Source: a virus
IMG/VR virus record: IMGVR_UViG_3300028197_000982
Location: 10,923-74,922 of that record
Length of the DNA stretch: 64,000 nt
Reading direction: 5' to 3' (one strand)
Of the stretch, positions 1 through 64,000 are shown piece by piece. The notes beneath the pieces are model-generated. The model saw only the letters and a list, made by a program, of their open reading frames with translations, made no database searches and was not told the DNA's origin. How positions within the stretch are numbered: the stretch's first letter is position 1; the number at the start of each line of letters is the position of its first letter. The translations under genes and the position numbers were made by a program.

Positions 1-2292
1 GCTGATCCTGGCTTTAGTTATGTTTCTTTAAACCAAACCATACAGAATACATCAACTATTATGTTAATTAATGATGATGGTGTTACTGGTTCTGATATAT
101 CAAATTTTTTACAGACTATTGCTGCGTCGGCATCGATACCAAAAGGTTATGTTAGAATAACAGCAAAAGCTGATGCTAATGAATTTTTACTTTTTCAAAT
201 TTCAGACTTAACTGATGCAGGTGGATACTGGGATATTGATGTAGTACCACAAGCATCTACTGCATCGGCACCATTTACAATGGATGAAGATGTATTAGTA
301 TCGTTTGTTGTTACAGGTGAAAAAGGTGCACAAGGTGAACAAGGAACTCAAGGAGAACAAGGCATTCAAGGTGAAACTGGAATTCAAGGTATTCAAGGTG
401 AAACTGGAATTCAAGGAGAACAAGGAACACAAGGTGAAACTGGAACTCAAGGTATTCAAGGTATAACCGGTACAGGTACACAAGGTATTCAAGGGGAGCA
501 AGGAACTCAAGGTATCCAAGGTATAACTGGTGCAGGTACTCAAGGTATTCAAGGAGAACAAGGAACTCAAGGTGAAACTGGAACTCAAGGTATTCAAGGT
601 ATAACTGGTATAGGAGCACAAGGAGAACAAGGAGCACAAGGAGAAACAGGTACAGGTACACAAGGTATTCAAGGTATAACCGGTAGTACTGGTTCTGTTA
701 GTGGTACCGTTGCATACGGTTCTATGTTGCTATCAACTGGTGCTGCTGCCTTAACAGTTACTAATTCTTATGTAGGTTTATTATTACCTACTGGTGAATT
801 AAATCAAATGTCATTCATTAATTCAGGTGGAAGCCCACAAGGTAATGTACTAAGTATTAATGCTAATGAAGCTGGTAATTATGAACTTAACTTTAGTCTT
901 AGTGGAACAACATCAACAAATGATGATATTTTTACCGAAGTATTTGTTAATGGTAGTCCGTATAATGGAAGTGGTGTTACCGAGGTACGAACAAGCTTCA
1001 CTGGAACTCTTTTTAATAGCATGTCTACTGTAGACATATTAGATCTTAATGGTGGTGATCAAGTTGAAGTAAGAATTAAGTGTTCAACTGCTAGTATAAA
1101 TTTAACGCCATCTAATATTTCACTTACATTAGTTAAACTTGTAGGTAATGGTGTACAAGGTATTCAAGGTAATACCGGTGTACAAGGTACTACTGGTGCA
1201 GGTACACAAGGTACTCAAGGTATAACCGGTACACAGGGTGAAACTGGAACTCAAGGTGAAACTGGTACAGCTACACAAGGAACAACTGGTACCCAAGGAA
1301 TAACTGGAAGTCAAGGTACTACTGGGACTCAAGGTACTAATGGTACCCAAGGAACAACTGGAAGTCAAGGAATAACTGGAAGTCAAGGAACAACTGGTAC
1401 TCAAGGAACAACTGGTACCCAAGGAATAACTGGAACTCAAGGAGAACAAGGAACTCAAGGAAATCCTGGAACAACAGGAACTCAAGGTTTAAAAGGTATT
1501 CAAGGTATTCAAGGTATTCAAGGTATAACTGGTTCTCAAGGAGTAACTGGAACAGGTACACAAGGATCTACTGGTTCACAAGGAGCAACTGGAACAGGTA
1601 CACAAGGATCTACTGGTTCACAAGGAGCAACTGGAACAGGTACACAAGGATCTACCGGTGCTCAAGGAATAACGGGTGCACAAGGAACCTCTGGTAGTAG
1701 TGGTGGCTCGTTCGAAGTTCCACTTATGGAAACTAGTTATCAAATAGGCCGTAATATTTTGCCTGTAAGTGCAAATTCATATTATGTTGGTGATCTAAAC
1801 GGCTGGGATTCAAAGAGTTGGACTAATCAGTCTACTCATTTTATAGTAGGTACTACCCTAGGAAATGAAGCTATGAATTGCGGCATACCTTTAGTTTATG
1901 ATATAGTTAAAGGCGTTAGTCAAATAAGAGTAAGATTTACTTATTTTGCTGAGTTTAGTGCGGCCGCGCAAACCGTACCGCAAATTATATTAAGACCTTA
2001 TAAGTGGACCTGTGGTGGGTTTAATGGTGGGCAAGATTTGCAAATGGTTTCAGTAGGTGGCGAGCAATCTCTTACCTTAACTAATATCGGTAATAATTTC
2101 TGGTATGGCTGTGGAGACTTCACTTATCCAATTACCGAAGCAAATGGTGGTGGGCTTTTAGCCGCGGCTACTGGAGAGGCAGAGCCTGATAGATTATTTT
2201 TTGGATGGCGAGCTAATTCACTACAAGCAGTTACACACGCTCAGGGTGGTCAGATTAGTATAAAGTCTTGGGTTGAATCTTCAGTAATATAA
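1..2292 (+). CDS. Collagen-like fibre protein, 5'-truncated; two Gly-X-Y tracts separated by a BclA/C1q-like beta domain
   Basis: Frame is open from base 1 (ADPGFSYVSLNQ...). (G-T/I/E-Q)n tracts at ~320-690 and ~1145-1700. Intervening AYGSM...GNYELNFSLSG...LDLNGGDQVEVRI resembles C1q/TNF-like trimer domains. Confidence 0.8.
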   Translation, partial: ADPGFSYVSLNQTIQNTSTIMLINDDGVTGSDISNFLQTIAASASIPKGYVRITAKADANEFLLFQISDLTDAGGYWDIDVVPQASTASAPFTMDEDVLVSFVVTGEKGAQGEQGTQGEQGIQGETGIQGIQGETGIQGEQGTQGETGTQGIQGITGTGTQGIQGEQGTQGIQGITGAGTQGIQGEQGTQGETGTQGIQGITGIGAQGEQGAQGETGTGTQGIQGITGSTGSVSGTVAYGSMLLSTGAAALTVTNSYVGLLLPTGELNQMSFINSGGSPQGNVLSINANEAGNYELNFSLSGTTSTNDDIFTEVFVNGSPYNGSGVTEVRTSFTGTLFNSMSTVDILDLNGGDQVEVRIKCSTASINLTPSNISLTLVKLVGNGVQGIQGNTGVQGTTGAGTQGTQGITGTQGETGTQGETGTATQGTTGTQGITGSQGTTGTQGTNGTQGTTGSQGITGSQGTTGTQGTTGTQGITGTQGEQGTQGNPGTTGTQGLKGIQGIQGIQGITGSQGVTGTGTQGSTGSQGATGTGTQGSTGSQGATGTGTQGSTGAQGITGAQGTSGSSGGSFEVPLMETSYQIGRNILPVSANSYYVGDLNGWDSKSWTNQSTHFIVGTTLGNEAMNCGIPLVYDIVKGVSQIRVRFTYFAEFSAAAQTVPQIILRPYKWTCGGFNGGQDLQMVSVGGEQSLTLTNIGNNFWYGCGDFTYPITEANGGGLLAAATGEAEPDRLFFGWRANSLQAVTHAQGGQISIKSWVESSVI
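1546..1655 (+). repeat. 42-bp tandem repeat (about 2.6 copies) inside the collagen tract
   Basis: actggaacaggtacacaaggatctactggttcacaaggagca starts at 1546, 1588 and 1630 (third copy partial). Confidence 0.9.
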
Positions 2293-2317
2293 ACAATTTA
2301 CTTTTTTTGCATATAAT
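2290..2317 (+). promoter_or_regulatory. Putative bipartite early/middle promoter TAAAC-N17-TATAAT
   Basis: Same architecture as at 11088-11116 and 40271-40300; directly precedes the ATG at 2326. Confidence 0.5.
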
Positions 2318-2325
2318 AATTATAA

Positions 2326-2856
2326 ATGGATAATAGTATGGAAAATACAGAAGAAGTAAAACTTCAGTGGATTAAGGGCGATAAGTTTGGTAATGTAGAA
2401 ATTGTTAATGGTACACAAGATCAATGGACCACGTTTAAGAGTGGTGGTAGAATAGCAACAAATTTAATATCTGAATTCTTAGAACCAGTTGTTGGGAATG
2501 CATTAGATTTAAATCCACCACAAACAATAAAAGATCCTCATAAGCTAGATAATCAAGATTTAGAAGGAACTGACATGAAATGGGTAACTAAAAAAGCTAC
2601 ATCAGAAACCATATCACCTATTAGAACTCTTTTTGATAAACAGAAAAAAAATGATAAAGTAAAACTTAATCTTTCCTTTCCAATTGAAGTTCTTAATAAA
2701 GCTATATATGAAATTATAAGTTCTTCATTTGATGCGGATGAAGTTAACGATGAATTAGAATCTTTTATTAAAGATCAAATATCTGAAGACTTAATTTTAG
2801 ATAGTCTTTTTGATAGCATTAGAGAATTAATTAAAACTAGATATAAAATTGACTAA
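2326..2856 (+). CDS. Hypothetical protein
   Basis: 176-aa ORF with typical codon usage and an upstream promoter-like motif. Confidence 0.75.
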   Translation: MDNSMENTEEVKLQWIKGDKFGNVEIVNGTQDQWTTFKSGGRIATNLISEFLEPVVGNALDLNPPQTIKDPHKLDNQDLEGTDMKWVTKKATSETISPIRTLFDKQKKNDKVKLNLSFPIEVLNKAIYEIISSSFDADEVNDELESFIKDQISEDLILDSLFDSIRELIKTRYKID

Positions 2857-2892
2857 GCAATTTAAGCTATAATATATAATAAAATCAATCAT

Positions 2893-3267
2893 ATGACACA
2901 AGCACCAAATAGAAGACAGAGAAGATTAGCAATGAAGTATCAAGGACTTCTTAAAGCAAAGAGTAAATTACCATTTCATAAGTGGATGGAAATTACTAAA
3001 GAGAATATAGAAAGAGGGAAAGAATTACATGCTGCTAATACTGATGCGGTTGAAAAATCAATAGCCGAAAGATTAGAGAGTATTGAAGAAAGACAAATAA
3101 TAGCTTGGCGAGAAGTAGGATATAATGAAAATGAGATTAAGTTACTGAGAGAGGCTAATGCAATATTAATGGTTAAGGATAAAGAGACTTGGCAGTCTGA
3201 TAAAAAAGACGCTAGAAAAATGATGAGGGATGCAAGAGAATCTTTAAATAAAAGACTTAATGATTAA
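2893..3267 (+). CDS. Hypothetical helical protein with N-terminal Arg-rich motif (PNRRQRR)
   Basis: 124-aa ORF; AATATATA at 2871. Confidence 0.75.
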   Translation: MTQAPNRRQRRLAMKYQGLLKAKSKLPFHKWMEITKENIERGKELHAANTDAVEKSIAERLESIEERQIIAWREVGYNENEIKLLREANAILMVKDKETWQSDKKDARKMMRDARESLNKRLND

Positions 3268-3589
3268 AATTGTTTTAGAGCCTGCAAGAAATGGCGTTAT
3301 CAAAAGAGTGATTGATGATAATCACGGAGGAGGAAAAGAACAATGGACTTCAACAGATGTTTTTGAATCTAATGATAGTAATAGAAACAAATATGAATAC
3401 ATAATGAAATTCTTTTTTGAACTATGTGAAGACTTAGGGTTGGAATGTGGTAACAAATTTGAAAAAGATGTATTAAGAATTAAGACAGAGTGGGGAACTC
3501 ACTATGAGCCTAACAAGAAGGACGTAGAAAGCAAAATAAAAGAACTCCAGGCGGAGATCGATTTATTAACTGAATGGAAACAAGCATAG
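3260..3589 (+). CDS. Hypothetical protein
   Basis: 109-aa ORF overlapping both neighbours, consistent with translational coupling. Confidence 0.75.
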   Translation: MIKIVLEPARNGVIKRVIDDNHGGGKEQWTSTDVFESNDSNRNKYEYIMKFFFELCEDLGLECGNKFEKDVLRIKTEWGTHYEPNKKDVESKIKELQAEIDLLTEWKQA

Positions 3590-3963
3590 AATTTAATTTC
3601 ATATATTCAAAAGATGCCATAAAGGTAAAATCTTATTTAGGTACTGTACCAAGAAATATTGAATGTATCAATTACATGGATATTTTTAATAAGTTAACTA
3701 AGAATGACTTTTATCAATTTGAACCATCTGATGCTGTAGTGTCTTCTTACTTAATGAAACAATTACAAACCGTATTAGATAGGTCTACAACTACATCTAT
3801 ATTTTATGTTCTAGGTAATCTTAATGAGCATACAGTTAAAGGTATTAAAAGATATGTAGAATCTTTAACTACCAAAGAAATTGAATATAACATATATCAT
3901 TCACCAGACATAAATGTAAACGGTAGTGCTAAGCTATTTGAAAATGTCGTGGAATTTGAATGA
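3574..3963 (+). CDS. Hypothetical protein
   Basis: 129-aa ORF; ATGA overlap with the next gene. Confidence 0.75.
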   Translation: METSIEFNFIYSKDAIKVKSYLGTVPRNIECINYMDIFNKLTKNDFYQFEPSDAVVSSYLMKQLQTVLDRSTTTSIFYVLGNLNEHTVKGIKRYVESLTTKEIEYNIYHSPDINVNGSAKLFENVVEFE

Positions 3964-4523
3964 AAGCACACAGAATATTTACTAAAGGCCAAACTGTTTA
4001 TTGCTTGCTATCTTCTTTTAGTAAGCCTAATGTTTTGTTGCCTATAAAAGGTTTAATAGTTGATACTCAATGGGATCCTATTAACCCTCTATATCAAATT
4101 CGTATTATTAAGATGTATGATAATATGAAGTACCTTAAGTCTCATTTTTTTGATATGAATTTTAAATATGAGTTTAATAATAGAGCTAGAAAAATGCCTA
4201 TTAAAAAGGAAGACTTTAAAAATGTAAAATCATTAGAAGATAGATTTGATGAAAGTGATAGAGAACGGTTATATGTAATAGTTGAATCGGTTATGTGTAA
4301 GAAGACGAAAAATGATTTACAAGGGTTGTTTGAAAAAGTTCAGTTTTATATAATATCAAAAAACCTAAAAGAAGTACGGGACATATCATCCAGGCCTTTT
4401 TTTAAAGGTTCTCTTTCAACTGATAGTTCATATGAGTTTGATGCTAGGTTTAAAAAAGGTTGGACTGATAAGTTTAAAAAAGGAGATATTGACATTGATA
4501 AGTATCTCAACAGCTTAAGCTGA
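3960..4523 (+). CDS. Hypothetical protein
   Basis: 187-aa ORF coupled to the upstream gene. Confidence 0.75.
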   Translation: MKAHRIFTKGQTVYCLLSSFSKPNVLLPIKGLIVDTQWDPINPLYQIRIIKMYDNMKYLKSHFFDMNFKYEFNNRARKMPIKKEDFKNVKSLEDRFDESDRERLYVIVESVMCKKTKNDLQGLFEKVQFYIISKNLKEVRDISSRPFFKGSLSTDSSYEFDARFKKGWTDKFKKGDIDIDKYLNSLS

Positions 4524-4549
4524 ATATATACTAAAAATAGACTCTCTAT

Positions 4550-6343
4550 ATGGCATTCAATGATACAATAGGAAAACTTAACGATGCACTATTTCCAACT
4601 AACCCAAGTAAAGAAACTGCTAACCGATTAGGTGTATTTGGTGGGGAATCATTTGGATTTGCTCATGGAGTAGATACTATGTTTGCAAAAAACTTTTATG
4701 TAGATAAAGCTGTCCCAGATGAATTTGGTGTTGCGGTTGGAATGAATGCACCAGTACCTAGATCTATTTTTAATAAGTATGCTCTATTTAATTTTAGAGG
4801 ATTATATGGTGGGCTAACCGGTGGCGAGGTTTTTAATGACTTTCATGATAAACCTAATAATCCAACAATGGGTGGTGATGCATCCAGGAATGTTTCTATT
4901 GCTAAACTTATAGAATACTTTAGTACTAATTATCCTAGAATTGGTTATAGCGCACAAGATTTTTTATATTGTAAATACTATAAACAAATTCCTGTTAATC
5001 ATCTTATTACATTAAGAAGGTTCCCAACACCAGTAAATGATAACATATTTGATTTAACAGCAACACCAGGCTCTAAAGATCCTAAGACACCAACACCAAA
5101 AGAATCCGTTGATGCTACACAAACTGCAGGTGTTACCGCAGTAACTTATATGGGTGAAAAGACAGGTAACAAATTAGATGATTTATTAACAATGTCTTAT
5201 GGGTTAAATTATAAGGAAGTTAAATCTGAAATGGAAGATATTAGTAGTGGTGACGGTGGTTATACATCCCAGCCTTTTTATTCTAAAATGAATGGTGTTG
5301 GTAAAGCTGGATTTGATGCAATGAAAGGTATCAGTTCAAGACAAAAGTTTGCCGCTCAAAATATGTCTACTGGTGATAAGCTAGGTACAACTTATGCTAA
5401 TTTTGTAATAGGACCTGTTAATGTTATTGATTCTACACAGATTAGAGAGCGTGGTATGAAATTTTCAAATGACTTAAAGCTTAATTTTGAATATGAATTA
5501 AAATCTCTCAGTTATGTTAATCCTAAAATTGCAATGATTGACATTATTAGTAATATGTTAACTATGACTTATAATAATGGTCAGTTCTTTGGCGGTGGTC
5601 AAAGATATTATGGTGGAGCTGGAGCGGTTGCTAGCCAATTTGGAGATATTAATAAATTAAAACAAGGAGACTTTAGTGGATATATTGGAAGTGTAGTTAC
5701 TGATGTTGAAACTGGATTTAAGAATGTATTCGGTGGAGGTACTGGTGAATTTAATTTAGAAAATGGAATAGAAGGTTTACTTAAGGTTGGTAAAACTATG
5801 CTAGGTAATATGCTAGGTGGATTTTTAAGTGATAATGTTGGAGCGGTTTCTGGTACACAAGCGTCTAAGGCATTAATTAGTGGTGAACCTACTGGTGACT
5901 GGCATGTAACTGTAGGTAATCCATTAAATCCAATTGTAACAATGGGTAATATGTATTGTGATAATTCAACTATGACTTTAGGACATGGTTTAGGGTATGA
6001 TGATTTTCCTATGGAAGTTAAATTTGAAATAGATCTTAAACACGGTAAGCCTAGAGATAAAGGTGATATAGAAAATATGTTTAATGCAGGTCGTGGTAGA
6101 ATTTATGCATCTGCTCAAGGTGAAGAAGATATTTTAAATTTAGCTGGTAAAGATGTTGCTACTTATGGTTCTGTGAAGGCTGGTAATTTCACAAAAGGTT
6201 TATCATCAACACAAGGCACACCAGCATCAGATGTTAAAAACGAAAAAATAAGTAACGTGAAGAAACAATCAACTGCAAATATATTTACTGATGATGATGC
6301 TGCATATGCATCTAATGCGGTGAGTATGTTTATTGATTCATAA
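4550..6343 (+). CDS. Putative baseplate / tail-tube initiator protein (gp48/gp54-like)
   Basis: 597 aa; lies before the gp53- and gp27-like genes. C-terminal WHVTVGNPLNPIVTMGNMYC...FPMEVKFEIDL is compatible with a tube-type fold. Function is inferred. Confidence 0.45.
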   Translation: MAFNDTIGKLNDALFPTNPSKETANRLGVFGGESFGFAHGVDTMFAKNFYVDKAVPDEFGVAVGMNAPVPRSIFNKYALFNFRGLYGGLTGGEVFNDFHDKPNNPTMGGDASRNVSIAKLIEYFSTNYPRIGYSAQDFLYCKYYKQIPVNHLITLRRFPTPVNDNIFDLTATPGSKDPKTPTPKESVDATQTAGVTAVTYMGEKTGNKLDDLLTMSYGLNYKEVKSEMEDISSGDGGYTSQPFYSKMNGVGKAGFDAMKGISSRQKFAAQNMSTGDKLGTTYANFVIGPVNVIDSTQIRERGMKFSNDLKLNFEYELKSLSYVNPKIAMIDIISNMLTMTYNNGQFFGGGQRYYGGAGAVASQFGDINKLKQGDFSGYIGSVVTDVETGFKNVFGGGTGEFNLENGIEGLLKVGKTMLGNMLGGFLSDNVGAVSGTQASKALISGEPTGDWHVTVGNPLNPIVTMGNMYCDNSTMTLGHGLGYDDFPMEVKFEIDLKHGKPRDKGDIENMFNAGRGRIYASAQGEEDILNLAGKDVATYGSVKAGNFTKGLSSTQGTPASDVKNEKISNVKKQSTANIFTDDDAAYASNAVSMFIDS

Positions 6344-6357
6344 TATAATAATAAGGT

Positions 6358-6900
6358 ATGGATGTAAAATCATTAACATTAAAGAATAAATTAATTATTG
6401 ATAAAACTGGTGAGGGTTATTGGGATCTTAATGCTCCTTCATTTATTTATGATTCGGATTTAGGAGTTAAGGCATTACATTATGTTATGCAAGATCAGGT
6501 TGGGCGTATAGATAAAATATCATTTAAATATTTCGGAAGTGGTGAATTCATAGATGCTATTTGTGTTGTTAATAATATCTTCAATCCATTTAGTGTTAGT
6601 GAAGGCGATATCTTGGTTATACCTAATTTATCTAGAAAAGATCTAGTTTATAAAAGACCTAATCCTGCGACAAGACCTAACGATGTTCAAGAAGCGTATG
6701 TAGATACTGGAAGACAGAGTGAAAAAGATCAATCAAGAATCCAGAGGTTAATACAAAAAGCTAAAACAAAAGAATCTGGTGTAAAACAGCCAATGCCTCC
6801 TAATATGTTACAGCCTGGACAAGAGGCTAAAACCTTTAGTGGTGGTAAAATACAATTAGGAACTAACTTACCAAGTAGAAATACTAAACAATCGAATTAA
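6358..6900 (+). CDS. Baseplate wedge LysM-like protein (T4 gp53-like)
   Basis: GRIDKISFKYFGSGEFIDAICVVNNIFNPFSVSEGDILVIP matches the gp53/gpX LysM-like pattern. Confidence 0.75.
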   Translation: MDVKSLTLKNKLIIDKTGEGYWDLNAPSFIYDSDLGVKALHYVMQDQVGRIDKISFKYFGSGEFIDAICVVNNIFNPFSVSEGDILVIPNLSRKDLVYKRPNPATRPNDVQEAYVDTGRQSEKDQSRIQRLIQKAKTKESGVKQPMPPNMLQPGQEAKTFSGGKIQLGTNLPSRNTKQSN

Positions 6901-6901
6901 T

Positions 6902-8398
6902 ATGTCAGCAGTAGAAAGAAATATACTAACAGTAGTAGAACCTACCATCGAACTTGATGAGTTAGAAATAACTGATGTTGAGAGTGGTACTGAAAATTCT
7001 GATGGTGATACTATGAAAGAAAAACCTAGTAAGTTTTCTACAATGATACCTCTTATTAGAATTAATTCATATGAAGTACAGGGTGATAAATTAGAAACAT
7101 TTGAACTTAAGTGTACTGGTTTTTATCCAACATGTAAGTTTTCTTTTTATGATAGGGATGGAATGTTTACTGCTAGATTTTTTCCAAAAGATGGAGATAT
7201 TATTCAATTGTATATCAGATCACAGGGTGATGAAACTACATTTAAGCCTATAAGAATTGATTTTACTGTGGAAAAAATAACTCCGTTAGGTGGCGGTGGT
7301 GCTACTGATTCAGCATCCCAAATTATGGTTGATGGTAGAATGCATGTACCTAATTTATTTACAGAGAAGGTTCAATTCCAAGATAATACTAGTTGGAATT
7401 CTTTATTATCTATTGCTGAAGAATTAAAATTGGGGTATGCATCTAATGTTGAAGATACTACAGATCAGCAGATATGGACAAACCCTTATGATACTGCTCA
7501 AAAATTTATAGAAGATATAACTTCTAATTCATACTTAAATGATGAATCATTTTTTACTTCTTATATTGATCCTTATTATTATTTAACTTTTGTTGATGCT
7601 AATAAGTTTTTCGGTATGGAAGATGATTTAGAGGTTAGCCAAATGTTTCAACAAAACGCAATGGATACAATGGGGAGTGGTGATGAAGAAGATAGTGAAA
7701 GCACATTTCCTAATATGTTAAGTAATCAATTAGATTTACAGGGTACTGCTAGATACATATCTAAATATCAGCAAGTTAATAATAGTGGAAAGATTAGTAA
7801 GAATAATGGATATAAAAGATATACACAGTATTGGGATTTAAATGCAAAAGAATTTATAAGTGAATTTGTAGATCCTATAACTAGTGATACGCCTGGTATG
7901 ATACCTGTTACTAAAGGTAGAACTATTAATGGAGAAGTAGAAGGCCCAGTCGATCAACAGGTTAAATTTAAATTTTTAGGTACACAAGGTGATAATGTTC
8001 ATGAGAATTATTATTACGCATCTATACAAAATTTTCAAAACCTTTCAGAGATTAATAAATTAGGTATGACGGTTGAATTAGATACAATTAATCCTGCTAT
8101 ATTAAGGTATACCAGAATTTATTGTCATATGATGGAAACTGCACAGATGGTAAAAGGTACTTTAACCGCGCCGGAAAATGATGAGAACGCTCCTAATGAT
8201 TCACAAAGAAGAGCAGATACTCCCGATAATGCAGGCAGTGATGTTGATAATGAATTTGGTGTGATTAATGAATATCTTTCTGGTTTTTATGTTATAACAG
8301 GTATTGAATATTTTTTAACAAGTGGACCTCAGGCAGGTGGAGCTGGTTTAAAGCAGAAATTACATTTGCGTAGAAGAGAAGTAACTCCTTCTACATAA
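6902..8398 (+). CDS. Putative baseplate hub protein (gp27-like)
   Basis: 498 aa between the gp53-like and gp5-like genes. C-terminal YLSGFYVITGIEY...QKLHLRRRE is typical of hub/late-control D proteins. Confidence 0.6.
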   Translation: MSAVERNILTVVEPTIELDELEITDVESGTENSDGDTMKEKPSKFSTMIPLIRINSYEVQGDKLETFELKCTGFYPTCKFSFYDRDGMFTARFFPKDGDIIQLYIRSQGDETTFKPIRIDFTVEKITPLGGGGATDSASQIMVDGRMHVPNLFTEKVQFQDNTSWNSLLSIAEELKLGYASNVEDTTDQQIWTNPYDTAQKFIEDITSNSYLNDESFFTSYIDPYYYLTFVDANKFFGMEDDLEVSQMFQQNAMDTMGSGDEEDSESTFPNMLSNQLDLQGTARYISKYQQVNNSGKISKNNGYKRYTQYWDLNAKEFISEFVDPITSDTPGMIPVTKGRTINGEVEGPVDQQVKFKFLGTQGDNVHENYYYASIQNFQNLSEINKLGMTVELDTINPAILRYTRIYCHMMETAQMVKGTLTAPENDENAPNDSQRRADTPDNAGSDVDNEFGVINEYLSGFYVITGIEYFLTSGPQAGGAGLKQKLHLRRREVTPST

Positions 8399-8426
8399 AG
8401 AATAAATAAAAAAAATAAAATTATAA

Positions 8427-9842
8427 ATGCCAATATCAGAACTCTTTAATGCAGTACCGTCGGATGAAGTAACAGGCTTACTTGGTAATTTACAAAAATC
8501 ATTTCCTAATAGTTATGATATGGCTAAGACGTTTGTGCAGACTTCATCATCGGCTGCAGGTGGTGGTAATGGGGTTACTAGTTTAGATGACCCTACTTAT
8601 TTAGGATTTAACATTTACTTTGATAGAATGAGCCCTTTATTTGAAGGTGCGTTAGAGGGCAGCCCTGCGATTCCTGCTAATGATGATCCTTTTGCGTTGT
8701 CAGGTGGTGGTGCTGGTGAATTAGGTTCACACCCATCTGGTGAATCAGCTGTTGGGTATTTAAATAATTTAGGTGAAGTTACTAGAGCCACTTATCTAAA
8801 GGCATTCTGCCAAGGATTAAAAGAAATAGAATCTAAAAGATCTTATTACTTTCAAACTATAGAAGGTTTACAAGAAGCTTTTAATAAAACTGTTAACATG
8901 ACACCTTTTGGTGGATCTGCAGATGGTGAAGGAATTACTGTTGGTTTATTAGAGGCAATAGATTTAAAAATGTCTGCTTTATTTAATCTTTATAAATCTG
9001 CATGTTATGATGTTAAGTATAGAAGAAATCTTATACCTATAAATTTAATGTATTTTACAGTTCGGGTTGAAGTAGTTGAAGTTAGGAGATTTAAACAAGT
9101 TAGAAATTTTATAAATGCACTTAATCCGCTTTCACCTGAACCAGAACTTAGTAAATTTGTTAATGAAAACTTTTCAAAGATAACTTTCAAATTTGATGAA
9201 TGTACATGGGATGCTGGTGCTAGTGGGCAAGTATTTGCAGATGTTACAAATGTACAAGGCGCTGGTGCTATGGCTACTTCATCCATGAAATGGTCATACG
9301 GAAGAGTTGAAATAGAATCTCAATTTGCTGGTTACGATTCAGCTTTAGTAGATTCAGCACCTAAACAACCAAAAACTTACGGAGACTTAGCAAAAGGTGC
9401 AGGTAAAAAATTATTAGACAAGGCTATACAAGGAGCAGAGAATCTTGTGCAGAGAAAAGCATTAAGTTTTGTTCAAGGTTTAAAATTTGGTAATGTATAT
9501 GGTTTAGGAAATCAAATTTTAAATACTATTAAAAATCCACAAGGCTTATTAAGTACTTTACAAGGTGCATTAGTACAAGAAGAAACTACACCAGGATTTA
9601 CTAATCAGATAGGTACTAATATATATGAAGGTGAAATTGCCCCAGGTGGTAGTACGCAAACATTGGAAGTTAATAGGATTTTACCTGAAGGTGGTGACCG
9701 ACCGCCATTAACACAGACTAATGTATTTACTTCCGCACCATCAGGACCGGCTCCACTAGAACCTAGCAATTTATTTGAAGGTGATATTCCACCAGGCGGT
9801 AGTACACAAAGTATAGAAAGTAGTAACATATTTGAAGATTAA
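8427..9842 (+). CDS. Putative tail/baseplate structural protein
   Basis: 471 aa in the baseplate module, late-type motif at 8401. C-terminal duplicated NxxEGxIxPGGSTQ. Confidence 0.5.
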   Translation: MPISELFNAVPSDEVTGLLGNLQKSFPNSYDMAKTFVQTSSSAAGGGNGVTSLDDPTYLGFNIYFDRMSPLFEGALEGSPAIPANDDPFALSGGGAGELGSHPSGESAVGYLNNLGEVTRATYLKAFCQGLKEIESKRSYYFQTIEGLQEAFNKTVNMTPFGGSADGEGITVGLLEAIDLKMSALFNLYKSACYDVKYRRNLIPINLMYFTVRVEVVEVRRFKQVRNFINALNPLSPEPELSKFVNENFSKITFKFDECTWDAGASGQVFADVTNVQGAGAMATSSMKWSYGRVEIESQFAGYDSALVDSAPKQPKTYGDLAKGAGKKLLDKAIQGAENLVQRKALSFVQGLKFGNVYGLGNQILNTIKNPQGLLSTLQGALVQEETTPGFTNQIGTNIYEGEIAPGGSTQTLEVNRILPEGGDRPPLTQTNVFTSAPSGPAPLEPSNLFEGDIPPGGSTQSIESSNIFED

Positions 9843-9845
9843 TAA

Positions 9846-10760
9846 ATGGGAAAACTAACAGCAAAAGAGTTAAAGGATGATAATCTAAAAGGCACTCAAT
9901 GGATTGGTATTGTTGAAAATACTGATGATGATATTTTTGAAGGTAGATGTCGAATTAGAGTTTTTGGTAAAATGGACCAGAGAGAAGATCCTGAAGATCC
10001 AAGTAGCGCTTATGTTATGCCAACTGAATCTTTACCTTGGGCAAGACCATCAGTTGCTTCATCAGGTGGAAGTAACACCGGGAGTGGTACATTTTCAGTT
10101 CCTAAAATTGGAACCATACTAAGAATAAGTTTTGATAATGGTAATTATTACGCGCCAGTATACCATGAGTCACTATACCCTTCTGATGAGACGAAGGCGG
10201 AGATAGAAGCTGCCTATCCTAACTCACACGTATTAATATATGATACAGCATTTGGTTTAACAGGTGACTTACAATCTGGTGATCCTACCGTTACTAATGA
10301 AAGGGAAGGTGAGCATATTAAAGTTTTCTTTACAGAAGAAAAAGGATTAATGATGGACTATACTACAACCGAAGGTCCAACTACCGTTAATGTAAAACCT
10401 GATAATTCTGTTGAAATAATAAATGCAAATGGTGATTCTATAATAATGCTTAATGACGGTAATATAACATTTACACATTCGGCTCAGTTTACAATAAACA
10501 GTGGAGCGGATACTGTAATTAATGCGACAACCGATACTCTTATTAATTGTGTTAATGCTGTAGTAACTGCATCTGCTGAAACTCATATTAATTCTCCAAG
10601 AATTAAATTAGGTGAAGCTGCGGCTGAGGCTGTCATTAAAGGTGATACATTTGCAGGTATATTTGATGGACATTCTCATATAGGTAATTTAGGTGCTCCT
10701 ACTAGTCCGCCTACATCAGTCACAGCACCGTCTTTAAGTGCAAAGAATACAACTGATTAA
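9846..10760 (+). CDS. Baseplate central spike (gp5/gpV-like; OB fold plus beta-helix, no lysozyme domain)
   Basis: WIGIVENTDDDIFEGRCRIRVFG...LPWARP...SVPKIG is the gp5 OB-fold signature. Beta-helix repeats and a C-terminal HSH metal-binding apex motif follow. Confidence 0.85.
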   Translation: MGKLTAKELKDDNLKGTQWIGIVENTDDDIFEGRCRIRVFGKMDQREDPEDPSSAYVMPTESLPWARPSVASSGGSNTGSGTFSVPKIGTILRISFDNGNYYAPVYHESLYPSDETKAEIEAAYPNSHVLIYDTAFGLTGDLQSGDPTVTNEREGEHIKVFFTEEKGLMMDYTTTEGPTTVNVKPDNSVEIINANGDSIIMLNDGNITFTHSAQFTINSGADTVINATTDTLINCVNAVVTASAETHINSPRIKLGEAAAEAVIKGDTFAGIFDGHSHIGNLGAPTSPPTSVTAPSLSAKNTTD

Positions 10761-10787
10761 TATATAAACTATAAAAATAATTAAATT

Positions 10788-11084
10788 ATGCCATTAGTTC
10801 CACCTATTTTAAACTCCGCATTAACTGCTGCATTTTCAGCTGCTATGTATGACTTTATTAATATATCAGCACAGCCTGGTACAAATGATGGGGTTGATAA
10901 ATCAGCCTTAGCTATTTCAACAGCTTCGGCAACATTCTCAGGTATTGCTGGACCAGCGATAGATGCTTACATAAGATCACAGCTTATAATTTTACCACCA
11001 GGACAAGCCGTCGCTACTGCAGGGTCACCGTCAGCACAAGTTGGCGCAACAACTGCACCATCTCCACCAGCTCTTATTACATAA
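10788..11084 (+). CDS. Small Ala/Pro-rich protein downstream of the spike (possible spike-associated protein)
   Basis: 98-aa ORF immediately after the gp5-like gene; late-type motif at 10759. Confidence 0.6.
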   Translation: MPLVPPILNSALTAAFSAAMYDFINISAQPGTNDGVDKSALAISTASATFSGIAGPAIDAYIRSQLIILPPGQAVATAGSPSAQVGATTAPSPPALIT

Positions 11085-11087
11085 TCT

Positions 11088-11143
11088 TAAACAATATAGA
11101 TAATAAGAAGTATAATAACTAAATCTAAACTAAGTAATATATA
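11088..11143 (+). promoter_or_regulatory. Tandem early/middle (TAAAC-N18-TATAAT) and late-type (AATATATA) promoters upstream of the S1 homologue
   Basis: TAAAC 11088-11092, TATAAT 11111-11116, AATATATA 11136-11143. Confidence 0.5.
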
Positions 11144-11172
11144 ATCTATAATAACCACTTTAATAAAAAATA

Positions 11173-12345
11173 ATGATAGAACAAGAAATCACAATACAAT
11201 TAAGTGATGATCCATTTGACACTGTAACAAAAAAAGTAATGGTACCTAAAGGAACTAAACTAATGTCTACAGAAAGTTATGCCGATGATCTAATGAAACT
11301 TTATGAATTGGATGACATTGAGGCTAAGAAATTAACAATGTCTGAAGAAGCAAATAATTATATAACACAAGGTGAGATTATTCATATTAAAAAAGAAACT
11401 CATATTATTGATGGGGAAAACGTAGAAGTTAAGATTGAAGCTTTAGTTGATATATCTAGAAAAAGTACTGCTGTTTGTATTTTACAAAAAGAAGATAAAG
11501 CAATAGTAGACCAATTAGAAATTGGTATGATGGTAGATATAAAGGTTAAGAATTCTAAACAAGGTACTTTATATGCGTCTATTAGTGATGCAATGGATGA
11601 AGTAAAAAGACAAGAAATTTATAACGCTATAGGTAATAAAACTATTGGATTTACTGGTAAAGTTAAAGAACTCATTCATGGTGGTTATTGGGTTGAAGTT
11701 GGCGGAGTTCAATGTTTTATGCCAGGTTCATTAGGAGGATTAAATAAATTACCTAACTTTGAAGCCATTGTAGGTAAAGAATTAATTGTGATGCCTATTA
11801 CTTATTCAAATGAAAAACGAACAATCGTAGTATCTCATAGAGAATATTTAAGAACGATGATTCCAACCACCGTAGAAAAACTTAGAGAAAATATTAAAGA
11901 ACATATCACAGGGTTTGTTACTGGTACCACTAAGTTTGGTATATTTGCAGAATTTAATGAATGTCTTACTGGTCTAATACCTAAAAATGAATTGGATGAG
12001 GATACTTTAAATAAATTTGAAAAGAGAGATATAAAAGCAGGTGATAGTATTAACTTTTGGACTAAAGAAGTTATATCTGATAAAAAAATCATATTAAGTC
12101 AATTAGGTCCTAAGATTGATTTATGGGATGGTGCAGATGAAAAATATAAACCAATGATGATCACAAAAGGTAAAGTAACTAAGGTAACTAAATACGGCGC
12201 ATTTGTGGAATTGGAAAAAGGTATTAGTGGATTAATTCATAAAACTAAATTAAAAAATACCGAACTTTCTAAGGGTGATGAAATCGATGTTAAAATCGGT
12301 AGTGTTAATGTTAGTGATCGCAAGATTACAATGAACTTAGTATAA
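11173..12345 (+). CDS. rpsA: Ribosomal protein S1 (bS1) homologue with about 4 S1 domains
   Basis: GKVKELIHGGYWVEVGGVQCFMPGS...IVVSHREYL (domain 2-like), GFVTGTTKFGIFAEF..LTGLIP, and GKVTKVTKYGAFVELEKGISGLIH...RKITMNL. Confidence 0.85.
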   Translation: MIEQEITIQLSDDPFDTVTKKVMVPKGTKLMSTESYADDLMKLYELDDIEAKKLTMSEEANNYITQGEIIHIKKETHIIDGENVEVKIEALVDISRKSTAVCILQKEDKAIVDQLEIGMMVDIKVKNSKQGTLYASISDAMDEVKRQEIYNAIGNKTIGFTGKVKELIHGGYWVEVGGVQCFMPGSLGGLNKLPNFEAIVGKELIVMPITYSNEKRTIVVSHREYLRTMIPTTVEKLRENIKEHITGFVTGTTKFGIFAEFNECLTGLIPKNELDEDTLNKFEKRDIKAGDSINFWTKEVISDKKIILSQLGPKIDLWDGADEKYKPMMITKGKVTKVTKYGAFVELEKGISGLIHKTKLKNTELSKGDEIDVKIGSVNVSDRKITMNLV

Positions 12346-12347
12346 CC

Positions 12348-12386
12348 TTTATCCTGGTTTGGAATATATAAACAAATCAGGATAAA
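12348..12386 (+). promoter_or_regulatory. 14-bp hairpin with a late-type promoter in the loop, abutting the start codon
   Basis: TTTATCCTGGTTTG (12348-61) pairs with CAAATCAGGATAAA (12373-86), one G-U; loop GAATATATAAA; ATG at 12388. Confidence 0.75.
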
Positions 12387-12387
12387 T

Positions 12388-13686
12388 ATGTATTCTAACG
12401 AACAACTTAATGCTATACATTCTTCAAAGATAGGTTTTGAATTTGAGTTCTTTTCAAATGAAAACCTTGATCTTACAAAGGATAGTTTAGCTCGTACTTT
12501 AAATAAATCAATCAGAGTAGAGGAAAAGGCTCATAGTGATTTTACTCCAACAGAAAATATCTTTAAATTAGAACCAGATAATTCCGGCGGAACCGGAATG
12601 ATTGAATTAGTAACTGGTCCATTACCATTTGTTGAGGCTAAGATAATCATGGCTAAAACTTTAAAATGGATTAGAGAAAATGGAAAGACTAATGAAAGAT
12701 GCTCTATTCATATCAACCTTGCATTTGATGGAAAGAAGTTAGGACCAATTGTTAATATGTCTAAATTAGATGTAGGTAAATTCGTACTTAATTTTGATGA
12801 GAACAAAGTATATGAAGCTTTTCCAAATAGAAGAGATTCTGTTTATGCAAAGTCTATAAAGTTTATAGTTCCTTTAAGTGGTATGACTCAACCTTCACCA
12901 GAAAAAAATCTTTGGAAAAACTATATGTTTGTCAAAGAGAAGTATTATGGTATTAATTTTGAAAAGCTACAAAAGGGTTATATTGAATTTAGATATCTTG
13001 GTGGAGCTGATTATGAAAAGAAGTATTCTACAATACTTTCAATGACTGAACATTTTATTACTTCGTTATATGAAACTTTAGTTAATCCACAATATAACGA
13101 AACAGATTTAAAAGTTTTAGATAAGATTTTAGAAAAACATAAAACTGTTATTGAATCTTATAGAACCTATTCCTCATTTAAAGAAAAATTTCCTAAAATA
13201 CATTTAATGATTGATCTGCAAACATATGATCAAATTGTTGAAATGTACTATCCTAAAATTAGAGAAAAGATTTTTGATTTAATTACTAAGGCTGATATGA
13301 ATGAAGGTTTAATTAATTATGATGCTGATAGTGGAAGAATACAAATAAAAGATGCTAAATTAATGAGATGCTTTGAGATTATTGGTGTTGATATTGTTGA
13401 TTCAGTTATACAAGGTAATATTATAAATTGTGATATCTTTGGCTGTGATTTAAAAAATACATCAGTGTTTGAATCTAATCTTTTTGGTGCTACCGTTGCT
13501 GAAGATTGTAAAATAGAAGAATCATATGTTAGTAGAAATGTAATATGTGAAGAAAGTTATGTATTCGGTAAAAGAGGAGTATTTAGCGGGGAGATGATTG
13601 GTGGTATATTTAGACAAGGTAGAGCAACGCCTCTTGCTAGGTTTGGTGATAAAACCGAGGTAATAGAAATAGAAAAAATTAAGTAA
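12388..13686 (+). CDS. Putative amidoligase (Amidoligase_2 / COOH-NH2 ligase fold) with C-terminal beta-helix-like repeats
   Basis: IGFEFEF, LEPDNS, IELVTGPL, NERCSIHIN, KYYGINF and YIEFRYLGG motifs in the expected order. Confidence 0.75.
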   Translation: MYSNEQLNAIHSSKIGFEFEFFSNENLDLTKDSLARTLNKSIRVEEKAHSDFTPTENIFKLEPDNSGGTGMIELVTGPLPFVEAKIIMAKTLKWIRENGKTNERCSIHINLAFDGKKLGPIVNMSKLDVGKFVLNFDENKVYEAFPNRRDSVYAKSIKFIVPLSGMTQPSPEKNLWKNYMFVKEKYYGINFEKLQKGYIEFRYLGGADYEKKYSTILSMTEHFITSLYETLVNPQYNETDLKVLDKILEKHKTVIESYRTYSSFKEKFPKIHLMIDLQTYDQIVEMYYPKIREKIFDLITKADMNEGLINYDADSGRIQIKDAKLMRCFEIIGVDIVDSVIQGNIINCDIFGCDLKNTSVFESNLFGATVAEDCKIEESYVSRNVICEESYVFGKRGVFSGEMIGGIFRQGRATPLARFGDKTEVIEIEKIK

Positions 13687-13690
13687 AGAT

Positions 13691-14557
13691 ATGGCTAGGA
13701 ATAAAAGTTGGTGCAACCCAGATTCACAGGAATGTTTAGATGCACTCATAAAGGAAATTAATGATGATTTAACAGTAGGTTGTCAAATACCTTTTACAGT
13801 ACCTAAAAAGGAATTAGCTCATATCATAAATAGGGCAAAGGATTACTTTTATAAAATATATGAAGATAGCGTTGAAGAAATGTTTATTGCATTACCTGCT
13901 ACTGCATGGGGTGAATCTGCATTTAGACAAGGCATAAGCCATAATGACCAAACCGGTGCTACGCCTAATAAGCTAACTGAAAAGGATGTTAACAATCCCA
14001 GGGGTGTTGTAAAAATGCCGTCTACTGTTTGGGCTGTTAATAATGTATTCCAAATAAATGGTTTTTCTGGTGAAGATGGTGGTTTTGGTAGTAATTCATT
14101 TTCTGCTGGTGATATTGATTTTTCATTAGATAAATTTATATACTCTGATGTGTATGGTGCAGGTCTTGGTTCTGAAGAATTAATGTATTATGTTATTAAT
14201 GCTAAATATGTTGATAATGCAAGACAGGCTTTACAGGCGCAAATCTCTTATAATTATAATAGGCTTACTAAGAAATTTAGATTTATGGGAGAACTTCCTA
14301 AAAGAGGAGCGTGTATATTTCAGGTTTATAATACTATTCCTGACTGTGATCTTTTTCAAGACGAGGCTTTTATAAGATACTGTATAGGTATGGCTAAAAT
14401 ACAATTATCTAGAATATTAGGTACATTTCAATTTAACTTACCTGGTAATATTACTATTAATTACGATTTAATCTCTAGTGAAGGTAGAGAAGAGGTTGAT
14501 GCTATCGTTGAAGAAATAAAAGGTGATGAAGGTGTTGATTATTTTTTCACAGGATAA
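13691..14557 (+). CDS. Neck protein (T4 gp13-like)
   Basis: INRAKDYFY near the N-terminus; FIRYCIGMAKIQLSRILGTFQFNLPGNITINYD..SEGREE...FFTG matches gp13 C-termini. Confidence 0.75.
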   Translation: MARNKSWCNPDSQECLDALIKEINDDLTVGCQIPFTVPKKELAHIINRAKDYFYKIYEDSVEEMFIALPATAWGESAFRQGISHNDQTGATPNKLTEKDVNNPRGVVKMPSTVWAVNNVFQINGFSGEDGGFGSNSFSAGDIDFSLDKFIYSDVYGAGLGSEELMYYVINAKYVDNARQALQAQISYNYNRLTKKFRFMGELPKRGACIFQVYNTIPDCDLFQDEAFIRYCIGMAKIQLSRILGTFQFNLPGNITINYDLISSEGREEVDAIVEEIKGDEGVDYFFTG

Positions 14558-14586
14558 TTTATAATCTAAGACCCTCAAAAAATGTA

Positions 14587-14613
14587 GAGAATATATAATA
14601 AAAGAATATTCTC
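14587..14613 (+). promoter_or_regulatory. 8-bp hairpin overlapping a late-type promoter, abutting the start codon
   Basis: GAGAATAT (14587-94) pairs with ATATTCTC (14606-13); AATATATA at 14590; ATG at 14615. Confidence 0.6.
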
Positions 14614-14614
14614 A

Positions 14615-14980
14615 ATGATTAAAGAAATATACAGTAGAGACGTAGATGCACCGAAGTACAATGATGATGTAATTGAGGTGACAGATCAGTTACAGCAGCT
14701 TATCCTTAAGATAGAGAATTGTTTGTTTACAAGACAAGGTGATGTGCTAGGTTCTCCTAATATGGGATGTAATTTAGATGATCTTGTCTTTTCTTTAGTA
14801 TTAAATGAATCTGTTATTGCACAGAAAATCAGTACTCAGATTCAAACATATTGCTTAAACAGCAGTAGTAGCCAATTTGGCATAGATGTAAGAGTACAAT
14901 TTTACAGCTTAGTTGATAGGAGCGGTTGTTTAGTTGATATTTTTGTAAATGAAGAAAGAGTCATTGGGGCTTTGTTTTAA
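14615..14980 (+). CDS. Baseplate wedge / sheath initiator (T4 gp25-like)
   Basis: IENCLFTRQGDVLGSPNMGCNLDDLVF matches the gp25 T..GE....P.FG..L...LF motif. Confidence 0.8.
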   Translation: MIKEIYSRDVDAPKYNDDVIEVTDQLQQLILKIENCLFTRQGDVLGSPNMGCNLDDLVFSLVLNESVIAQKISTQIQTYCLNSSSSQFGIDVRVQFYSLVDRSGCLVDIFVNEERVIGALF

Positions 14981-14999
14981 AATAAAAATAAAATAGTTA

Positions 15000-16856
15000 A
15001 TGTCATTTTTTAGTAAAACCAGAATTAAAGCAACAGAGTTATTCTTTGATGCATTCCAATATCTACAACGTCAATATGACCAGGCAGGTGAAGTGTTTAC
15101 ACCAGCATCGCCGTTTGGGCAAATTCTTACTGTTGTTGCTAACTTAGGAGAACTTATTCTATTTTATATTGAAGCCGTTGGAACTGAACTTAATATTAGC
15201 AGAGCAAGAAATATAGAATCTATTTACGGTTTATCAAGATTAACAGGCCATGATCCTACTAGAGGAATATCTGCACAAGGGATTATAGGATTAAGATTAA
15301 ATACTTCGGCAGCATCATTAGTTGAAGGTGATTACGTACAAATATTAAATTATGCGCCATTAGAAATAGGTCAAAATAGTTTAATGTATTTTATAAAATT
15401 TGATAGTGATTATATAAGATTAGAAAAAACATCGAGGCAATTTGTTAATGTTGAGCTTATACAAGGTAAGAGAGAAGATCAAACTTTTACAGGAACTGGG
15501 CTGGATTTACAAAGTTATAACTTAACTACAAAAGAGCCTACAGATCAATATATGGTTGATGTACATGTAGATGGTAAGTTATGGAAAAATGTTAATTCAT
15601 TATATGATATGAATAATGGCGAGGAATGCGTTATGGTTAAAACTAGTGTTAACGGTGGATTAACATGTTTCTTTGGAAACAAACAATTTGGTGAACCGCC
15701 TGCATTAGGATCTATTATTAAAGTTACTTATGTAAAGACTAGGGGCTCTGCTGGAAATATAGGAGGTAAGAATTTAGATTTAAAATTTTTGGAGCCAGCT
15801 ACCGATGCAACTGGCCAAGATGTTGACTTAAATACCGTTTTAGCATTAAACATTGTTAGAAACCCAATGTTTGGTTCTGACTCTGAAGATCCTTCATTTA
15901 CTAGATTAATTGCTCCATATCAAAGTAATTCTTTTGTATTAGCTAACCCAAACAATTATATTTACTATTTAAGTAAGTATGATTATTTTTCTTTTGTAGA
16001 TGCATACAATACAAAGGATGATGAATATTTAGATGATGATAATATAGTATACTTATTTCTTATACCTGATATTGCTAAAAAGATAACAAGTGATAAAGAT
16101 TATTTTACTGTTCCTGTTGATGAATTTTCAATGACGGCTGATGAAAAGGAAATGGTATATGAAATTTTAAACGAAAGCGGTAGACAAATAGTTACTGCTG
16201 AGGTTAGAATTAATGATCCTGTGATTAAAAGATATGCATTAAATATTGTAATAAGATATGTTGAAGGGTTTGATAAAGATGAGATGCATGCTGCAATAAG
16301 AGAACAACTTAGTACTTATTTTATATACATTAATAGAAGAGATAGAATTCCAAGATCTGATATTATTTCAATAATTGAAAATGTAGATGGTGTTGATTCT
16401 GTAAATGTATTTTTTATATCGGAGGCTAATGAAAAAGCAATAGCTGATGGATTTTATGAAGTACCAGTGTATGGAACGGATCCTGTTACAGATCAAAAAG
16501 TATTAATAGAAACTAAAAAGGTAGAAATTAAAGAAGGTGAAGATCCTCAAATAGGTTTAGATGAATTTGGTGATGTTGTGATTGGTCCAGAAGATCTTGC
16601 TATCATAAGAGGTGGATGGGAAGATAGAAATGGAACATTATACGAAGTAGTACCTAATAAGAACGCTGTTAGTTCACTTAATATATTCTTTAAAGGTACT
16701 ATTCCAAATAACCTATATAATAAAACTCAACAATCTAAGTTTCAAGATTTAAAAAGAACACGAGGGACAACGATTGCAACATCAGGAAACTCAAGAAGTA
16801 CAAACACTGGAAGGTTAAAAGATAACCCTACATTAAAAGCAATACAAGGAAAGTAA
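15000..16856 (+). CDS. Baseplate wedge protein (T4 gp6 / P2 gpJ-like)
   Basis: ARNIESIYGLSRLTGHDPTRGISA, FFGNKQFGEPP..GSIIKVTYVKTRGSAGN and SDIISIIENVDGVDSV; follows the gp25-like gene. Confidence 0.85.
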   Translation: MSFFSKTRIKATELFFDAFQYLQRQYDQAGEVFTPASPFGQILTVVANLGELILFYIEAVGTELNISRARNIESIYGLSRLTGHDPTRGISAQGIIGLRLNTSAASLVEGDYVQILNYAPLEIGQNSLMYFIKFDSDYIRLEKTSRQFVNVELIQGKREDQTFTGTGLDLQSYNLTTKEPTDQYMVDVHVDGKLWKNVNSLYDMNNGEECVMVKTSVNGGLTCFFGNKQFGEPPALGSIIKVTYVKTRGSAGNIGGKNLDLKFLEPATDATGQDVDLNTVLALNIVRNPMFGSDSEDPSFTRLIAPYQSNSFVLANPNNYIYYLSKYDYFSFVDAYNTKDDEYLDDDNIVYLFLIPDIAKKITSDKDYFTVPVDEFSMTADEKEMVYEILNESGRQIVTAEVRINDPVIKRYALNIVIRYVEGFDKDEMHAAIREQLSTYFIYINRRDRIPRSDIISIIENVDGVDSVNVFFISEANEKAIADGFYEVPVYGTDPVTDQKVLIETKKVEIKEGEDPQIGLDEFGDVVIGPEDLAIIRGGWEDRNGTLYEVVPNKNAVSSLNIFFKGTIPNNLYNKTQQSKFQDLKRTRGTTIATSGNSRSTNTGRLKDNPTLKAIQGK

Positions 16857-16857
16857 C

Positions 16858-17127
16858 ATGAATAAATTTACAGAGAGAAGAACCGGTATGCCTAGTGTTT
16901 ATAAAGCTACTTATGAAGAAGGTTGGGAATTAAAAAATTTAGGTAACGATTATAATGAAAATCTCATGAGAAATTCATTTTCTAATTATATGTTTAGAAA
17001 TGAAAGACTTGGTACCTTTATAGATTCATACTTAAAACCTATTATGACTTTTTGGATTAATAAAGTAAAGTACTTAAGAATTTATTATAATTTTGGTGTA
17101 CCTAAAGACTATCAAAAAATAGATTAA
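16858..17127 (+). CDS. Small hypothetical baseplate-module protein
   Basis: 89-aa ORF packed with 1-nt gaps between neighbours. Confidence 0.7.
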   Translation: MNKFTERRTGMPSVYKATYEEGWELKNLGNDYNENLMRNSFSNYMFRNERLGTFIDSYLKPIMTFWINKVKYLRIYYNFGVPKDYQKID

Positions 17128-17128
17128 G

Positions 17129-20100
17129 ATGGTTAACAATTGGAAAAATTTAAATTTCTTTGATAAGAATGGAAAGTGTTATAATTTTGATTATGATTCA
17201 TCTGAGGATAAATGGTCAGGTTCTATTTACCTGTCTGAAGTATCTATAGGACTATTTGAAGTTGGTCAGATATTTATACTCGAGCAATTTGTTAACAAAA
17301 ATACTAATACTAAAGCATTTGGTTTTCCTCATGGTATAGAAGTACCAACAGGAACTACAGGATCAACTAACGGTGTATGTAATTGGTTGGTGGAATGGCA
17401 AACATCGGACCCAACTGAAATTATGCTATTTCAATTCAACATGAATTTCAATAGTGGGACACAAACATCATTAGAGATGGAACCTGACGGTCCGCCTTTA
17501 CAGATTATTACAGAATTAGAAGTACCTTTAGGATATGATCCTACTGAAACTGTTAGCCCAGATGGTTACATTGTAACAGATACTATTATCTCGGAGGCAT
17601 TACAAATTAATATAGCAATAAGGTCAGAAGTTGAAAATACATATAAACGAACACTGTTAATTAAGGATGATTGTACAGGTAATGTTGTGGCTGAGATATT
17701 AGTATATGGTGAAACTATTTCCGAAGATGAGAGACTTAAGGTTATGACTCAGAATATGGGTTATAATGTTTTGGAATCTGATAGTGACATATTTAGAAAT
17801 ACAAATATTAAAGAATTACTTCCTAATTTTGAAGAAGTAAATTTAAAGAGAAAGGAAATAATGATGGAGGGTAGTAATATTTACCCCTTTATCGGTTCCT
17901 ATAAAGGTTTAATAAATGCTATTAAATTCTTTGGTTATGATACTTTACAAGTAAAAGAATTCTGGAAAAATGTAGATGCAAACTCTCCTATGTTTGGTAA
18001 ATATATTCAAAGTAATAATATAGCCCTCTTTGATCCTAAAGTACAGTTCAATGATAAGTCTATAACATTACCTAATAAAAAGTTTAGAAAAACTAGTTTA
18101 TTTAGTTTAGTATATAGAATTAATGAAATAGTACCAGATAAGTATGATATAGAAGACTTACCTATAACCGAAGAGAATTATGATTTTACCATCGAAGAAA
18201 TTTTACTTAAGCTATTTGGATTAAAGAAAAAATTAGAAAATGAATTTTTACCGCTTAATGCTAGAATAAAAGATATTACTGGTGAGGCTGATTTTTTCGG
18301 TTTATTAGAGGTTGTAAATACAATAAGTAGAAATGATAAGACAGAAATTGTAGCAGGAATAGATACTAATTTTAAGCTATCTACTGATGATTGTATTTAC
18401 ATGGAAGATTTAAGATCGTTTAGCCAATTTTGTTTAGCATCTGAAGCTATAGTTGATATAGCCATTATAAATTACTGTAATGCATTTATTGCACCTATAT
18501 CATCTGCGGTGGGTATTGGTAGAAACTTATTACTTGGCCCTATCACACCTGGAGAAGTTTATCCACCTTCACCTATTGGTCCTGATCTGAATGGCCCTTT
18601 AGGTAATCCTAGCGATGGGTCTAATTATTTAGTTAAAGATTTATCGGATGCATTTCTTGCGTATTTTACTAGGTACGCCCCTAAGCTAAGTAAAGTAGGT
18701 GCATGGCCTGATGGTGAATCTTCATATTACTTACCAGATAAACCAGATATACCTGTTGGTGCTATGACGGTTTTAGAAAATACGTCATTTAATAATATAA
18801 CTTGGGATAATGTAGATTCTACATGGAATCAATTAAATGATGCAAATAAATTTTTTACATTTGATATTGATCCGCAAGGTGTTTTTGTTGGTGATGTGTT
18901 TACTGTTACTGACCCAGATACAAATACTGGTGCTACATATACCGCTACATTAGGAGATACCGACACTGATGTAAGAAACGCGCTATACGATCAATTAATA
19001 AATTTAAAAACATCATTCACTGACCCTTGGTTATTTTGGGATATTACAAAGGAGAGTGGAGTTACTGGTGATGTGCTTAGGCTGTTCGGGCAAAATGTTG
19101 ATAGACTAACAGTTACCTGTGAATCGTCCGTTGGTTCAGTATTGCTGTTTAGCCAATTGCCTGGAGAAACGCTATTTACTTGGGAAGGTATTGAGAGAGG
19201 AAATTTTGATGAAATAGAATGGACTATTTATAAAGATGCTACTGATGTTTCACCTTCTTATTATAGAGTGTTCAGAGGACCTATATCCCAATATAATAAA
19301 TTACCATTAATACTACCGTATGTTGGTTTATATAGTGTGGAAATGAAGCTATTTGATCTCTATAACAATATATCATCCAACGTAAAGTCTGATTTTATTT
19401 GTGTAGAAAGTAGAGAAGTAGAATACTCTGGTTGGTACCAATCTAGGAAAGAAAATTATACTTGGAATAGTGAGTCTAAATATTTATGGAATGATTATGG
19501 GTCATTATGGAATTTACCAATTGAACCTTCTATAACATGGGCAGATGAAACACCAAGCCTATATTCCTCATTAGATAGAGTTAATGCTATTCTTAATAAT
19601 TTTGGTTTAGGTACTTCTCCGGATTTTCAATTGTTAAATTATCAAGATGATGGTAAGGCCAGTTTTAGTGGACCTTATAGATGGGATAACTTAACCACTG
19701 GTGGATGGAATGACACTTATCATTTATGGTGGGATATGACTAGTACTACAGGTGATACACCAGCGTTCTTTCAGTTTAAAGAAGTTATACCTGAAACTTA
19801 TCTCAAAATAATTGATGAGAATGGGGAAACCGCTGAACATTATTTTGATTCCACTATTGATACTTTAGCTAAAGCCGCATCAGGCTTAAACACTAGTAAA
19901 AATAAAATAATTAATAAGTATATTTATAATGTAGTATATGATGCTTCAAACAATCAAAAATTTATACAGGCAGTTTGTAGATATTTTGGAGTACATGGTG
20001 ATTGGAAATATGTTGACATTGTATATGCAAACGGTGACAGGGTGTGTCCAACTACTGGAGTAACAGGTGTACCTTTCCCAACTGGTGAAACAGATTGTCC

Positions 20101-20419
20101 TAGTTTAATTTATAGAAAAGGTTTGCATAAAGCAAGTAATCCTACGTGGAATACTGCTAAGTTTATAAATAATGGTAAGACATTACCTAAAATGACTTGG
20201 TTAATGTTTGTTTATGATAAATGTAAGATACCTGGGAAGAATAAACCTAGATGGATTATTAAGAATACAACTAACTCAAACATGGCCGATATATATTTTG
20301 AGAGTAAATACTTAACATATCTGTTTAAGGAATCTGGTAAATACGAGATCACCCTTGAACTTACAGATACGAATGGGAATAAATATAAAAAGGGTAGAAA
20401 TATCCTAGTAATAAAATAG
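17129..20419 (+). CDS. Large baseplate wedge protein (gp7/gpI-like) with PKD-like modules
   Basis: YPFIGSYKGLINAIKFFGY (gpI/gp7-like), Trp-rich TW repeats, and PKD-like YLFKESGKYEITLELTDTNGN. Confidence 0.6.
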   Translation: MVNNWKNLNFFDKNGKCYNFDYDSSEDKWSGSIYLSEVSIGLFEVGQIFILEQFVNKNTNTKAFGFPHGIEVPTGTTGSTNGVCNWLVEWQTSDPTEIMLFQFNMNFNSGTQTSLEMEPDGPPLQIITELEVPLGYDPTETVSPDGYIVTDTIISEALQINIAIRSEVENTYKRTLLIKDDCTGNVVAEILVYGETISEDERLKVMTQNMGYNVLESDSDIFRNTNIKELLPNFEEVNLKRKEIMMEGSNIYPFIGSYKGLINAIKFFGYDTLQVKEFWKNVDANSPMFGKYIQSNNIALFDPKVQFNDKSITLPNKKFRKTSLFSLVYRINEIVPDKYDIEDLPITEENYDFTIEEILLKLFGLKKKLENEFLPLNARIKDITGEADFFGLLEVVNTISRNDKTEIVAGIDTNFKLSTDDCIYMEDLRSFSQFCLASEAIVDIAIINYCNAFIAPISSAVGIGRNLLLGPITPGEVYPPSPIGPDLNGPLGNPSDGSNYLVKDLSDAFLAYFTRYAPKLSKVGAWPDGESSYYLPDKPDIPVGAMTVLENTSFNNITWDNVDSTWNQLNDANKFFTFDIDPQGVFVGDVFTVTDPDTNTGATYTATLGDTDTDVRNALYDQLINLKTSFTDPWLFWDITKESGVTGDVLRLFGQNVDRLTVTCESSVGSVLLFSQLPGETLFTWEGIERGNFDEIEWTIYKDATDVSPSYYRVFRGPISQYNKLPLILPYVGLYSVEMKLFDLYNNISSNVKSDFICVESREVEYSGWYQSRKENYTWNSESKYLWNDYGSLWNLPIEPSITWADETPSLYSSLDRVNAILNNFGLGTSPDFQLLNYQDDGKASFSGPYRWDNLTTGGWNDTYHLWWDMTSTTGDTPAFFQFKEVIPETYLKIIDENGETAEHYFDSTIDTLAKAASGLNTSKNKIINKYIYNVVYDASNNQKFIQAVCRYFGVHGDWKYVDIVYANGDRVCPTTGVTGVPFPTGETDCPSLIYRKGLHKASNPTWNTAKFINNGKTLPKMTWLMFVYDKCKIPGKNKPRWIIKNTTNSNMADIYFESKYLTYLFKESGKYEITLELTDTNGNKYKKGRNILVIK

Positions 20420-20426
20420 AAAAGAA

Positions 20427-21071
20427 ATGGCAATTAGCGTAACAGAAATTCTTGGAACAGATTCTTTATCAGGATCCAGGCTAGTATTGAATGATAACTT
20501 CAATATTTTGACCAGTGAAATCAATGCAATGGAGGTTTACTTTAACCCTACGGCTGGTACTATCACTAACCTTAACGATTTAAAAACCGAATCATTAAGA
20601 GTAGGATTAAGTACCATCTTATTAGATGTTAATGCTTCCACGTTTGATATTTTAACCAATGTTAATATGACAGGTAACCTAAACCTTAATGGTGGTGGTT
20701 TAATTAGAAATGATGTAGATCCACAAACATTAAATGATGGGTTTGCGACAGGATCACCTGGAGTAATTACAGTTGGAACTAGTACTGCAGTACCACCTTA
20801 TACAGTTGAAAGGGTTGGTAATCAGACGGCAACAACAGTAACTATTCAACTTAACGATGGTTCAATAGGTCAAGAAATATTTTTTGTATATTCTGAAGCA
20901 CAGACCGGTGTAATTAGTATTACCGGCGCAGTAACTCCATTAGTACTACCAGGTGGTACTAAAATTGATTTAGATGCGCAAGGTGAATCTGCTCACTTGT
21001 TATGTGTTAATGATGGTACAGGAAATGGGGTTTGGTTCTTAGTAGGTGGAACTGGATATACAATAAGTTAA
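20427..21071 (+). CDS. Putative baseplate/fibre-attachment protein
   Basis: N-terminal ILGTDSLSGSRLVLNDNF resembles the DT....R.KIN.NF motif of gp9/gp10-type proteins. Confidence 0.55.
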   Translation: MAISVTEILGTDSLSGSRLVLNDNFNILTSEINAMEVYFNPTAGTITNLNDLKTESLRVGLSTILLDVNASTFDILTNVNMTGNLNLNGGGLIRNDVDPQTLNDGFATGSPGVITVGTSTAVPPYTVERVGNQTATTVTIQLNDGSIGQEIFFVYSEAQTGVISITGAVTPLVLPGGTKIDLDAQGESAHLLCVNDGTGNGVWFLVGGTGYTIS

Positions 21072-21089
21072 TAAAAAGAAAAACGATAC

Positions 21090-23216
21090 ATGGCAACGAC
21101 GCCTTTAATTAAAACGCCGCAGGCTGATGGGGGTACATTTTATACCTTCTCTTCATCTGCACGAGATCTTTCAAAGACCCTTAACAATGATGAGCTTAAG
21201 TTGGTCTTTTCGAAGTTTGTGCTTTTAAATTTACCAGATTTTGATAAATTAGACCCAAATAGTGCAGCCTCTCTTACATTATCAAACTACATGCAATTTG
21301 ATACCATTGACGGTATGATTGCAAGTGGTGGATTAAAAGGCGATCCTAATGTTAACTTTACTGAGAGTCTTCAGAATTACGCTCTGAACTTAGAAGAATT
21401 AATTATTAGTGATACTTCTTATGATAATACTTTACAGAGATCTGTTGCCGAAAGAGTATTCTTTAAATGGTTAAAAGAGACAGGTGCAATGAGGTACCGT
21501 GCTGCTACTAATCTTGAAAAGAATCCTGGTGTTGTTAGACCATTATTTGTAGAAGAAGATTCTATAAGCACAGCAACAGATGAGTATAACCGAGTAGTAA
21601 AATATGTAGGTGATATTGATATTGTAAATAATGTAGATAAAGCAGGTGAGGCTTATACAGAACTTTACATTAATGTTCCAACAGAAGTTGGTGGAACTCC
21701 TACTATTTTATTTGATTCTATTTCAGATGCTAATTATCAACCTAGTTTAAAAATACAAGGTAAAAATGAATTTATTTTAGGTCGTAATGCAAGTACTGTG
21801 CAACCACAAGGATTAAGCATTAATGCATTTTATGATTATGATCAACCTTTATTAAATCCAACAGGCCCTGCAGGTTATACAGATCCTAATGCGAATTGGA
21901 TGGATGAACCAACCCCACCAACGACAGTAGATTCTTATTTTACTGAACCTGTTACATTTACTAATCCTACTAATGTTTTTATACAAAAATATCCTGCGGA
22001 TTATGGTAGTCCTGCAGGTTTTAATGGATCTGCTTATATACGATCTGAGTTAGATGGAATTTCAGTTGACTTTACTCCTAATGATTATGAACAAATTGTA
22101 ACTGATCCAACAATTTCTACTATAGCTCAATTTAATGGAACTGATTTAGCAAGCACATTTGAATTTAATGCAGTATTAGTTTATTATGATTTAGTTGATA
22201 CTAGTAATACCGCAAACACTGTTACTAATTTATATGGTATTTTATTAGTAGATAATGTTACACCTACTACAGATGGTGGGTTTATTCAAAGATACCCTAA
22301 ATTTAAACCTAATAAAGTTACAGGGCAAAATGGAAATAGTTATGGGTTTAAAATCAATTTGCGATTTGATGCTTCACCAGGATCAGCTGGCATCGATACA
22401 ATCGTTAATGATTATAATACATTTTCAATGCAGCTCTTCAGTGAAGCAACTGCACAATTACAGGAATCGGCTAAAATATTCCAAACTCAACAATTAGAAA
22501 TATCTACACTAGATCAAAAAGTTCAAACTTTAGAAAATCAAATAACTAATGTCGCTGATGTAACTTCATTACAAGCACAAATCACAAGCGTACAAGATCA
22601 ATTAGATAATGCTAATTTGGCTTTTGCAAATGATACGGTTTTACTTGACTTAATTGCTAATAATTCAGATGAAATACAATCCATAGCAAATGGAAATGTA
22701 CCTATTAGTTTACAGTATAATACAGATGTAGTTAGGCAAGGTACTGGAATTACGGTAGATACTAATACACCTAACTTAATTACTATTTCTTTAGCAACAC
22801 AAGAGTATAGTTTTATGGTACCTATAAATAAAAACCAGGTTCAAATAACACCAACTAATCCATTAAATTTAAATCAAGCTATACCACAAGTATTTACAGA
22901 GCTTAAGACATATACTAACATGCTTAGGTTAGATACTGTGAATGAAGCAGGTGGTGATTTAAATATTTATGTAAATGATACAGGTATACAATGGAAGACA
23001 GGGCAAACATTAAGGTTAGCATTTAATAATACTTTAGATATAGGAGCAAGAAATATAAGAGTATGGACGGATGCACCAAGTAGACTTAATAACGGTTCTT
23101 ATGGAATGTCCATGGGAGTAATACAAAACGCAGAGATAACATCATCTAAGCCTATCATAGAATTTATATGTACAGAGCAAGGTGTTCTTAATTTCGTATA
23201 TGATGTAATTAAATAA
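21090..23216 (+). CDS. Putative virion structural protein with coiled coil
   Basis: 708 aa in the structural module; heptad stretch LEISTLDQKVQTLENQITNV. Confidence 0.6.
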   Translation: MATTPLIKTPQADGGTFYTFSSSARDLSKTLNNDELKLVFSKFVLLNLPDFDKLDPNSAASLTLSNYMQFDTIDGMIASGGLKGDPNVNFTESLQNYALNLEELIISDTSYDNTLQRSVAERVFFKWLKETGAMRYRAATNLEKNPGVVRPLFVEEDSISTATDEYNRVVKYVGDIDIVNNVDKAGEAYTELYINVPTEVGGTPTILFDSISDANYQPSLKIQGKNEFILGRNASTVQPQGLSINAFYDYDQPLLNPTGPAGYTDPNANWMDEPTPPTTVDSYFTEPVTFTNPTNVFIQKYPADYGSPAGFNGSAYIRSELDGISVDFTPNDYEQIVTDPTISTIAQFNGTDLASTFEFNAVLVYYDLVDTSNTANTVTNLYGILLVDNVTPTTDGGFIQRYPKFKPNKVTGQNGNSYGFKINLRFDASPGSAGIDTIVNDYNTFSMQLFSEATAQLQESAKIFQTQQLEISTLDQKVQTLENQITNVADVTSLQAQITSVQDQLDNANLAFANDTVLLDLIANNSDEIQSIANGNVPISLQYNTDVVRQGTGITVDTNTPNLITISLATQEYSFMVPINKNQVQITPTNPLNLNQAIPQVFTELKTYTNMLRLDTVNEAGGDLNIYVNDTGIQWKTGQTLRLAFNNTLDIGARNIRVWTDAPSRLNNGSYGMSMGVIQNAEITSSKPIIEFICTEQGVLNFVYDVIK

Positions 23217-23240
23217 ATAATAAAAGAAAGACGAAAACTA

Positions 23241-26200
23241 ATGGCTGAAAATAATTCAATATCAACAATGTTACCGGAGCTTCTTAGACTTTTTAATAAT
23301 TCATTAGAAGGGTTTGAGAAGGTTAACCAAGCCATAACTTCTAGTAATGAATCTGTGACTATTAATATTCAAAATAATGATGGTACTAATTCAAGAGTTA
23401 CTATACCTAGTTTTGGTTTTCTTAAGAATTCAGTAGATAGGCTACAAACAAATATAGATACTATTACTAATGTAGGTGGGCAGAACAGTTCAATAAGATT
23501 AGCTGATGGTACATTTAGAAAATTAGTATTAGCAAAATTACCAACAGAGGCATTAGATTTAACTTCTATAAATTCTATTGAAAATTTTAATGTTAAGCCT
23601 AATTGGTTTTTTGAAGAATTAATTAATCCACTATTATACATTTCATTTGATTTAACTGGCCAAGTACCTATAGATACAGAAAGAGCTATAATTCAAAGGT
23701 ATATACTAAGTACTAATACTCAAACCAAGATTGATTATTTTACTAATGCGTTTTTAGGTAGAGCTGACATTAATTATGAGAATTTTTTAGAGAGCATTGT
23801 TCAGAGAAACATTTCTTATGTACTAGATGAAGCGGTAGTTGATTTACCACCAAGAGTAAAAAGGTATACTGGTAACTTTAGTGTACTAAGAATTTCAGAT
23901 GCTACAGTTACAGAGGAAATAAACGGTGTTAGTGTCACTTCACAAAGGAAACAATATAAATTAAATAAGATATTTTATACTGATGTAGAGGCTGATTTTG
24001 ATGACACTGTGCAACTGTCAGTAGGTGATAGTTTAGAGGTTATAACTAATCCTATTACAACAAGATATAAAATTACAAAAATAGATTCAAGCACTAACAC
24101 AGTTATTGTAGAATTAATTGAAGGCTCTGCGGCAATAAGAATTGGTGCTGATGTATTAAAAATAGCATCATCGCTAGAAGATAATGTACAAGTAGATGTT
24201 ACTGTAGGTTTTAATGAACGATGTGTTACTTTTGTTAAACCTATTGACCCAGATTCAAAAATACCTTCAGTTAACTGGTCACCAGGAAGCGCGTTTTTCA
24301 CTAACACGTTAACTACACTAAATGAAGCAGGGGTAGAACAAACATTAGCAGAATATTACCAACAGAGCGCTATTGATTTTGGGGCAATGTTGCTTTCGTT
24401 TGCTGATGATAGAATGCCTACAACTAGAGAAGGTGTAACACCAAATGCACCAACTCTTAATGATGGAGATTTTGGAGTAAAGCTTATTAATGGGCAGGTA
24501 AGTGATTCACCTGCTATCGTAGAACTTACAGATTTAAATAATCAAAAGAATACTATTGAATCAACTCTTAAAGAATTAGATGGTGCAATTTCACAGAGTA
24601 GAACTAAAATACAAACAACAAATTATTCAACAGAGGTTGAGCGTGATGCTGATGTAAATGCTTTACAAGGATTAGTAACCGAGAGATCATCACAAGGGGA
24701 ATTATATGCGTCGGTTGTAAAAGAGATAGATGCTAAAGCTAAAGATAATTCAGTATCAAGTATTTCACCTAAATATAGAGCAAGAGGATTTTGGGCAATG
24801 CCAGAGGAAAGGTCCACGCCAGCTACCGGTACACAATCTATCGTTAAATTTAAAACAAGATACCGCTATCTATCAAGTGATGGCGCAGCTAACCCAGTAG
24901 ACCAATTTAATTTTATTGATGGATCAGGTGTTAGTCAAGGGGCGTTTTCCAATTACAATATTATAGATAGTACATTAAGACCAAGAATTAAGAATAAGAT
25001 AACGGGTGTTTATGAATGGGTTGAGCTAAATGCAGATAATGCAGATGCGGTTAATATTAATCAATTAGATATTCCAATTAGAAAAGGTGAACAGGTTGAG
25101 GTGCAAGTTAAGTCTGTATCTGAGGCAGGGTGGCCTTCTAATCCATTAGAAAGCGATTGGTCAACTAGTATAATTATTCCATTTCCTGCAGATCTTAGTT
25201 CTGATAATGCAGTTGAAGCTATAATTAATCAAAATCAACAAGATGTAGCAAAAGTTTCACTAGAGGAAGATTTAAATGAATTAGGAATACAACAACACTT
25301 AAGCAGTTCCTTTACTGCAAACGAAACTTATTTTGCTCATTCATCTCCAGTGATTGCATCAGGGTTCTTATCCGAAAATCAAACACCTATTGATCTATTT
25401 ACTAAATTAACTGAAATGCAAAATCAGTTAGATTTGTTTTCTGAAATTCTTGCAAATGCACAGGGTGAACTGGTGGTTACTTTAATTGATGATCAAGGTA
25501 ATGTTACTAACTTACAAAGGAATTCGGTTACTAAAGTTTTTGCTGGTTTCTATTCACAGGAAGTTTCTAACTTAGATGATCCTAGAGGAGCTGTTATTTC
25601 AAAAACATTCTTTATTAACCTAGCGAACAGAGAACAGACTGGATTAAGGTTAATTTCTAGAATAGCCGGAAATAGAAAGAGAATGGTTAAACAATCTGAG
25701 AATCCTATATATAGTGTTGCTGATGTAACAAGCGGTTCTACTATTTTACCAGCAACATATGCATGGCTAGATAATAGTTCAGTGAATCAAACAAATGGAA
25801 GAGCAACATATTCCTCTGATGATTCTGATTATAACACTATTAGAAAATATGATTTAACTCCCTTACTTTTAACTAATCCAAAGTTGTCAAAACAAGTTAA
25901 TGGTGGTTGGAAGTATGGGCAAACAACATCATTAGCGCCATTTCAATCTACACAAAATAAAAATCAATTTATAACAAGTAGATTTAGTGACGTATCATCA
26001 GAAGAAAATTTCTATAGTTACATAAACCCAGCAGGTGATTTTACATTTAATTTAGATACTGCTGAAAACTTTTACGGAAGACCAACTGACACTAGCGCAA
26101 GCGATGAAACCGAGTTTATTTGGGGTGCAGGGTTTGATGTAACTACAGGGTTACCTACCACATCTGCTAGTTACGGTACAGTTGCATTAAATGATGATGT

Positions 26201-27179
26201 ATTAGAAGTACATACTTCTCACCCTATAATAACAACAATGGATGCGTTTAGAACTGCATACATTAGTGCTACTGGTGATACTGTTACACTAGGTCAACCT
26301 GGTGATGCTATCACAGCTGCGCAGGCTGATTGTTCAACTGCCGGTAATGGAACTGCAAACATTATGTTTAGACAATCTAAATTTATGCCATTACAATCGG
26401 ACCAGGACCTTGGTAAACTACAAGCTATTTATTTAAATGAAGATGTTATAGATTTATCAGTACTTGCTACCGCGCCTCCATTGGCTGGCCAAACATGGAC
26501 ATCTGGACAAACAATATCAGCAAGTCCTAGTATAGTTGCAATTGGCCCATTATCAAACCCAACGAATGCTAACCTTGTTAATGGTGGTAAAGGTTATGAG
26601 AGAAATGTTAAAAATTCATTTGAAACATTTGATCAATATACATTAGGGAAAAAATCATGCGGATCATATTTATTTATGTCTGCTGATGATCATCAAAGTT
26701 TGCAAATGCAAGGCGATTCAATACAATCTTCTGCTATAATAGGATTTGGTCAACAAAACTCTGTAAATATTCCAATGGTATTTCAGTATAGAATGACTGA
26801 TTATTTTGGAACAGGAACAGGCTCAGAAGGTGGATTAGGAAACATTGCTGGTGATACTACACAAGCAACTGTAAATCTTACATATGCCAAGAAAATAGGA
26901 TTTGATATATTTCCTAATAACCAAGATGTTTATCAATATGATATTGAAATATTTTCTAAGTATAGATCAGATAATCTTAACCTAGATGTATTCCCATCCA
27001 AAACTGTTACAAAAGGATTAAATGATCTAGAGAAAGTATTAACTAAATTAAGTCCTACTGTTACTGCTACTAAAGTTAACCAAGTGGTTAGAAATGGTGG
27101 TGGAGGCGGAGCCGGAGGTGGAGGTGGAATGACCAGAGGGTTTGCACAAGAAAGTGATAACAGCGGAAACTTCCTGTAA
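23241..27179 (+). CDS. Large putative virion structural protein (Fn3-like segment, coiled coil)
   Basis: 1312 aa; VEVQVKSVSEAGWPSNPLESDWS is Fn3-like; late-type motif at 23212. Confidence 0.6.
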   Translation: MAENNSISTMLPELLRLFNNSLEGFEKVNQAITSSNESVTINIQNNDGTNSRVTIPSFGFLKNSVDRLQTNIDTITNVGGQNSSIRLADGTFRKLVLAKLPTEALDLTSINSIENFNVKPNWFFEELINPLLYISFDLTGQVPIDTERAIIQRYILSTNTQTKIDYFTNAFLGRADINYENFLESIVQRNISYVLDEAVVDLPPRVKRYTGNFSVLRISDATVTEEINGVSVTSQRKQYKLNKIFYTDVEADFDDTVQLSVGDSLEVITNPITTRYKITKIDSSTNTVIVELIEGSAAIRIGADVLKIASSLEDNVQVDVTVGFNERCVTFVKPIDPDSKIPSVNWSPGSAFFTNTLTTLNEAGVEQTLAEYYQQSAIDFGAMLLSFADDRMPTTREGVTPNAPTLNDGDFGVKLINGQVSDSPAIVELTDLNNQKNTIESTLKELDGAISQSRTKIQTTNYSTEVERDADVNALQGLVTERSSQGELYASVVKEIDAKAKDNSVSSISPKYRARGFWAMPEERSTPATGTQSIVKFKTRYRYLSSDGAANPVDQFNFIDGSGVSQGAFSNYNIIDSTLRPRIKNKITGVYEWVELNADNADAVNINQLDIPIRKGEQVEVQVKSVSEAGWPSNPLESDWSTSIIIPFPADLSSDNAVEAIINQNQQDVAKVSLEEDLNELGIQQHLSSSFTANETYFAHSSPVIASGFLSENQTPIDLFTKLTEMQNQLDLFSEILANAQGELVVTLIDDQGNVTNLQRNSVTKVFAGFYSQEVSNLDDPRGAVISKTFFINLANREQTGLRLISRIAGNRKRMVKQSENPIYSVADVTSGSTILPATYAWLDNSSVNQTNGRATYSSDDSDYNTIRKYDLTPLLLTNPKLSKQVNGGWKYGQTTSLAPFQSTQNKNQFITSRFSDVSSEENFYSYINPAGDFTFNLDTAENFYGRPTDTSASDETEFIWGAGFDVTTGLPTTSASYGTVALNDDVLEVHTSHPIITTMDAFRTAYISATGDTVTLGQPGDAITAAQADCSTAGNGTANIMFRQSKFMPLQSDQDLGKLQAIYLNEDVIDLSVLATAPPLAGQTWTSGQTISASPSIVAIGPLSNPTNANLVNGGKGYERNVKNSFETFDQYTLGKKSCGSYLFMSADDHQSLQMQGDSIQSSAIIGFGQQNSVNIPMVFQYRMTDYFGTGTGSEGGLGNIAGDTTQATVNLTYAKKIGFDIFPNNQDVYQYDIEIFSKYRSDNLNLDVFPSKTVTKGLNDLEKVLTKLSPTVTATKVNQVVRNGGGGGAGGGGGMTRGFAQESDNSGNFL

Positions 27180-27231
27180 CATTTAATTTTCATTACCTTC
27201 ATGGTGAATAAATAAAAAAAGTGAAACTTAA

Positions 27232-30200
27232 ATGTCTAAAAATCTCTTTGATAAAGCATCATATAGTATAGCCAGAACTAATCCTAAGCTAACAGGTAAT
27301 GTTAAACTTATTAGTGACGGTACTGACTTATACTTAGAATCATTTAGTGCAAACACCGAACTCTCATCATCTGCATTTAAAGCATTTAAGATAAGCGGTA
27401 AAGATACGTATGATCGAGATGTATGGAAATTTTTTCAAGGTGGTAGATTTCCTGCTAATTTAGGTTATGAAGTATTTCAAGAATTCCAAGACATATCAGT
27501 ATTATCACAATACCAGAATCAATATGAAATGTTCTATTCTGCAGGTACACGGTCCGTATCGTCTAACGCATATTCCGATGATCTTGGTCTCCTTGCTCCA
27601 ATTTGGTTAAATGAACAAATACCAGAAAACTTTGTAATATTTAGAATAGATAACCCAGCTGCTGTAAATAATATAAATGAAACTTTACAAAATGCAAATT
27701 ATTTAGACGCACAAACATCCTCAAAATTTACAGAAAATGTTTTGCAAAATTGCACGGCAATTAAAACCTTTGATTTATCATCTAATAGTTTGCTTGGATC
27801 ATATCTTAGAAATTATAGATTACAAGAATCTTTTCCTAAGTCACCTCTTAACATTTCATGGAGAAAAGATGAACCTATACAATGGGCAGGTATAAACTAT
27901 ACCAAGGGTGGGTTTACGCAATCAGGTAGTTTTTCATATGATGGTTTAGTTACACAAGATACTACAATAATAAATAATGAATACTTTTTTACTGAAGGGT
28001 TTGAGAGAAATAAGGTATTATTAGCAAACCTTATTAATATGGAATTTTTATTTACTGATGTTAATGCTAATGATTATTCAATAAACAGATATTTTGGTTT
28101 ATATGTTAATGAAATAGAAGAAGGAAAGTTTGATATATCAGGAGAAGGTTTTTATAAAAATACTGAGAAAACCCAATTACCTAAAATTAAAACAATAACT
28201 GAGGTTTCTGATTTACTGAATACTCCATTTGAAATGACAAATTCCGCAGGGGTACTACTTTTTCTAGACCCTACCAAAACAACCACAGTAACAGGTTTAC
28301 CTACACCAAATAGAGTTAATGAAGTTGAATCTATTTTTTACGCAAAAGATAAAGATAACAATTACCATACAATTAAGAAGGGTTCCAATTGGGGAGAAAA
28401 TCAAATAAGATTATTTGACACAAAACTAGATGTATCTAAGTTTGCAGGGTTTCAACAACCTGACACTTTTGCAAATGCTACTATTTTACAACAAAAAGGT
28501 AAAGCTACTAGTAGTTTTAAAATATTAGATGAATTAGTAGACGGTTTTAAAATTACATTTTATGATGGTGTTGATTTAGTAGGAGAGATCGCAGCCAGTA
28601 CTGCTGAGTCACCTATACCAGGTAATAATAAAATGCAATTTTTTAATCCTAGTGGTACACCACAAGAAATTGCCCAAGCGATTACTTTAGCCATTAATCA
28701 AGGAATTTCACCAGAGAAAAGATTCTTTGTGGCATCTTATAACGATGATACCATATATGTTCAGTCTAGGTTTGGTGGTAGCAGATTTAATAGGTTAAGT
28801 TTTGAAATTGATTTTATCCAATACCCATTGATGATAAATTCCATATCATCATATCCAATTACATCAGAGGTTGAAACCAGTAAAAACTTCGTAGGAGGTA
28901 ATGATGTTAATGGTGCTTTACTAAAAGTTGCTAATGGTGACCAGGATAGGTTTATTAAGGGCGATTTTATACAGTCTAAAAGTGGCTTTGCTGAAATAGG
29001 TGATTGGGTGCCATATCTAAATAGTCCTATTATAAATGATAGAAATAAACAAATAGGATATAATGAAGTAGATGAGTATGTTATAATAACTTTAGATGAT
29101 GACCAGATAAATGTTACTAGGAGTGGTCAAGTTGCTTTATATTCAGATTACCGATCTTCGTTTGGTAGATTTTCATTTTTCCCAGTAAGAGATTTTGATT
29201 ATGATTTTTATAGTAAGATGTATAGTCAAATGGGCGAATTAAATTATGAGTATACTCACTATAATCAAAAAGACGCGCTAGGAGCATATGAAGGAATTAG
29301 TACTAACCCAGAAATAAGAGAATTTTACGATAACGGTGGATTTACCACTTTAATAGGCTTGCTTAAAAACGCGGACCCTGATGTTAATGTTGAATCTATT
29401 ATTAAATGTGAATATGATAGACTTGAGGAAAATTATATAAAACAACAAGCAGTAGCATCTAGGGTAATACCTTATATAAATAAATGGTCATGGTTAAACG
29501 ATGGTAAGAATGTTAGAAATGTACCTTATAATTTAAATTTAAGCGAGGCATTTAGCCAAAACAATTTTGCACCTTCTAAATATTCAGTAGGACAGGTTCC
29601 GTTAGGGTTTACTCATGAGTGGTATTACTTATGTGAATTTCCTTTCTATTTTAATAATGATGCTATCTTAAATTCATGGAGTTATGTAGATGCTGCCCCA
29701 GTTGATACTAAAGAAGAAAACCCTTTAACCGGACAAGCGTATACACCAGGAACATTCCAAAAGGTTGATAAAGATTATTTTAATGATTATTTTATTATAG
29801 ATAAGTTTACTGCTGGTGGTAATATTAATCTTATAGATAGACAATTAAGATATGGTAGATTTAGTGGTGGTGATGAAAAGAATTTTGCGGAAACATTTTT
29901 GAGAGGGGTTAGAATAATTGCAAAACCTAAAGCAAACCCACTTGATAAACCTAATTTTAATGCGAGATCGTTAAAATATATTAATGATGGAAGATTTAAT
30001 GAGTATAGATTTTCAGTAATGTTAATACCTAATGCAGATGAAAAACCTGAAACACAAATTAAATTTGTAAAGAATGAAAAATGGAAGACTGTTGTAATGA
30101 TGGTATTTTTAACTTTAGATAATGAATGTATAAATGCTGGAAAGCAAGAAATAGATAGAACTTCCCTTTATTCATTAGAAAGTGATTATAAAGTAGGATT

Positions 30201-31845
30201 ACCAGGTAGTGCTGGAGAATGCGAACCTAAAATAGACCCCTCAACCGGAGGTTATTTTTATTTAAATGGAGATGTGGATGGTGCATTAAACTTAACAGCA
30301 ACCTCATTTGACATACAGGCAAATGCATACTTAGTACAAGGTGTACCAAACATTAATGGAATACAGCCTAGATTTTTAAGGGATATTACTATTGGGGCTG
30401 GTGGTCAATTTAATGATATTGAGTTTGTAATTAACGGGGATGTTTATAAGTGTGAAGGGATATCTAGAGTAGTCTCAGATTCTCAGTTTTATTCAGCGGT
30501 AATTACAAAGAACGGTGCTTCATTTGTACCAGGAGGATTAACTCCATCCTCGTCTGATTTATTAAATGCTACTTATGTTACTGTGAATGGTGGATTTAAT
30601 GCATACTCTGCACGACTAAGGGATGTAGGTTTTGCTACCATATTTAAAAATGTTAACAAAGGTAATCCTAATATTATATATGAAACTATTGACAAAGATG
30701 GGAATAGGTTATTAGATGATACTGGTAATTTATTACAGACGTTTGTAATTGAATTAAGAGCACAGGCGGATATTTTAAAATCTGTATATGTTGGAGTCTT
30801 GCCTGATCCTTCTAAGCCTACTGTATTTAACCTTACTGATATTATTGGGTATGATTTATCTTTACAGAAAAAACCTAGAATAACACCAATAGGTAGGCAT
30901 GCTGGATATTATCAACCAACTTCATTAAATTTATTTTCATTTAGAGACCCTTATTTAGACTTGGATTTTAATAGCGGTACACCAATATCTGACGAGGCAT
31001 ATAAATTAAAAGTATTAGAATTATGTAGATATGCTAATACTCAATTTAATAGCAAGGATGTTGAAAATTTTGGACAGATCAAAAATTTATTTTATCATAA
31101 AGTAAATGAAGAAGATCCTTCTACTGTATTAGAGCTATCTAGAGATAGTGCATATCTTAGTGTTTATCCACTAATTAATGAAGTAGGAATACAAAGTAGA
31201 GATTTTTATATGTTTTCTTCTAATTGGGAACCTGCTTATTTTAGAAAAAGTATAGATAAATCTCAAATAGAATCCATTATAGGTACTAAGGCTATGACAG
31301 AGCGAAAGTCTTTTTATGGATCTAAATACTTAAAGGTACCACAAGAAATAAAATTAGAAACTTTTGTTCATTCACCTTTTATACGTGATGCAATAAAACA
31401 ACCTAGTTTAATAGATGGTACATTTATGACAGAGGAAAACAAAACTTCAATCGTCTTTTATAATTTTATTCAAAAGAGATTAGTTGAATTTCTTTTTAAT
31501 CCTATTAAAGAACAATTTATAAATTATATAAAAGACGCTTTTAGCTTTGGTGATATTACAACTATAGATGATGACGTAGAACGATACATAACTCAAAATA
31601 TTTTACAGCTTTATAAAATATCTAATGTTAATTTTTATGTAAAGTCTACGAGACAAAAACAACCGTTAGATTATTCTACAGCAGAATTAACTGATGCAGA
31701 AAAAATATCTGATGGTTTAAGTATAAATACTTCAATAGGATCAAAGCTCTTAAATACTAATCCATTTGATTTAAAGCTAATATATAACAAAAGGAAAGGT
31801 TTTACTGAGGCGTTTGGTTTTAGTATTACTATAGTTAAAAAATAA
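27232..31845 (+). CDS. Large putative virion structural protein
   Basis: 1537-aa ORF; late-type motif at 27207; structural context. Confidence 0.6.
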   Translation: MSKNLFDKASYSIARTNPKLTGNVKLISDGTDLYLESFSANTELSSSAFKAFKISGKDTYDRDVWKFFQGGRFPANLGYEVFQEFQDISVLSQYQNQYEMFYSAGTRSVSSNAYSDDLGLLAPIWLNEQIPENFVIFRIDNPAAVNNINETLQNANYLDAQTSSKFTENVLQNCTAIKTFDLSSNSLLGSYLRNYRLQESFPKSPLNISWRKDEPIQWAGINYTKGGFTQSGSFSYDGLVTQDTTIINNEYFFTEGFERNKVLLANLINMEFLFTDVNANDYSINRYFGLYVNEIEEGKFDISGEGFYKNTEKTQLPKIKTITEVSDLLNTPFEMTNSAGVLLFLDPTKTTTVTGLPTPNRVNEVESIFYAKDKDNNYHTIKKGSNWGENQIRLFDTKLDVSKFAGFQQPDTFANATILQQKGKATSSFKILDELVDGFKITFYDGVDLVGEIAASTAESPIPGNNKMQFFNPSGTPQEIAQAITLAINQGISPEKRFFVASYNDDTIYVQSRFGGSRFNRLSFEIDFIQYPLMINSISSYPITSEVETSKNFVGGNDVNGALLKVANGDQDRFIKGDFIQSKSGFAEIGDWVPYLNSPIINDRNKQIGYNEVDEYVIITLDDDQINVTRSGQVALYSDYRSSFGRFSFFPVRDFDYDFYSKMYSQMGELNYEYTHYNQKDALGAYEGISTNPEIREFYDNGGFTTLIGLLKNADPDVNVESIIKCEYDRLEENYIKQQAVASRVIPYINKWSWLNDGKNVRNVPYNLNLSEAFSQNNFAPSKYSVGQVPLGFTHEWYYLCEFPFYFNNDAILNSWSYVDAAPVDTKEENPLTGQAYTPGTFQKVDKDYFNDYFIIDKFTAGGNINLIDRQLRYGRFSGGDEKNFAETFLRGVRIIAKPKANPLDKPNFNARSLKYINDGRFNEYRFSVMLIPNADEKPETQIKFVKNEKWKTVVMMVFLTLDNECINAGKQEIDRTSLYSLESDYKVGLPGSAGECEPKIDPSTGGYFYLNGDVDGALNLTATSFDIQANAYLVQGVPNINGIQPRFLRDITIGAGGQFNDIEFVINGDVYKCEGISRVVSDSQFYSAVITKNGASFVPGGLTPSSSDLLNATYVTVNGGFNAYSARLRDVGFATIFKNVNKGNPNIIYETIDKDGNRLLDDTGNLLQTFVIELRAQADILKSVYVGVLPDPSKPTVFNLTDIIGYDLSLQKKPRITPIGRHAGYYQPTSLNLFSFRDPYLDLDFNSGTPISDEAYKLKVLELCRYANTQFNSKDVENFGQIKNLFYHKVNEEDPSTVLELSRDSAYLSVYPLINEVGIQSRDFYMFSSNWEPAYFRKSIDKSQIESIIGTKAMTERKSFYGSKYLKVPQEIKLETFVHSPFIRDAIKQPSLIDGTFMTEENKTSIVFYNFIQKRLVEFLFNPIKEQFINYIKDAFSFGDITTIDDDVERYITQNILQLYKISNVNFYVKSTRQKQPLDYSTAELTDAEKISDGLSINTSIGSKLLNTNPFDLKLIYNKRKGFTEAFGFSITIVKK

Positions 31846-31854
31846 GAATTAGAA

Positions 31855-34821
31855 ATGGCAATCACCATACAAGATTTACTTTCTTCAGATACAGTTTCAC
31901 AGGCAGTTGATAAAATTAATTTTAATTTTGATCAATTATTACTGAATGGTGGAGGGCCTGTTGGACCACTTGGACCAGCCGGACCAGCCGGGCCAATAGG
32001 TGGTAGAGGAGAAAGAGGAACAGAATGGTACGAAGGTACTGATCTCCCAACCGTAACCCCACCAACAGCAACACCATTAAAGGCAGATTATTATCTGCAA
32101 TCAAATGGAGATGTTTGGGAATACAGTGGATTAACTTGGGGTAATACTGGAATTAATCTAACTGGACCACAAGGACCAACAGGAGCATCAATAGGGTGGT
32201 CTCAGTTTGGTAATAGTCCTAACCCAGGCTCTGCTGGTACTGATAATTATGATCTTACTGCAAAAAATCTTTCTTACCCAGCATTAATACCTAGCGGCTC
32301 TAATACGGTTAGTACAAACAACCAAGGTGTCCCTGCAACAGCATTCGGTATAGCAGGACCTAATGACAATGACTATCCTGGTGTACCGTTAACTTCAGCA
32401 TTTCAGTTATCAACAACAATGGCAGGTCAATTAGACTCATCAAAAGTAACTATGCTAGTTCATCAAAAAGATACTGGCGTTAGAGCTATGTCATTTATGG
32501 GTGGTGGTGCTATTGCTGGAGAAAACTTTGAACAGAATGATTTAACAAACCTATCTACTATATTTTTAAGTAAAGATGATAGATTAAATATTGCTATACC
32601 TAAAGCACCTGTGTTAGGTTCTACTGCAGATGAAAGAATTGGTTTTAGTATTGATGCAGGCTTTAGAGGTCAATCATTTAGGGCAGGTAATGGATTTACA
32701 TTTACAACAGGTACTAAAAGTAATACTTCTTTTCCAGGTGATACATCTGATGTATCCTATATTTTAAACTCATTAACAGGAGCCGGTGAAAATGCTAAGT
32801 TTAATGTTAAAACAATAGGAACTGCTGGTTCTAACGATTTTACTATTGGAGAATTTCCATCTACTTCACCTTCACCAAGTAATGTGTATACTGGTGGAAT
32901 GGTTTCTTTAACTAATAGATTTGGAGTTTACGCAGGTTCTCAAATAACTTTGGAAACTGCAGCATCTGGTGAGATTACATTAGTAGGCGTGAACAATACC
33001 TTAACTGTATCTGATACTTTTATAAATTTATCAGCGTCTGGAAATTCACCAATAAATATTACCTCTGTTTCTGGAAATATTACATGCGATGCAAATTCTG
33101 GTGAATTTAGAGGATATAGTGATGTAAAGGCAGAGCTTAAGTCAGGTACTAATCAAATTGCAGCAGAAGGCCCTGGTGGTGATATTAAACTTAGCGCACA
33201 AGAAGCTAATTCTGATATAACTTTAACAGCAGCACAAGGTATCGGAGGGCAAATAAGACTACTATCCGCAGATTCAATTAGATTAAATGGATCAGGTGCA
33301 ACGGACCCTTATATTGTTTTAGATTATACGAACTCTAACACAAATCATAGATTTATTCAGTATAAAGGTAGACAAGCATGGGGTGATGCCGGTGTAGGAT
33401 TTACTGGTACAATACCAGAGGATCAGTGGATTTATTTTGCTCCACCAGTAAATACTAATGAAACTATTCAACGATTTGGTAATGGTAATGGAGGACAACC
33501 TAACGGTACAATGTGGCAAGTTTATAATGGTGGTGCTGCTAGTGGAGAAAGTATTGCAATAGGTAGGCCTGATTATCCAACTGGGAATTCATCCAATTAT
33601 GCCGGTATATTTGTTAATAGTGATGATAATGTACCACAACAAGTGGACAACGGTACTACTTCGGGCGGTGCAGCATCTTCAGATTATAATTCAGCTGAAC
33701 AGTTTAGAGTAGATAAACAGAAAACTAAAATAAGTAATAAATTAATTTGGGGTGGACAAAATGGAATTGATACTAATTATTATGATCCTTATCTAACCTT
33801 CGCGCCAAATCCAGATATAACTTGTTTTACACCTTACTATAGACTTGTTGTTGGTAGGTTTACACCAGTTACTACATCAAATATATCTGCACTACCAGCT
33901 TCACCTATCATATATAATTTAACCTTTAATCTTCAATTTAACACCGCTCTTGAGACTGTTGGACAAAGAGTATTAGTTGAAGTAGTAAATGTACCTAGTA
34001 AATTTGTGCTTACTACAGGTTCATGTTTTATTGCAGGTACTAGTATTAGTTTAGGTAATGGTGATTATAAAAATATTGAAGATGTTAGCCAAGGTGAAAC
34101 GGTTATAACCTATAATGAAACTACAGGATTAAATGAAACTGGTATAGTAGGATCAATCACAGAGCACCAAGCCTCTTCTGTTATTAAGTTATTATTTGTA
34201 GATGGAACTAGTATTACTACAACACCAGAACACCCATTCTTTATAGAAGGTCAATGGGTTAAGGCTGGTGAATTACATGTTGGAAATAATACTCATAAAC
34301 TTGACGGTAGTAAATTAGCAATATCTGAAATTGAATTAATAGAAGAACCTCATACAGTATATAACTTATTAGATGTAGGCAATAACCATAACTTCTATGC
34401 AAATGAAACATTAGTACATAATAAAGGTGGTGGGACTCCACAATCAACAGTAAGACAGAGATATGGGAATATAACACTGAAGTATTGCCCATGGGGGGTT
34501 AATGGTACCGGAACTGCTGGATCGGGATTCTTTTCGACTGTAACTGCTGGTATAGTAAGTGCGTCAGAGGTTACAGCAAGTAGTAGTGGAGGTGGTTATG
34601 ACGTGGTTGGAACTTGTAAGATATTTGAATTTGTATATGTTGGTCAATCAAATACATTTTATAATTCTAATGCTACTGATACTGGAAATGAAGCTAAAAT
34701 AGTAACGTCAGGTTGGCGATTCATAGGAGCCACTGATTCTGCCTTTTTCACGGCGGGTGTTGTACCAGATTTGAATATGACATTTAATAGTCTTACTACA
34801 GGCGGGAGTGAAGGCGGTTAA
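31855..34821 (+). CDS. Putative tail fibre with short collagen segment and internal Hint domain
   Basis: SDTVSQAVDKINFNFDQL attachment motif, GPVGPLGPAGPAGPIGGRGERG collagen, and Hint domain at residues 724-856. Confidence 0.75.
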   Translation: MAITIQDLLSSDTVSQAVDKINFNFDQLLLNGGGPVGPLGPAGPAGPIGGRGERGTEWYEGTDLPTVTPPTATPLKADYYLQSNGDVWEYSGLTWGNTGINLTGPQGPTGASIGWSQFGNSPNPGSAGTDNYDLTAKNLSYPALIPSGSNTVSTNNQGVPATAFGIAGPNDNDYPGVPLTSAFQLSTTMAGQLDSSKVTMLVHQKDTGVRAMSFMGGGAIAGENFEQNDLTNLSTIFLSKDDRLNIAIPKAPVLGSTADERIGFSIDAGFRGQSFRAGNGFTFTTGTKSNTSFPGDTSDVSYILNSLTGAGENAKFNVKTIGTAGSNDFTIGEFPSTSPSPSNVYTGGMVSLTNRFGVYAGSQITLETAASGEITLVGVNNTLTVSDTFINLSASGNSPINITSVSGNITCDANSGEFRGYSDVKAELKSGTNQIAAEGPGGDIKLSAQEANSDITLTAAQGIGGQIRLLSADSIRLNGSGATDPYIVLDYTNSNTNHRFIQYKGRQAWGDAGVGFTGTIPEDQWIYFAPPVNTNETIQRFGNGNGGQPNGTMWQVYNGGAASGESIAIGRPDYPTGNSSNYAGIFVNSDDNVPQQVDNGTTSGGAASSDYNSAEQFRVDKQKTKISNKLIWGGQNGIDTNYYDPYLTFAPNPDITCFTPYYRLVVGRFTPVTTSNISALPASPIIYNLTFNLQFNTALETVGQRVLVEVVNVPSKFVLTTGSCFIAGTSISLGNGDYKNIEDVSQGETVITYNETTGLNETGIVGSITEHQASSVIKLLFVDGTSITTTPEHPFFIEGQWVKAGELHVGNNTHKLDGSKLAISEIELIEEPHTVYNLLDVGNNHNFYANETLVHNKGGGTPQSTVRQRYGNITLKYCPWGVNGTGTAGSGFFSTVTAGIVSASEVTASSSGGGYDVVGTCKIFEFVYVGQSNTFYNSNATDTGNEAKIVTSGWRFIGATDSAFFTAGVVPDLNMTFNSLTTGGSEGG
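34024..34422 (+). other. Hint (bacterial intein-like / pretoxin-HINT) domain, 133 aa, no endonuclease
   Basis: Block A CFIAGTSI..., block B TTPEHPFF, blocks F/G VYNLLDVGNNHNFYANETLVHN; the +1 residue is Lys. Confidence 0.9.
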
Positions 34822-34844
34822 TTAAATAATTAAATAAAAGTAAA

Positions 34845-35087
34845 ATGAATAAAAAAGAAAGAAAAGAATTATCTGTATTTATAGACAGATATAAAGAAAT
34901 TGAAACTTCTATAGAACTTATGCAGAAAAGTATTTTAAGTTTAGCAGAAAAAAGAGATGAGCTATTTGAAGAATTAGATACTATGAAAAATAAAGAAAAA
35001 AAATTCATGGATGGTCTAATAAAAAAATATGGAGAGAGTAACGTAACACCTTATAAACTAAAAGAGATATACGAAGAAGGATTATGA
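34845..35087 (+). CDS. Small coiled-coil hypothetical protein
   Basis: 80 aa, charged helical; ATGA overlap with the next gene. Confidence 0.7.
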   Translation: MNKKERKELSVFIDRYKEIETSIELMQKSILSLAEKRDELFEELDTMKNKEKKFMDGLIKKYGESNVTPYKLKEIYEEGL

Positions 35088-35854
35088 TCATTTTAAAAAA
35101 CATAATAGGAATATTAACTGATCCTAAAAACACGAGAATGTTTTTATTAGGTAGTATTGTAGTGTTATGTATTTTGCTATTAAGACAATGTCAAGCAACA
35201 GGCGAAGCTAAAGGCGAAGCAAATAGAATAGATAATAATTGGAAAGCCTCATTAGATACAATAGAAAATTATATTGATAAAAATGGTAATGCAGCTGCAG
35301 AGATAAGAGCATTAAATTTATCATTGGAGGAAATTGAAGATGAATTAGAATATGAAAAAGGGAAGCCACCATTAACAGTAATAAAAACAGAAACAGTTAT
35401 TAAAGAAGTTATAGTAGAAGTTCCTGTTACTATTGTTGATACTATAATAGGTAATTTTAATTCAGCCTTAACACTATCAGACACTGCGTCATGGGGTAAA
35501 AGTTTTAGAAAAGTAGGTGTTTTTGTACCTTATGAAATTGATGGTACTTATATAGATTTTGGAGGAGCTACTATTGACTTAAATCAAAATATATTTTTAT
35601 CTGCTTCCTTAACAAGAGATAATAAAACAAAAGAATTATTTGTAAATCTTTCAACTGATTATCCTGGTACTACATTTAATAGTGCTGAAGGTATATTAAT
35701 TGATCAAAGAAGCAAAGCGTTTAAAGATTTGCAATATCAAAATAGAAAAACATTAGGCCTTGGATTACAACTAGGTGTAGGATTAAGCGGTAATGGTGTT
35801 TCACCATACGTAGGAATAGGCTTGAACTATACACCAAAGTTTTTACAATGGTAA
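35084..35854 (+). CDS. Membrane-anchored protein, possible spanin
   Basis: N-terminal TM (MFLLGSIVVLCILLL), coiled coil, and C-terminal amphipathic beta-hairpin ending in W. Confidence 0.5.
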   Translation: MIILKNIIGILTDPKNTRMFLLGSIVVLCILLLRQCQATGEAKGEANRIDNNWKASLDTIENYIDKNGNAAAEIRALNLSLEEIEDELEYEKGKPPLTVIKTETVIKEVIVEVPVTIVDTIIGNFNSALTLSDTASWGKSFRKVGVFVPYEIDGTYIDFGGATIDLNQNIFLSASLTRDNKTKELFVNLSTDYPGTTFNSAEGILIDQRSKAFKDLQYQNRKTLGLGLQLGVGLSGNGVSPYVGIGLNYTPKFLQW

Positions 35855-35867
35855 ATAAATAAAAAGA

Positions 35868-37247
35868 ATGGAATCATCTAAATTCATACAATTATCCGAT
35901 GGGATTTTACTAGAGTATATTTATACTAGTCAGTCTAACCCAACGGAATTTAATACAGGTAATTATCCTATTGAGATAATGAAGGATGGTCATACTGGTG
36001 GAAGTTACTTTTTTAATACTGAAAGTGTTTCAGTGGAGATGGGTAATTATCGTGATATATCAGTAGCTGCAATTAATAAAAACAAAACACAGTATGCGTA
36101 TTTGGATACGGATATTGGCGTACCCTATAATGATTTTGATCCAGAATTAACTGATAGTGTAAATTTATTACAATCATTTAACCCACAGCAAAATATTGCA
36201 TATGATAAAATAAGAGTTCATTTTGTTGCAGGATTTACATTTACAGGATATGATGGTATAATATTTGAAACATTAGTTCCTAGAAGAGATGGAGTAGAGC
36301 TTAATCTATCATCAATCAATTTTCTAAAAACCGATACACCTGTTTTTAATCCTGATCCTGTATTAATAAATGATAAGCTATATGCAACATATATAGAATG
36401 GAGAGTCCCTTCATTATTTTATATGAATAATTCTTTTAATACAGCAGACCCAAATGGAATAGGATATAGGTTAACTGAAGGACAAGGATTCTTAAGCACA
36501 CCTACAATAACATTTAAAGCTACAGGTATATATGAGACAATAGTAGACAATGGTTATAGTTATTATAATGTAGAAGAAATAAATGCAAATACTTTTGCGA
36601 GCAGGGATATCTATGATGAACTATATGCAGAAGTTAAGGAGTCGGATGGTGGCGATTATTTTGAATTAAGCGGACAAGTAACAGGATCTACCTTTGCTAA
36701 TTTTATCGCGCAGTTAAATTCATCAGGTGGTGACTATGTAGTATTTCATGAAATAAATGTAAGTGAACAAATTAATACTACGTTTGTAAAAACTAGTACT
36801 CAGGTATTTACACAAACTACTAATTTTGATAATCCTATACTATTTAGACCAATTATTTTAAATAGCGCAATCGCAGCTTCATTTTCAATTAACTATATGT
36901 TAAGACTTTATAACCGAGCTGATAATACACAAATAGTAAAGATTGCAAAACTAACTTCATTTGATGTTAATAAGTATGGTAGAAGATTAATGAAAATAAA
37001 TTTAGGAGTTGTACCAACCGTTGCTAATGTATATAACCAAATAGCAGCAGATGACGGTAAAAATATAATTGTTAGCAAAGGTGTTAGTACATCAAAACCT
37101 GGAGAAACTTCTGATCAAATAGTAGAGCAATTGGTAGTAAAAACTAAATATGTTACTTCATTTAGAGATAGAATAAATATAAAAGCTGCAATTTCACCAG
37201 CTAAAATACAAACAATAACAGAAGAAGATGGCAGCACAACAGAATAA
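35868..37247 (+). CDS. Hypothetical protein, probably structural
   Basis: 459 aa; late-type motif at 35854. Confidence 0.7.
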   Translation: MESSKFIQLSDGILLEYIYTSQSNPTEFNTGNYPIEIMKDGHTGGSYFFNTESVSVEMGNYRDISVAAINKNKTQYAYLDTDIGVPYNDFDPELTDSVNLLQSFNPQQNIAYDKIRVHFVAGFTFTGYDGIIFETLVPRRDGVELNLSSINFLKTDTPVFNPDPVLINDKLYATYIEWRVPSLFYMNNSFNTADPNGIGYRLTEGQGFLSTPTITFKATGIYETIVDNGYSYYNVEEINANTFASRDIYDELYAEVKESDGGDYFELSGQVTGSTFANFIAQLNSSGGDYVVFHEINVSEQINTTFVKTSTQVFTQTTNFDNPILFRPIILNSAIAASFSINYMLRLYNRADNTQIVKIAKLTSFDVNKYGRRLMKINLGVVPTVANVYNQIAADDGKNIIVSKGVSTSKPGETSDQIVEQLVVKTKYVTSFRDRINIKAAISPAKIQTITEEDGSTTE

Positions 37248-38244
37248 ATCAAAAAGTATATCTAAAGCAAATCTTACTAAGCCGGCTATAACAACTAAAC
37301 CGGTTGGAGTACAGAGCAATATAGCTGTTACTAAAAAAGAGAGGGAATATTTTAAAAAATTTACTTCATTAAATCCTACGGCCGAACCTTTACCACAAGG
37401 AGAAGGTACTATAAGAATATCTCCCTTTGATGATTATATTATTTTTACTCTATTTGATGAGACAGGTGAAAATGGTGATTTAGCAGATACACCAATTGAT
37501 TTAAGTAATGTAGGAACTCTTACTTTGGTGTTCGTAGGTGAAAATGATGAAATAAGAGTACCTAATTGGACACAGGTAAGTGAAGTAGATCTTTCACAAG
37601 GTCAGGTTTTATTTAGAATAAGTAAAGAAGATTCTAAAAAGATCTTAGCATTAGATAATCAGAATTTTTATGTTTCTACTAGAATGGAAGATGAAAATGG
37701 TATTAGTGATGAAAGCGTACTGTACACGGGAACGTTTTTAACTTTACAAGATGAGGCTGAGCAAACAATGACTGCTAAGTTTAATGAACAAGCATTAATA
37801 TATTCTCAAGAGTTAGCTAAATTACAAGCCGAGATAAAAAGATTAAATAAAGAGTTGGCTAATATGATATCTTTAGATGAAGAACAGATAGCATTAATTG
37901 CAAGATTAGAATCATCAAATTTAGAATTAACTAACCAAGTAGCAACTTTATCAGAACAGTTAGGAAGTACTGAATCTGAATTAGCATTAAAGACTGCTCA
38001 GTTGGTCGCAAAACGAGCGGAAGAACTAAAAAGAAAGCGAGCACAAATACAAGCAATACAGAAAAAGAATACCAAGGCTAGAACAAAGGGAAAACTAAAA
38101 CGCTATTATAAACAAGCAGCTGGTACTTTACAACAGTATAATACACAACCTGCTCCTCTTGCTGATTTCAATAATGATGGGGTAATTAACATAATAGATC
38201 GTCAAATTGGAGAGATGATAAGAGACAACAACAATAGGAGATAA
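37228..38244 (+). CDS. Hypothetical protein with coiled coil and C-terminal EF-hand/dockerin-like loop
   Basis: 338 aa; long heptad region; ADFNNDGVINIID near the C-terminus. Confidence 0.7.
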   Translation: MAAQQNKSKSISKANLTKPAITTKPVGVQSNIAVTKKEREYFKKFTSLNPTAEPLPQGEGTIRISPFDDYIIFTLFDETGENGDLADTPIDLSNVGTLTLVFVGENDEIRVPNWTQVSEVDLSQGQVLFRISKEDSKKILALDNQNFYVSTRMEDENGISDESVLYTGTFLTLQDEAEQTMTAKFNEQALIYSQELAKLQAEIKRLNKELANMISLDEEQIALIARLESSNLELTNQVATLSEQLGSTESELALKTAQLVAKRAEELKRKRAQIQAIQKKNTKARTKGKLKRYYKQAAGTLQQYNTQPAPLADFNNDGVINIIDRQIGEMIRDNNNRR

Positions 38245-38261
38245 TTTAAGTTTTATAAGAT

Positions 38262-38816
38262 ATGATATTAAGTGCAAGAAATAACCAATTTAAATTTGAA
38301 TTCCCTAGAAATTTTATACCTAAGGAAATTTCAAATAAATATAAACCATATTTAAATAGAATGCCAGGTTCAATGATTAAAGAACCTATCGACTATTTTA
38401 ATTATGGTATACAGTCAATGAATCTACCAGGTCCTAGTTTTGATCCTGTATCACAAAATGATTTTCCAGGTAATACTAGAAGGTTTAGAACAAGTTTGCC
38501 TAAACAAGAATTATTTGATAAAGAACTAACAATAACAATGCAAGCCTTTGATGGTTGGGTAAATTATTGGATGGCTATTGAGGTATTTGATTATTATTAT
38601 GAGCAGAGTGGAAAAAATCCATTCGTACCTGAAGGTATAGGTTTACAGATGATTGATGGTGATGGAAATATTTTTGTTACATGTCAATTAAAAGATATGA
38701 TTATGACAGGTGTTAGTGCACTAGATTTAAACTTCTCAAGTAACACAATAGAATTCCAGACTTTTGAAATTAATTTTACTTATAACATTTTAGAAACTGT
38801 AGTTAATCTTGTCTAA
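38262..38816 (+). CDS. Tail-tube-fold protein (T4 gp3 tail completion / gp19-like)
   Basis: NNQFKFEF...IQSMNLPGPSF...ELTITM...NYW...TGVSALDLN...TFEINFTY follows the gp3/gp19 pattern. Confidence 0.65.
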   Translation: MILSARNNQFKFEFPRNFIPKEISNKYKPYLNRMPGSMIKEPIDYFNYGIQSMNLPGPSFDPVSQNDFPGNTRRFRTSLPKQELFDKELTITMQAFDGWVNYWMAIEVFDYYYEQSGKNPFVPEGIGLQMIDGDGNIFVTCQLKDMIMTGVSALDLNFSSNTIEFQTFEINFTYNILETVVNLV

Positions 38817-38839
38817 TATATAAACAAATAGAAAGAGCA

Positions 38840-39196
38840 ATGAAAACATTTAAAGATTACCTTAACGAGGATCATAATGAATCTATAGATATACAAAGTT
38901 TATTGAATGAATCTTATGATTTAACAGAAGAACAAGAAACCGCAATAGATAATGCAGTTGATAGAATTATGGAAGAACATAATAACGGAAAAGATTTAGA
39001 AGTTATTATGGAAGAAATAATTAATGAAGGTATTTTAGGATCTGTTTTAGGTGGTCTTACTGGTTTTGCTTTAGGTAAATCCGTAGGAAAGGCTATTGCA
39101 AAAGTACTAGGTATTCAAAAAGGAGCCTTATATGATTTATTAACCAGTCGATTAATTGGTGCTGCATTAGGAGCAGTGTTAGGTAAAAGACTTTAA
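38840..39196 (+). CDS. Putative head-packaged propeptide: CTS-like leader, acidic pro-region, cationic glycine-zipper C-terminus
   Basis: MKTFKDYLNE leader; LNE/LTE/INE sites; GxxxG-rich hydrophobic tail; late-type motif at 38815. Confidence 0.65.
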   Translation: MKTFKDYLNEDHNESIDIQSLLNESYDLTEEQETAIDNAVDRIMEEHNNGKDLEVIMEEIINEGILGSVLGGLTGFALGKSVGKAIAKVLGIQKGALYDLLTSRLIGAALGAVLGKRL

Positions 39197-39206
39197 TTCA
39201 ATATAA

Positions 39207-39872
39207 TTGATTTACACAGGTATAGATTTTTCTCTTAATAGTCCAGGTACATGTACACAGGACCATAAAGGTAAATACACGTTTATTACATTCTTTAATT
39301 ACGGTAATAGAATATGGGATGAAGAAGGTAGAAAGATACCTAAGTCATTTTCGGTTCATAAAGAATTAATGGACAATAAAACAATATTAGGGTTTCCTTA
39401 TTATAGACAAGTAAAGGATAAGGACTTTTTACTTAGGGAAAGAGAAAAACTCACAGATGGCCAAAACATAGCCGACTTAATTTCAAATATTTTAATAACA
39501 TTATATGGAACCGATGAGCATAAGATTGCATTAGAAGGATTTTCTTATGGATCAAAAGGAAACTCATTCATAGATATTGTTCAGTATAATACATTTTTAA
39601 GAAATGAAATAGTTAATGCATGGGGTGTAGAAAATATTTCAATTTATCAACCGTCACATGTTAAGAAATTGGCAGGTAAAGGTAATGCAAATAAACATTA
39701 TATGGTAAAGGCGTTCCAAGACGATGTTTTTAACGATAAAGATTTAAGGAAAACAGATTTATGGAAATGGACTCAAGGTAAAGACTTTACAGAAAAGATT
39801 CCTAAACCGATAGATGACTTAGTAGATGCGTACTTTATATTAAATGCGAATAAAGAAAAAGGGTGGTCATAG
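39207..39872 (+). CDS. ruvC: RuvC-like Holliday junction resolvase
   Basis: GIDFSLNSPG, IALEGFSYGS, PSHVKKLAGKGNANK and DDLVDAYFI catalytic motifs; TTG start. Confidence 0.8.
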   Translation: MIYTGIDFSLNSPGTCTQDHKGKYTFITFFNYGNRIWDEEGRKIPKSFSVHKELMDNKTILGFPYYRQVKDKDFLLREREKLTDGQNIADLISNILITLYGTDEHKIALEGFSYGSKGNSFIDIVQYNTFLRNEIVNAWGVENISIYQPSHVKKLAGKGNANKHYMVKAFQDDVFNDKDLRKTDLWKWTQGKDFTEKIPKPIDDLVDAYFILNANKEKGWS

Positions 39873-39879
39873 AAATACT

Positions 39880-39936
39880 TTATACATTAAAACCACTAAA
39901 TACTTTAAGTCTAGTAATTACATACTTCTCTTTCAT
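39880..39936 (-). CDS. Candidate 18-aa small ORF MKEKYVITRLKVFSGFNV
   Basis: Fills the ruvC-groES gap downstream of a minus-strand copy of the gp32 promoter motif. Confidence 0.3.
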   Translation of the reverse strand: MKEKYVITRLKVFSGFNV

Positions 39937-39949
39937 TAATTTAGTATAT

Positions 39950-39980
39950 TTTATATATAGAGTTTAGAAATTAGTTTCAG
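39950..39980 (-). promoter_or_regulatory. Minus-strand bipartite promoter CTGAAACTAA-N12-ATATATAA
   Basis: Same elements and spacing as the plus-strand motif at 40270-40299. Confidence 0.55.
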
Positions 39981-39986
39981 ATAATT

Positions 39987-40253
39987 ATGATAAAAGCAAT
40001 AAAAAATAGAATATTTATTAAAAAAGATGAACTACCTGAGAAAATAGGTAACATTTATGTACCAAAAACCGAAGGGCAGTATGCTCCTCCTTACTCAGGA
40101 ACTATCATTTCCGTTGGTGGTGACATAGAAGATACTGATTATAAAGTAGGCTCCCGAGTACTATTTCATGATTTAGCAGGAACTGAGTTTAAGTATAATG
40201 ATGATACTATATTCAGTATTAGAGAAAATGATGTAACTGCTATTTTACAATAA
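39987..40253 (+). CDS. groES: Co-chaperonin GroES (T4 gp31 analogue)
   Basis: IKAIKNRIFIK...GNIYVP...GTIISVG...KVGSRVLF...G.EFKY...IRENDVTAIL. Confidence 0.9.
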   Translation: MIKAIKNRIFIKKDELPEKIGNIYVPKTEGQYAPPYSGTIISVGGDIEDTDYKVGSRVLFHDLAGTEFKYNDDTIFSIRENDVTAILQ

Positions 40254-40270
40254 AAAAGTTTTATTTAGTC

Positions 40271-40300
40271 TGAAACTAAATAGAGATATGAATATATAAT
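40271..40300 (+). promoter_or_regulatory. Bipartite promoter TGAAAC-N18-TATAAT (overlapping AATATATA) for the gp32 leader
   Basis: TGAAAC 40271-76, TATAAT 40295-300. Confidence 0.6.
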
Positions 40301-40336
40301 AAACAAAGGAACTGATATTATTGGTGACTTTTAAAT

Positions 40337-40456
40337 GGCATATAACAAGGCAAAGTATATTGGCAATACCCGGGCAAATTAAAAATAGGCAATGCTTTGT
40401 TATGGCTTTAATTAAATAAATAACAAACAAATAAAAAAGGCAAATTAAAATGGCAA
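40337..40456 (+). promoter_or_regulatory. Structured gp32 mRNA leader with repeated GGCA(A) motifs
   Basis: GGCA at 40337, 40349, 40362, 40373, 40388, 40439 and 40452; 11-bp stem 40342-52 / 40393-403. Confidence 0.55.
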
Positions 40457-41367
40457 ATGAATTCGACATTTTCAGTGTTAGCGTCAAGGACCTAGACACT
40501 GGAGACAGACCGCAAACAACAAGCGATCTTTACACACCAAAACCTGATCAAGGTTCAGACGGTACTTACCGTTCACTAATTAGGTTTCTACCTAATGTTA
40601 AAAATCCACGCAAACCTTTCGTTCGTAAATATGTCTACTGGTTAGAAGACAGAGATGGGAACGGCTTTTACGTAGACTCACCTTCAACAGTTGGAGATAA
40701 ATGTTCTGTACAGGATATGTTCTTTAAACTTAGAAATTCTGAATCTGCTGTAGACAAAAAGATGTCAGAAGGGCTAAAGCGTAGAGAAGTATTTTATGCA
40801 TTAGTACAGATCGTAAAAGATCCACAAAACAGAGATCTTGAAGGTCAGGTTAAAATCATGAAATTTGGTTATAAAATTAAAACCAAAATTGATGAGGAAT
40901 TAAATCCACAGTTTGATGAACCAACTCAAGTATTCGATCCTTTTGAAGGAAAGAATTTTGAATTAGTAATTTCAAAGAAAGGTGGTTATCCTAACTATGA
41001 TTCTTGTAAATTTCAAGGAAGTAAATCGGCAATGACGATTAACGAAGAAGCGGTAACTGCTGATGATGCAGGTAGAACTGCTATTCTTGATTTTATTAAA
41101 GATGCTCCAGAGTTAAGTAATTTTGATTATAGACCATGGACTGATGATCAAAGAACTAAAGTAATGGGTGTTCTTTCACAATTCAGTAATCCAGGATCTT
41201 CAATAGAAACTGTAACAAGAAAGCAATCTGCACCTGAACCTGTAAAAGCTGAAGCCGCTGCAACTAAAGTAACGGAAACCGCAACAGCACCAGTAACAGA
41301 AACCAAAACCGAAGATTCTTCTAAGGGAGATGATTTCGATGATTTTATTAATGGATTAGACCTTTAA
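40450..41367 (+). CDS. gp32: Single-stranded DNA-binding protein (T4 gp32-like)
   Basis: LIRFLP, LVQIVKDP...EGQVKIMKFG.KI..KI, VFDPFEGKNF, GYPNYDSCKF and acidic tail DDFDDFINGLDL. Confidence 0.92.
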   Translation: MANEFDIFSVSVKDLDTGDRPQTTSDLYTPKPDQGSDGTYRSLIRFLPNVKNPRKPFVRKYVYWLEDRDGNGFYVDSPSTVGDKCSVQDMFFKLRNSESAVDKKMSEGLKRREVFYALVQIVKDPQNRDLEGQVKIMKFGYKIKTKIDEELNPQFDEPTQVFDPFEGKNFELVISKKGGYPNYDSCKFQGSKSAMTINEEAVTADDAGRTAILDFIKDAPELSNFDYRPWTDDQRTKVMGVLSQFSNPGSSIETVTRKQSAPEPVKAEAAATKVTETATAPVTETKTEDSSKGDDFDDFINGLDL

Positions 41368-41371
41368 TAAT

Positions 41372-42445
41372 ATGGGAACGGAAGTAGTAATATCTTCTGA
41401 AATGAAAGCTCGGATCATCGATAAGGTGGTCCGAGTTCTTCACCTTAACCATTCTCATCCAGAAAAAAGGAGAATGTTGGAAAGTAAGGAAAGGTTAAAT
41501 TTTGCATGCCCTTACTGTGGAGATTCAACAGATTCAGTAAGAAAGAAAAGAGGTAATCTTTATTGGAATAATTTACATTTTCATTGTTACAATTGCTCCG
41601 CGCATGAAAGCTTAGATGTTTTCTTAAAAGATCATAATTTAAATTTTGAAGGTGAAGATAGAATTGATGTTCTTAATTACATAAAAGATAACAGTAAAAA
41701 CTTTTCATTAGGTGAAAGCTTAGAGTTTCATTTATTTGAAAAAGCTAACAATCTTGCATTATCTTTTGATGAAATTGCATTAGGTTTTAATGTGTATCCA
41801 ATAAACTCTTTAACTTATAGGGCATATCCATATTTAAAAAGTAGGCTATTGCATCATAAGACTGAAAAGTTTGGATATGATCCAAGACGAAAAGAACTTT
41901 ATGTCTTTAATTTAAACGGTAAAGAAAAAATTGTAGGATTCCAAGTTAGGGCATTAGATGATAACGGTGGCCCTAAATATAAAACATGGAATATAGAAAG
42001 GATATATGATAGATTAAAAAAACCTTTAAATGTAACCGAAGAAGAATTAGATTCTCTAAATAAAATATCAATGATTTTCGGTATACTTACAACCGATTTA
42101 AGCAGGCAGTTTACAGTGTTTGAAGGTCCTATAGATTCTTTCTTTATGACAAATACAATTGGTCTTACTGGTGTTAAAAAACAAATATTAGATTTTGATG
42201 AAATTCCAACGGTTAGGTATTTCTTTGATAATGACATGGAGGGAAAATCTAAAATGATCCAAAAACTAAAAGGCGGTAATACTGTTTTTATGTGGGATAA
42301 GTTTTTAAAAGATTTTAGAATACCTTCTAAAAAAGTAAAAGATTTAAACGATTTAGTTATGTACGAATACAAGCATAGGACTGGGTGTTTAAATGAGTTG
42401 GATAAATATTTTACAAACAATCATTTAGATCTTATATTTATATGA
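41372..42445 (+). CDS. gp61: DNA primase (T4 gp61-like)
   Basis: Zn finger NFACPYCGDS...RG...FHCYNC; Toprim VFEGPIDSFF, FFDND and KDLND. Confidence 0.9.
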   Translation: MGTEVVISSEMKARIIDKVVRVLHLNHSHPEKRRMLESKERLNFACPYCGDSTDSVRKKRGNLYWNNLHFHCYNCSAHESLDVFLKDHNLNFEGEDRIDVLNYIKDNSKNFSLGESLEFHLFEKANNLALSFDEIALGFNVYPINSLTYRAYPYLKSRLLHHKTEKFGYDPRRKELYVFNLNGKEKIVGFQVRALDDNGGPKYKTWNIERIYDRLKKPLNVTEEELDSLNKISMIFGILTTDLSRQFTVFEGPIDSFFMTNTIGLTGVKKQILDFDEIPTVRYFFDNDMEGKSKMIQKLKGGNTVFMWDKFLKDFRIPSKKVKDLNDLVMYEYKHRTGCLNELDKYFTNNHLDLIFI

Positions 42446-42660
42446 TAAAAAATTATAATGATTTTGTGACTGAACAATTTGATGATTTTTATGATGATTT
42501 AGAAACTTCTAAGAAAAAACTTAAATTATTTACTAAGTTTAAAAAGATTGAGACTAATGATGTAACTAGTAATTTTTCTTTACCTCAACCTAAAAAGAAA
42601 TTTCAACCTAAGATTAAGAATTATAAAAAGAGTAGTAATAATAATAAAGGAATATTTTAA
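42442..42660 (+). CDS. Small basic protein with CTS-like leader
   Basis: MIKNYNDFVTE leader; overlaps both neighbours. Confidence 0.65.
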   Translation: MIKNYNDFVTEQFDDFYDDLETSKKKLKLFTKFKKIETNDVTSNFSLPQPKKKFQPKIKNYKKSSNNNKGIF

Positions 42661-43109
42661 TGGCATTTGACGATACACAAATAAAAGAAGCTAACGAACA
42701 GTTAGAAATTAGACTAGGATCTGATAGAACCGATTGGAAAGGAAAAATTAAAGATCTTGTTTCTAAGCTAAAAAATATGAATGAGCTAGCCGAATGCCAA
42801 GTAAGAATGTTATCATATCGGCAAATTCTTTTAGATAAAGTAACTGATTTTAAAACTACTATATATAAAAGGAATGCTACTTGGGATAGGTACTATAAGC
42901 AACAATATCGGGAGTATTCAATTAACTATGATGTTAAATTAACAAACGGAGAAAAGCATCAATTTATAAAAGCTGACCTTTCTTCGTTAAGACAACAAAT
43001 TGATATGTTACAATCTCATATAGATTATTATTATGAATGTATTAAGACTTTAGATAATATGGCATTTGCAATAAGAAATCGAATAAACTTAGATGACAAG
43101 GAATTTTAA
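42660..43109 (+). CDS. uvsY: Recombination mediator UvsY-like
   Basis: Helical 149 aa directly upstream of uvsW; KL...EK..FIKADL...IDYYYECIKTLDNMAFAIRNRI. Confidence 0.75.
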   Translation: MAFDDTQIKEANEQLEIRLGSDRTDWKGKIKDLVSKLKNMNELAECQVRMLSYRQILLDKVTDFKTTIYKRNATWDRYYKQQYREYSINYDVKLTNGEKHQFIKADLSSLRQQIDMLQSHIDYYYECIKTLDNMAFAIRNRINLDDKEF

Positions 43110-44611
43110 TGGAATTATCTCTTTCTGAAAATAAAAAGTTTTTAGTAATTGATTCATGTACCGAATTGGAATATGAACAGTTAAAATCTAGTCTTACTAA
43201 GAAAATAGAAGGGTGGCGATTCCATCCCCTAGTAAAGAAAAAGGTATGGGATGGAAATATTTCATTTATTAAAAGAAATAAAATTCCTGCAGGATTATGG
43301 AAAGAAGTAATAGATATATGTAAACAATATGATTATCAATTTACATTAAATGGAATAACTGATATTTTTGATACTTCAATAGATGAAGGTGTATTTAGGT
43401 TATGGGTAGATGAATTCTTTTGTAACTCCGAGATTAAGCCTCGTGATTATCAGATAAATGCTGCAATTAAAATTTTAAAATATAGGAGATGTTTAGCAGA
43501 GTTGGCAACTTCCGCCGGTAAAACACTAATCTCATTTATGGTAGTAGCTTACATGATGGAGCAATTAGGAAAGAAGAAAATTTTAATGATCGTACCTAAT
43601 GTAAGTTTAGTAGTTCAGGCAAGTGGAGATTTTGAAGAATATAATAAAGGCAGGGTACCTATTAAGATTCAACAAATTTATGCAGGTGTTAAATTAAGAA
43701 AGAGTTCTAATATGGTTATTGGTACTTATCAATCATTAACTAAAAAAGATGAAAAATACTTTAGTCAATTTGATGCCGTTTTTGTTGATGAAACTCACAA
43801 AGCAAAAGCTAATTCAATTCAAAAGATAATGGATAAATGTTGGCATTGTGATTATAGATTTGGGTTAAGTGGAACTATTCCTAAAAGAGGAACGGTGAAT
43901 AGGTTAAGTCTAATGTCTGCAATGGGTCCTTTAGTAACCCAAGTAAAGGCTTCACATTTACAAGAAGAAGGGTTTATAGCAAAATGTAAAGTATTACAGA
44001 TCCACATGGACTATGCAACCGATGCACAGAAGGAGGCATTCTCGTCTTTGTCTAAAAACCCATATGATAAACAAAAATTATTTAGCTTAGAACAAAATTT
44101 TATTAATGAAAGTGAAAAAAGACTAGATTTTGTTTGCCAAGTAATAAAAAAATCCACATCTAATTCATTAGTGTTATTTCATAAAATTGCATACGGTGAA
44201 AAATTATATAAAAAACTTAGAACAATAACAGATAAGAAAGTATATTATGTAGATGGTTCTGTTAAGTCTGATTTTAGAGAAGAGTTTAAAAAGAGAATGG
44301 AAAAGAATGATGATGTTATAATAGTAGCCTCATACGGTACTTTTTCTACAGGTATATCAATTAAAAATATTCATAACATATTTTTTACAGAAAGTTTTAA
44401 ATCTGAGGTGATTATTAGACAATCTATCGGTAGAGGATTACGAACACACAAAAATAAAGATGTTGTAAAAATATATGACTTTATTGACGATTTTAGATAT
44501 AAAGCAGAAGAGCATGACTGGGTAAATTATATTTATAGGCATGGAATGGAGAGAAGAAAAATTTATAAAGAGGAAAAGTTTCCTTTTGATGTACAAAACG
44601 TCAGATACTAA
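43109..44611 (+). CDS. uvsW: SF2 DNA helicase UvsW
   Basis: WDGNI, PRDYQ, ATSAGKT, DETH, GLSGT, ASYGTFSTGISIKNIHN and QSIGRGLR. Confidence 0.95.
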   Translation: MELSLSENKKFLVIDSCTELEYEQLKSSLTKKIEGWRFHPLVKKKVWDGNISFIKRNKIPAGLWKEVIDICKQYDYQFTLNGITDIFDTSIDEGVFRLWVDEFFCNSEIKPRDYQINAAIKILKYRRCLAELATSAGKTLISFMVVAYMMEQLGKKKILMIVPNVSLVVQASGDFEEYNKGRVPIKIQQIYAGVKLRKSSNMVIGTYQSLTKKDEKYFSQFDAVFVDETHKAKANSIQKIMDKCWHCDYRFGLSGTIPKRGTVNRLSLMSAMGPLVTQVKASHLQEEGFIAKCKVLQIHMDYATDAQKEAFSSLSKNPYDKQKLFSLEQNFINESEKRLDFVCQVIKKSTSNSLVLFHKIAYGEKLYKKLRTITDKKVYYVDGSVKSDFREEFKKRMEKNDDVIIVASYGTFSTGISIKNIHNIFFTESFKSEVIIRQSIGRGLRTHKNKDVVKIYDFIDDFRYKAEEHDWVNYIYRHGMERRKIYKEEKFPFDVQNVRY

Positions 44612-44674
44612 TATAGAATATCTTTCTCATGAGAGATGGATATATAAAAAAAGAATCAAAAAAAGATAATTATA

Positions 44675-46198
44675 ATGAAACCAATTAAAAAGTTTTCAAT
44701 GATGACTAAAGCCGAAGATTCAATTAATGAATCGGCAGATGTTAATCACGATGCAGTAATGGATCTCGTTAAAAAGATGGGTTACGATAGCGTTGACGAA
44801 TTAAAGAAAGAAAAAAATCTATTAAGTAAATTAGAAGGTTTACTAAAAGATGTTTCCCCAAAACAAGATATATCTGAAGATGAGCTAGAAGAAGATCGTG
44901 CCGAAGATATAGCCGACGAGGTTAAGAAAAAAGGTACTCCTAAATCTTTAGAAGCCGAAGAAGAAAAAGAAGAAGATAAAGTTGGTGCAGAAGGCGAAGT
45001 CGCTGAAGACGAGGAAATGGAAGATGATGATTTAGTTACTAAAGATCAAGAAATTACTAAAGAAGTTCCTGCTGAAGCTGATGAAGTAGAAGATGAAGAT
45101 GGTGTTGAGGTTGCTGCTGAGGAAGAAGAAACTCCAGCTGCTACTCGAAGAATTATGGCATTTGAAGATTTCATTAAAGAAAAAGAAGTTACAATAAATA
45201 AGAATGTCAAATATCACGATGATGATGAAGAGAAAGAAGACTACTCTGTTGTTGCTGCATCTGCCGATGCTATTTCTGAAGATGATGAAGAAGAAGGCAA
45301 GGATGATGAAAAGAAAGGTGATGAGTTAGAAGATAAAGGAGATAAGAAAGTTGATTCTGAAGACGATAAAGAAAAGGAAGATCATTACAAAGGTGCTGTT
45401 AAATCTGATGACTCTGAAATTGACGCATTAAAGAAAGATGTTAAATACGATAAAGAAGAAGAAGATGATGATGATGACGATGACGATAAGAATGAATCAA
45501 GAATTATGTCATTCTCAAACTTCGTAACAGAAGCTTATGATGTAGATGAAGACAGAGCTGATGATATTGAGGACGAACTTAAAAAGAAAGGTACTCCTAA
45601 ATCTTTAGAAGACGAAAAAGATGAATCCGTTGAAGAAGGTGTTGGTGAAGTAATTACTAAAGTAGAAGGTGATGAAATTGCTGATGAAGAAGCAGGTGAT
45701 GATGGTCTTGCTATTCCTGCAGAAAAAGGTGACGGTTCTGAAACTGCTGCTGGTATCGCTGGAGATATAATGGATATGGGTAAAGTAAAAGTTCAACCTG
45801 AATCAAAAGGTGAAGAATTAGTTACTAAAGACCAAAACGTTACAACTGAAGTAAAAGGTGAAGCTGACGATCTTAAGGATGCTACTGAAGTTCCTGCAGA
45901 AATGGGCGATGGTTCTGAATCTGCCGCAGGTATTGCTGGAGACATAATGAATATGGGTAAAGTAAAAGCTCAGCCTGAAGCAAAAGGTGCTGCACTAGTT
46001 GGAGAAGCTAAGATTAATGAAAAGGATATTACTTCTGCTGATGAATTTAAAGAATATGCAATGGCAATTCTAAAAGATGCATTCGGAGATGATTTTGATG
46101 AAACTAAAGCAACTGAAACTGCTGATGGTTTACTTAAGAAGTATGGTGAAGATTACGGCGCAATGGTCGGAGCTTTACAATCTACTATGGGATCATAA
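44675..46198 (+). CDS. Highly acidic, internally repeated putative prohead core / internal head protein
   Basis: D/E-rich; CTS-like motifs RIMAFEDFIKE and RIMSFSNFVTE; INE/ISE sites; GATATATA at 44639. Confidence 0.65.
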   Translation: MKPIKKFSMMTKAEDSINESADVNHDAVMDLVKKMGYDSVDELKKEKNLLSKLEGLLKDVSPKQDISEDELEEDRAEDIADEVKKKGTPKSLEAEEEKEEDKVGAEGEVAEDEEMEDDDLVTKDQEITKEVPAEADEVEDEDGVEVAAEEEETPAATRRIMAFEDFIKEKEVTINKNVKYHDDDEEKEDYSVVAASADAISEDDEEEGKDDEKKGDELEDKGDKKVDSEDDKEKEDHYKGAVKSDDSEIDALKKDVKYDKEEEDDDDDDDDKNESRIMSFSNFVTEAYDVDEDRADDIEDELKKKGTPKSLEDEKDESVEEGVGEVITKVEGDEIADEEAGDDGLAIPAEKGDGSETAAGIAGDIMDMGKVKVQPESKGEELVTKDQNVTTEVKGEADDLKDATEVPAEMGDGSESAAGIAGDIMNMGKVKAQPEAKGAALVGEAKINEKDITSADEFKEYAMAILKDAFGDDFDETKATETADGLLKKYGEDYGAMVGALQSTMGS

Positions 46199-46229
46199 CA
46201 AATCAATATAAATTATAAAAAACAAAATT

Positions 46230-46994
46230 ATGAAAACAATACTAAATTTTTCGGAATTTGTAAATGAAAATTTAAATGAAGAATCATTTTCTGATTTTAA
46301 CAAGTCTTCTGGTTTTAAAATGGATTCTAAAGCTAAAAGTACATTAAAAAAATTAAATGTAAATCCTACAAAGTTAAAGGATGCATTTGATGATTACAGT
46401 AAAATCATGAAATACTTAGATTCCAATGGTAAAAAGATTGGTACTGTATCAATACCTAACCCAGGAAGTAAATCAAATCCTGAATTTATGTATACTGTTT
46501 ATGATACTGATATGTATGGCAAAGTATTAACAGGCGATGGAGATTCAGTATTTATTGAAATGGTAAAGGAATCACTTAATGAAGGTGAATTTCCATCTTG
46601 GGTTGATAAAGGTAGAGTAGACTCTCTCAAAGATATGTTTGCTTATATTGGTGGTGATATTCAAAATGCTGATGGTTCAGAGCTAACAGTAGCTGATGTT
46701 AATAAAAATTACAAACCAGCTTTAAAATATCTAGGAGTAAGATCTATTGATGATATGGGTATGATTGCAAGTTCAATTGATAATGATGATATGTTTGATG
46801 GTGCTGATGCAATAGATAAACAAATGAAAAGTTCTAACTTTCTTGGAGATGATAGAGGAAAGGGAATGAATCCAACTCCATACACTGCTGCATATAAAGG
46901 AATGGTAGGAGATATGAAAGTAATTATAACTCAAGATATTAATGGAGAAAATACTTTTGTATTTGCTGCAACCAAAGGAGGAAAACTTAAATAA
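46230..46994 (+). CDS. Putative internal head protein
   Basis: MKTILNFSEFVNENLNE leader; internal SLNE splits the protein into two ~100-135-aa modules. Confidence 0.6.
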   Translation: MKTILNFSEFVNENLNEESFSDFNKSSGFKMDSKAKSTLKKLNVNPTKLKDAFDDYSKIMKYLDSNGKKIGTVSIPNPGSKSNPEFMYTVYDTDMYGKVLTGDGDSVFIEMVKESLNEGEFPSWVDKGRVDSLKDMFAYIGGDIQNADGSELTVADVNKNYKPALKYLGVRSIDDMGMIASSIDNDDMFDGADAIDKQMKSSNFLGDDRGKGMNPTPYTAAYKGMVGDMKVIITQDINGENTFVFAATKGGKLK

Positions 46995-46997
46995 AAC

Positions 46998-48269
46998 ATG
47001 AAACATATAAAATTGTTTGAAGAGTGGCTGACTGACAAAAGTCAGCCATTTTTGTTTGAAGGTGGTGCCGCTGGCCACATGGCTCACCCATTTGATGATA
47101 AGGATTTAACCTTTGGTGATTTTAAGGCAATGATAGATTCTGGTCTTAGAGGTGAATTAAACTTTGAAGAAGATGCTACTGAAAAGACTGATGGGCAAAA
47201 TGCATTTGCTACTATTCAAGACGGTGAAGTTAAATTTGCAAGAAACAAAACAGAGTTAAAGAATCCAATGACTCTTTCTGAATTTAAGAATAAATTTGAA
47301 GGGCATCCTAGTAAATTAGTACAAGATACTTTTCAATTTGCCGCACAAGATTTAGCTAGGTTACTAATGAACCTTTCACCAGCTGACCAAGAAAAGTATT
47401 TTAAGAATGGAAAAGACTTTATGAACATGGAGTTAATCTATTCACAAAACCCTAATGTTATTCATTATGATACAGACGTTATTCAATTTCATGGTATAAA
47501 GGAAACTGATGGAAATGGAAATATTACAGGTACTAATAATAAACCTGCAAAAGAAATTGCAGATATACTTAAAAAGGTTGAATCTGATATTGGTAAAACG
47601 TTTAAAATAATTCCACCTAGAGCTATCAAATTACAAAAGGATTTAGATTTTACTACAAACAAGAAAAGATTTATTAATCAAGTTAATGCTTTAGAAAAAA
47701 GATACGGTTTAACTGATAGTGATGAAGTTGCTAAATATCACGAAATGTGGTGGAGGGAAATGATAGACAAACAGTTTCCAAAATTATCACAGGATGTAAA
47801 AGAAGGCTTACTTAAGAGATGGGCGTATGGAGATAAGAAGAGTTTAAACATGAGATCTCTTGCTAAACAAATTGGACCTAAGGAGGCTGCGGTGGTTAAA
47901 AAGTTTGATAAAGAAGATGTTGCTAAAAAGTATAAAGAAAACATTAGACCTTTTGAAGATCTGTTCTTAGAACTAGGATCTGTAATTCTTAAAAATGCAT
48001 CTGACTTTTTAGCGGTTAACCCGTCCGATGAAGCACAAAGACTAAGATCTCAAATACAAACAGCAGGGAGCAAGATTAAAAAGACTGGCGGTGCTGACCA
48101 AGTAAGAAGAGTAGAAGCTGAATTAGCAAGGCTTGATAGAATTGGTGGAATAGAATCCATATTTCCAACCGAAGGGATAGTATTTAAATATAAAGGAAAA
48201 ATTTACAAACTTACCGGTACATTTGCTGCAATTAATCAGCTATTAGGTATCATTAAGTACGGTAGATAA
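46998..48269 (+). CDS. ATP-dependent RNA-ligase-fold nucleotidyltransferase (DUF6267-like)
   Basis: EGGAAGHMAHPFD, motif I TEKTDG, motif III NMELIY, motif IV EGIVF and motif V YKLTG; CTS-like leader MKHIKLFEEW. Confidence 0.7.
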   Translation: MKHIKLFEEWLTDKSQPFLFEGGAAGHMAHPFDDKDLTFGDFKAMIDSGLRGELNFEEDATEKTDGQNAFATIQDGEVKFARNKTELKNPMTLSEFKNKFEGHPSKLVQDTFQFAAQDLARLLMNLSPADQEKYFKNGKDFMNMELIYSQNPNVIHYDTDVIQFHGIKETDGNGNITGTNNKPAKEIADILKKVESDIGKTFKIIPPRAIKLQKDLDFTTNKKRFINQVNALEKRYGLTDSDEVAKYHEMWWREMIDKQFPKLSQDVKEGLLKRWAYGDKKSLNMRSLAKQIGPKEAAVVKKFDKEDVAKKYKENIRPFEDLFLELGSVILKNASDFLAVNPSDEAQRLRSQIQTAGSKIKKTGGADQVRRVEAELARLDRIGGIESIFPTEGIVFKYKGKIYKLTGTFAAINQLLGIIKYGR

Positions 48270-48356
48270 AATAGTAGATACACCTATATAGATCACCTGT
48301 ATTAAGAGTTAATATTTGTAGTATTTGTATATACTCTGAAAGTAGTAGAGTATGAT

Positions 48357-48386
48357 AAAGGATAGGTATGTGCTGTCCTTTTTTTT
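48357..48386 (+). terminator. Rho-independent terminator
   Basis: AAAGGATAG / CTGTCCTTT stem, 7-nt loop, run of 8 T (48379-86). Confidence 0.7.
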
Positions 48387-48437
48387 ATATAGCTATTTAA
48401 CTAAAGAATATATAAATTGACAATATAAAATAAGCAA

Positions 48438-51400
48438 ATGAAAGAGTTAACTCAAATTTATAAAGATGCAGGCCAACAATTAATAGAAGATCTTTTTAAA
48501 GATTATCTCGTAGTATCCGAAAAACTATCTGGTTCTTCATTTTCATTTAAGAAAGACGGTGAAGGGATTACTTTTTATAAAGGTGGAAACCAAAAGCCTA
48601 TTAACTTAATTGATAGGACTATAATGGTTTATTATGAAAAGCCTATTAATTTTATAAAATCTGTAACTAGCAAAAATCTTTCTTCCATTCCTGAGAATTG
48701 GAAGTTCTGTTTTCAATATTTTGTAAATACTAATCCTGGTATTATTACTTATGATAGGCTACCTAAAAATAATTTAGTACTTACTCATATTAAAGTGATG
48801 ACGCCAGCCGGTAAAGTTACAAAGGTTATAGAAGATCCTAGAGTAATTAGAGACTGGGCAAATGCGTTAGGTGTTACTCCACTACTTCCATTATTTAAAG
48901 GTTACTTAACAGAAGATCAAAAGAAAAAAATAAAGGAATTTTTAGACACGCCAAAAGAAGATCATGCTGAAATTTTTAGTACTAATTCTTTTGCTGAATA
49001 TTTACTTAGAATTTTAAATCCTAATATTCAATCAACAACTCTACAAAATGATCTTAAGAAGCCTATAGAATCTATTGTATTTAAATTTTATAAATCTGGT
49101 ACCAAACAAGTTATTGCTGCTAAATTAATAGATCCCTATACAATTAACCTAATGAAAGAAAAGGAACCTATCGATATGAGAAAGGCTCCTGCTGATATTA
49201 ATGAAATTATTCTATTAGATCTTTTAGCATTTATAGAAGAAAGAGGAATTAAGAAGCATGAGATTTTAGGTGATGCTGAAGATACAAGATATATTGAACT
49301 AGTTTCAAATATATTTAATGACTATGTAACCAAAAGAGGTAAGGATATTGCAAAGATTGATATTGAAAAGGCTGATTTTGCTAAAGGTAAAGAATTTGAT
49401 TTAAATGTAGAATTAATACCAAGCCAAAGAACTAAAGATATCCTTAATAGTAATCCTAAGCTAAAAGACTTATTTAAAATAATACTAGGTTCTTTAAAAA
49501 AGAAAAGAAAGAATGCTGGTAATATTATGACGCCATCTGTTATTGAAGATTTTAATAAAATGGTAGATAAAGTAACTGATGTAATTCAAACAAAAGATGA
49601 TGGTAAATTTAAAACTTTTGATGATTACTTAAAAATTAAATCTACTAATGAATCTCTTTTGCCTAACGCTGAAGAACTATTAATTGAAGATAAAGTTTTA
49701 GACTATAACAACTTTATTAATTTAGGTAAAGTTATTGTAGAAGATAGTAGAAAGAGTGGTGAAATTTGGAAAACCTCAACAGGGTTTAGAGGGCAGGATG
49801 CTAACGGTGATAGAAAAACATTTAAGTCTAAAGAACAGACTCAATCGTGGATAAAAACCGGAAGAGAGGATGTTAATAAAGAACCTACTGAGAAAACCAA
49901 AGAATTTGATATTTCTACAATTGATAAAAAGAAAAGCCCTGGGGCATTTAAACTAGCATCAAAATTAAATAAAGTAAAAGATCCTAAACAAAGAAAAGAG
50001 GCAGAGAAAGTAATTAAGTCACTAAACGATTTTGAATCTGCTGATACTGATGCAGATAAAAAGAAAGCATTAGAAGAACTAATTAAAAATGGTGACCTTA
50101 ATAGAAATGCAACTGGTTCTAAAACAGATAAAATTTACTTGGGCCAGCCAAAGGACAATGATAAATTTAGAACAAACCAAAAAACTGGTTTGCCTTATAA
50201 AAATTCAATAGGTGGTGATAGTTCTAAGCTTACTAACAGTATTCTTGATGAGGCTGATAGATTAGGTGTATCTTTTCCATTAAATGCTGAGTCTAAAAGA
50301 ATGGCCGGTGCAAGTGTTGCCCCTAATGCCATACATGTTGATGAAAAAGGTAAGCCAGCAAAACCAGCTAAAATAGAAACAATAGAGATTAAAGGTAAAG
50401 GTAAACCTGGTGATGATGATTATGAAGCTCCTGGTGTTCAGTTAGGTGGTAAAGATGGTTTAGTTATAAAAGAAACCCCACCACTTACTGGCAGTCAAAA
50501 ATCTGATTTAAAAGAAAAATTTAAAAAGGCAGATCCAACAAGAAGCGATGCCGAGATAAATAGGCTAGTATCAATTAATGAAGAATTTAGAAATCAAAAT
50601 AATAAAAAATTAGAAGCCATTAGATCTGGTGAGTTAACTATTGCCCCAATTATTAGAGAAGATGGTTCTGAGGTTAATGTATTTGATAAAAAAGGACAAA
50701 AGGAAGCTGTAGGTATAATTGCAAAGAATATGACTTCTAGGATAGATGATCTTCTTTCAAATCCACCAGGTTATGAAAAGAGTCCACAATTACAAAAAGG
50801 ATTAGATAGTTTTAAAAGTGCAGGTGAAGATTTTTCTAGTGGTAAAATATCAAAAGAAGAATTTAAAAAAGCATCTGATGAATTACTTATAGAACTAATG
50901 AATGATCCACAAGGTAGATATGGGGGTCCATTTTTACAAGAGACTCTTTTAATGGCAGAAGGATTAAGTGAAGGTCGTGCTGTGATATCACCTTCGTCTG
51001 CTAATTATAAAGTAGCAGACTTAGTAACATTTGATTCAGCTGAATTACCTGCTGATGCTACACCAGAGCAAATTAATGATTATGTACAACTAATGTCTGT
51101 TTCAGGTGGACCTACATCAATTAAACAGGGTAAAGGTGGAGCAAGTTCTTCTAATTCTAAAATAACCGCTACTGAATATGCAGACTATACAGATAATGAT
51201 GGTAAAGTTACAAAAGGTGCTGATGTTAGACAAGATTTAGAAAATTTAACATCAAAAGGTTTTGACAATATTTGGAATACACCATCAGCTCCTAATAAAG
51301 ATGGTAAATTTGAAACTTTAGATAAGTCTATAAAAGAAGGCGAAGAATTAGCCAAAAAATATGGGAGCACTGAGTTCTTAAAAGATAAAGGCATAATTCC

Positions 51401-51947
51401 ATTATCTAAAAAACAGCAAGAAAAATATGAAAAGAGAGCAAACCCTAAGAGAATTGAATCACTAAAAGAAAGTTATGCTAAAAAGAAACCACCTATCGAA
51501 CTATCGGATGATCAAGCAAAAGAGGTATTAATTAAAAGATGGCACGCAACAGATATAAATGGTTATTTAATGATGGATATTAATAATAAGCAACAAATGG
51601 CCCAAAGTTTTACCAATATATCAAGATCTGTAGAACCAGTGAACGGTGGTAATTCTGCAATGTCAGAAGAAGATGCAAAGAGAGATGACAATATTGTAAA
51701 AGATTCAAAAGGTAATCCTATTCCTATTGTAGATAAAGATGGGGTACCAGAAACAACTAGTAAAGGTACACCTAAATGGAGGAGACAAGAGAAGGTGGTC
51801 AAACAAGAAACTAATGGAATATCTCAATTAGCTTGTATGGATTATCAATCAACACCAGACTTTACTGATACGGGTAGACCAACTAATAAAATGCCAGCAT
51901 TTGTTAAAAAATGTTCTGATGAAAATAAGTGGATAGGAGATTCTTAG
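48438..51947 (+). CDS. Large protein: degenerate RNA-ligase-fold N-terminus plus charged C-terminal region with possible PD-(D/E)xK-like motif
   Basis: VSEKLSGS, FCFQY, IESIVFKF and AAKLID; internal FKTFDDYL...TNE; later LQE...PSSANYKVAD...TSIKQGKGGAS. Confidence 0.6.
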   Translation: MKELTQIYKDAGQQLIEDLFKDYLVVSEKLSGSSFSFKKDGEGITFYKGGNQKPINLIDRTIMVYYEKPINFIKSVTSKNLSSIPENWKFCFQYFVNTNPGIITYDRLPKNNLVLTHIKVMTPAGKVTKVIEDPRVIRDWANALGVTPLLPLFKGYLTEDQKKKIKEFLDTPKEDHAEIFSTNSFAEYLLRILNPNIQSTTLQNDLKKPIESIVFKFYKSGTKQVIAAKLIDPYTINLMKEKEPIDMRKAPADINEIILLDLLAFIEERGIKKHEILGDAEDTRYIELVSNIFNDYVTKRGKDIAKIDIEKADFAKGKEFDLNVELIPSQRTKDILNSNPKLKDLFKIILGSLKKKRKNAGNIMTPSVIEDFNKMVDKVTDVIQTKDDGKFKTFDDYLKIKSTNESLLPNAEELLIEDKVLDYNNFINLGKVIVEDSRKSGEIWKTSTGFRGQDANGDRKTFKSKEQTQSWIKTGREDVNKEPTEKTKEFDISTIDKKKSPGAFKLASKLNKVKDPKQRKEAEKVIKSLNDFESADTDADKKKALEELIKNGDLNRNATGSKTDKIYLGQPKDNDKFRTNQKTGLPYKNSIGGDSSKLTNSILDEADRLGVSFPLNAESKRMAGASVAPNAIHVDEKGKPAKPAKIETIEIKGKGKPGDDDYEAPGVQLGGKDGLVIKETPPLTGSQKSDLKEKFKKADPTRSDAEINRLVSINEEFRNQNNKKLEAIRSGELTIAPIIREDGSEVNVFDKKGQKEAVGIIAKNMTSRIDDLLSNPPGYEKSPQLQKGLDSFKSAGEDFSSGKISKEEFKKASDELLIELMNDPQGRYGGPFLQETLLMAEGLSEGRAVISPSSANYKVADLVTFDSAELPADATPEQINDYVQLMSVSGGPTSIKQGKGGASSSNSKITATEYADYTDNDGKVTKGADVRQDLENLTSKGFDNIWNTPSAPNKDGKFETLDKSIKEGEELAKKYGSTEFLKDKGIIPLSKKQQEKYEKRANPKRIESLKESYAKKKPPIELSDDQAKEVLIKRWHATDINGYLMMDINNKQQMAQSFTNISRSVEPVNGGNSAMSEEDAKRDDNIVKDSKGNPIPIVDKDGVPETTSKGTPKWRRQEKVVKQETNGISQLACMDYQSTPDFTDTGRPTNKMPAFVKKCSDENKWIGDS

Positions 51948-51980
51948 TATTAATTTGATAAGAGTGAATAAATAAAAAAA

Positions 51981-53357
51981 GTGTACATGGATAATCTAAA
52001 AAACATACAAGATTTTATAACAGAAAAAAGAGTTACTGTTAAGAGGAGATATACTGAAAGACACCCAGCTAAAAATGTATCTACTGCAGCTAGAGTTCGT
52101 TCTGCTATTTTAGATGCTGTTTCTGATGGTCATTTAACCGAAGATGAAGTTAATAATATTCTATCTGAAATTAAAGCTCATAAAAGATGGCTTAAAAGAA
52201 ATGTAGGATTATTTAATATTAGTGAAGATGAAACTGGAGTTAAGAGATATTCTTTATCACCTTATGGTCATAGAGTAAGAACCGCAACTGCCCCGATTAA
52301 TGAGGCTTTAAAAGTTCCTCATAAAGAACAAGGTAACAAAAAGGTTAATATGTTTGTTGGTAGATTCCAACCTTTTACATTAGGTCATGTTAAAGTATTT
52401 GAAAAAATGTACAAAGAAAATGGAAAACCTGTAGTTGTATTTTTAGTTAGAGGAAAAAACAACGATCCTGAGAAAAGACCGTTTGATGAAGAAATGCAAC
52501 AAGCAATGTTTGCTAAGATGGCAAAACAATATCCATTTTTAGAAACTGCTATTGTAGTTCCTAATGGTTCAATTGATACAATGTTTGCAGCTGCAAGGCC
52601 TGCTTATGAACCTGTGATGTGGGGATATGGGACAGATAGAAAAAAATCATACGGTGCAATGATTGACAAACAATCATACCGAGATCAATTAGGTGTAGAT
52701 CCTGATTTTAAAGGATATGAAATTTTTAGAACTGATGATAACATTTCAGCATCCAAAGTTCGTAATGCGTTAAAGATAGATGATGAAAAGACTTTTAAGA
52801 AAATGACTCCTAAAAGCATACATAGTTTTTATAAACCATTACAAAATATATTAGAACCAATAAAAGAAAATAACAATATGAAAAATTTAAAATCACTAAC
52901 AAGTTTTAGCATTGACGAATCTTTGAATGAAGGTAAAAAAGCTAAAGCAAAAAACCCTAATAAAGTAAACACTATAGATGTTGATTTATCTGGAGACGAT
53001 TCAGATATAATGGATGCAATTAAATCATTTAATCTAAAGGTTAAATCTAACGGAGCCAATAAAGGAACAGGGTATGATATGACAGGTAAAAATAAAGATA
53101 TTCTTGATTATTTACAAAGTGACTATTATGCAATAGATGCTAGCGATATTGAGGATATGTTTCCAGAATTATTAGAAGGTGAAATCAATGAAGAGTATAT
53201 TGAATTAATGCCAGAGATTGCAAATGCATTAGGTACAATTCAAATGGACTGGGACAGATGGAAAAATGGACCAGCAACAGAACCTTCTGATATTAAACCA
53301 GCAGCAAAAGAACTTAAAGGTTGGATTACTCGTTGGATGAAACAAAATATTAAATAG
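51981..53357 (+). CDS. HxGH-superfamily nucleotidyltransferase (phage cytidylyltransferase-like) with appended modules
   Basis: MFVGRFQPFTLGH, YGTDR and ISASKVRNAL; start may be the ATG at 51987. Confidence 0.8.
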   Translation: MYMDNLKNIQDFITEKRVTVKRRYTERHPAKNVSTAARVRSAILDAVSDGHLTEDEVNNILSEIKAHKRWLKRNVGLFNISEDETGVKRYSLSPYGHRVRTATAPINEALKVPHKEQGNKKVNMFVGRFQPFTLGHVKVFEKMYKENGKPVVVFLVRGKNNDPEKRPFDEEMQQAMFAKMAKQYPFLETAIVVPNGSIDTMFAAARPAYEPVMWGYGTDRKKSYGAMIDKQSYRDQLGVDPDFKGYEIFRTDDNISASKVRNALKIDDEKTFKKMTPKSIHSFYKPLQNILEPIKENNNMKNLKSLTSFSIDESLNEGKKAKAKNPNKVNTIDVDLSGDDSDIMDAIKSFNLKVKSNGANKGTGYDMTGKNKDILDYLQSDYYAIDASDIEDMFPELLEGEINEEYIELMPEIANALGTIQMDWDRWKNGPATEPSDIKPAAKELKGWITRWMKQNIK

Positions 53358-53584
53358 TGAATAATTTAATTAATGAAAATGAAGCAGGTACTGTTGGACT
53401 AAATCCTAATATGAATGTACAGGGTATGGGAGCAGTTGAGCTTCCTGGTGATCCTGGTTCTGCAAATTCTTTTGCTACACAAAAGGTTGGTAGTGGTGAT
53501 GATCCTGAGGGAAAAAAGAAAAAGAAAAAGAAAATGTTACTTTTATCATTTGATAAGTACATGGAACTTTTAAAATCAAAATAA
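53357..53584 (+). CDS. Small protein with poly-Lys and a C-terminal CTS-like motif
   Basis: GTG start overlapping the upstream stop; LINE; KKKKKKKMLLLSFDKYME. Confidence 0.6.
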   Translation: MNNLINENEAGTVGLNPNMNVQGMGAVELPGDPGSANSFATQKVGSGDDPEGKKKKKKKMLLLSFDKYMELLKSK

Positions 53585-53594
53585 ATAAGGTATA

Positions 53595-55844
53595 ATGGCA
53601 GTACTACCAAAATATCAATTAAAAGAATTATTTGAGGCTGGTGATTTAATAACACAATCTACATTAGATCAGTTTATTGAAGCATCATATAACCCTACAT
53701 TAGTAGCCGGCTCAAACGTAACTCTTACAAAAGTAACTACACCTAGTGGGGATACTATTACAATTTCATCAACAGGTGGTGGTGGCGGTGGTGCACCGAT
53801 CATAGAAGGTCCAGGTATTGATATTACAACTGTTGGATCCGATAAAAAGATCTCAATTGATTTAGATACTAGTCAAACTAATTTAATTATAAACGGAAGT
53901 AATGAATTAACTTTTGCAGGTACACATGTTCAGCAAGAAGGTACTGTCGTAGGTACTTATAAAACTTTTAATTTTGTAGGCACTGATGTATTAGCTGAGG
54001 ATAGTGGCACTCCTGGTAAAGTAAATGTTTATGTACCTAGACCAACGTTTGCATCTCACTTTAATACAACCGACGGTACAACTAATGGTATAGTAAGTGA
54101 AAGTGGAATTATTAGAAAAAATGTAAGAATTAGTTCACCTGTTGATGAAGCTTCAGGTACACCTTTTAAAACTGGTGGTTGGGCAGGGTCAACAAGATCA
54201 GCATTTAACAATACTACAACTGCAATAAATACTTTTACGACGGCTCAACAAGTTACAGGGTTTAGTGCCGATGCTAATGGTGATGCAACTATAACAGTAA
54301 CTGTGTATGATGCCAATGGTATTGATATTTTAAAACAATTTACAACAGGTACCCTTTTCCAAGATGGCCCTAATGCTAATACAGATAATAATATTGATGT
54401 AGTAATTTCACAATATGCAACAGATACTTCTAAGAATAAAGCAAAAGTTACAATAACTGTTAAAATGGCAGATATCTTTAGTGATGCTGCTAGAAGTGGT
54501 GGAAGATATTATGTTAAAGCAGTAATGAATACTGATACTGTATCCGATGCTGCCGGTACTTATACATATTCACAATCTGATGTGTTTTGGGATATTAATG
54601 ATTTAGGTGGGTATCCTTCAACTCCGGTAATTAATGGAACTGTTTCAATTATAGAATCAAGTACACCTTCACAAGTTAAAGTAAAGCACTTAAGTGGTGT
54701 AGAATATTATATTCTTAATTCTGAATTTATGATTGATGTTACTGACATTGATAATTTAAATAGTAATACACAAGGTAGAACTGGAAGTGATTCATGGAAC
54801 TTTGAAGCAACAGGTGAAGATTATGGATTAGATGTTCCTATTCAAGAAAGAGCATGGAGTGCAGTTGATGGTATTTTTATAGGTTGGTTTAATGAATATA
54901 ATACACTAAACATTGACTATGATAGAGATGATTGGCCAATTACAAATAATAATTTTAGATTTAGGAATGCTGATGCCAGTATTACATCACAGGTATTTGA
55001 TCCTTGGAATAATGGTTCAATAAAAACATCACCAGGAAAACCTATTCTTGTAGATACTTATGGAACAACCAGTAATAAATTAACCGAAAGATTTGATGAT
55101 GAAGCCGAGAGGCTAGAACGAACCGGTTCTTATACTGCATTTAATTCAGTATCAACATTAACAGGAACTGGTTTAGCTAACCAAACTACAAGCACATTAA
55201 CACCAGGACCGTTCTGTCAATCAGCAGTGGTTGGTGGTTCTATAGTTAGGCCAGATAAATTTTACGCTGATAATGGAGATTCTCCACAATATGCTACTTT
55301 AATATCTGATTTAAGTCAAGCTGTAAATCCATATAAGCCTAACGTAGGGGGTAATAATCCAAACTATAATACAGCAGCATATCAAGTAGCTGCAACTTAT
55401 CATAGATTATTTGAGGTTAAGGCGTCAAATCAAAATAGACCTATTGCATCTTTTGAATTAGCATTTAGTGGAGCATTTCCAGGTGGTAATGCATTAGCTT
55501 CATTGGTTAGTAATGATTTAAGAATTTATATAAGAAAGCTGGCAGCAACTTCCGGCTCAAATATAGGATATGCTGCAGTACCTCACTCCCTACATAATAC
55601 AGGCGAATTCAGCGGTTCTTATCAAGATCCACCGGCTGCCATAGATGACAATACACAATCACAATGTAGGCTAGGTTCTTCTGCAGCTAATATTATAGCT
55701 GGATCTTTCGGAAATACAGCTGCATTAAATGGATTTTATATAGAAGTACAGATACATAACCCAGCAATAAGAATTGACGGTATATCTGCAAAAGCAATTT
55801 TTAGTTCAGGTTCTCCTGCTAATGAAAGCGGTGGATCAATATAA
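53595..55844 (+). CDS. Putative fibre/virion protein, paralogue 1
   Basis: N-terminal LKELFEAGDLITQSTLDQFIEAS. Body shares SGV.YY, FRFR, DPW, ERF..E, FYADNG and GFYIEVQ motifs with the next two genes. Confidence 0.7.
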   Translation: MAVLPKYQLKELFEAGDLITQSTLDQFIEASYNPTLVAGSNVTLTKVTTPSGDTITISSTGGGGGGAPIIEGPGIDITTVGSDKKISIDLDTSQTNLIINGSNELTFAGTHVQQEGTVVGTYKTFNFVGTDVLAEDSGTPGKVNVYVPRPTFASHFNTTDGTTNGIVSESGIIRKNVRISSPVDEASGTPFKTGGWAGSTRSAFNNTTTAINTFTTAQQVTGFSADANGDATITVTVYDANGIDILKQFTTGTLFQDGPNANTDNNIDVVISQYATDTSKNKAKVTITVKMADIFSDAARSGGRYYVKAVMNTDTVSDAAGTYTYSQSDVFWDINDLGGYPSTPVINGTVSIIESSTPSQVKVKHLSGVEYYILNSEFMIDVTDIDNLNSNTQGRTGSDSWNFEATGEDYGLDVPIQERAWSAVDGIFIGWFNEYNTLNIDYDRDDWPITNNNFRFRNADASITSQVFDPWNNGSIKTSPGKPILVDTYGTTSNKLTERFDDEAERLERTGSYTAFNSVSTLTGTGLANQTTSTLTPGPFCQSAVVGGSIVRPDKFYADNGDSPQYATLISDLSQAVNPYKPNVGGNNPNYNTAAYQVAATYHRLFEVKASNQNRPIASFELAFSGAFPGGNALASLVSNDLRIYIRKLAATSGSNIGYAAVPHSLHNTGEFSGSYQDPPAAIDDNTQSQCRLGSSAANIIAGSFGNTAALNGFYIEVQIHNPAIRIDGISAKAIFSSGSPANESGGSI

Positions 55845-55883
55845 CAATGGTGAGTTTGAATAAATATAAAAAGAAATAATAAA

Positions 55884-58790
55884 ATGGCAGGATTTTCAAT
55901 TAATGAAGTAAATAAGTTAACCTTTAAAGTACAAGCTGCTGGGGTTATTGATGCTTCTGCTGGGGCAAGATGGTATGAGTCTTCATTAGCGTTTAGCCCT
56001 AATATAAAAGATACTACCAGAGTATTAAAAGATTATAATTTAATACCAGCTGCTAATTTACCAGCCGATGCTGTTGCTAATGCAGTTGCAGATCCTACTA
56101 ACATATCTGATTTATCAGCTAAGGCTAGCGCGTCTAAGCTTGATCAAGTATATGCATTTAATAATTCTACTTGGATCGCATATAATACACCAGGTGATAC
56201 AACGACAGGATTTAAAAACAATTGGATCTTACCAGCATCTATACCACAAGCAAACGGTAATCCATCAAACGGATATGGTATTAAATTATGGAGTGGTGAT
56301 CCTGGTTCAGGTACCCAAGGCGTAGATTATGAAGAAATTACACCAACTGCCGGTCAAGGTCTTTCTCCAGAGTATGTAGGTTGGGTATTTAATTATGACC
56401 AAGGTTTATTATTTATATCTGATTTTTTACAAGGTCTTATTGATGCTGGTGGTTCTACTTATCCAGGTACGGTTGGTGGAAATTATAATTTATATGTTAC
56501 TGGGTTTAGATACATTGGTGCAACTGGTGTTGGTGGTGGTGGTGCAGATGTTACTGCTGGTGACGGTATCAGAATAGATGATCTTACTAGTGGTACTAAA
56601 GAAATTAATGTTGATATTGATCCTACATCTAATTTATTTTTTAATACAGCAAATGAATTATCAGTAAGTGGTGCAAGTGGTGAGGTTGAGGTTGCAAATT
56701 CGCAAGGTGATGGATCAGCTGCTTCTTTTTTAAGTGGCGATTATACTAAATTTAATTTTGTGGATGGTGATAGTAATGGTACTGTATTTGCAATGGAAGA
56801 TGCAAATGATTCAAATCAGGTAAATGTATTTTTTCCAGCACCACCAGCTCCAGCATATCCTCCATATTTTAATGTGGCCGCTGGTGTAATTTCAGTTAAC
56901 AATACTACAGTTCAAGGCAGAATTGCAATACCTAATACAACATTAACAGGTACTTCTGGTGGAAATTATTTAGATGGTGGTTGGTCAGGTTCTAATACAT
57001 TAAGAAATGTTTATTTAAGATCAGCACAAAATATTATACCTTTTGGTACAGGAAATTATTCTGCTCCGGTTAAGGTTAGAGGTTTTAGTGGACCTGAAGG
57101 TGCTGGTGACAGTTCTATTACTGTATCAGTTTACGATGCAGATGGAACTACTCAATTAGATACTTTTACTATTAATAATATAACTGCAGATGGTACATAT
57201 ACTGAACCAACAAGAGGTGATATTGAAATTATTATTTCAAATTATGCTACTATTATAAATCCTTATGAACCACAAGATGTTTATCAAGCAGGTGTTAAAG
57301 TAAATATTATTACAGGTAATACCGCTGCTGCACCAGGTGTTGGTGCAGGTATTTTTAATAATACAACAATACCTAGAGATGGTGGAAAGCTTACTGTTGA
57401 AATATCAATGGTTGCTGATACTAATACTACATCAGTAGTACCATCACCTGGGCCTAACACATATACTTATACATTATTTGCAGATCAAAACCCAAATACA
57501 CCTAGTGTGTCAAATGCGGCAGTAACAATACCAACAGTTACTACATCTGTAACAAGAACTATTAGTGGTATAAAATATTTTACTGCAGGTACTCAATTAG
57601 ATACTACAATCGATGATATAGAATTGCTAAACGGTAATGTTATTAAAACAGGAAATATTAGTATATCTCTAGATGATTGGTCTGTAAGTGCTTTAACGTT
57701 AACTGATACTTCTTTTAATACAACTTCAGGTAATATTGTAGCCCCTGCTGGTGGAGATTTAAATGATTGGGATCAGACGTTTTTTGATTATGATACAACT
57801 AATCCTTCGGCATTTACAATTGCAAGTAGTAATTATAGATTTAGGAGTGATGGTGGAGAAGCATCATTTACAGTAAGAGATCCATGGACTAATAATATAG
57901 GCCCAGTTACATCTGCAACAAAAAAGATTTTAGTAGATGTTGGTTATCAATCATCAACTGCTACTTTAGAAAGATTTGAAAATGAAGATGGTTCTAATGC
58001 TAGATTATTTAGAGATTCTAGTGGTATTAATTATACTGCATGGGATAGTACTAAATCTTTATTGGATGTTACACAATCCTCAAATAGTAGAGCTGGTGGT
58101 TCTCAAGAGAATTTATGCTTGGTAGGCGGTGAAGGTATTGCAATGTCAGACTTCTATGGAGATAACGGCGGTTCTCCACAAATAGGAACAATTATAGCAG
58201 GAGATCTTTCAAATTATGAACCTACAGGCAACCCTAATTATAATGGTCAAACCGCGGTTCCAGTTTTTCATAGAAAATGGACACCTAGTGGAACTGGTGT
58301 TGTTGATTTTAACTTAACATTTACTGGAGATTCTGGAATTAGTGCAGACTTTAGTACTGCTTTAGCAAATAACCAACTTAAGATTTATATATTTCCATTA
58401 GGTTCACCAGCAAACGGTAATTTAAATAATAATCCAAATACTCCAGGTATAGCATATACTTTCTTACCAACATATTTAGATGGTAACTTAGGAGCTAGGC
58501 CTGCAAATAATGATCAATATGCATTAGCAGTTCACGGAGGTTTAAGAAGCGGTCCTGCGTATAGTGCAGGTGGATGGATTCCACCAAACGGCATTTTAGC
58601 ACCACAGACATATACAGGTTTAGATACTTTACAAACAAGAATTGCAAAAACATATAACGGTAATACTGTTGAGTGTACATTTGGAAATAGTAGTAATGTT
58701 GCAACTGGTGGAATGTATATGGAAATAAGATTGGAGGATAAAACAATTAGATTAGGTAGCATATCTTTTACAAAAGTATCAGGACCATAA
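55884..58790 (+). CDS. Putative fibre/virion protein, paralogue 2
   Basis: GFS...KLTFKVQA, WVFNYDQGLL and YVTGFRYIGATG N-terminal domain; Thr/Gly/Asn-rich body. Confidence 0.75.
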   Translation: MAGFSINEVNKLTFKVQAAGVIDASAGARWYESSLAFSPNIKDTTRVLKDYNLIPAANLPADAVANAVADPTNISDLSAKASASKLDQVYAFNNSTWIAYNTPGDTTTGFKNNWILPASIPQANGNPSNGYGIKLWSGDPGSGTQGVDYEEITPTAGQGLSPEYVGWVFNYDQGLLFISDFLQGLIDAGGSTYPGTVGGNYNLYVTGFRYIGATGVGGGGADVTAGDGIRIDDLTSGTKEINVDIDPTSNLFFNTANELSVSGASGEVEVANSQGDGSAASFLSGDYTKFNFVDGDSNGTVFAMEDANDSNQVNVFFPAPPAPAYPPYFNVAAGVISVNNTTVQGRIAIPNTTLTGTSGGNYLDGGWSGSNTLRNVYLRSAQNIIPFGTGNYSAPVKVRGFSGPEGAGDSSITVSVYDADGTTQLDTFTINNITADGTYTEPTRGDIEIIISNYATIINPYEPQDVYQAGVKVNIITGNTAAAPGVGAGIFNNTTIPRDGGKLTVEISMVADTNTTSVVPSPGPNTYTYTLFADQNPNTPSVSNAAVTIPTVTTSVTRTISGIKYFTAGTQLDTTIDDIELLNGNVIKTGNISISLDDWSVSALTLTDTSFNTTSGNIVAPAGGDLNDWDQTFFDYDTTNPSAFTIASSNYRFRSDGGEASFTVRDPWTNNIGPVTSATKKILVDVGYQSSTATLERFENEDGSNARLFRDSSGINYTAWDSTKSLLDVTQSSNSRAGGSQENLCLVGGEGIAMSDFYGDNGGSPQIGTIIAGDLSNYEPTGNPNYNGQTAVPVFHRKWTPSGTGVVDFNLTFTGDSGISADFSTALANNQLKIYIFPLGSPANGNLNNNPNTPGIAYTFLPTYLDGNLGARPANNDQYALAVHGGLRSGPAYSAGGWIPPNGILAPQTYTGLDTLQTRIAKTYNGNTVECTFGNSSNVATGGMYMEIRLEDKTIRLGSISFTKVSGP
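56754..57217 (+). repeat. Near-identical DNA blocks shared with 60085-60566
   Basis: 43 nt exact 56754-96 = 60085-127; 92 nt with 3 mismatches 56923-57014 vs 60254-345; 42 nt exact 57176-217 = 60525-66. Confidence 0.85.
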
Positions 58791-58833
58791 TAAAGTTGAA
58801 TAAATAAAACAATAATAAAAATAAAAACTCTAA

Positions 58834-61800
58834 ATGGGCTTTAGTGCAGCAGACATACGAAAATTAGTATTTAAGGTACAGGCAGGTAATGTTATTGATG
58901 CCGATACTGGTTTCTTTTGGTATCAATCAAATCTAGAAAATAAACCTGCGGTTAAAACTGGTAGGCTTATTAGTCAAACCGACTGGGATGTTATACTTGC
59001 TAATCAACCAACATCGGCTCTTATGGGTGATGCTGGTTCACTGTCTGTCATGACGGCAACAGGTAATGCGTTAGACGGTTATGTTGGTAATGAATGGGGT
59101 ACAAGTACAGGTTATACACCAGATGATACTCCTATTGCTGATAGAAACTCAACACAATTAAGTAAAGTCGTTACAGATAATCCTAATACTTATATTGCTT
59201 ACACTAATTATAATGATCCTTCTAGTGGAGTTAAGGATTTATGGATTAATCCTGCTGGTGTTACTACTACATCTGGTGCTAAAAACAGTTTATATGAAAT
59301 TGAATTATGGAGTGGTGATCCAAAGACTCAAGCTAATGCAAAGTATATTCCAAATAATATTGGAGAAAGTGCTGTTGCTGGCTGGGTATGGAATTATGAC
59401 CAAGGATTACTCCTTGTTTCCGATAGCTTAATTAGTATAGTAGGAGGTACTGCAGGTAATGCAACTTATCCTAACGGTACTGATTTTTGGGTTAGAGGTT
59501 GGAGATATATTGGGGCGACTGGTGCTGGGTCTGGGAGTGATATAGAAATATTAGAAGGTGGTGTTTCTAAAACAACCGCTGTTAAAGATATAGATTTTAC
59601 TGGTGCTGGTGTTACTGTTACTGCTACTGGTACAGGTGGAGAAAATATAGAAGTAAATATACCATCAGGTACAGGACCACAAGGTGTACAAGGAATTACA
59701 GGAGCCCAAGGAATTCAAGGCATAACTGGAACTCAAGGTATTCAAGGTATAACTGGTACTCAAGGTATTCAAGGTATTCAAGGAGAAACTGGTACTCAAG
59801 GTATTCAAGGTATAACTGGAGCCCAAGGTGTACAGGGTGTACAAGGTGTACAAGGTAATGATGGTGCTGCAAATATACAAGCAGGTGAAGGAATAAGAAT
59901 AGATTCAGTTACTGGTGGCATTGATGAAATTAATGTTAATATTGATTCTACTTCAAATTTATTTTTTAATTCAGCTAATGAATTATCAGTAACTGGAGGC
60001 ACCGGAAGTGGCGCAGTTGAAATAGCAAACTCTCAAGGCGATGGTACTTCTGAATCTTTTTTAACTGGTGATTTTACTAAATTAAATTTTGTGGATGGTG
60101 ATAGTAATGGTACTGTATTTGCAATGGCTGATGCTACCGATCCAGATCAGGTAAATGTATTTTTTCCTGCACCACCTGAACCAAGTTACCCACCTTACTT
60201 TAATAGATCAGGTGCAAATATTAGTGAAAATAATTTTCCTGGTAATTATAGAGTTGCAATACCTAATACAACATTAACAGGTACTAGTGGTGGAAATTAT
60301 TTAGACGGTGGTTGGTCAGGTTCTAATACATTAAGAAATGTTTATAAAAGGGTGGATCAAAATATAATTACTTATGGTACAGGTAACTTTAGTAGTCCTG
60401 TGCTTGTAAGAGGGTTTAGTGGACCTGAAGGGGCAGGTGATAGTTCCATAACGGTAACTGTTCATGATGCTGATTATGTAAACCAGGGTACTCCTGGCAC
60501 TACATTAGATACATTTACAATTAGTAATATAACTGCAGATGGTACATATACTGAACCAACAAGAGGAGACATAAAAATTATTATTTCAAATTATGCTACT
60601 ATTATAAATCCTTATAATACACAAGATGTTTATCAAGCTAAAGTTAAGGTTGAAGTTATTACTGGTAGTACCTCAGCTGCTGCTGGTGTTGGTGCAGGTA
60701 TTTTTAATAATACAACAATACCGAGAGACGGTGGAAAATTCTCAGTAAGCATGATTATGGTTGCTGATACTAATACTACCTCGGTTAATCCACCTGCACA
60801 AAATTTACCTGCATATTATGACTTTACTGTATTTGCTGATGAAAATCCAAATACACCTAGTTTCGGTGCTGGTGCGGTGGTTGAATTTCCTACTGTAGAT
60901 ACATCAGTATTTAGATATATCAGCGGTGTAAAATATTATACAACAGGTACAAAGCTGTCTACTGCTGTTGATGAAATAGTAGATTTAAATGGTAATTCAA
61001 TTTTATCAAGTAATATTAAGTTTTCAATAGACGATTGGTCATCTGGTAATTTAACTTTATCTGATACTTCATATTCTTTATCAAGCGGTACAATATCTTT
61101 ACCTAGTGGTGGTGATGTAAATGATTGGGACCAAGCTGATATTGATTATGATACTAATTCAAATGCATTTACTCTATCTAGTACAAATTGGAGATTTAGA
61201 GCTAATGGTGGTGATGCAACATGTACTATTGGAGATCCTTGGAATCTATCTTCCGCTACTAAAGTTTCAGGTACTGCTTTAATGCTTATTGATAATGGAA
61301 GCCAAAGTTCATCTACTTCAACAATTGAAAGATTTAACTTTGAAACAGAAAGACTTTACAGAAATACTTCATCAACGACAGCATTCTCACTTTATACAAG
61401 TTGGGATAATACTAAAACACTAGCGGATGGTACACAAGCACCAAATAGTAGAGTAACCGGTAGCTTTGATAATATATGTTTTGTTGGTGGTAGTGGTATT
61501 GTACCTGCAAACTTTTATGCTGATAATGGAAACAGTGCTCAAACTGGTACTGTTATATCTGCAAACTTATCTTCTTATATACCTACAGGTAATCAAAATC
61601 TTAATTCATTAACTGATACACCAGTATTTCATAGAAAGTTTTTAAATGGTGTGGATGTAGTAACGTGGGATTTTACTGCAAGCGGTTCTTTTGGAACAAG
61701 TGGTAATTTTACGCAAGCATTACTTGACGAAAATATTAAAATATATGTATGGGCTGCAGGTGCAAATGTAAATCTTGCTAGAAACGCGGATCCTAACACA

Positions 61801-62136
61801 GGCTCGGACTATACTTACTTACCTACTTATAATGATGGTAACCCTGGTGGTGGAACATACCCTGATTGGCAAAATAGTTATACAATGGCTTGTCACGGTG
61901 GGGCAAATAGTCAATGGAGTGCAGGTGGATGGATAGGTCCTGCTACACCAGCGGCATTTACTGGGCTAGATACACCAGAAACTAGAATGATGCAAACAAC
62001 ACAATCATCAGGAAATACTGCAAGGTTTACTTTTGGTGATGCATCTAATGTAGCAATAGGTGGTTTTTATGTAGAGATACAATTAATAGATACAACTATT
62101 AGGCTAACTCAATTAACAGCAACAAAAATTAATTAA
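58834..62136 (+). CDS. Putative fibre/virion protein, paralogue 3, with short collagen tract
   Basis: MGFSAADIRKLVFKVQAGNVIDAD, WVWNYDQGLL; Gly-X-Y tract at ~59674-59865. Confidence 0.75.
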   Translation: MGFSAADIRKLVFKVQAGNVIDADTGFFWYQSNLENKPAVKTGRLISQTDWDVILANQPTSALMGDAGSLSVMTATGNALDGYVGNEWGTSTGYTPDDTPIADRNSTQLSKVVTDNPNTYIAYTNYNDPSSGVKDLWINPAGVTTTSGAKNSLYEIELWSGDPKTQANAKYIPNNIGESAVAGWVWNYDQGLLLVSDSLISIVGGTAGNATYPNGTDFWVRGWRYIGATGAGSGSDIEILEGGVSKTTAVKDIDFTGAGVTVTATGTGGENIEVNIPSGTGPQGVQGITGAQGIQGITGTQGIQGITGTQGIQGIQGETGTQGIQGITGAQGVQGVQGVQGNDGAANIQAGEGIRIDSVTGGIDEINVNIDSTSNLFFNSANELSVTGGTGSGAVEIANSQGDGTSESFLTGDFTKLNFVDGDSNGTVFAMADATDPDQVNVFFPAPPEPSYPPYFNRSGANISENNFPGNYRVAIPNTTLTGTSGGNYLDGGWSGSNTLRNVYKRVDQNIITYGTGNFSSPVLVRGFSGPEGAGDSSITVTVHDADYVNQGTPGTTLDTFTISNITADGTYTEPTRGDIKIIISNYATIINPYNTQDVYQAKVKVEVITGSTSAAAGVGAGIFNNTTIPRDGGKFSVSMIMVADTNTTSVNPPAQNLPAYYDFTVFADENPNTPSFGAGAVVEFPTVDTSVFRYISGVKYYTTGTKLSTAVDEIVDLNGNSILSSNIKFSIDDWSSGNLTLSDTSYSLSSGTISLPSGGDVNDWDQADIDYDTNSNAFTLSSTNWRFRANGGDATCTIGDPWNLSSATKVSGTALMLIDNGSQSSSTSTIERFNFETERLYRNTSSTTAFSLYTSWDNTKTLADGTQAPNSRVTGSFDNICFVGGSGIVPANFYADNGNSAQTGTVISANLSSYIPTGNQNLNSLTDTPVFHRKFLNGVDVVTWDFTASGSFGTSGNFTQALLDENIKIYVWAAGANVNLARNADPNTGSDYTYLPTYNDGNPGGGTYPDWQNSYTMACHGGANSQWSAGGWIGPATPAAFTGLDTPETRMMQTTQSSGNTARFTFGDASNVAIGGFYVEIQLIDTTIRLTQLTATKIN

Positions 62137-62150
62137 AAATAAAGATAACA

Positions 62151-62333
62151 ATGAAACCAATATTTGATCGAACAATTGTTTTAAAATTAGAAAAAGATTC
62201 ACCAGTATGTAATCTTTCTATTAGGTCTTCTGAAAATGAAGTAAGAGTCATTAAAGTTAGCAGAGTAGAAATTGACAAATTAGTAGCAGAGTATTTAGCT
62301 TTTACTGAAACTGAACAAAATTCTAGTAAATAA
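62151..62333 (+). CDS. Small hypothetical protein
   Basis: 60-aa ORF filling the intergenic gap, with an A-rich leader. Confidence 0.55.
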   Translation: MKPIFDRTIVLKLEKDSPVCNLSIRSSENEVRVIKVSRVEIDKLVAEYLAFTETEQNSSK

Positions 62334-62355
62334 ATAATAAAATAAAGAGTACTCC

Positions 62356-64000
62356 ATGGGCTTTAGTGCAGCAGACATAAAAAAATTAACGTTTAAGGTA
62401 CAGGCAGGTAATGTCATAGATGCAGATACACTATTTTACTGGTATCAATCAAATCTTGCAAATAATCCAACGCTTAAATCTGGTAGAATTATTAGCCAAA
62501 CAGATTTTGATGTAATCACAAATCTTTCAAATCAACCTGATACATTTAATAATCAAACTACAGGTGGTGGAGTAGGTAGTACATCTCTTTTGTACTTAAC
62601 CCAACCTGGTAATGCATTAGCTAATGTAGTAAAAAATGAATGGGGTACTAGTACAGGGGCCTCACCAGGCGACACTCCAATAACTAGCAGATTTGCAACA
62701 AGACTACAACAAGTAATACCTTCTTCAGATAAAACTTGGGTTGCTTATAATACATACGGTGATCCTACGTCTGGTAGAAAAGATATGTGGATAGGCCCTG
62801 CTTCTGTTCCTAGGGCTGATGGTTCAAAGAATGTTTATTATAAAATAGAATTATGGAATGGGGATCCAACACAAGCAGGTTCTACTAAAATAGATGAAAC
62901 TCAATCACAAGGTAGTGGATCCTCCCCAACAGCTGCATGGGTATGGAATTATGATCAAGGTTTATTATTGACTTCACAATCGCTAATGAGCTTTGTTGGT
63001 TCTAATCCAGATTTTTATGTTAGAGGTTGGAGATATGACGGAGCAACTGGCGGTGGCGGTAGTGGTACACAAGGAACACAAGGAGAAACTGGAGCTCAAG
63101 GTATAACTGGAGCTCAAGGTATAACTGGTTCTCAAGGAGAACAAGGTATTCAAGGTTCAACTGGTACACAAGGAGAAACTGGAGCTCAAGGTATAACTGG
63201 TTCTCAAGGAGAACAAGGTATTCAAGGTTCAACTGGTACACAAGGAGAAACTGGAGCTCAAGGTATAACTGGAGCTCAAGGTATAACTGGTATTCAAGGA
63301 GAACAAGGTATTCAAGGTTCAACTGGTACACAAGGTGAAACCGGTTCTCAAGGAACAATAGGAACACAAGGTGTACAAGGTATAACTGGTACTCAAGGGG
63401 AAACTGGAACTCAAGGAGAACAAGGAACTCAAGGAGAACAAGGAACTCAAGGTGTACAAGGTATAATTGGTGAAACTGGTTCTCAAGGAGAACAAGGAGC
63501 TCAAGGTATTCAAGGTATAACTGGTGCTCAAGGTATTCAAGGTACAATTGGTGAAACTGGTGCTCAAGGTGAAACTGGTTCTCAAGGAGAACAAGGAACT
63601 CAAGGTACTCAAGGAGAAACTGGGTCTCAAGGTATTCAAGGTACAATTGGTGAAACTGGTTCTCAAGGAACTCAAGGTATAACCGGTTCTCAAGGTGAAA
63701 CTGGTACTCAAGGTGAAACTGGTACTCAAGGAGAACAAGGAACTCAAGGTATTCAAGGTATAACTGGTGCTCAAGGTGTACAAGGTACAATTGGTGAAAC
63801 TGGTTCTCAAGGAGAACAAGGAACTCAAGGTATTCAAGGTATAACTGGTGCTCAAGGTGTACAAGGTACCATTGGTGAAACTGGTGCTCAAGGTGAAACT
63901 GGTTCTCAAGGAGAACAAGGAACTCAAGGTATTCAAGGTATAACTGGTGCTCAAGGTATTCAAGGTACAATTGGTGAAACTGGTGCTCAAGGTGAAACTG
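62356..64000 (+). CDS. Collagen-like fibre protein, paralogue 4, 3'-truncated (absent from the ORF track because it has no stop in the window)
   Basis: ATG at 62356: MGFSAADIKKLTFKVQAGNVIDAD...WVWNYDQGLL...YVRGWRYDGATGGGGSG, then about 310 aa of Gly-X-Y to the window end; AATAAATA at 62329. Confidence 0.9.
   Translation, partial: MGFSAADIKKLTFKVQAGNVIDADTLFYWYQSNLANNPTLKSGRIISQTDFDVITNLSNQPDTFNNQTTGGGVGSTSLLYLTQPGNALANVVKNEWGTSTGASPGDTPITSRFATRLQQVIPSSDKTWVAYNTYGDPTSGRKDMWIGPASVPRADGSKNVYYKIELWNGDPTQAGSTKIDETQSQGSGSSPTAAWVWNYDQGLLLTSQSLMSFVGSNPDFYVRGWRYDGATGGGGSGTQGTQGETGAQGITGAQGITGSQGEQGIQGSTGTQGETGAQGITGSQGEQGIQGSTGTQGETGAQGITGAQGITGIQGEQGIQGSTGTQGETGSQGTIGTQGVQGITGTQGETGTQGEQGTQGEQGTQGVQGIIGETGSQGEQGAQGIQGITGAQGIQGTIGETGAQGETGSQGEQGTQGTQGETGSQGIQGTIGETGSQGTQGITGSQGETGTQGETGTQGEQGTQGIQGITGAQGVQGTIGETGSQGEQGTQGIQGITGAQGVQGTIGETGAQGETGSQGEQGTQGIQGITGAQGIQGTIGETGAQGET
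63064..64000 (+). repeat. Collagen-coding 9-bp-unit degenerate tandem repeat with higher-order duplications
   Basis: Units such as caaggtatt, caaggtgaa and actggtgct; recurrent block ggtgaaactggttctcaaggagaacaagga. Confidence 0.9.

Follow-up and report, generated by a model that had tools for sequence, protein, structure and literature searches.

The uncultured marine T4-like phage from which the analysed stretch of DNA derives (the window, 64 kb, part of a 75-kb contig with an estimated completeness of 27%) carries a conserved trio of enzymes: an RNA-ligase-type protein (g3), a second ligase-fold protein that forms the N-terminal part of g4 (g4N), and a HIGH-motif nucleotidyltransferase (NTase, g5). 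Sequence comparisons place the same module in a large group of marine T4-like phages, whose genomes are estimated at more than 200 kb. The identity of the module and the linkage of its members can be stated with high confidence. The best overall explanation of the data, to which we assign a probability of roughly 55%, is that the trio represents a ligase and nucleotidyltransferase module that is packaged in the phage head. Positions of the relevant features, including those of the six consecutive genes g1 to g6, are given in Table 1.

Table 1. Module genes, leaders, and promoter-like words, with positions in the window.
Feature	Position (nt)	Strand	Remarks
118-aa conserved protein	38840..39196	+	most T4-like leader (aa 1-10); same tagged set; 26 members
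72-aa basic protein, leader-bearing	42442..42660	+	pI 9.7; between primase and UvsY
Promoter-like word ATATATAAA	44640..44648	+	27 nt upstream of g1
g1, hyper-acidic, 507 aa	44675..46198	+	net charge -99; internal leader copies at 45161-45181 and 45512-45532
g2, strain-specific, 254 aa	46230..46994	+	clean leader aa 1-13 (46230-46268)
g3, RNA-ligase-superfamily enzyme (predicted)	46998..48269	+	AF2 model, structural matches, motif conservation
g3 leader, aa 1-13	46998-47036	+	disordered in AF2 model
g3 L-x-E before GG	47052-47060	+
g3 motif I around K63	47181-47201	+
g3 helical insert	aa 218-381		about 165 aa, separates motif IIIa from motif IV
g3 motif IV	48171-48185	+
g3 motif V K404	48207-48209	+
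Terminator-like hairpin and T-run	48357..48390	+	closes g1-g3 unit
Promoter-like word ATATATAAA	48408..48416	+	22 nt upstream of g4
g4N, Rnl2-like ligase fold, degenerate active site	48438..49742	+	g4 residues 1-440; motif I region 48519-48533
g4N disordered tail, two conserved leader-like motifs	49608-49631 and 49695-49742	+	second ends in I-V-E
g4C, fast-evolving, about 730 aa	49743..51947	+	conserved core around 50940-51125; close relatives only
Promoter-like word GAATAAATA	51966..51974	+	upstream of g5
g5, chimeric protein	51981..53357	+	probable start ATG 51987
g5 leader	51987-52025	+
g5 N-terminal module	to about 52295	+
g5 I-N-E before A	52296-52304	+
g5 HIGH-motif NTase domain	about 52323-52880	+	HIGH motif 52359-52388
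g5 internal leader-like stretch	52878-52931	+
g5 C-terminal module	to gene end	+
g6, 75 aa	53357..53584	+	lysine run; leader-like motif at C-terminus; closest relatives only

The AF2 model of g3 (pLDDT 85.6) most closely matched the Naegleria RNA ligase NgrRnl (Z 9.0, rmsd 3.9, 187 residues aligned), followed by Trl1 (Z 8.8) and T4 Rnl1 (Z 8.2), and the top 41 entries of this structural comparison were ligases without exception. E-values obtained with Foldseek were weak (2e-3). When g3 was aligned with 150 diverse relatives, the motif I residues K63, D65, and G66 were invariant in 149 of the 151 sequences, with gaps in the other two, while E145 (motif III) was present in 149, E392 in 150, and G393 and K404 in all 151. 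As judged by its modelled fold and these invariant motifs, which bore out a sequence-only reading of this region that had noticed intact ligase motifs, g3 is an active-looking member of the ATP-dependent RNA/DNA ligase superfamily with a predicted activity. It shares the nucleotidyltransferase fold, as does g4N, and motifs I, III, IV, and V with RNA ligases such as T4 Rnl1, the fungal Trl1 ligase domain, Naegleria NgrRnl/Rnl5, and T4 Rnl2. In contrast to these enzymes, g3 contains the helical insert and a conserved GG-x-x-GH-x-x-HP N-terminal element, and neither g3 nor g4N reached any ligase model of Pfam, PHROG, or NCBIfam. For g3, these searches, which included PF09414, PF01068, and PF09511, gave no match to any family, and a canonical DNA ligase was the sole match in a PF09414 scan of the contig. 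The g3 family, which comprises 1861 clusters at 50% identity, represents an unnamed branch of the ligase superfamily that, unlike known RNA ligases, is nearly always coupled to a HIGH nucleotidyltransferase.

For g4 residues 1-440, T4 Rnl2 was the top Foldseek match (E 1.5e-7), and all 24 matches at E ≤1e-3 were RNA ligases. The similarity extended to full-length Rnl2, its helical C-terminal domain included. Comparison of the g3 and g4N families by hhalign (E 2e-4, probability 46%) brought motif I and motif III of the two into register. In contrast to RNA ligases, constraint on the catalytic residues of g4N has been lost: the motif I lysine was found in 22 of 29 members of the family, with D, R, M, or N replacing it in the others, the motif I Asp in 6 of 31, and motif III contained Q in 15 members and E in 13. 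The protein of the present phage has K29, S31, and Q93. On the basis of the structural matches and alignments, g4N is a paralogous Rnl2-like fold with relaxed motifs I and III, in line with an earlier description of this part of g4 as the same fold with substitutions, and it probably serves as a subunit that is non-catalytic or carries out part of the reaction. The proposal that a possible nuclease is fused to this degenerate ligase gained no support: for g4C, neither Pfam and NCBIfam nor the Atlas and a profile search of the PDB gave a match. Identity of g4C among relatives was 48-74%. With regard to the D...(D/E)-x-K core of PD-(D/E)xK nucleases, E835, D861, and S894-I-K896 were invariant in a comparison of 10, mostly close, relatives. 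A PF12705 flag on P0121 was located in unrelated C-terminal sequence. In P0368, the gene order is g4N-NTase-g4C.

The scores of g5 exceeded the cut-offs of both PF01467 (31.3 bits, cut-off 21) and TIGR00125 (33.4 bits, cut-off 27.7), and the proposed HxGH transferase can accordingly be assigned by profile comparison as a HIGH-motif nucleotidyltransferase that is NMNAT-like. Its closest named families are archaeal and NadM-type NMNAT, and PPAT. These NMNAT relatives, together with the annotation of cyanophage homologues as NMNAT, could indicate that g5 is a genuine NMNAT and restores NAD+ when defences of the host deplete it, with ligase-fold proteins that are accessory or for which NAD+-related adenylates are a product or a substrate; pathways by which phages reconstitute NAD+ are known (Osterman 2024, cited in PMC12801897). 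However, g5 remained far below the NMNAT equivalog and subfamily cut-offs (31.8 against 127 bits and 23.4 against 181.2 bits), its N-terminal, HIGH-motif half alone was aligned, and this explanation, which we consider unlikely, would leave the near-obligatory fusion to a ligase domain without a role.

In many other phages, domains of the three enzymes were joined in fusion proteins. The g4N domain was fused to a g5-type NTase in most relatives. For the g3 domain, a fused position behind a HIGH NTase was seen in at least 90 of the 150 representative clusters, in almost every distant viral locus, and in phage Mel-JY01. The order g3, g4N, NTase was kept in LR756500 and in all 42 of the 45 syntenic viral loci that reached far enough downstream of g3. 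Because of these repeated independent fusions and the fixed gene order, g3, g4N, and g5 are likely to work together as one functional module, and the linkage on which the sequence-only reading depended is thus conserved in relatives. Other members of the g3 family were fused to a Zeta-like kinase, a CCA-adding/poly(A)-polymerase-type NTase, or an ADP-ribosyltransferase. Such long multidomain proteins, which combine conflict-related enzymes, are reminiscent of the polyvalent proteins of phages and conjugative elements, for which co-delivery with DNA and processing by a protease have been proposed (Iyer et al., 2017, PMC5512222). In contrast to polyvalent proteins, most of the modules found here are encoded as individual genes that each have a leader.

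This leader, of about 13 residues, heads g2, g3, and g5 and also occurs inside g1; it follows the pattern aromatic, two residues, aromatic, aliphatic, one residue, acidic, after which an [LIV]-x-E is found. The pattern was present at the N-terminus of 4 of the 64 genes in the window, all within 38840-46998, against 0.19 expected by shuffling, and it headed 10 of 300 genes of a 212-kb relative (1.1 expected). Relatives contained 127 unique leader-bearing ORFs, which belonged to 34 families with unrelated bodies. The leader is kept at the peptide rather than the DNA level: its codons differ by synonymous changes, and the DNA upstream of it shows no relationship. In T4, the capsid-targeting sequence (CTS) MKTYQEFIAE is cleaved once and is sufficient for loading of foreign proteins (PMC8442874, PMC3012670). 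The leader resembles it in being a short N-terminal sequence (aromatic-2-aromatic-aliphatic-1-Glu) that is common to unrelated proteins in variable loci of a phage whose lineage has a gp21-type protease. It differs from the T4 CTS in its length (13 versus 10 residues), in being a predicted tag, in heading large enzymes and mostly acidic proteins instead of small, basic internal proteins, and in occurring also within polyproteins and at C-termini, where a T4-type CTS is not known to function.

The description of all six consecutive genes as tagged held for the N-termini of g2, g3, and g5 and, internally, for g1, whose N-terminal leader is weak in this strain and clear in relatives. It did not hold for g4, in which the N-terminal motif is an ordered, family-conserved piece of the ligase fold, nor for g6, which is without an N-terminal leader motif. 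Of the candidate cleavage sites at module boundaries, two were conserved: an [LI]-x-E upstream of the g3 core in approximately 80% of representative sequences, and an [LIVM]-x-E followed by [AG]-L, which in 31 of 31 distinct versions was located about 15 residues upstream of the NTase. In general, [LIV]xE occurred at 1.2-2.6 per 100 residues, which is close to the chance rate according to our rough composition estimate.

Several observations are consistent with a function of the leader in head packaging. A gp21-type protease (Peptidase_S77) was found above cut-off in four of five related records; the record of the closest relative (G004, which holds locus L002 with a 98% identical g3) gave no Peptidase_S77 match. 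NMNAT-like or 'cytidylyltransferase' proteins occur in the virion proteomes of the T4-like cyanophages S-SCSM1 (ORF91), S-CREM2 (ORF154), and S-CBWM1 (PMC9602691, PMC10665884), and ORF91 was detected by mass spectrometry among other verified virion proteins (PMC9602691). The latter protein is a distant homologue of g5, with a shared HIGH core (30% identity, E 2e-11), and has the same type of leader at its N-terminus. In contrast to these cyanophage proteins, the NTase of the present group is fused to or located beside ligase-fold proteins, and the cyanophage papers make no mention of a targeting leader or a ligase partner (PMC9602691, PMC10665884). According to its authors, presence of the cyanophage homologue in virions may reflect mere high expression (PMC9602691). 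A leaderless cyanophage protein that is ligase-like by eye, and whose relationship to g3 is unconfirmed, lacks a virion-protein flag in S-SCSM1, which counts against packaging of the ligase. Taken together, sequence data and published virion analyses make it somewhat more probable that the tagged proteins are packaged than that they are not, and the capsid-tag claim may be retained in this form, with the exception of g4 and g6. Because the leader resembles a T4 head-loading tag, the tagged enzymes would probably be injected with the DNA.

A different interpretation is that the enzymes form a cytoplasmic set for RNA repair or nucleotide metabolism that is not packaged, and that the leader is another kind of signal, for instance a motif that docks onto a phage hub protein, a signal for stability or turnover, or an interaction helix with no link to assembly. 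The module genes directly follow gp32, primase, UvsY, and UvsW, and thus have replication genes rather than head genes as neighbours; leader-like motifs are also internal and C-terminal, such as those that terminate stand-alone g4N proteins; and fusions of g3-family members to a kinase or a CCA-adding-type polymerase resemble those of RNA-repair systems. The acidic nature of most tagged proteins points in the same direction. The RNA ligases that T4 itself encodes are not known to be part of its virion. Nevertheless, we consider such a cytoplasmic set fairly unlikely, as it would have to be reconciled with a leader that matches the T4 CTS pattern up to and including the [LIV]-x-E end and that heads 34 unrelated protein bodies, with the gp21-type protease of the lineage, and with the leader-carrying homologue in virions.

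If the module is indeed head-packaged, the leader would dock g2, g3, g5, and the modules of g1 into the prohead core. The gp21-type protease would then trim the leader proteins and cut the g4N-NTase and g5 polyproteins at the conserved [LIVM]-x-E before [AG], and the mature enzymes would be ejected along with the DNA. We speculate that, once inside the cell, their most likely task would be the joining or nucleotidylation of broken ends of nucleic acids, for instance of RNA that defence nucleases of the host have cut, ahead of phage gene expression. Such a role in repair or counter-defence is put forward tentatively and appears rather doubtful; a search of partial genomes revealed neither a polynucleotide kinase nor any other enzyme for end healing. 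A more specific scheme, which seems very unlikely, is a divided ligation in which the HIGH enzyme makes an adenylylated or nucleotidylated end or cofactor and the ligase folds only transfer or seal, with the kit being head-delivered and acting on ends of RNA or DNA during the first seconds after infection begins. This scheme is based on the constant pairing of a HIGH NTase with ligase folds, in one of which the lysine is not constrained. Should the leader indeed serve for head loading, sequence alone could reveal which proteins are injected by a very abundant group of ocean phages, this cargo would include nucleic-acid enzymes besides small inhibitor proteins, and the repeated presence in cyanophage particles of NMNAT-like proteins would be accounted for.

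The C-terminal 60 or so residues of g1 are conserved and lie directly upstream of g3 in most syntenic loci, between which the length and middle part of g1 differ. No counterpart of g2 was present in any of 80 related loci, L002 included, and profile searches of Pfam, PHROG, and NCBIfam yielded no family match for this protein. Three tail-fibre-like genes are located directly downstream of the module in the window, and a tail-fibre gene also follows the S-SCSM1 cluster. T4 RNA ligase 1 (gp63) has an established dual role in RNA ligation and tail-fibre assembly. By analogy, the module might aid assembly of tail fibres, and the virion signal of its homologues might reflect association with fibres. 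This appears extremely improbable: genes downstream of the module in the 212-kb relative are unrelated to fibres, and fibre assembly accounts for neither the leader, the protease sites, nor the NTase fusion.

Late-type promoters had been reported before g1, g4, and g5. The T4 late promoter word TATAAATA was not enriched in the window and did not occur upstream of the module genes, which are instead preceded by other promoter-like words that they have in common with structural genes. Nine of the 11 plus-strand copies of ATATATAAA in the window were intergenic and just upstream of gene starts, including those of structural genes. All seven copies of GAATAAATA in the window were plus-strand copies that preceded a gene start by 12-60 nt, with five of them intergenic and two tail-fibre-like genes among the seven downstream genes.

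The viral contig was 74.9 kb long (G+C content approximately 32%, estimated completeness 27%), and its final 64 kb made up the window. The six consecutive genes of the cluster (g1 to g6) were preceded, on the 5' side, by T4-type replication genes encoding a gp32-like SSB, a primase, UvsY and a UvsW-like helicase, and were followed on the 3' side by three tail-fibre-like genes. LR756500, an uncultured phage of 462 kb, was the closest entry in the phage collection (57% identity for gp32). Related contigs in IMG/VR reached 212 kb (estimated completeness 76%), and homologues were very common in marine metagenomes. The UvsW-like helicase gene of some relatives contained an insertion of roughly 1.8 kb or was fragmented (related locus L010:4530-7882; positions 110838-112290 of related genome record G001), which may reflect insertion of an intron, an intein or a homing endonuclease.

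Coordinates of the cluster and of associated features (window positions unless a record or locus handle is given)
Feature	Coordinates	Remark
g1	44675-46198	
g2	46230-46994	
g3	46998-48269	
g4	48438-51947	
g5	51981-53357	probable start ATG 51987
g6	53357-53584	
72-aa leader-bearing protein	42442-42660	
GAATAAATA copies	8400, 20377, 27206, 37171, 51966, 55858, 58798	7/7 on plus strand
Canonical ATP-dependent DNA ligase	G000:C1:6707-8029	same contig, upstream of window
Syn33_181	L098:1860-2756	hypothetical protein of phage Syn33

Linkage of these genes in relatives, on which the sequence-only reading had hinged, was found in 45 related loci from viruses (g3 identity 54-98%) and in LR756500. Their gene order was identical and ran leader protein, gp32, primase, UvsY, UvsW, a variable stretch, g3, g4N (residues 1-440 of g4) and nucleotidyltransferase (NTase); three of the 45 loci stop at or just past g3, so that the order downstream of g3 was seen in 42. 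In most of the 45 loci, g4N and the NTase formed a single polypeptide (e.g., the related protein P0135). In distant phages, the g3 domain was located C-terminally in proteins of 600-2000 aa, nearly always with a HIGH NTase at the front. This form, found in at least 90 of 150 representative clusters, was also present in Microcystis phage Mel-JY01, of which a literature search returned no mention. Additional domains in some g3 relatives were a Zeta/AAA_33-like kinase, a poly(A)-polymerase-type NTase or an ADP-ribosyltransferase. The module is real and conserved. In the clade of the present strain, its parts have been reshuffled: g5 was a chimera of the NTase and the N-terminal part of a gene that is located after the NTase in the 212-kb relative, and in the related protein P0368 a region of the type forming the remaining C-terminal part of g4 (g4C) sits after the NTase. 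g2 was missing from all related loci, including one with a 98% identical g3, and yielded only sub-threshold matches in the Atlas.

The identification of g3 as an intact ligase was borne out by its fold and motifs. No matches of g3 to Pfam, PHROG or NCBIfam models were obtained, and profiles of g3 and g4N retrieved no ligase from PDB sequences. A structure model of g3 with 23 homologues as input reached a pLDDT of 85.6, and all of its good structural matches were ligases: Naegleria RNA ligase (Z 9.0), fungal Trl1 (Z 8.8), T4 Rnl1 and trypanosome REL1 (Z 8.2), and T4 Rnl2 (Z 7.9). Motifs IIIa and IV were separated by a helical insertion some 165 residues long. Residues K63, D65, G66, E145, E392, G393 and K404 were invariant among the 150 best of the 1861 clusters (50% identity) that make up the g3 family, a level of constraint that would be expected for a working enzyme. 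Since the contig also carries a canonical ATP-dependent DNA ligase (PF01068, E 1e-26), g3 is not the replicative ligase. A J-domain protein is encoded directly before this canonical ligase.

The proposal that g4 has the same fold with substitutions also held, for its first 440 residues. The model of this region (pLDDT 81.9) matched full-length T4 Rnl2 (Foldseek E 1.5e-7) and subsequently only RNA ligases, and three members of the g4N family had a precomputed match to PF09414. Its active-site residues were K29, S31 and Q93. Because the motif I lysine was replaced in 7 of 29 family members and the motif I aspartate was mostly lost, 'degenerate ligase' is a fair label for g4N. Direct BLASTP of g3 against g4 revealed no similarity, and profile-profile comparison of the two families aligned motifs I and III (E 2e-4, probability 46%); their kinship is visible by profile and fold only. 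The C-terminal part of g4 (approximately 730 residues) evolves fast, with 48-74% identity between strains, and the nuclease that had tentatively been placed there was not supported by Pfam, NCBIfam, a PDB profile search or the Atlas, none of which returned a match. A PD-(D/E)xK flag on the metagenomic protein P0121 was rejected as nuclease evidence for g4, as it falls in a different, unrelated C-terminal sequence. P0121 was 98% identical to g4N as far as the second leader-like motif and unrelated thereafter; it represents either a chimeric assembly or a natural exchange of modules at that junction.

The T4 capsid targeting sequence (CTS), MKTYQEFIAE, is removed by a single cut of the head protease and is sufficient to load foreign proteins (PMC8442874, PMC3012670). 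A leader pattern derived from it (aromatic, two residues, aromatic, aliphatic, one residue, acidic) occurred at the N-terminus of 4 of the 64 contig genes, against 0.19 by shuffling, and of 10 of the 300 genes of the 212-kb relative, against 1.1 expected. The four leader-headed genes of the contig all lay inside 8 kb, and two further copies were internal to g1. Depending on the strain, the interval between UvsW and g3 held 0-5 additional small genes, nearly all of which opened with almost identical 13 residues. In total, 127 distinct leader-bearing ORFs from the 46 loci, the window and the 212-kb relative fell into 34 families with unrelated bodies. Leader codons varied synonymously and the upstream DNA was unrelated, which indicated that the peptide, rather than a DNA or RNA element, is under selection. 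In the g3 model, the leader was disordered. All six genes had been taken to be tagged; this applied to g2, g3, g5 and the internal copies in g1, but not to g6, which lacked an N-terminal leader motif, or to g4, whose N-terminal motif is part of two ordered ligase-fold helices conserved across the g4N family. The g1 product was strongly acidic (net charge -99, pI 4.1) and contained internal duplications; its length ranged from about 140 to 810 aa among strains, with the final ~60 residues conserved, and possible roles of the protein are mimicry of DNA or filling of the head core. Of all tagged proteins, the 72-aa one comes closest in character to a T4 internal protein; its leader is acidic and its tail highly basic (pI 9.7).

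Peptidase_S77, the Pfam family of the T4 head protease gp21, scored above cut-off in four of five related records searched. In relatives (loci L082-L085), the gp21-like domain lay within open frames of 642-831 aa, far longer than T4 gp21, which suggests a protease-scaffold fusion. Cleavage sites of the type [LIV]-x-E had been proposed at module boundaries. Two such sites were conserved beyond chance: one directly ahead of the GG at the start of the g3 core (L or I at position -3 in 144 of 147 sequences, E at position -1 in 118), and one with A or G as the next residue, located some 15 residues N-terminal to the NTase in 31/31 distinct versions, regardless of the upstream sequence. Overall counts are by themselves uninformative, the density of 1.2-2.6 per 100 residues being close to a rate roughly guessed from composition.

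As had been proposed, g5 was a HIGH-motif nucleotidyltransferase; it scored above the cut-offs of the general families and far below those of NMNAT equivalogs. Mass spectrometry has identified NMNAT-like or 'cytidylyltransferase' proteins in particles from three T4-like cyanophages (S-SCSM1, S-CBWM1 and S-CREM2), and their carriage in the virion was suggested by the authors (PMC9602691; PMC10665884). These papers contain no mention of a targeting sequence or of a ligase, and a literature search connected the CTS with cyanophages in one T4 review only. The g5 core showed 30% identity to the S-SCSM1 NMNAT-like protein (E 2e-11), which opens with the same type of leader and is encoded within a run of mass-spectrometry-verified virion proteins with a tail-fibre gene at its end; the leader was also present in the Syn33 homologue. 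Syn33_181, a leaderless protein encoded directly upstream of the Syn33 'cytidyltransferase', looks ligase-like when its motifs are read by eye (K-W-D-G, E-G-F-V and a later lysine, in ligase-like order), and its hhalign comparison with the g3 profile was not significant. In S-SCSM1, this leaderless protein is encoded away from the NTase and was not flagged as a virion protein.

Head loading via a T4-like tag is the best-supported, if unproven, explanation for g2, g3, g5 and parts of g1 (probability approximately 0.55). The most obvious guess for a role after injection is the joining of RNA ends to counter host nucleases; an end-healing kinase was not found in the partial genomes searched.

Late-type promoters had been placed before g1, g4 and g5. 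The T4 late promoter word TATAAATA was rejected in this role (12 copies where 18 were expected, and no copy ahead of g1-g6), while two other words were found at these positions. ATATATAAA lay just upstream of g1, g4 and several structural genes, and GAATAAATA, which differs from TATAAATA by one base, just upstream of g5, two fibre-like genes and four others. Such a placement would fit promoters that are shared and possibly late. The GAATAAATA copies lay 12-60 nt before gene starts, including those of a 1537-aa structural protein and the two tail-fibre-like genes, and this word is a candidate late-promoter core. A terminator-like hairpin was located between g3 and g4.
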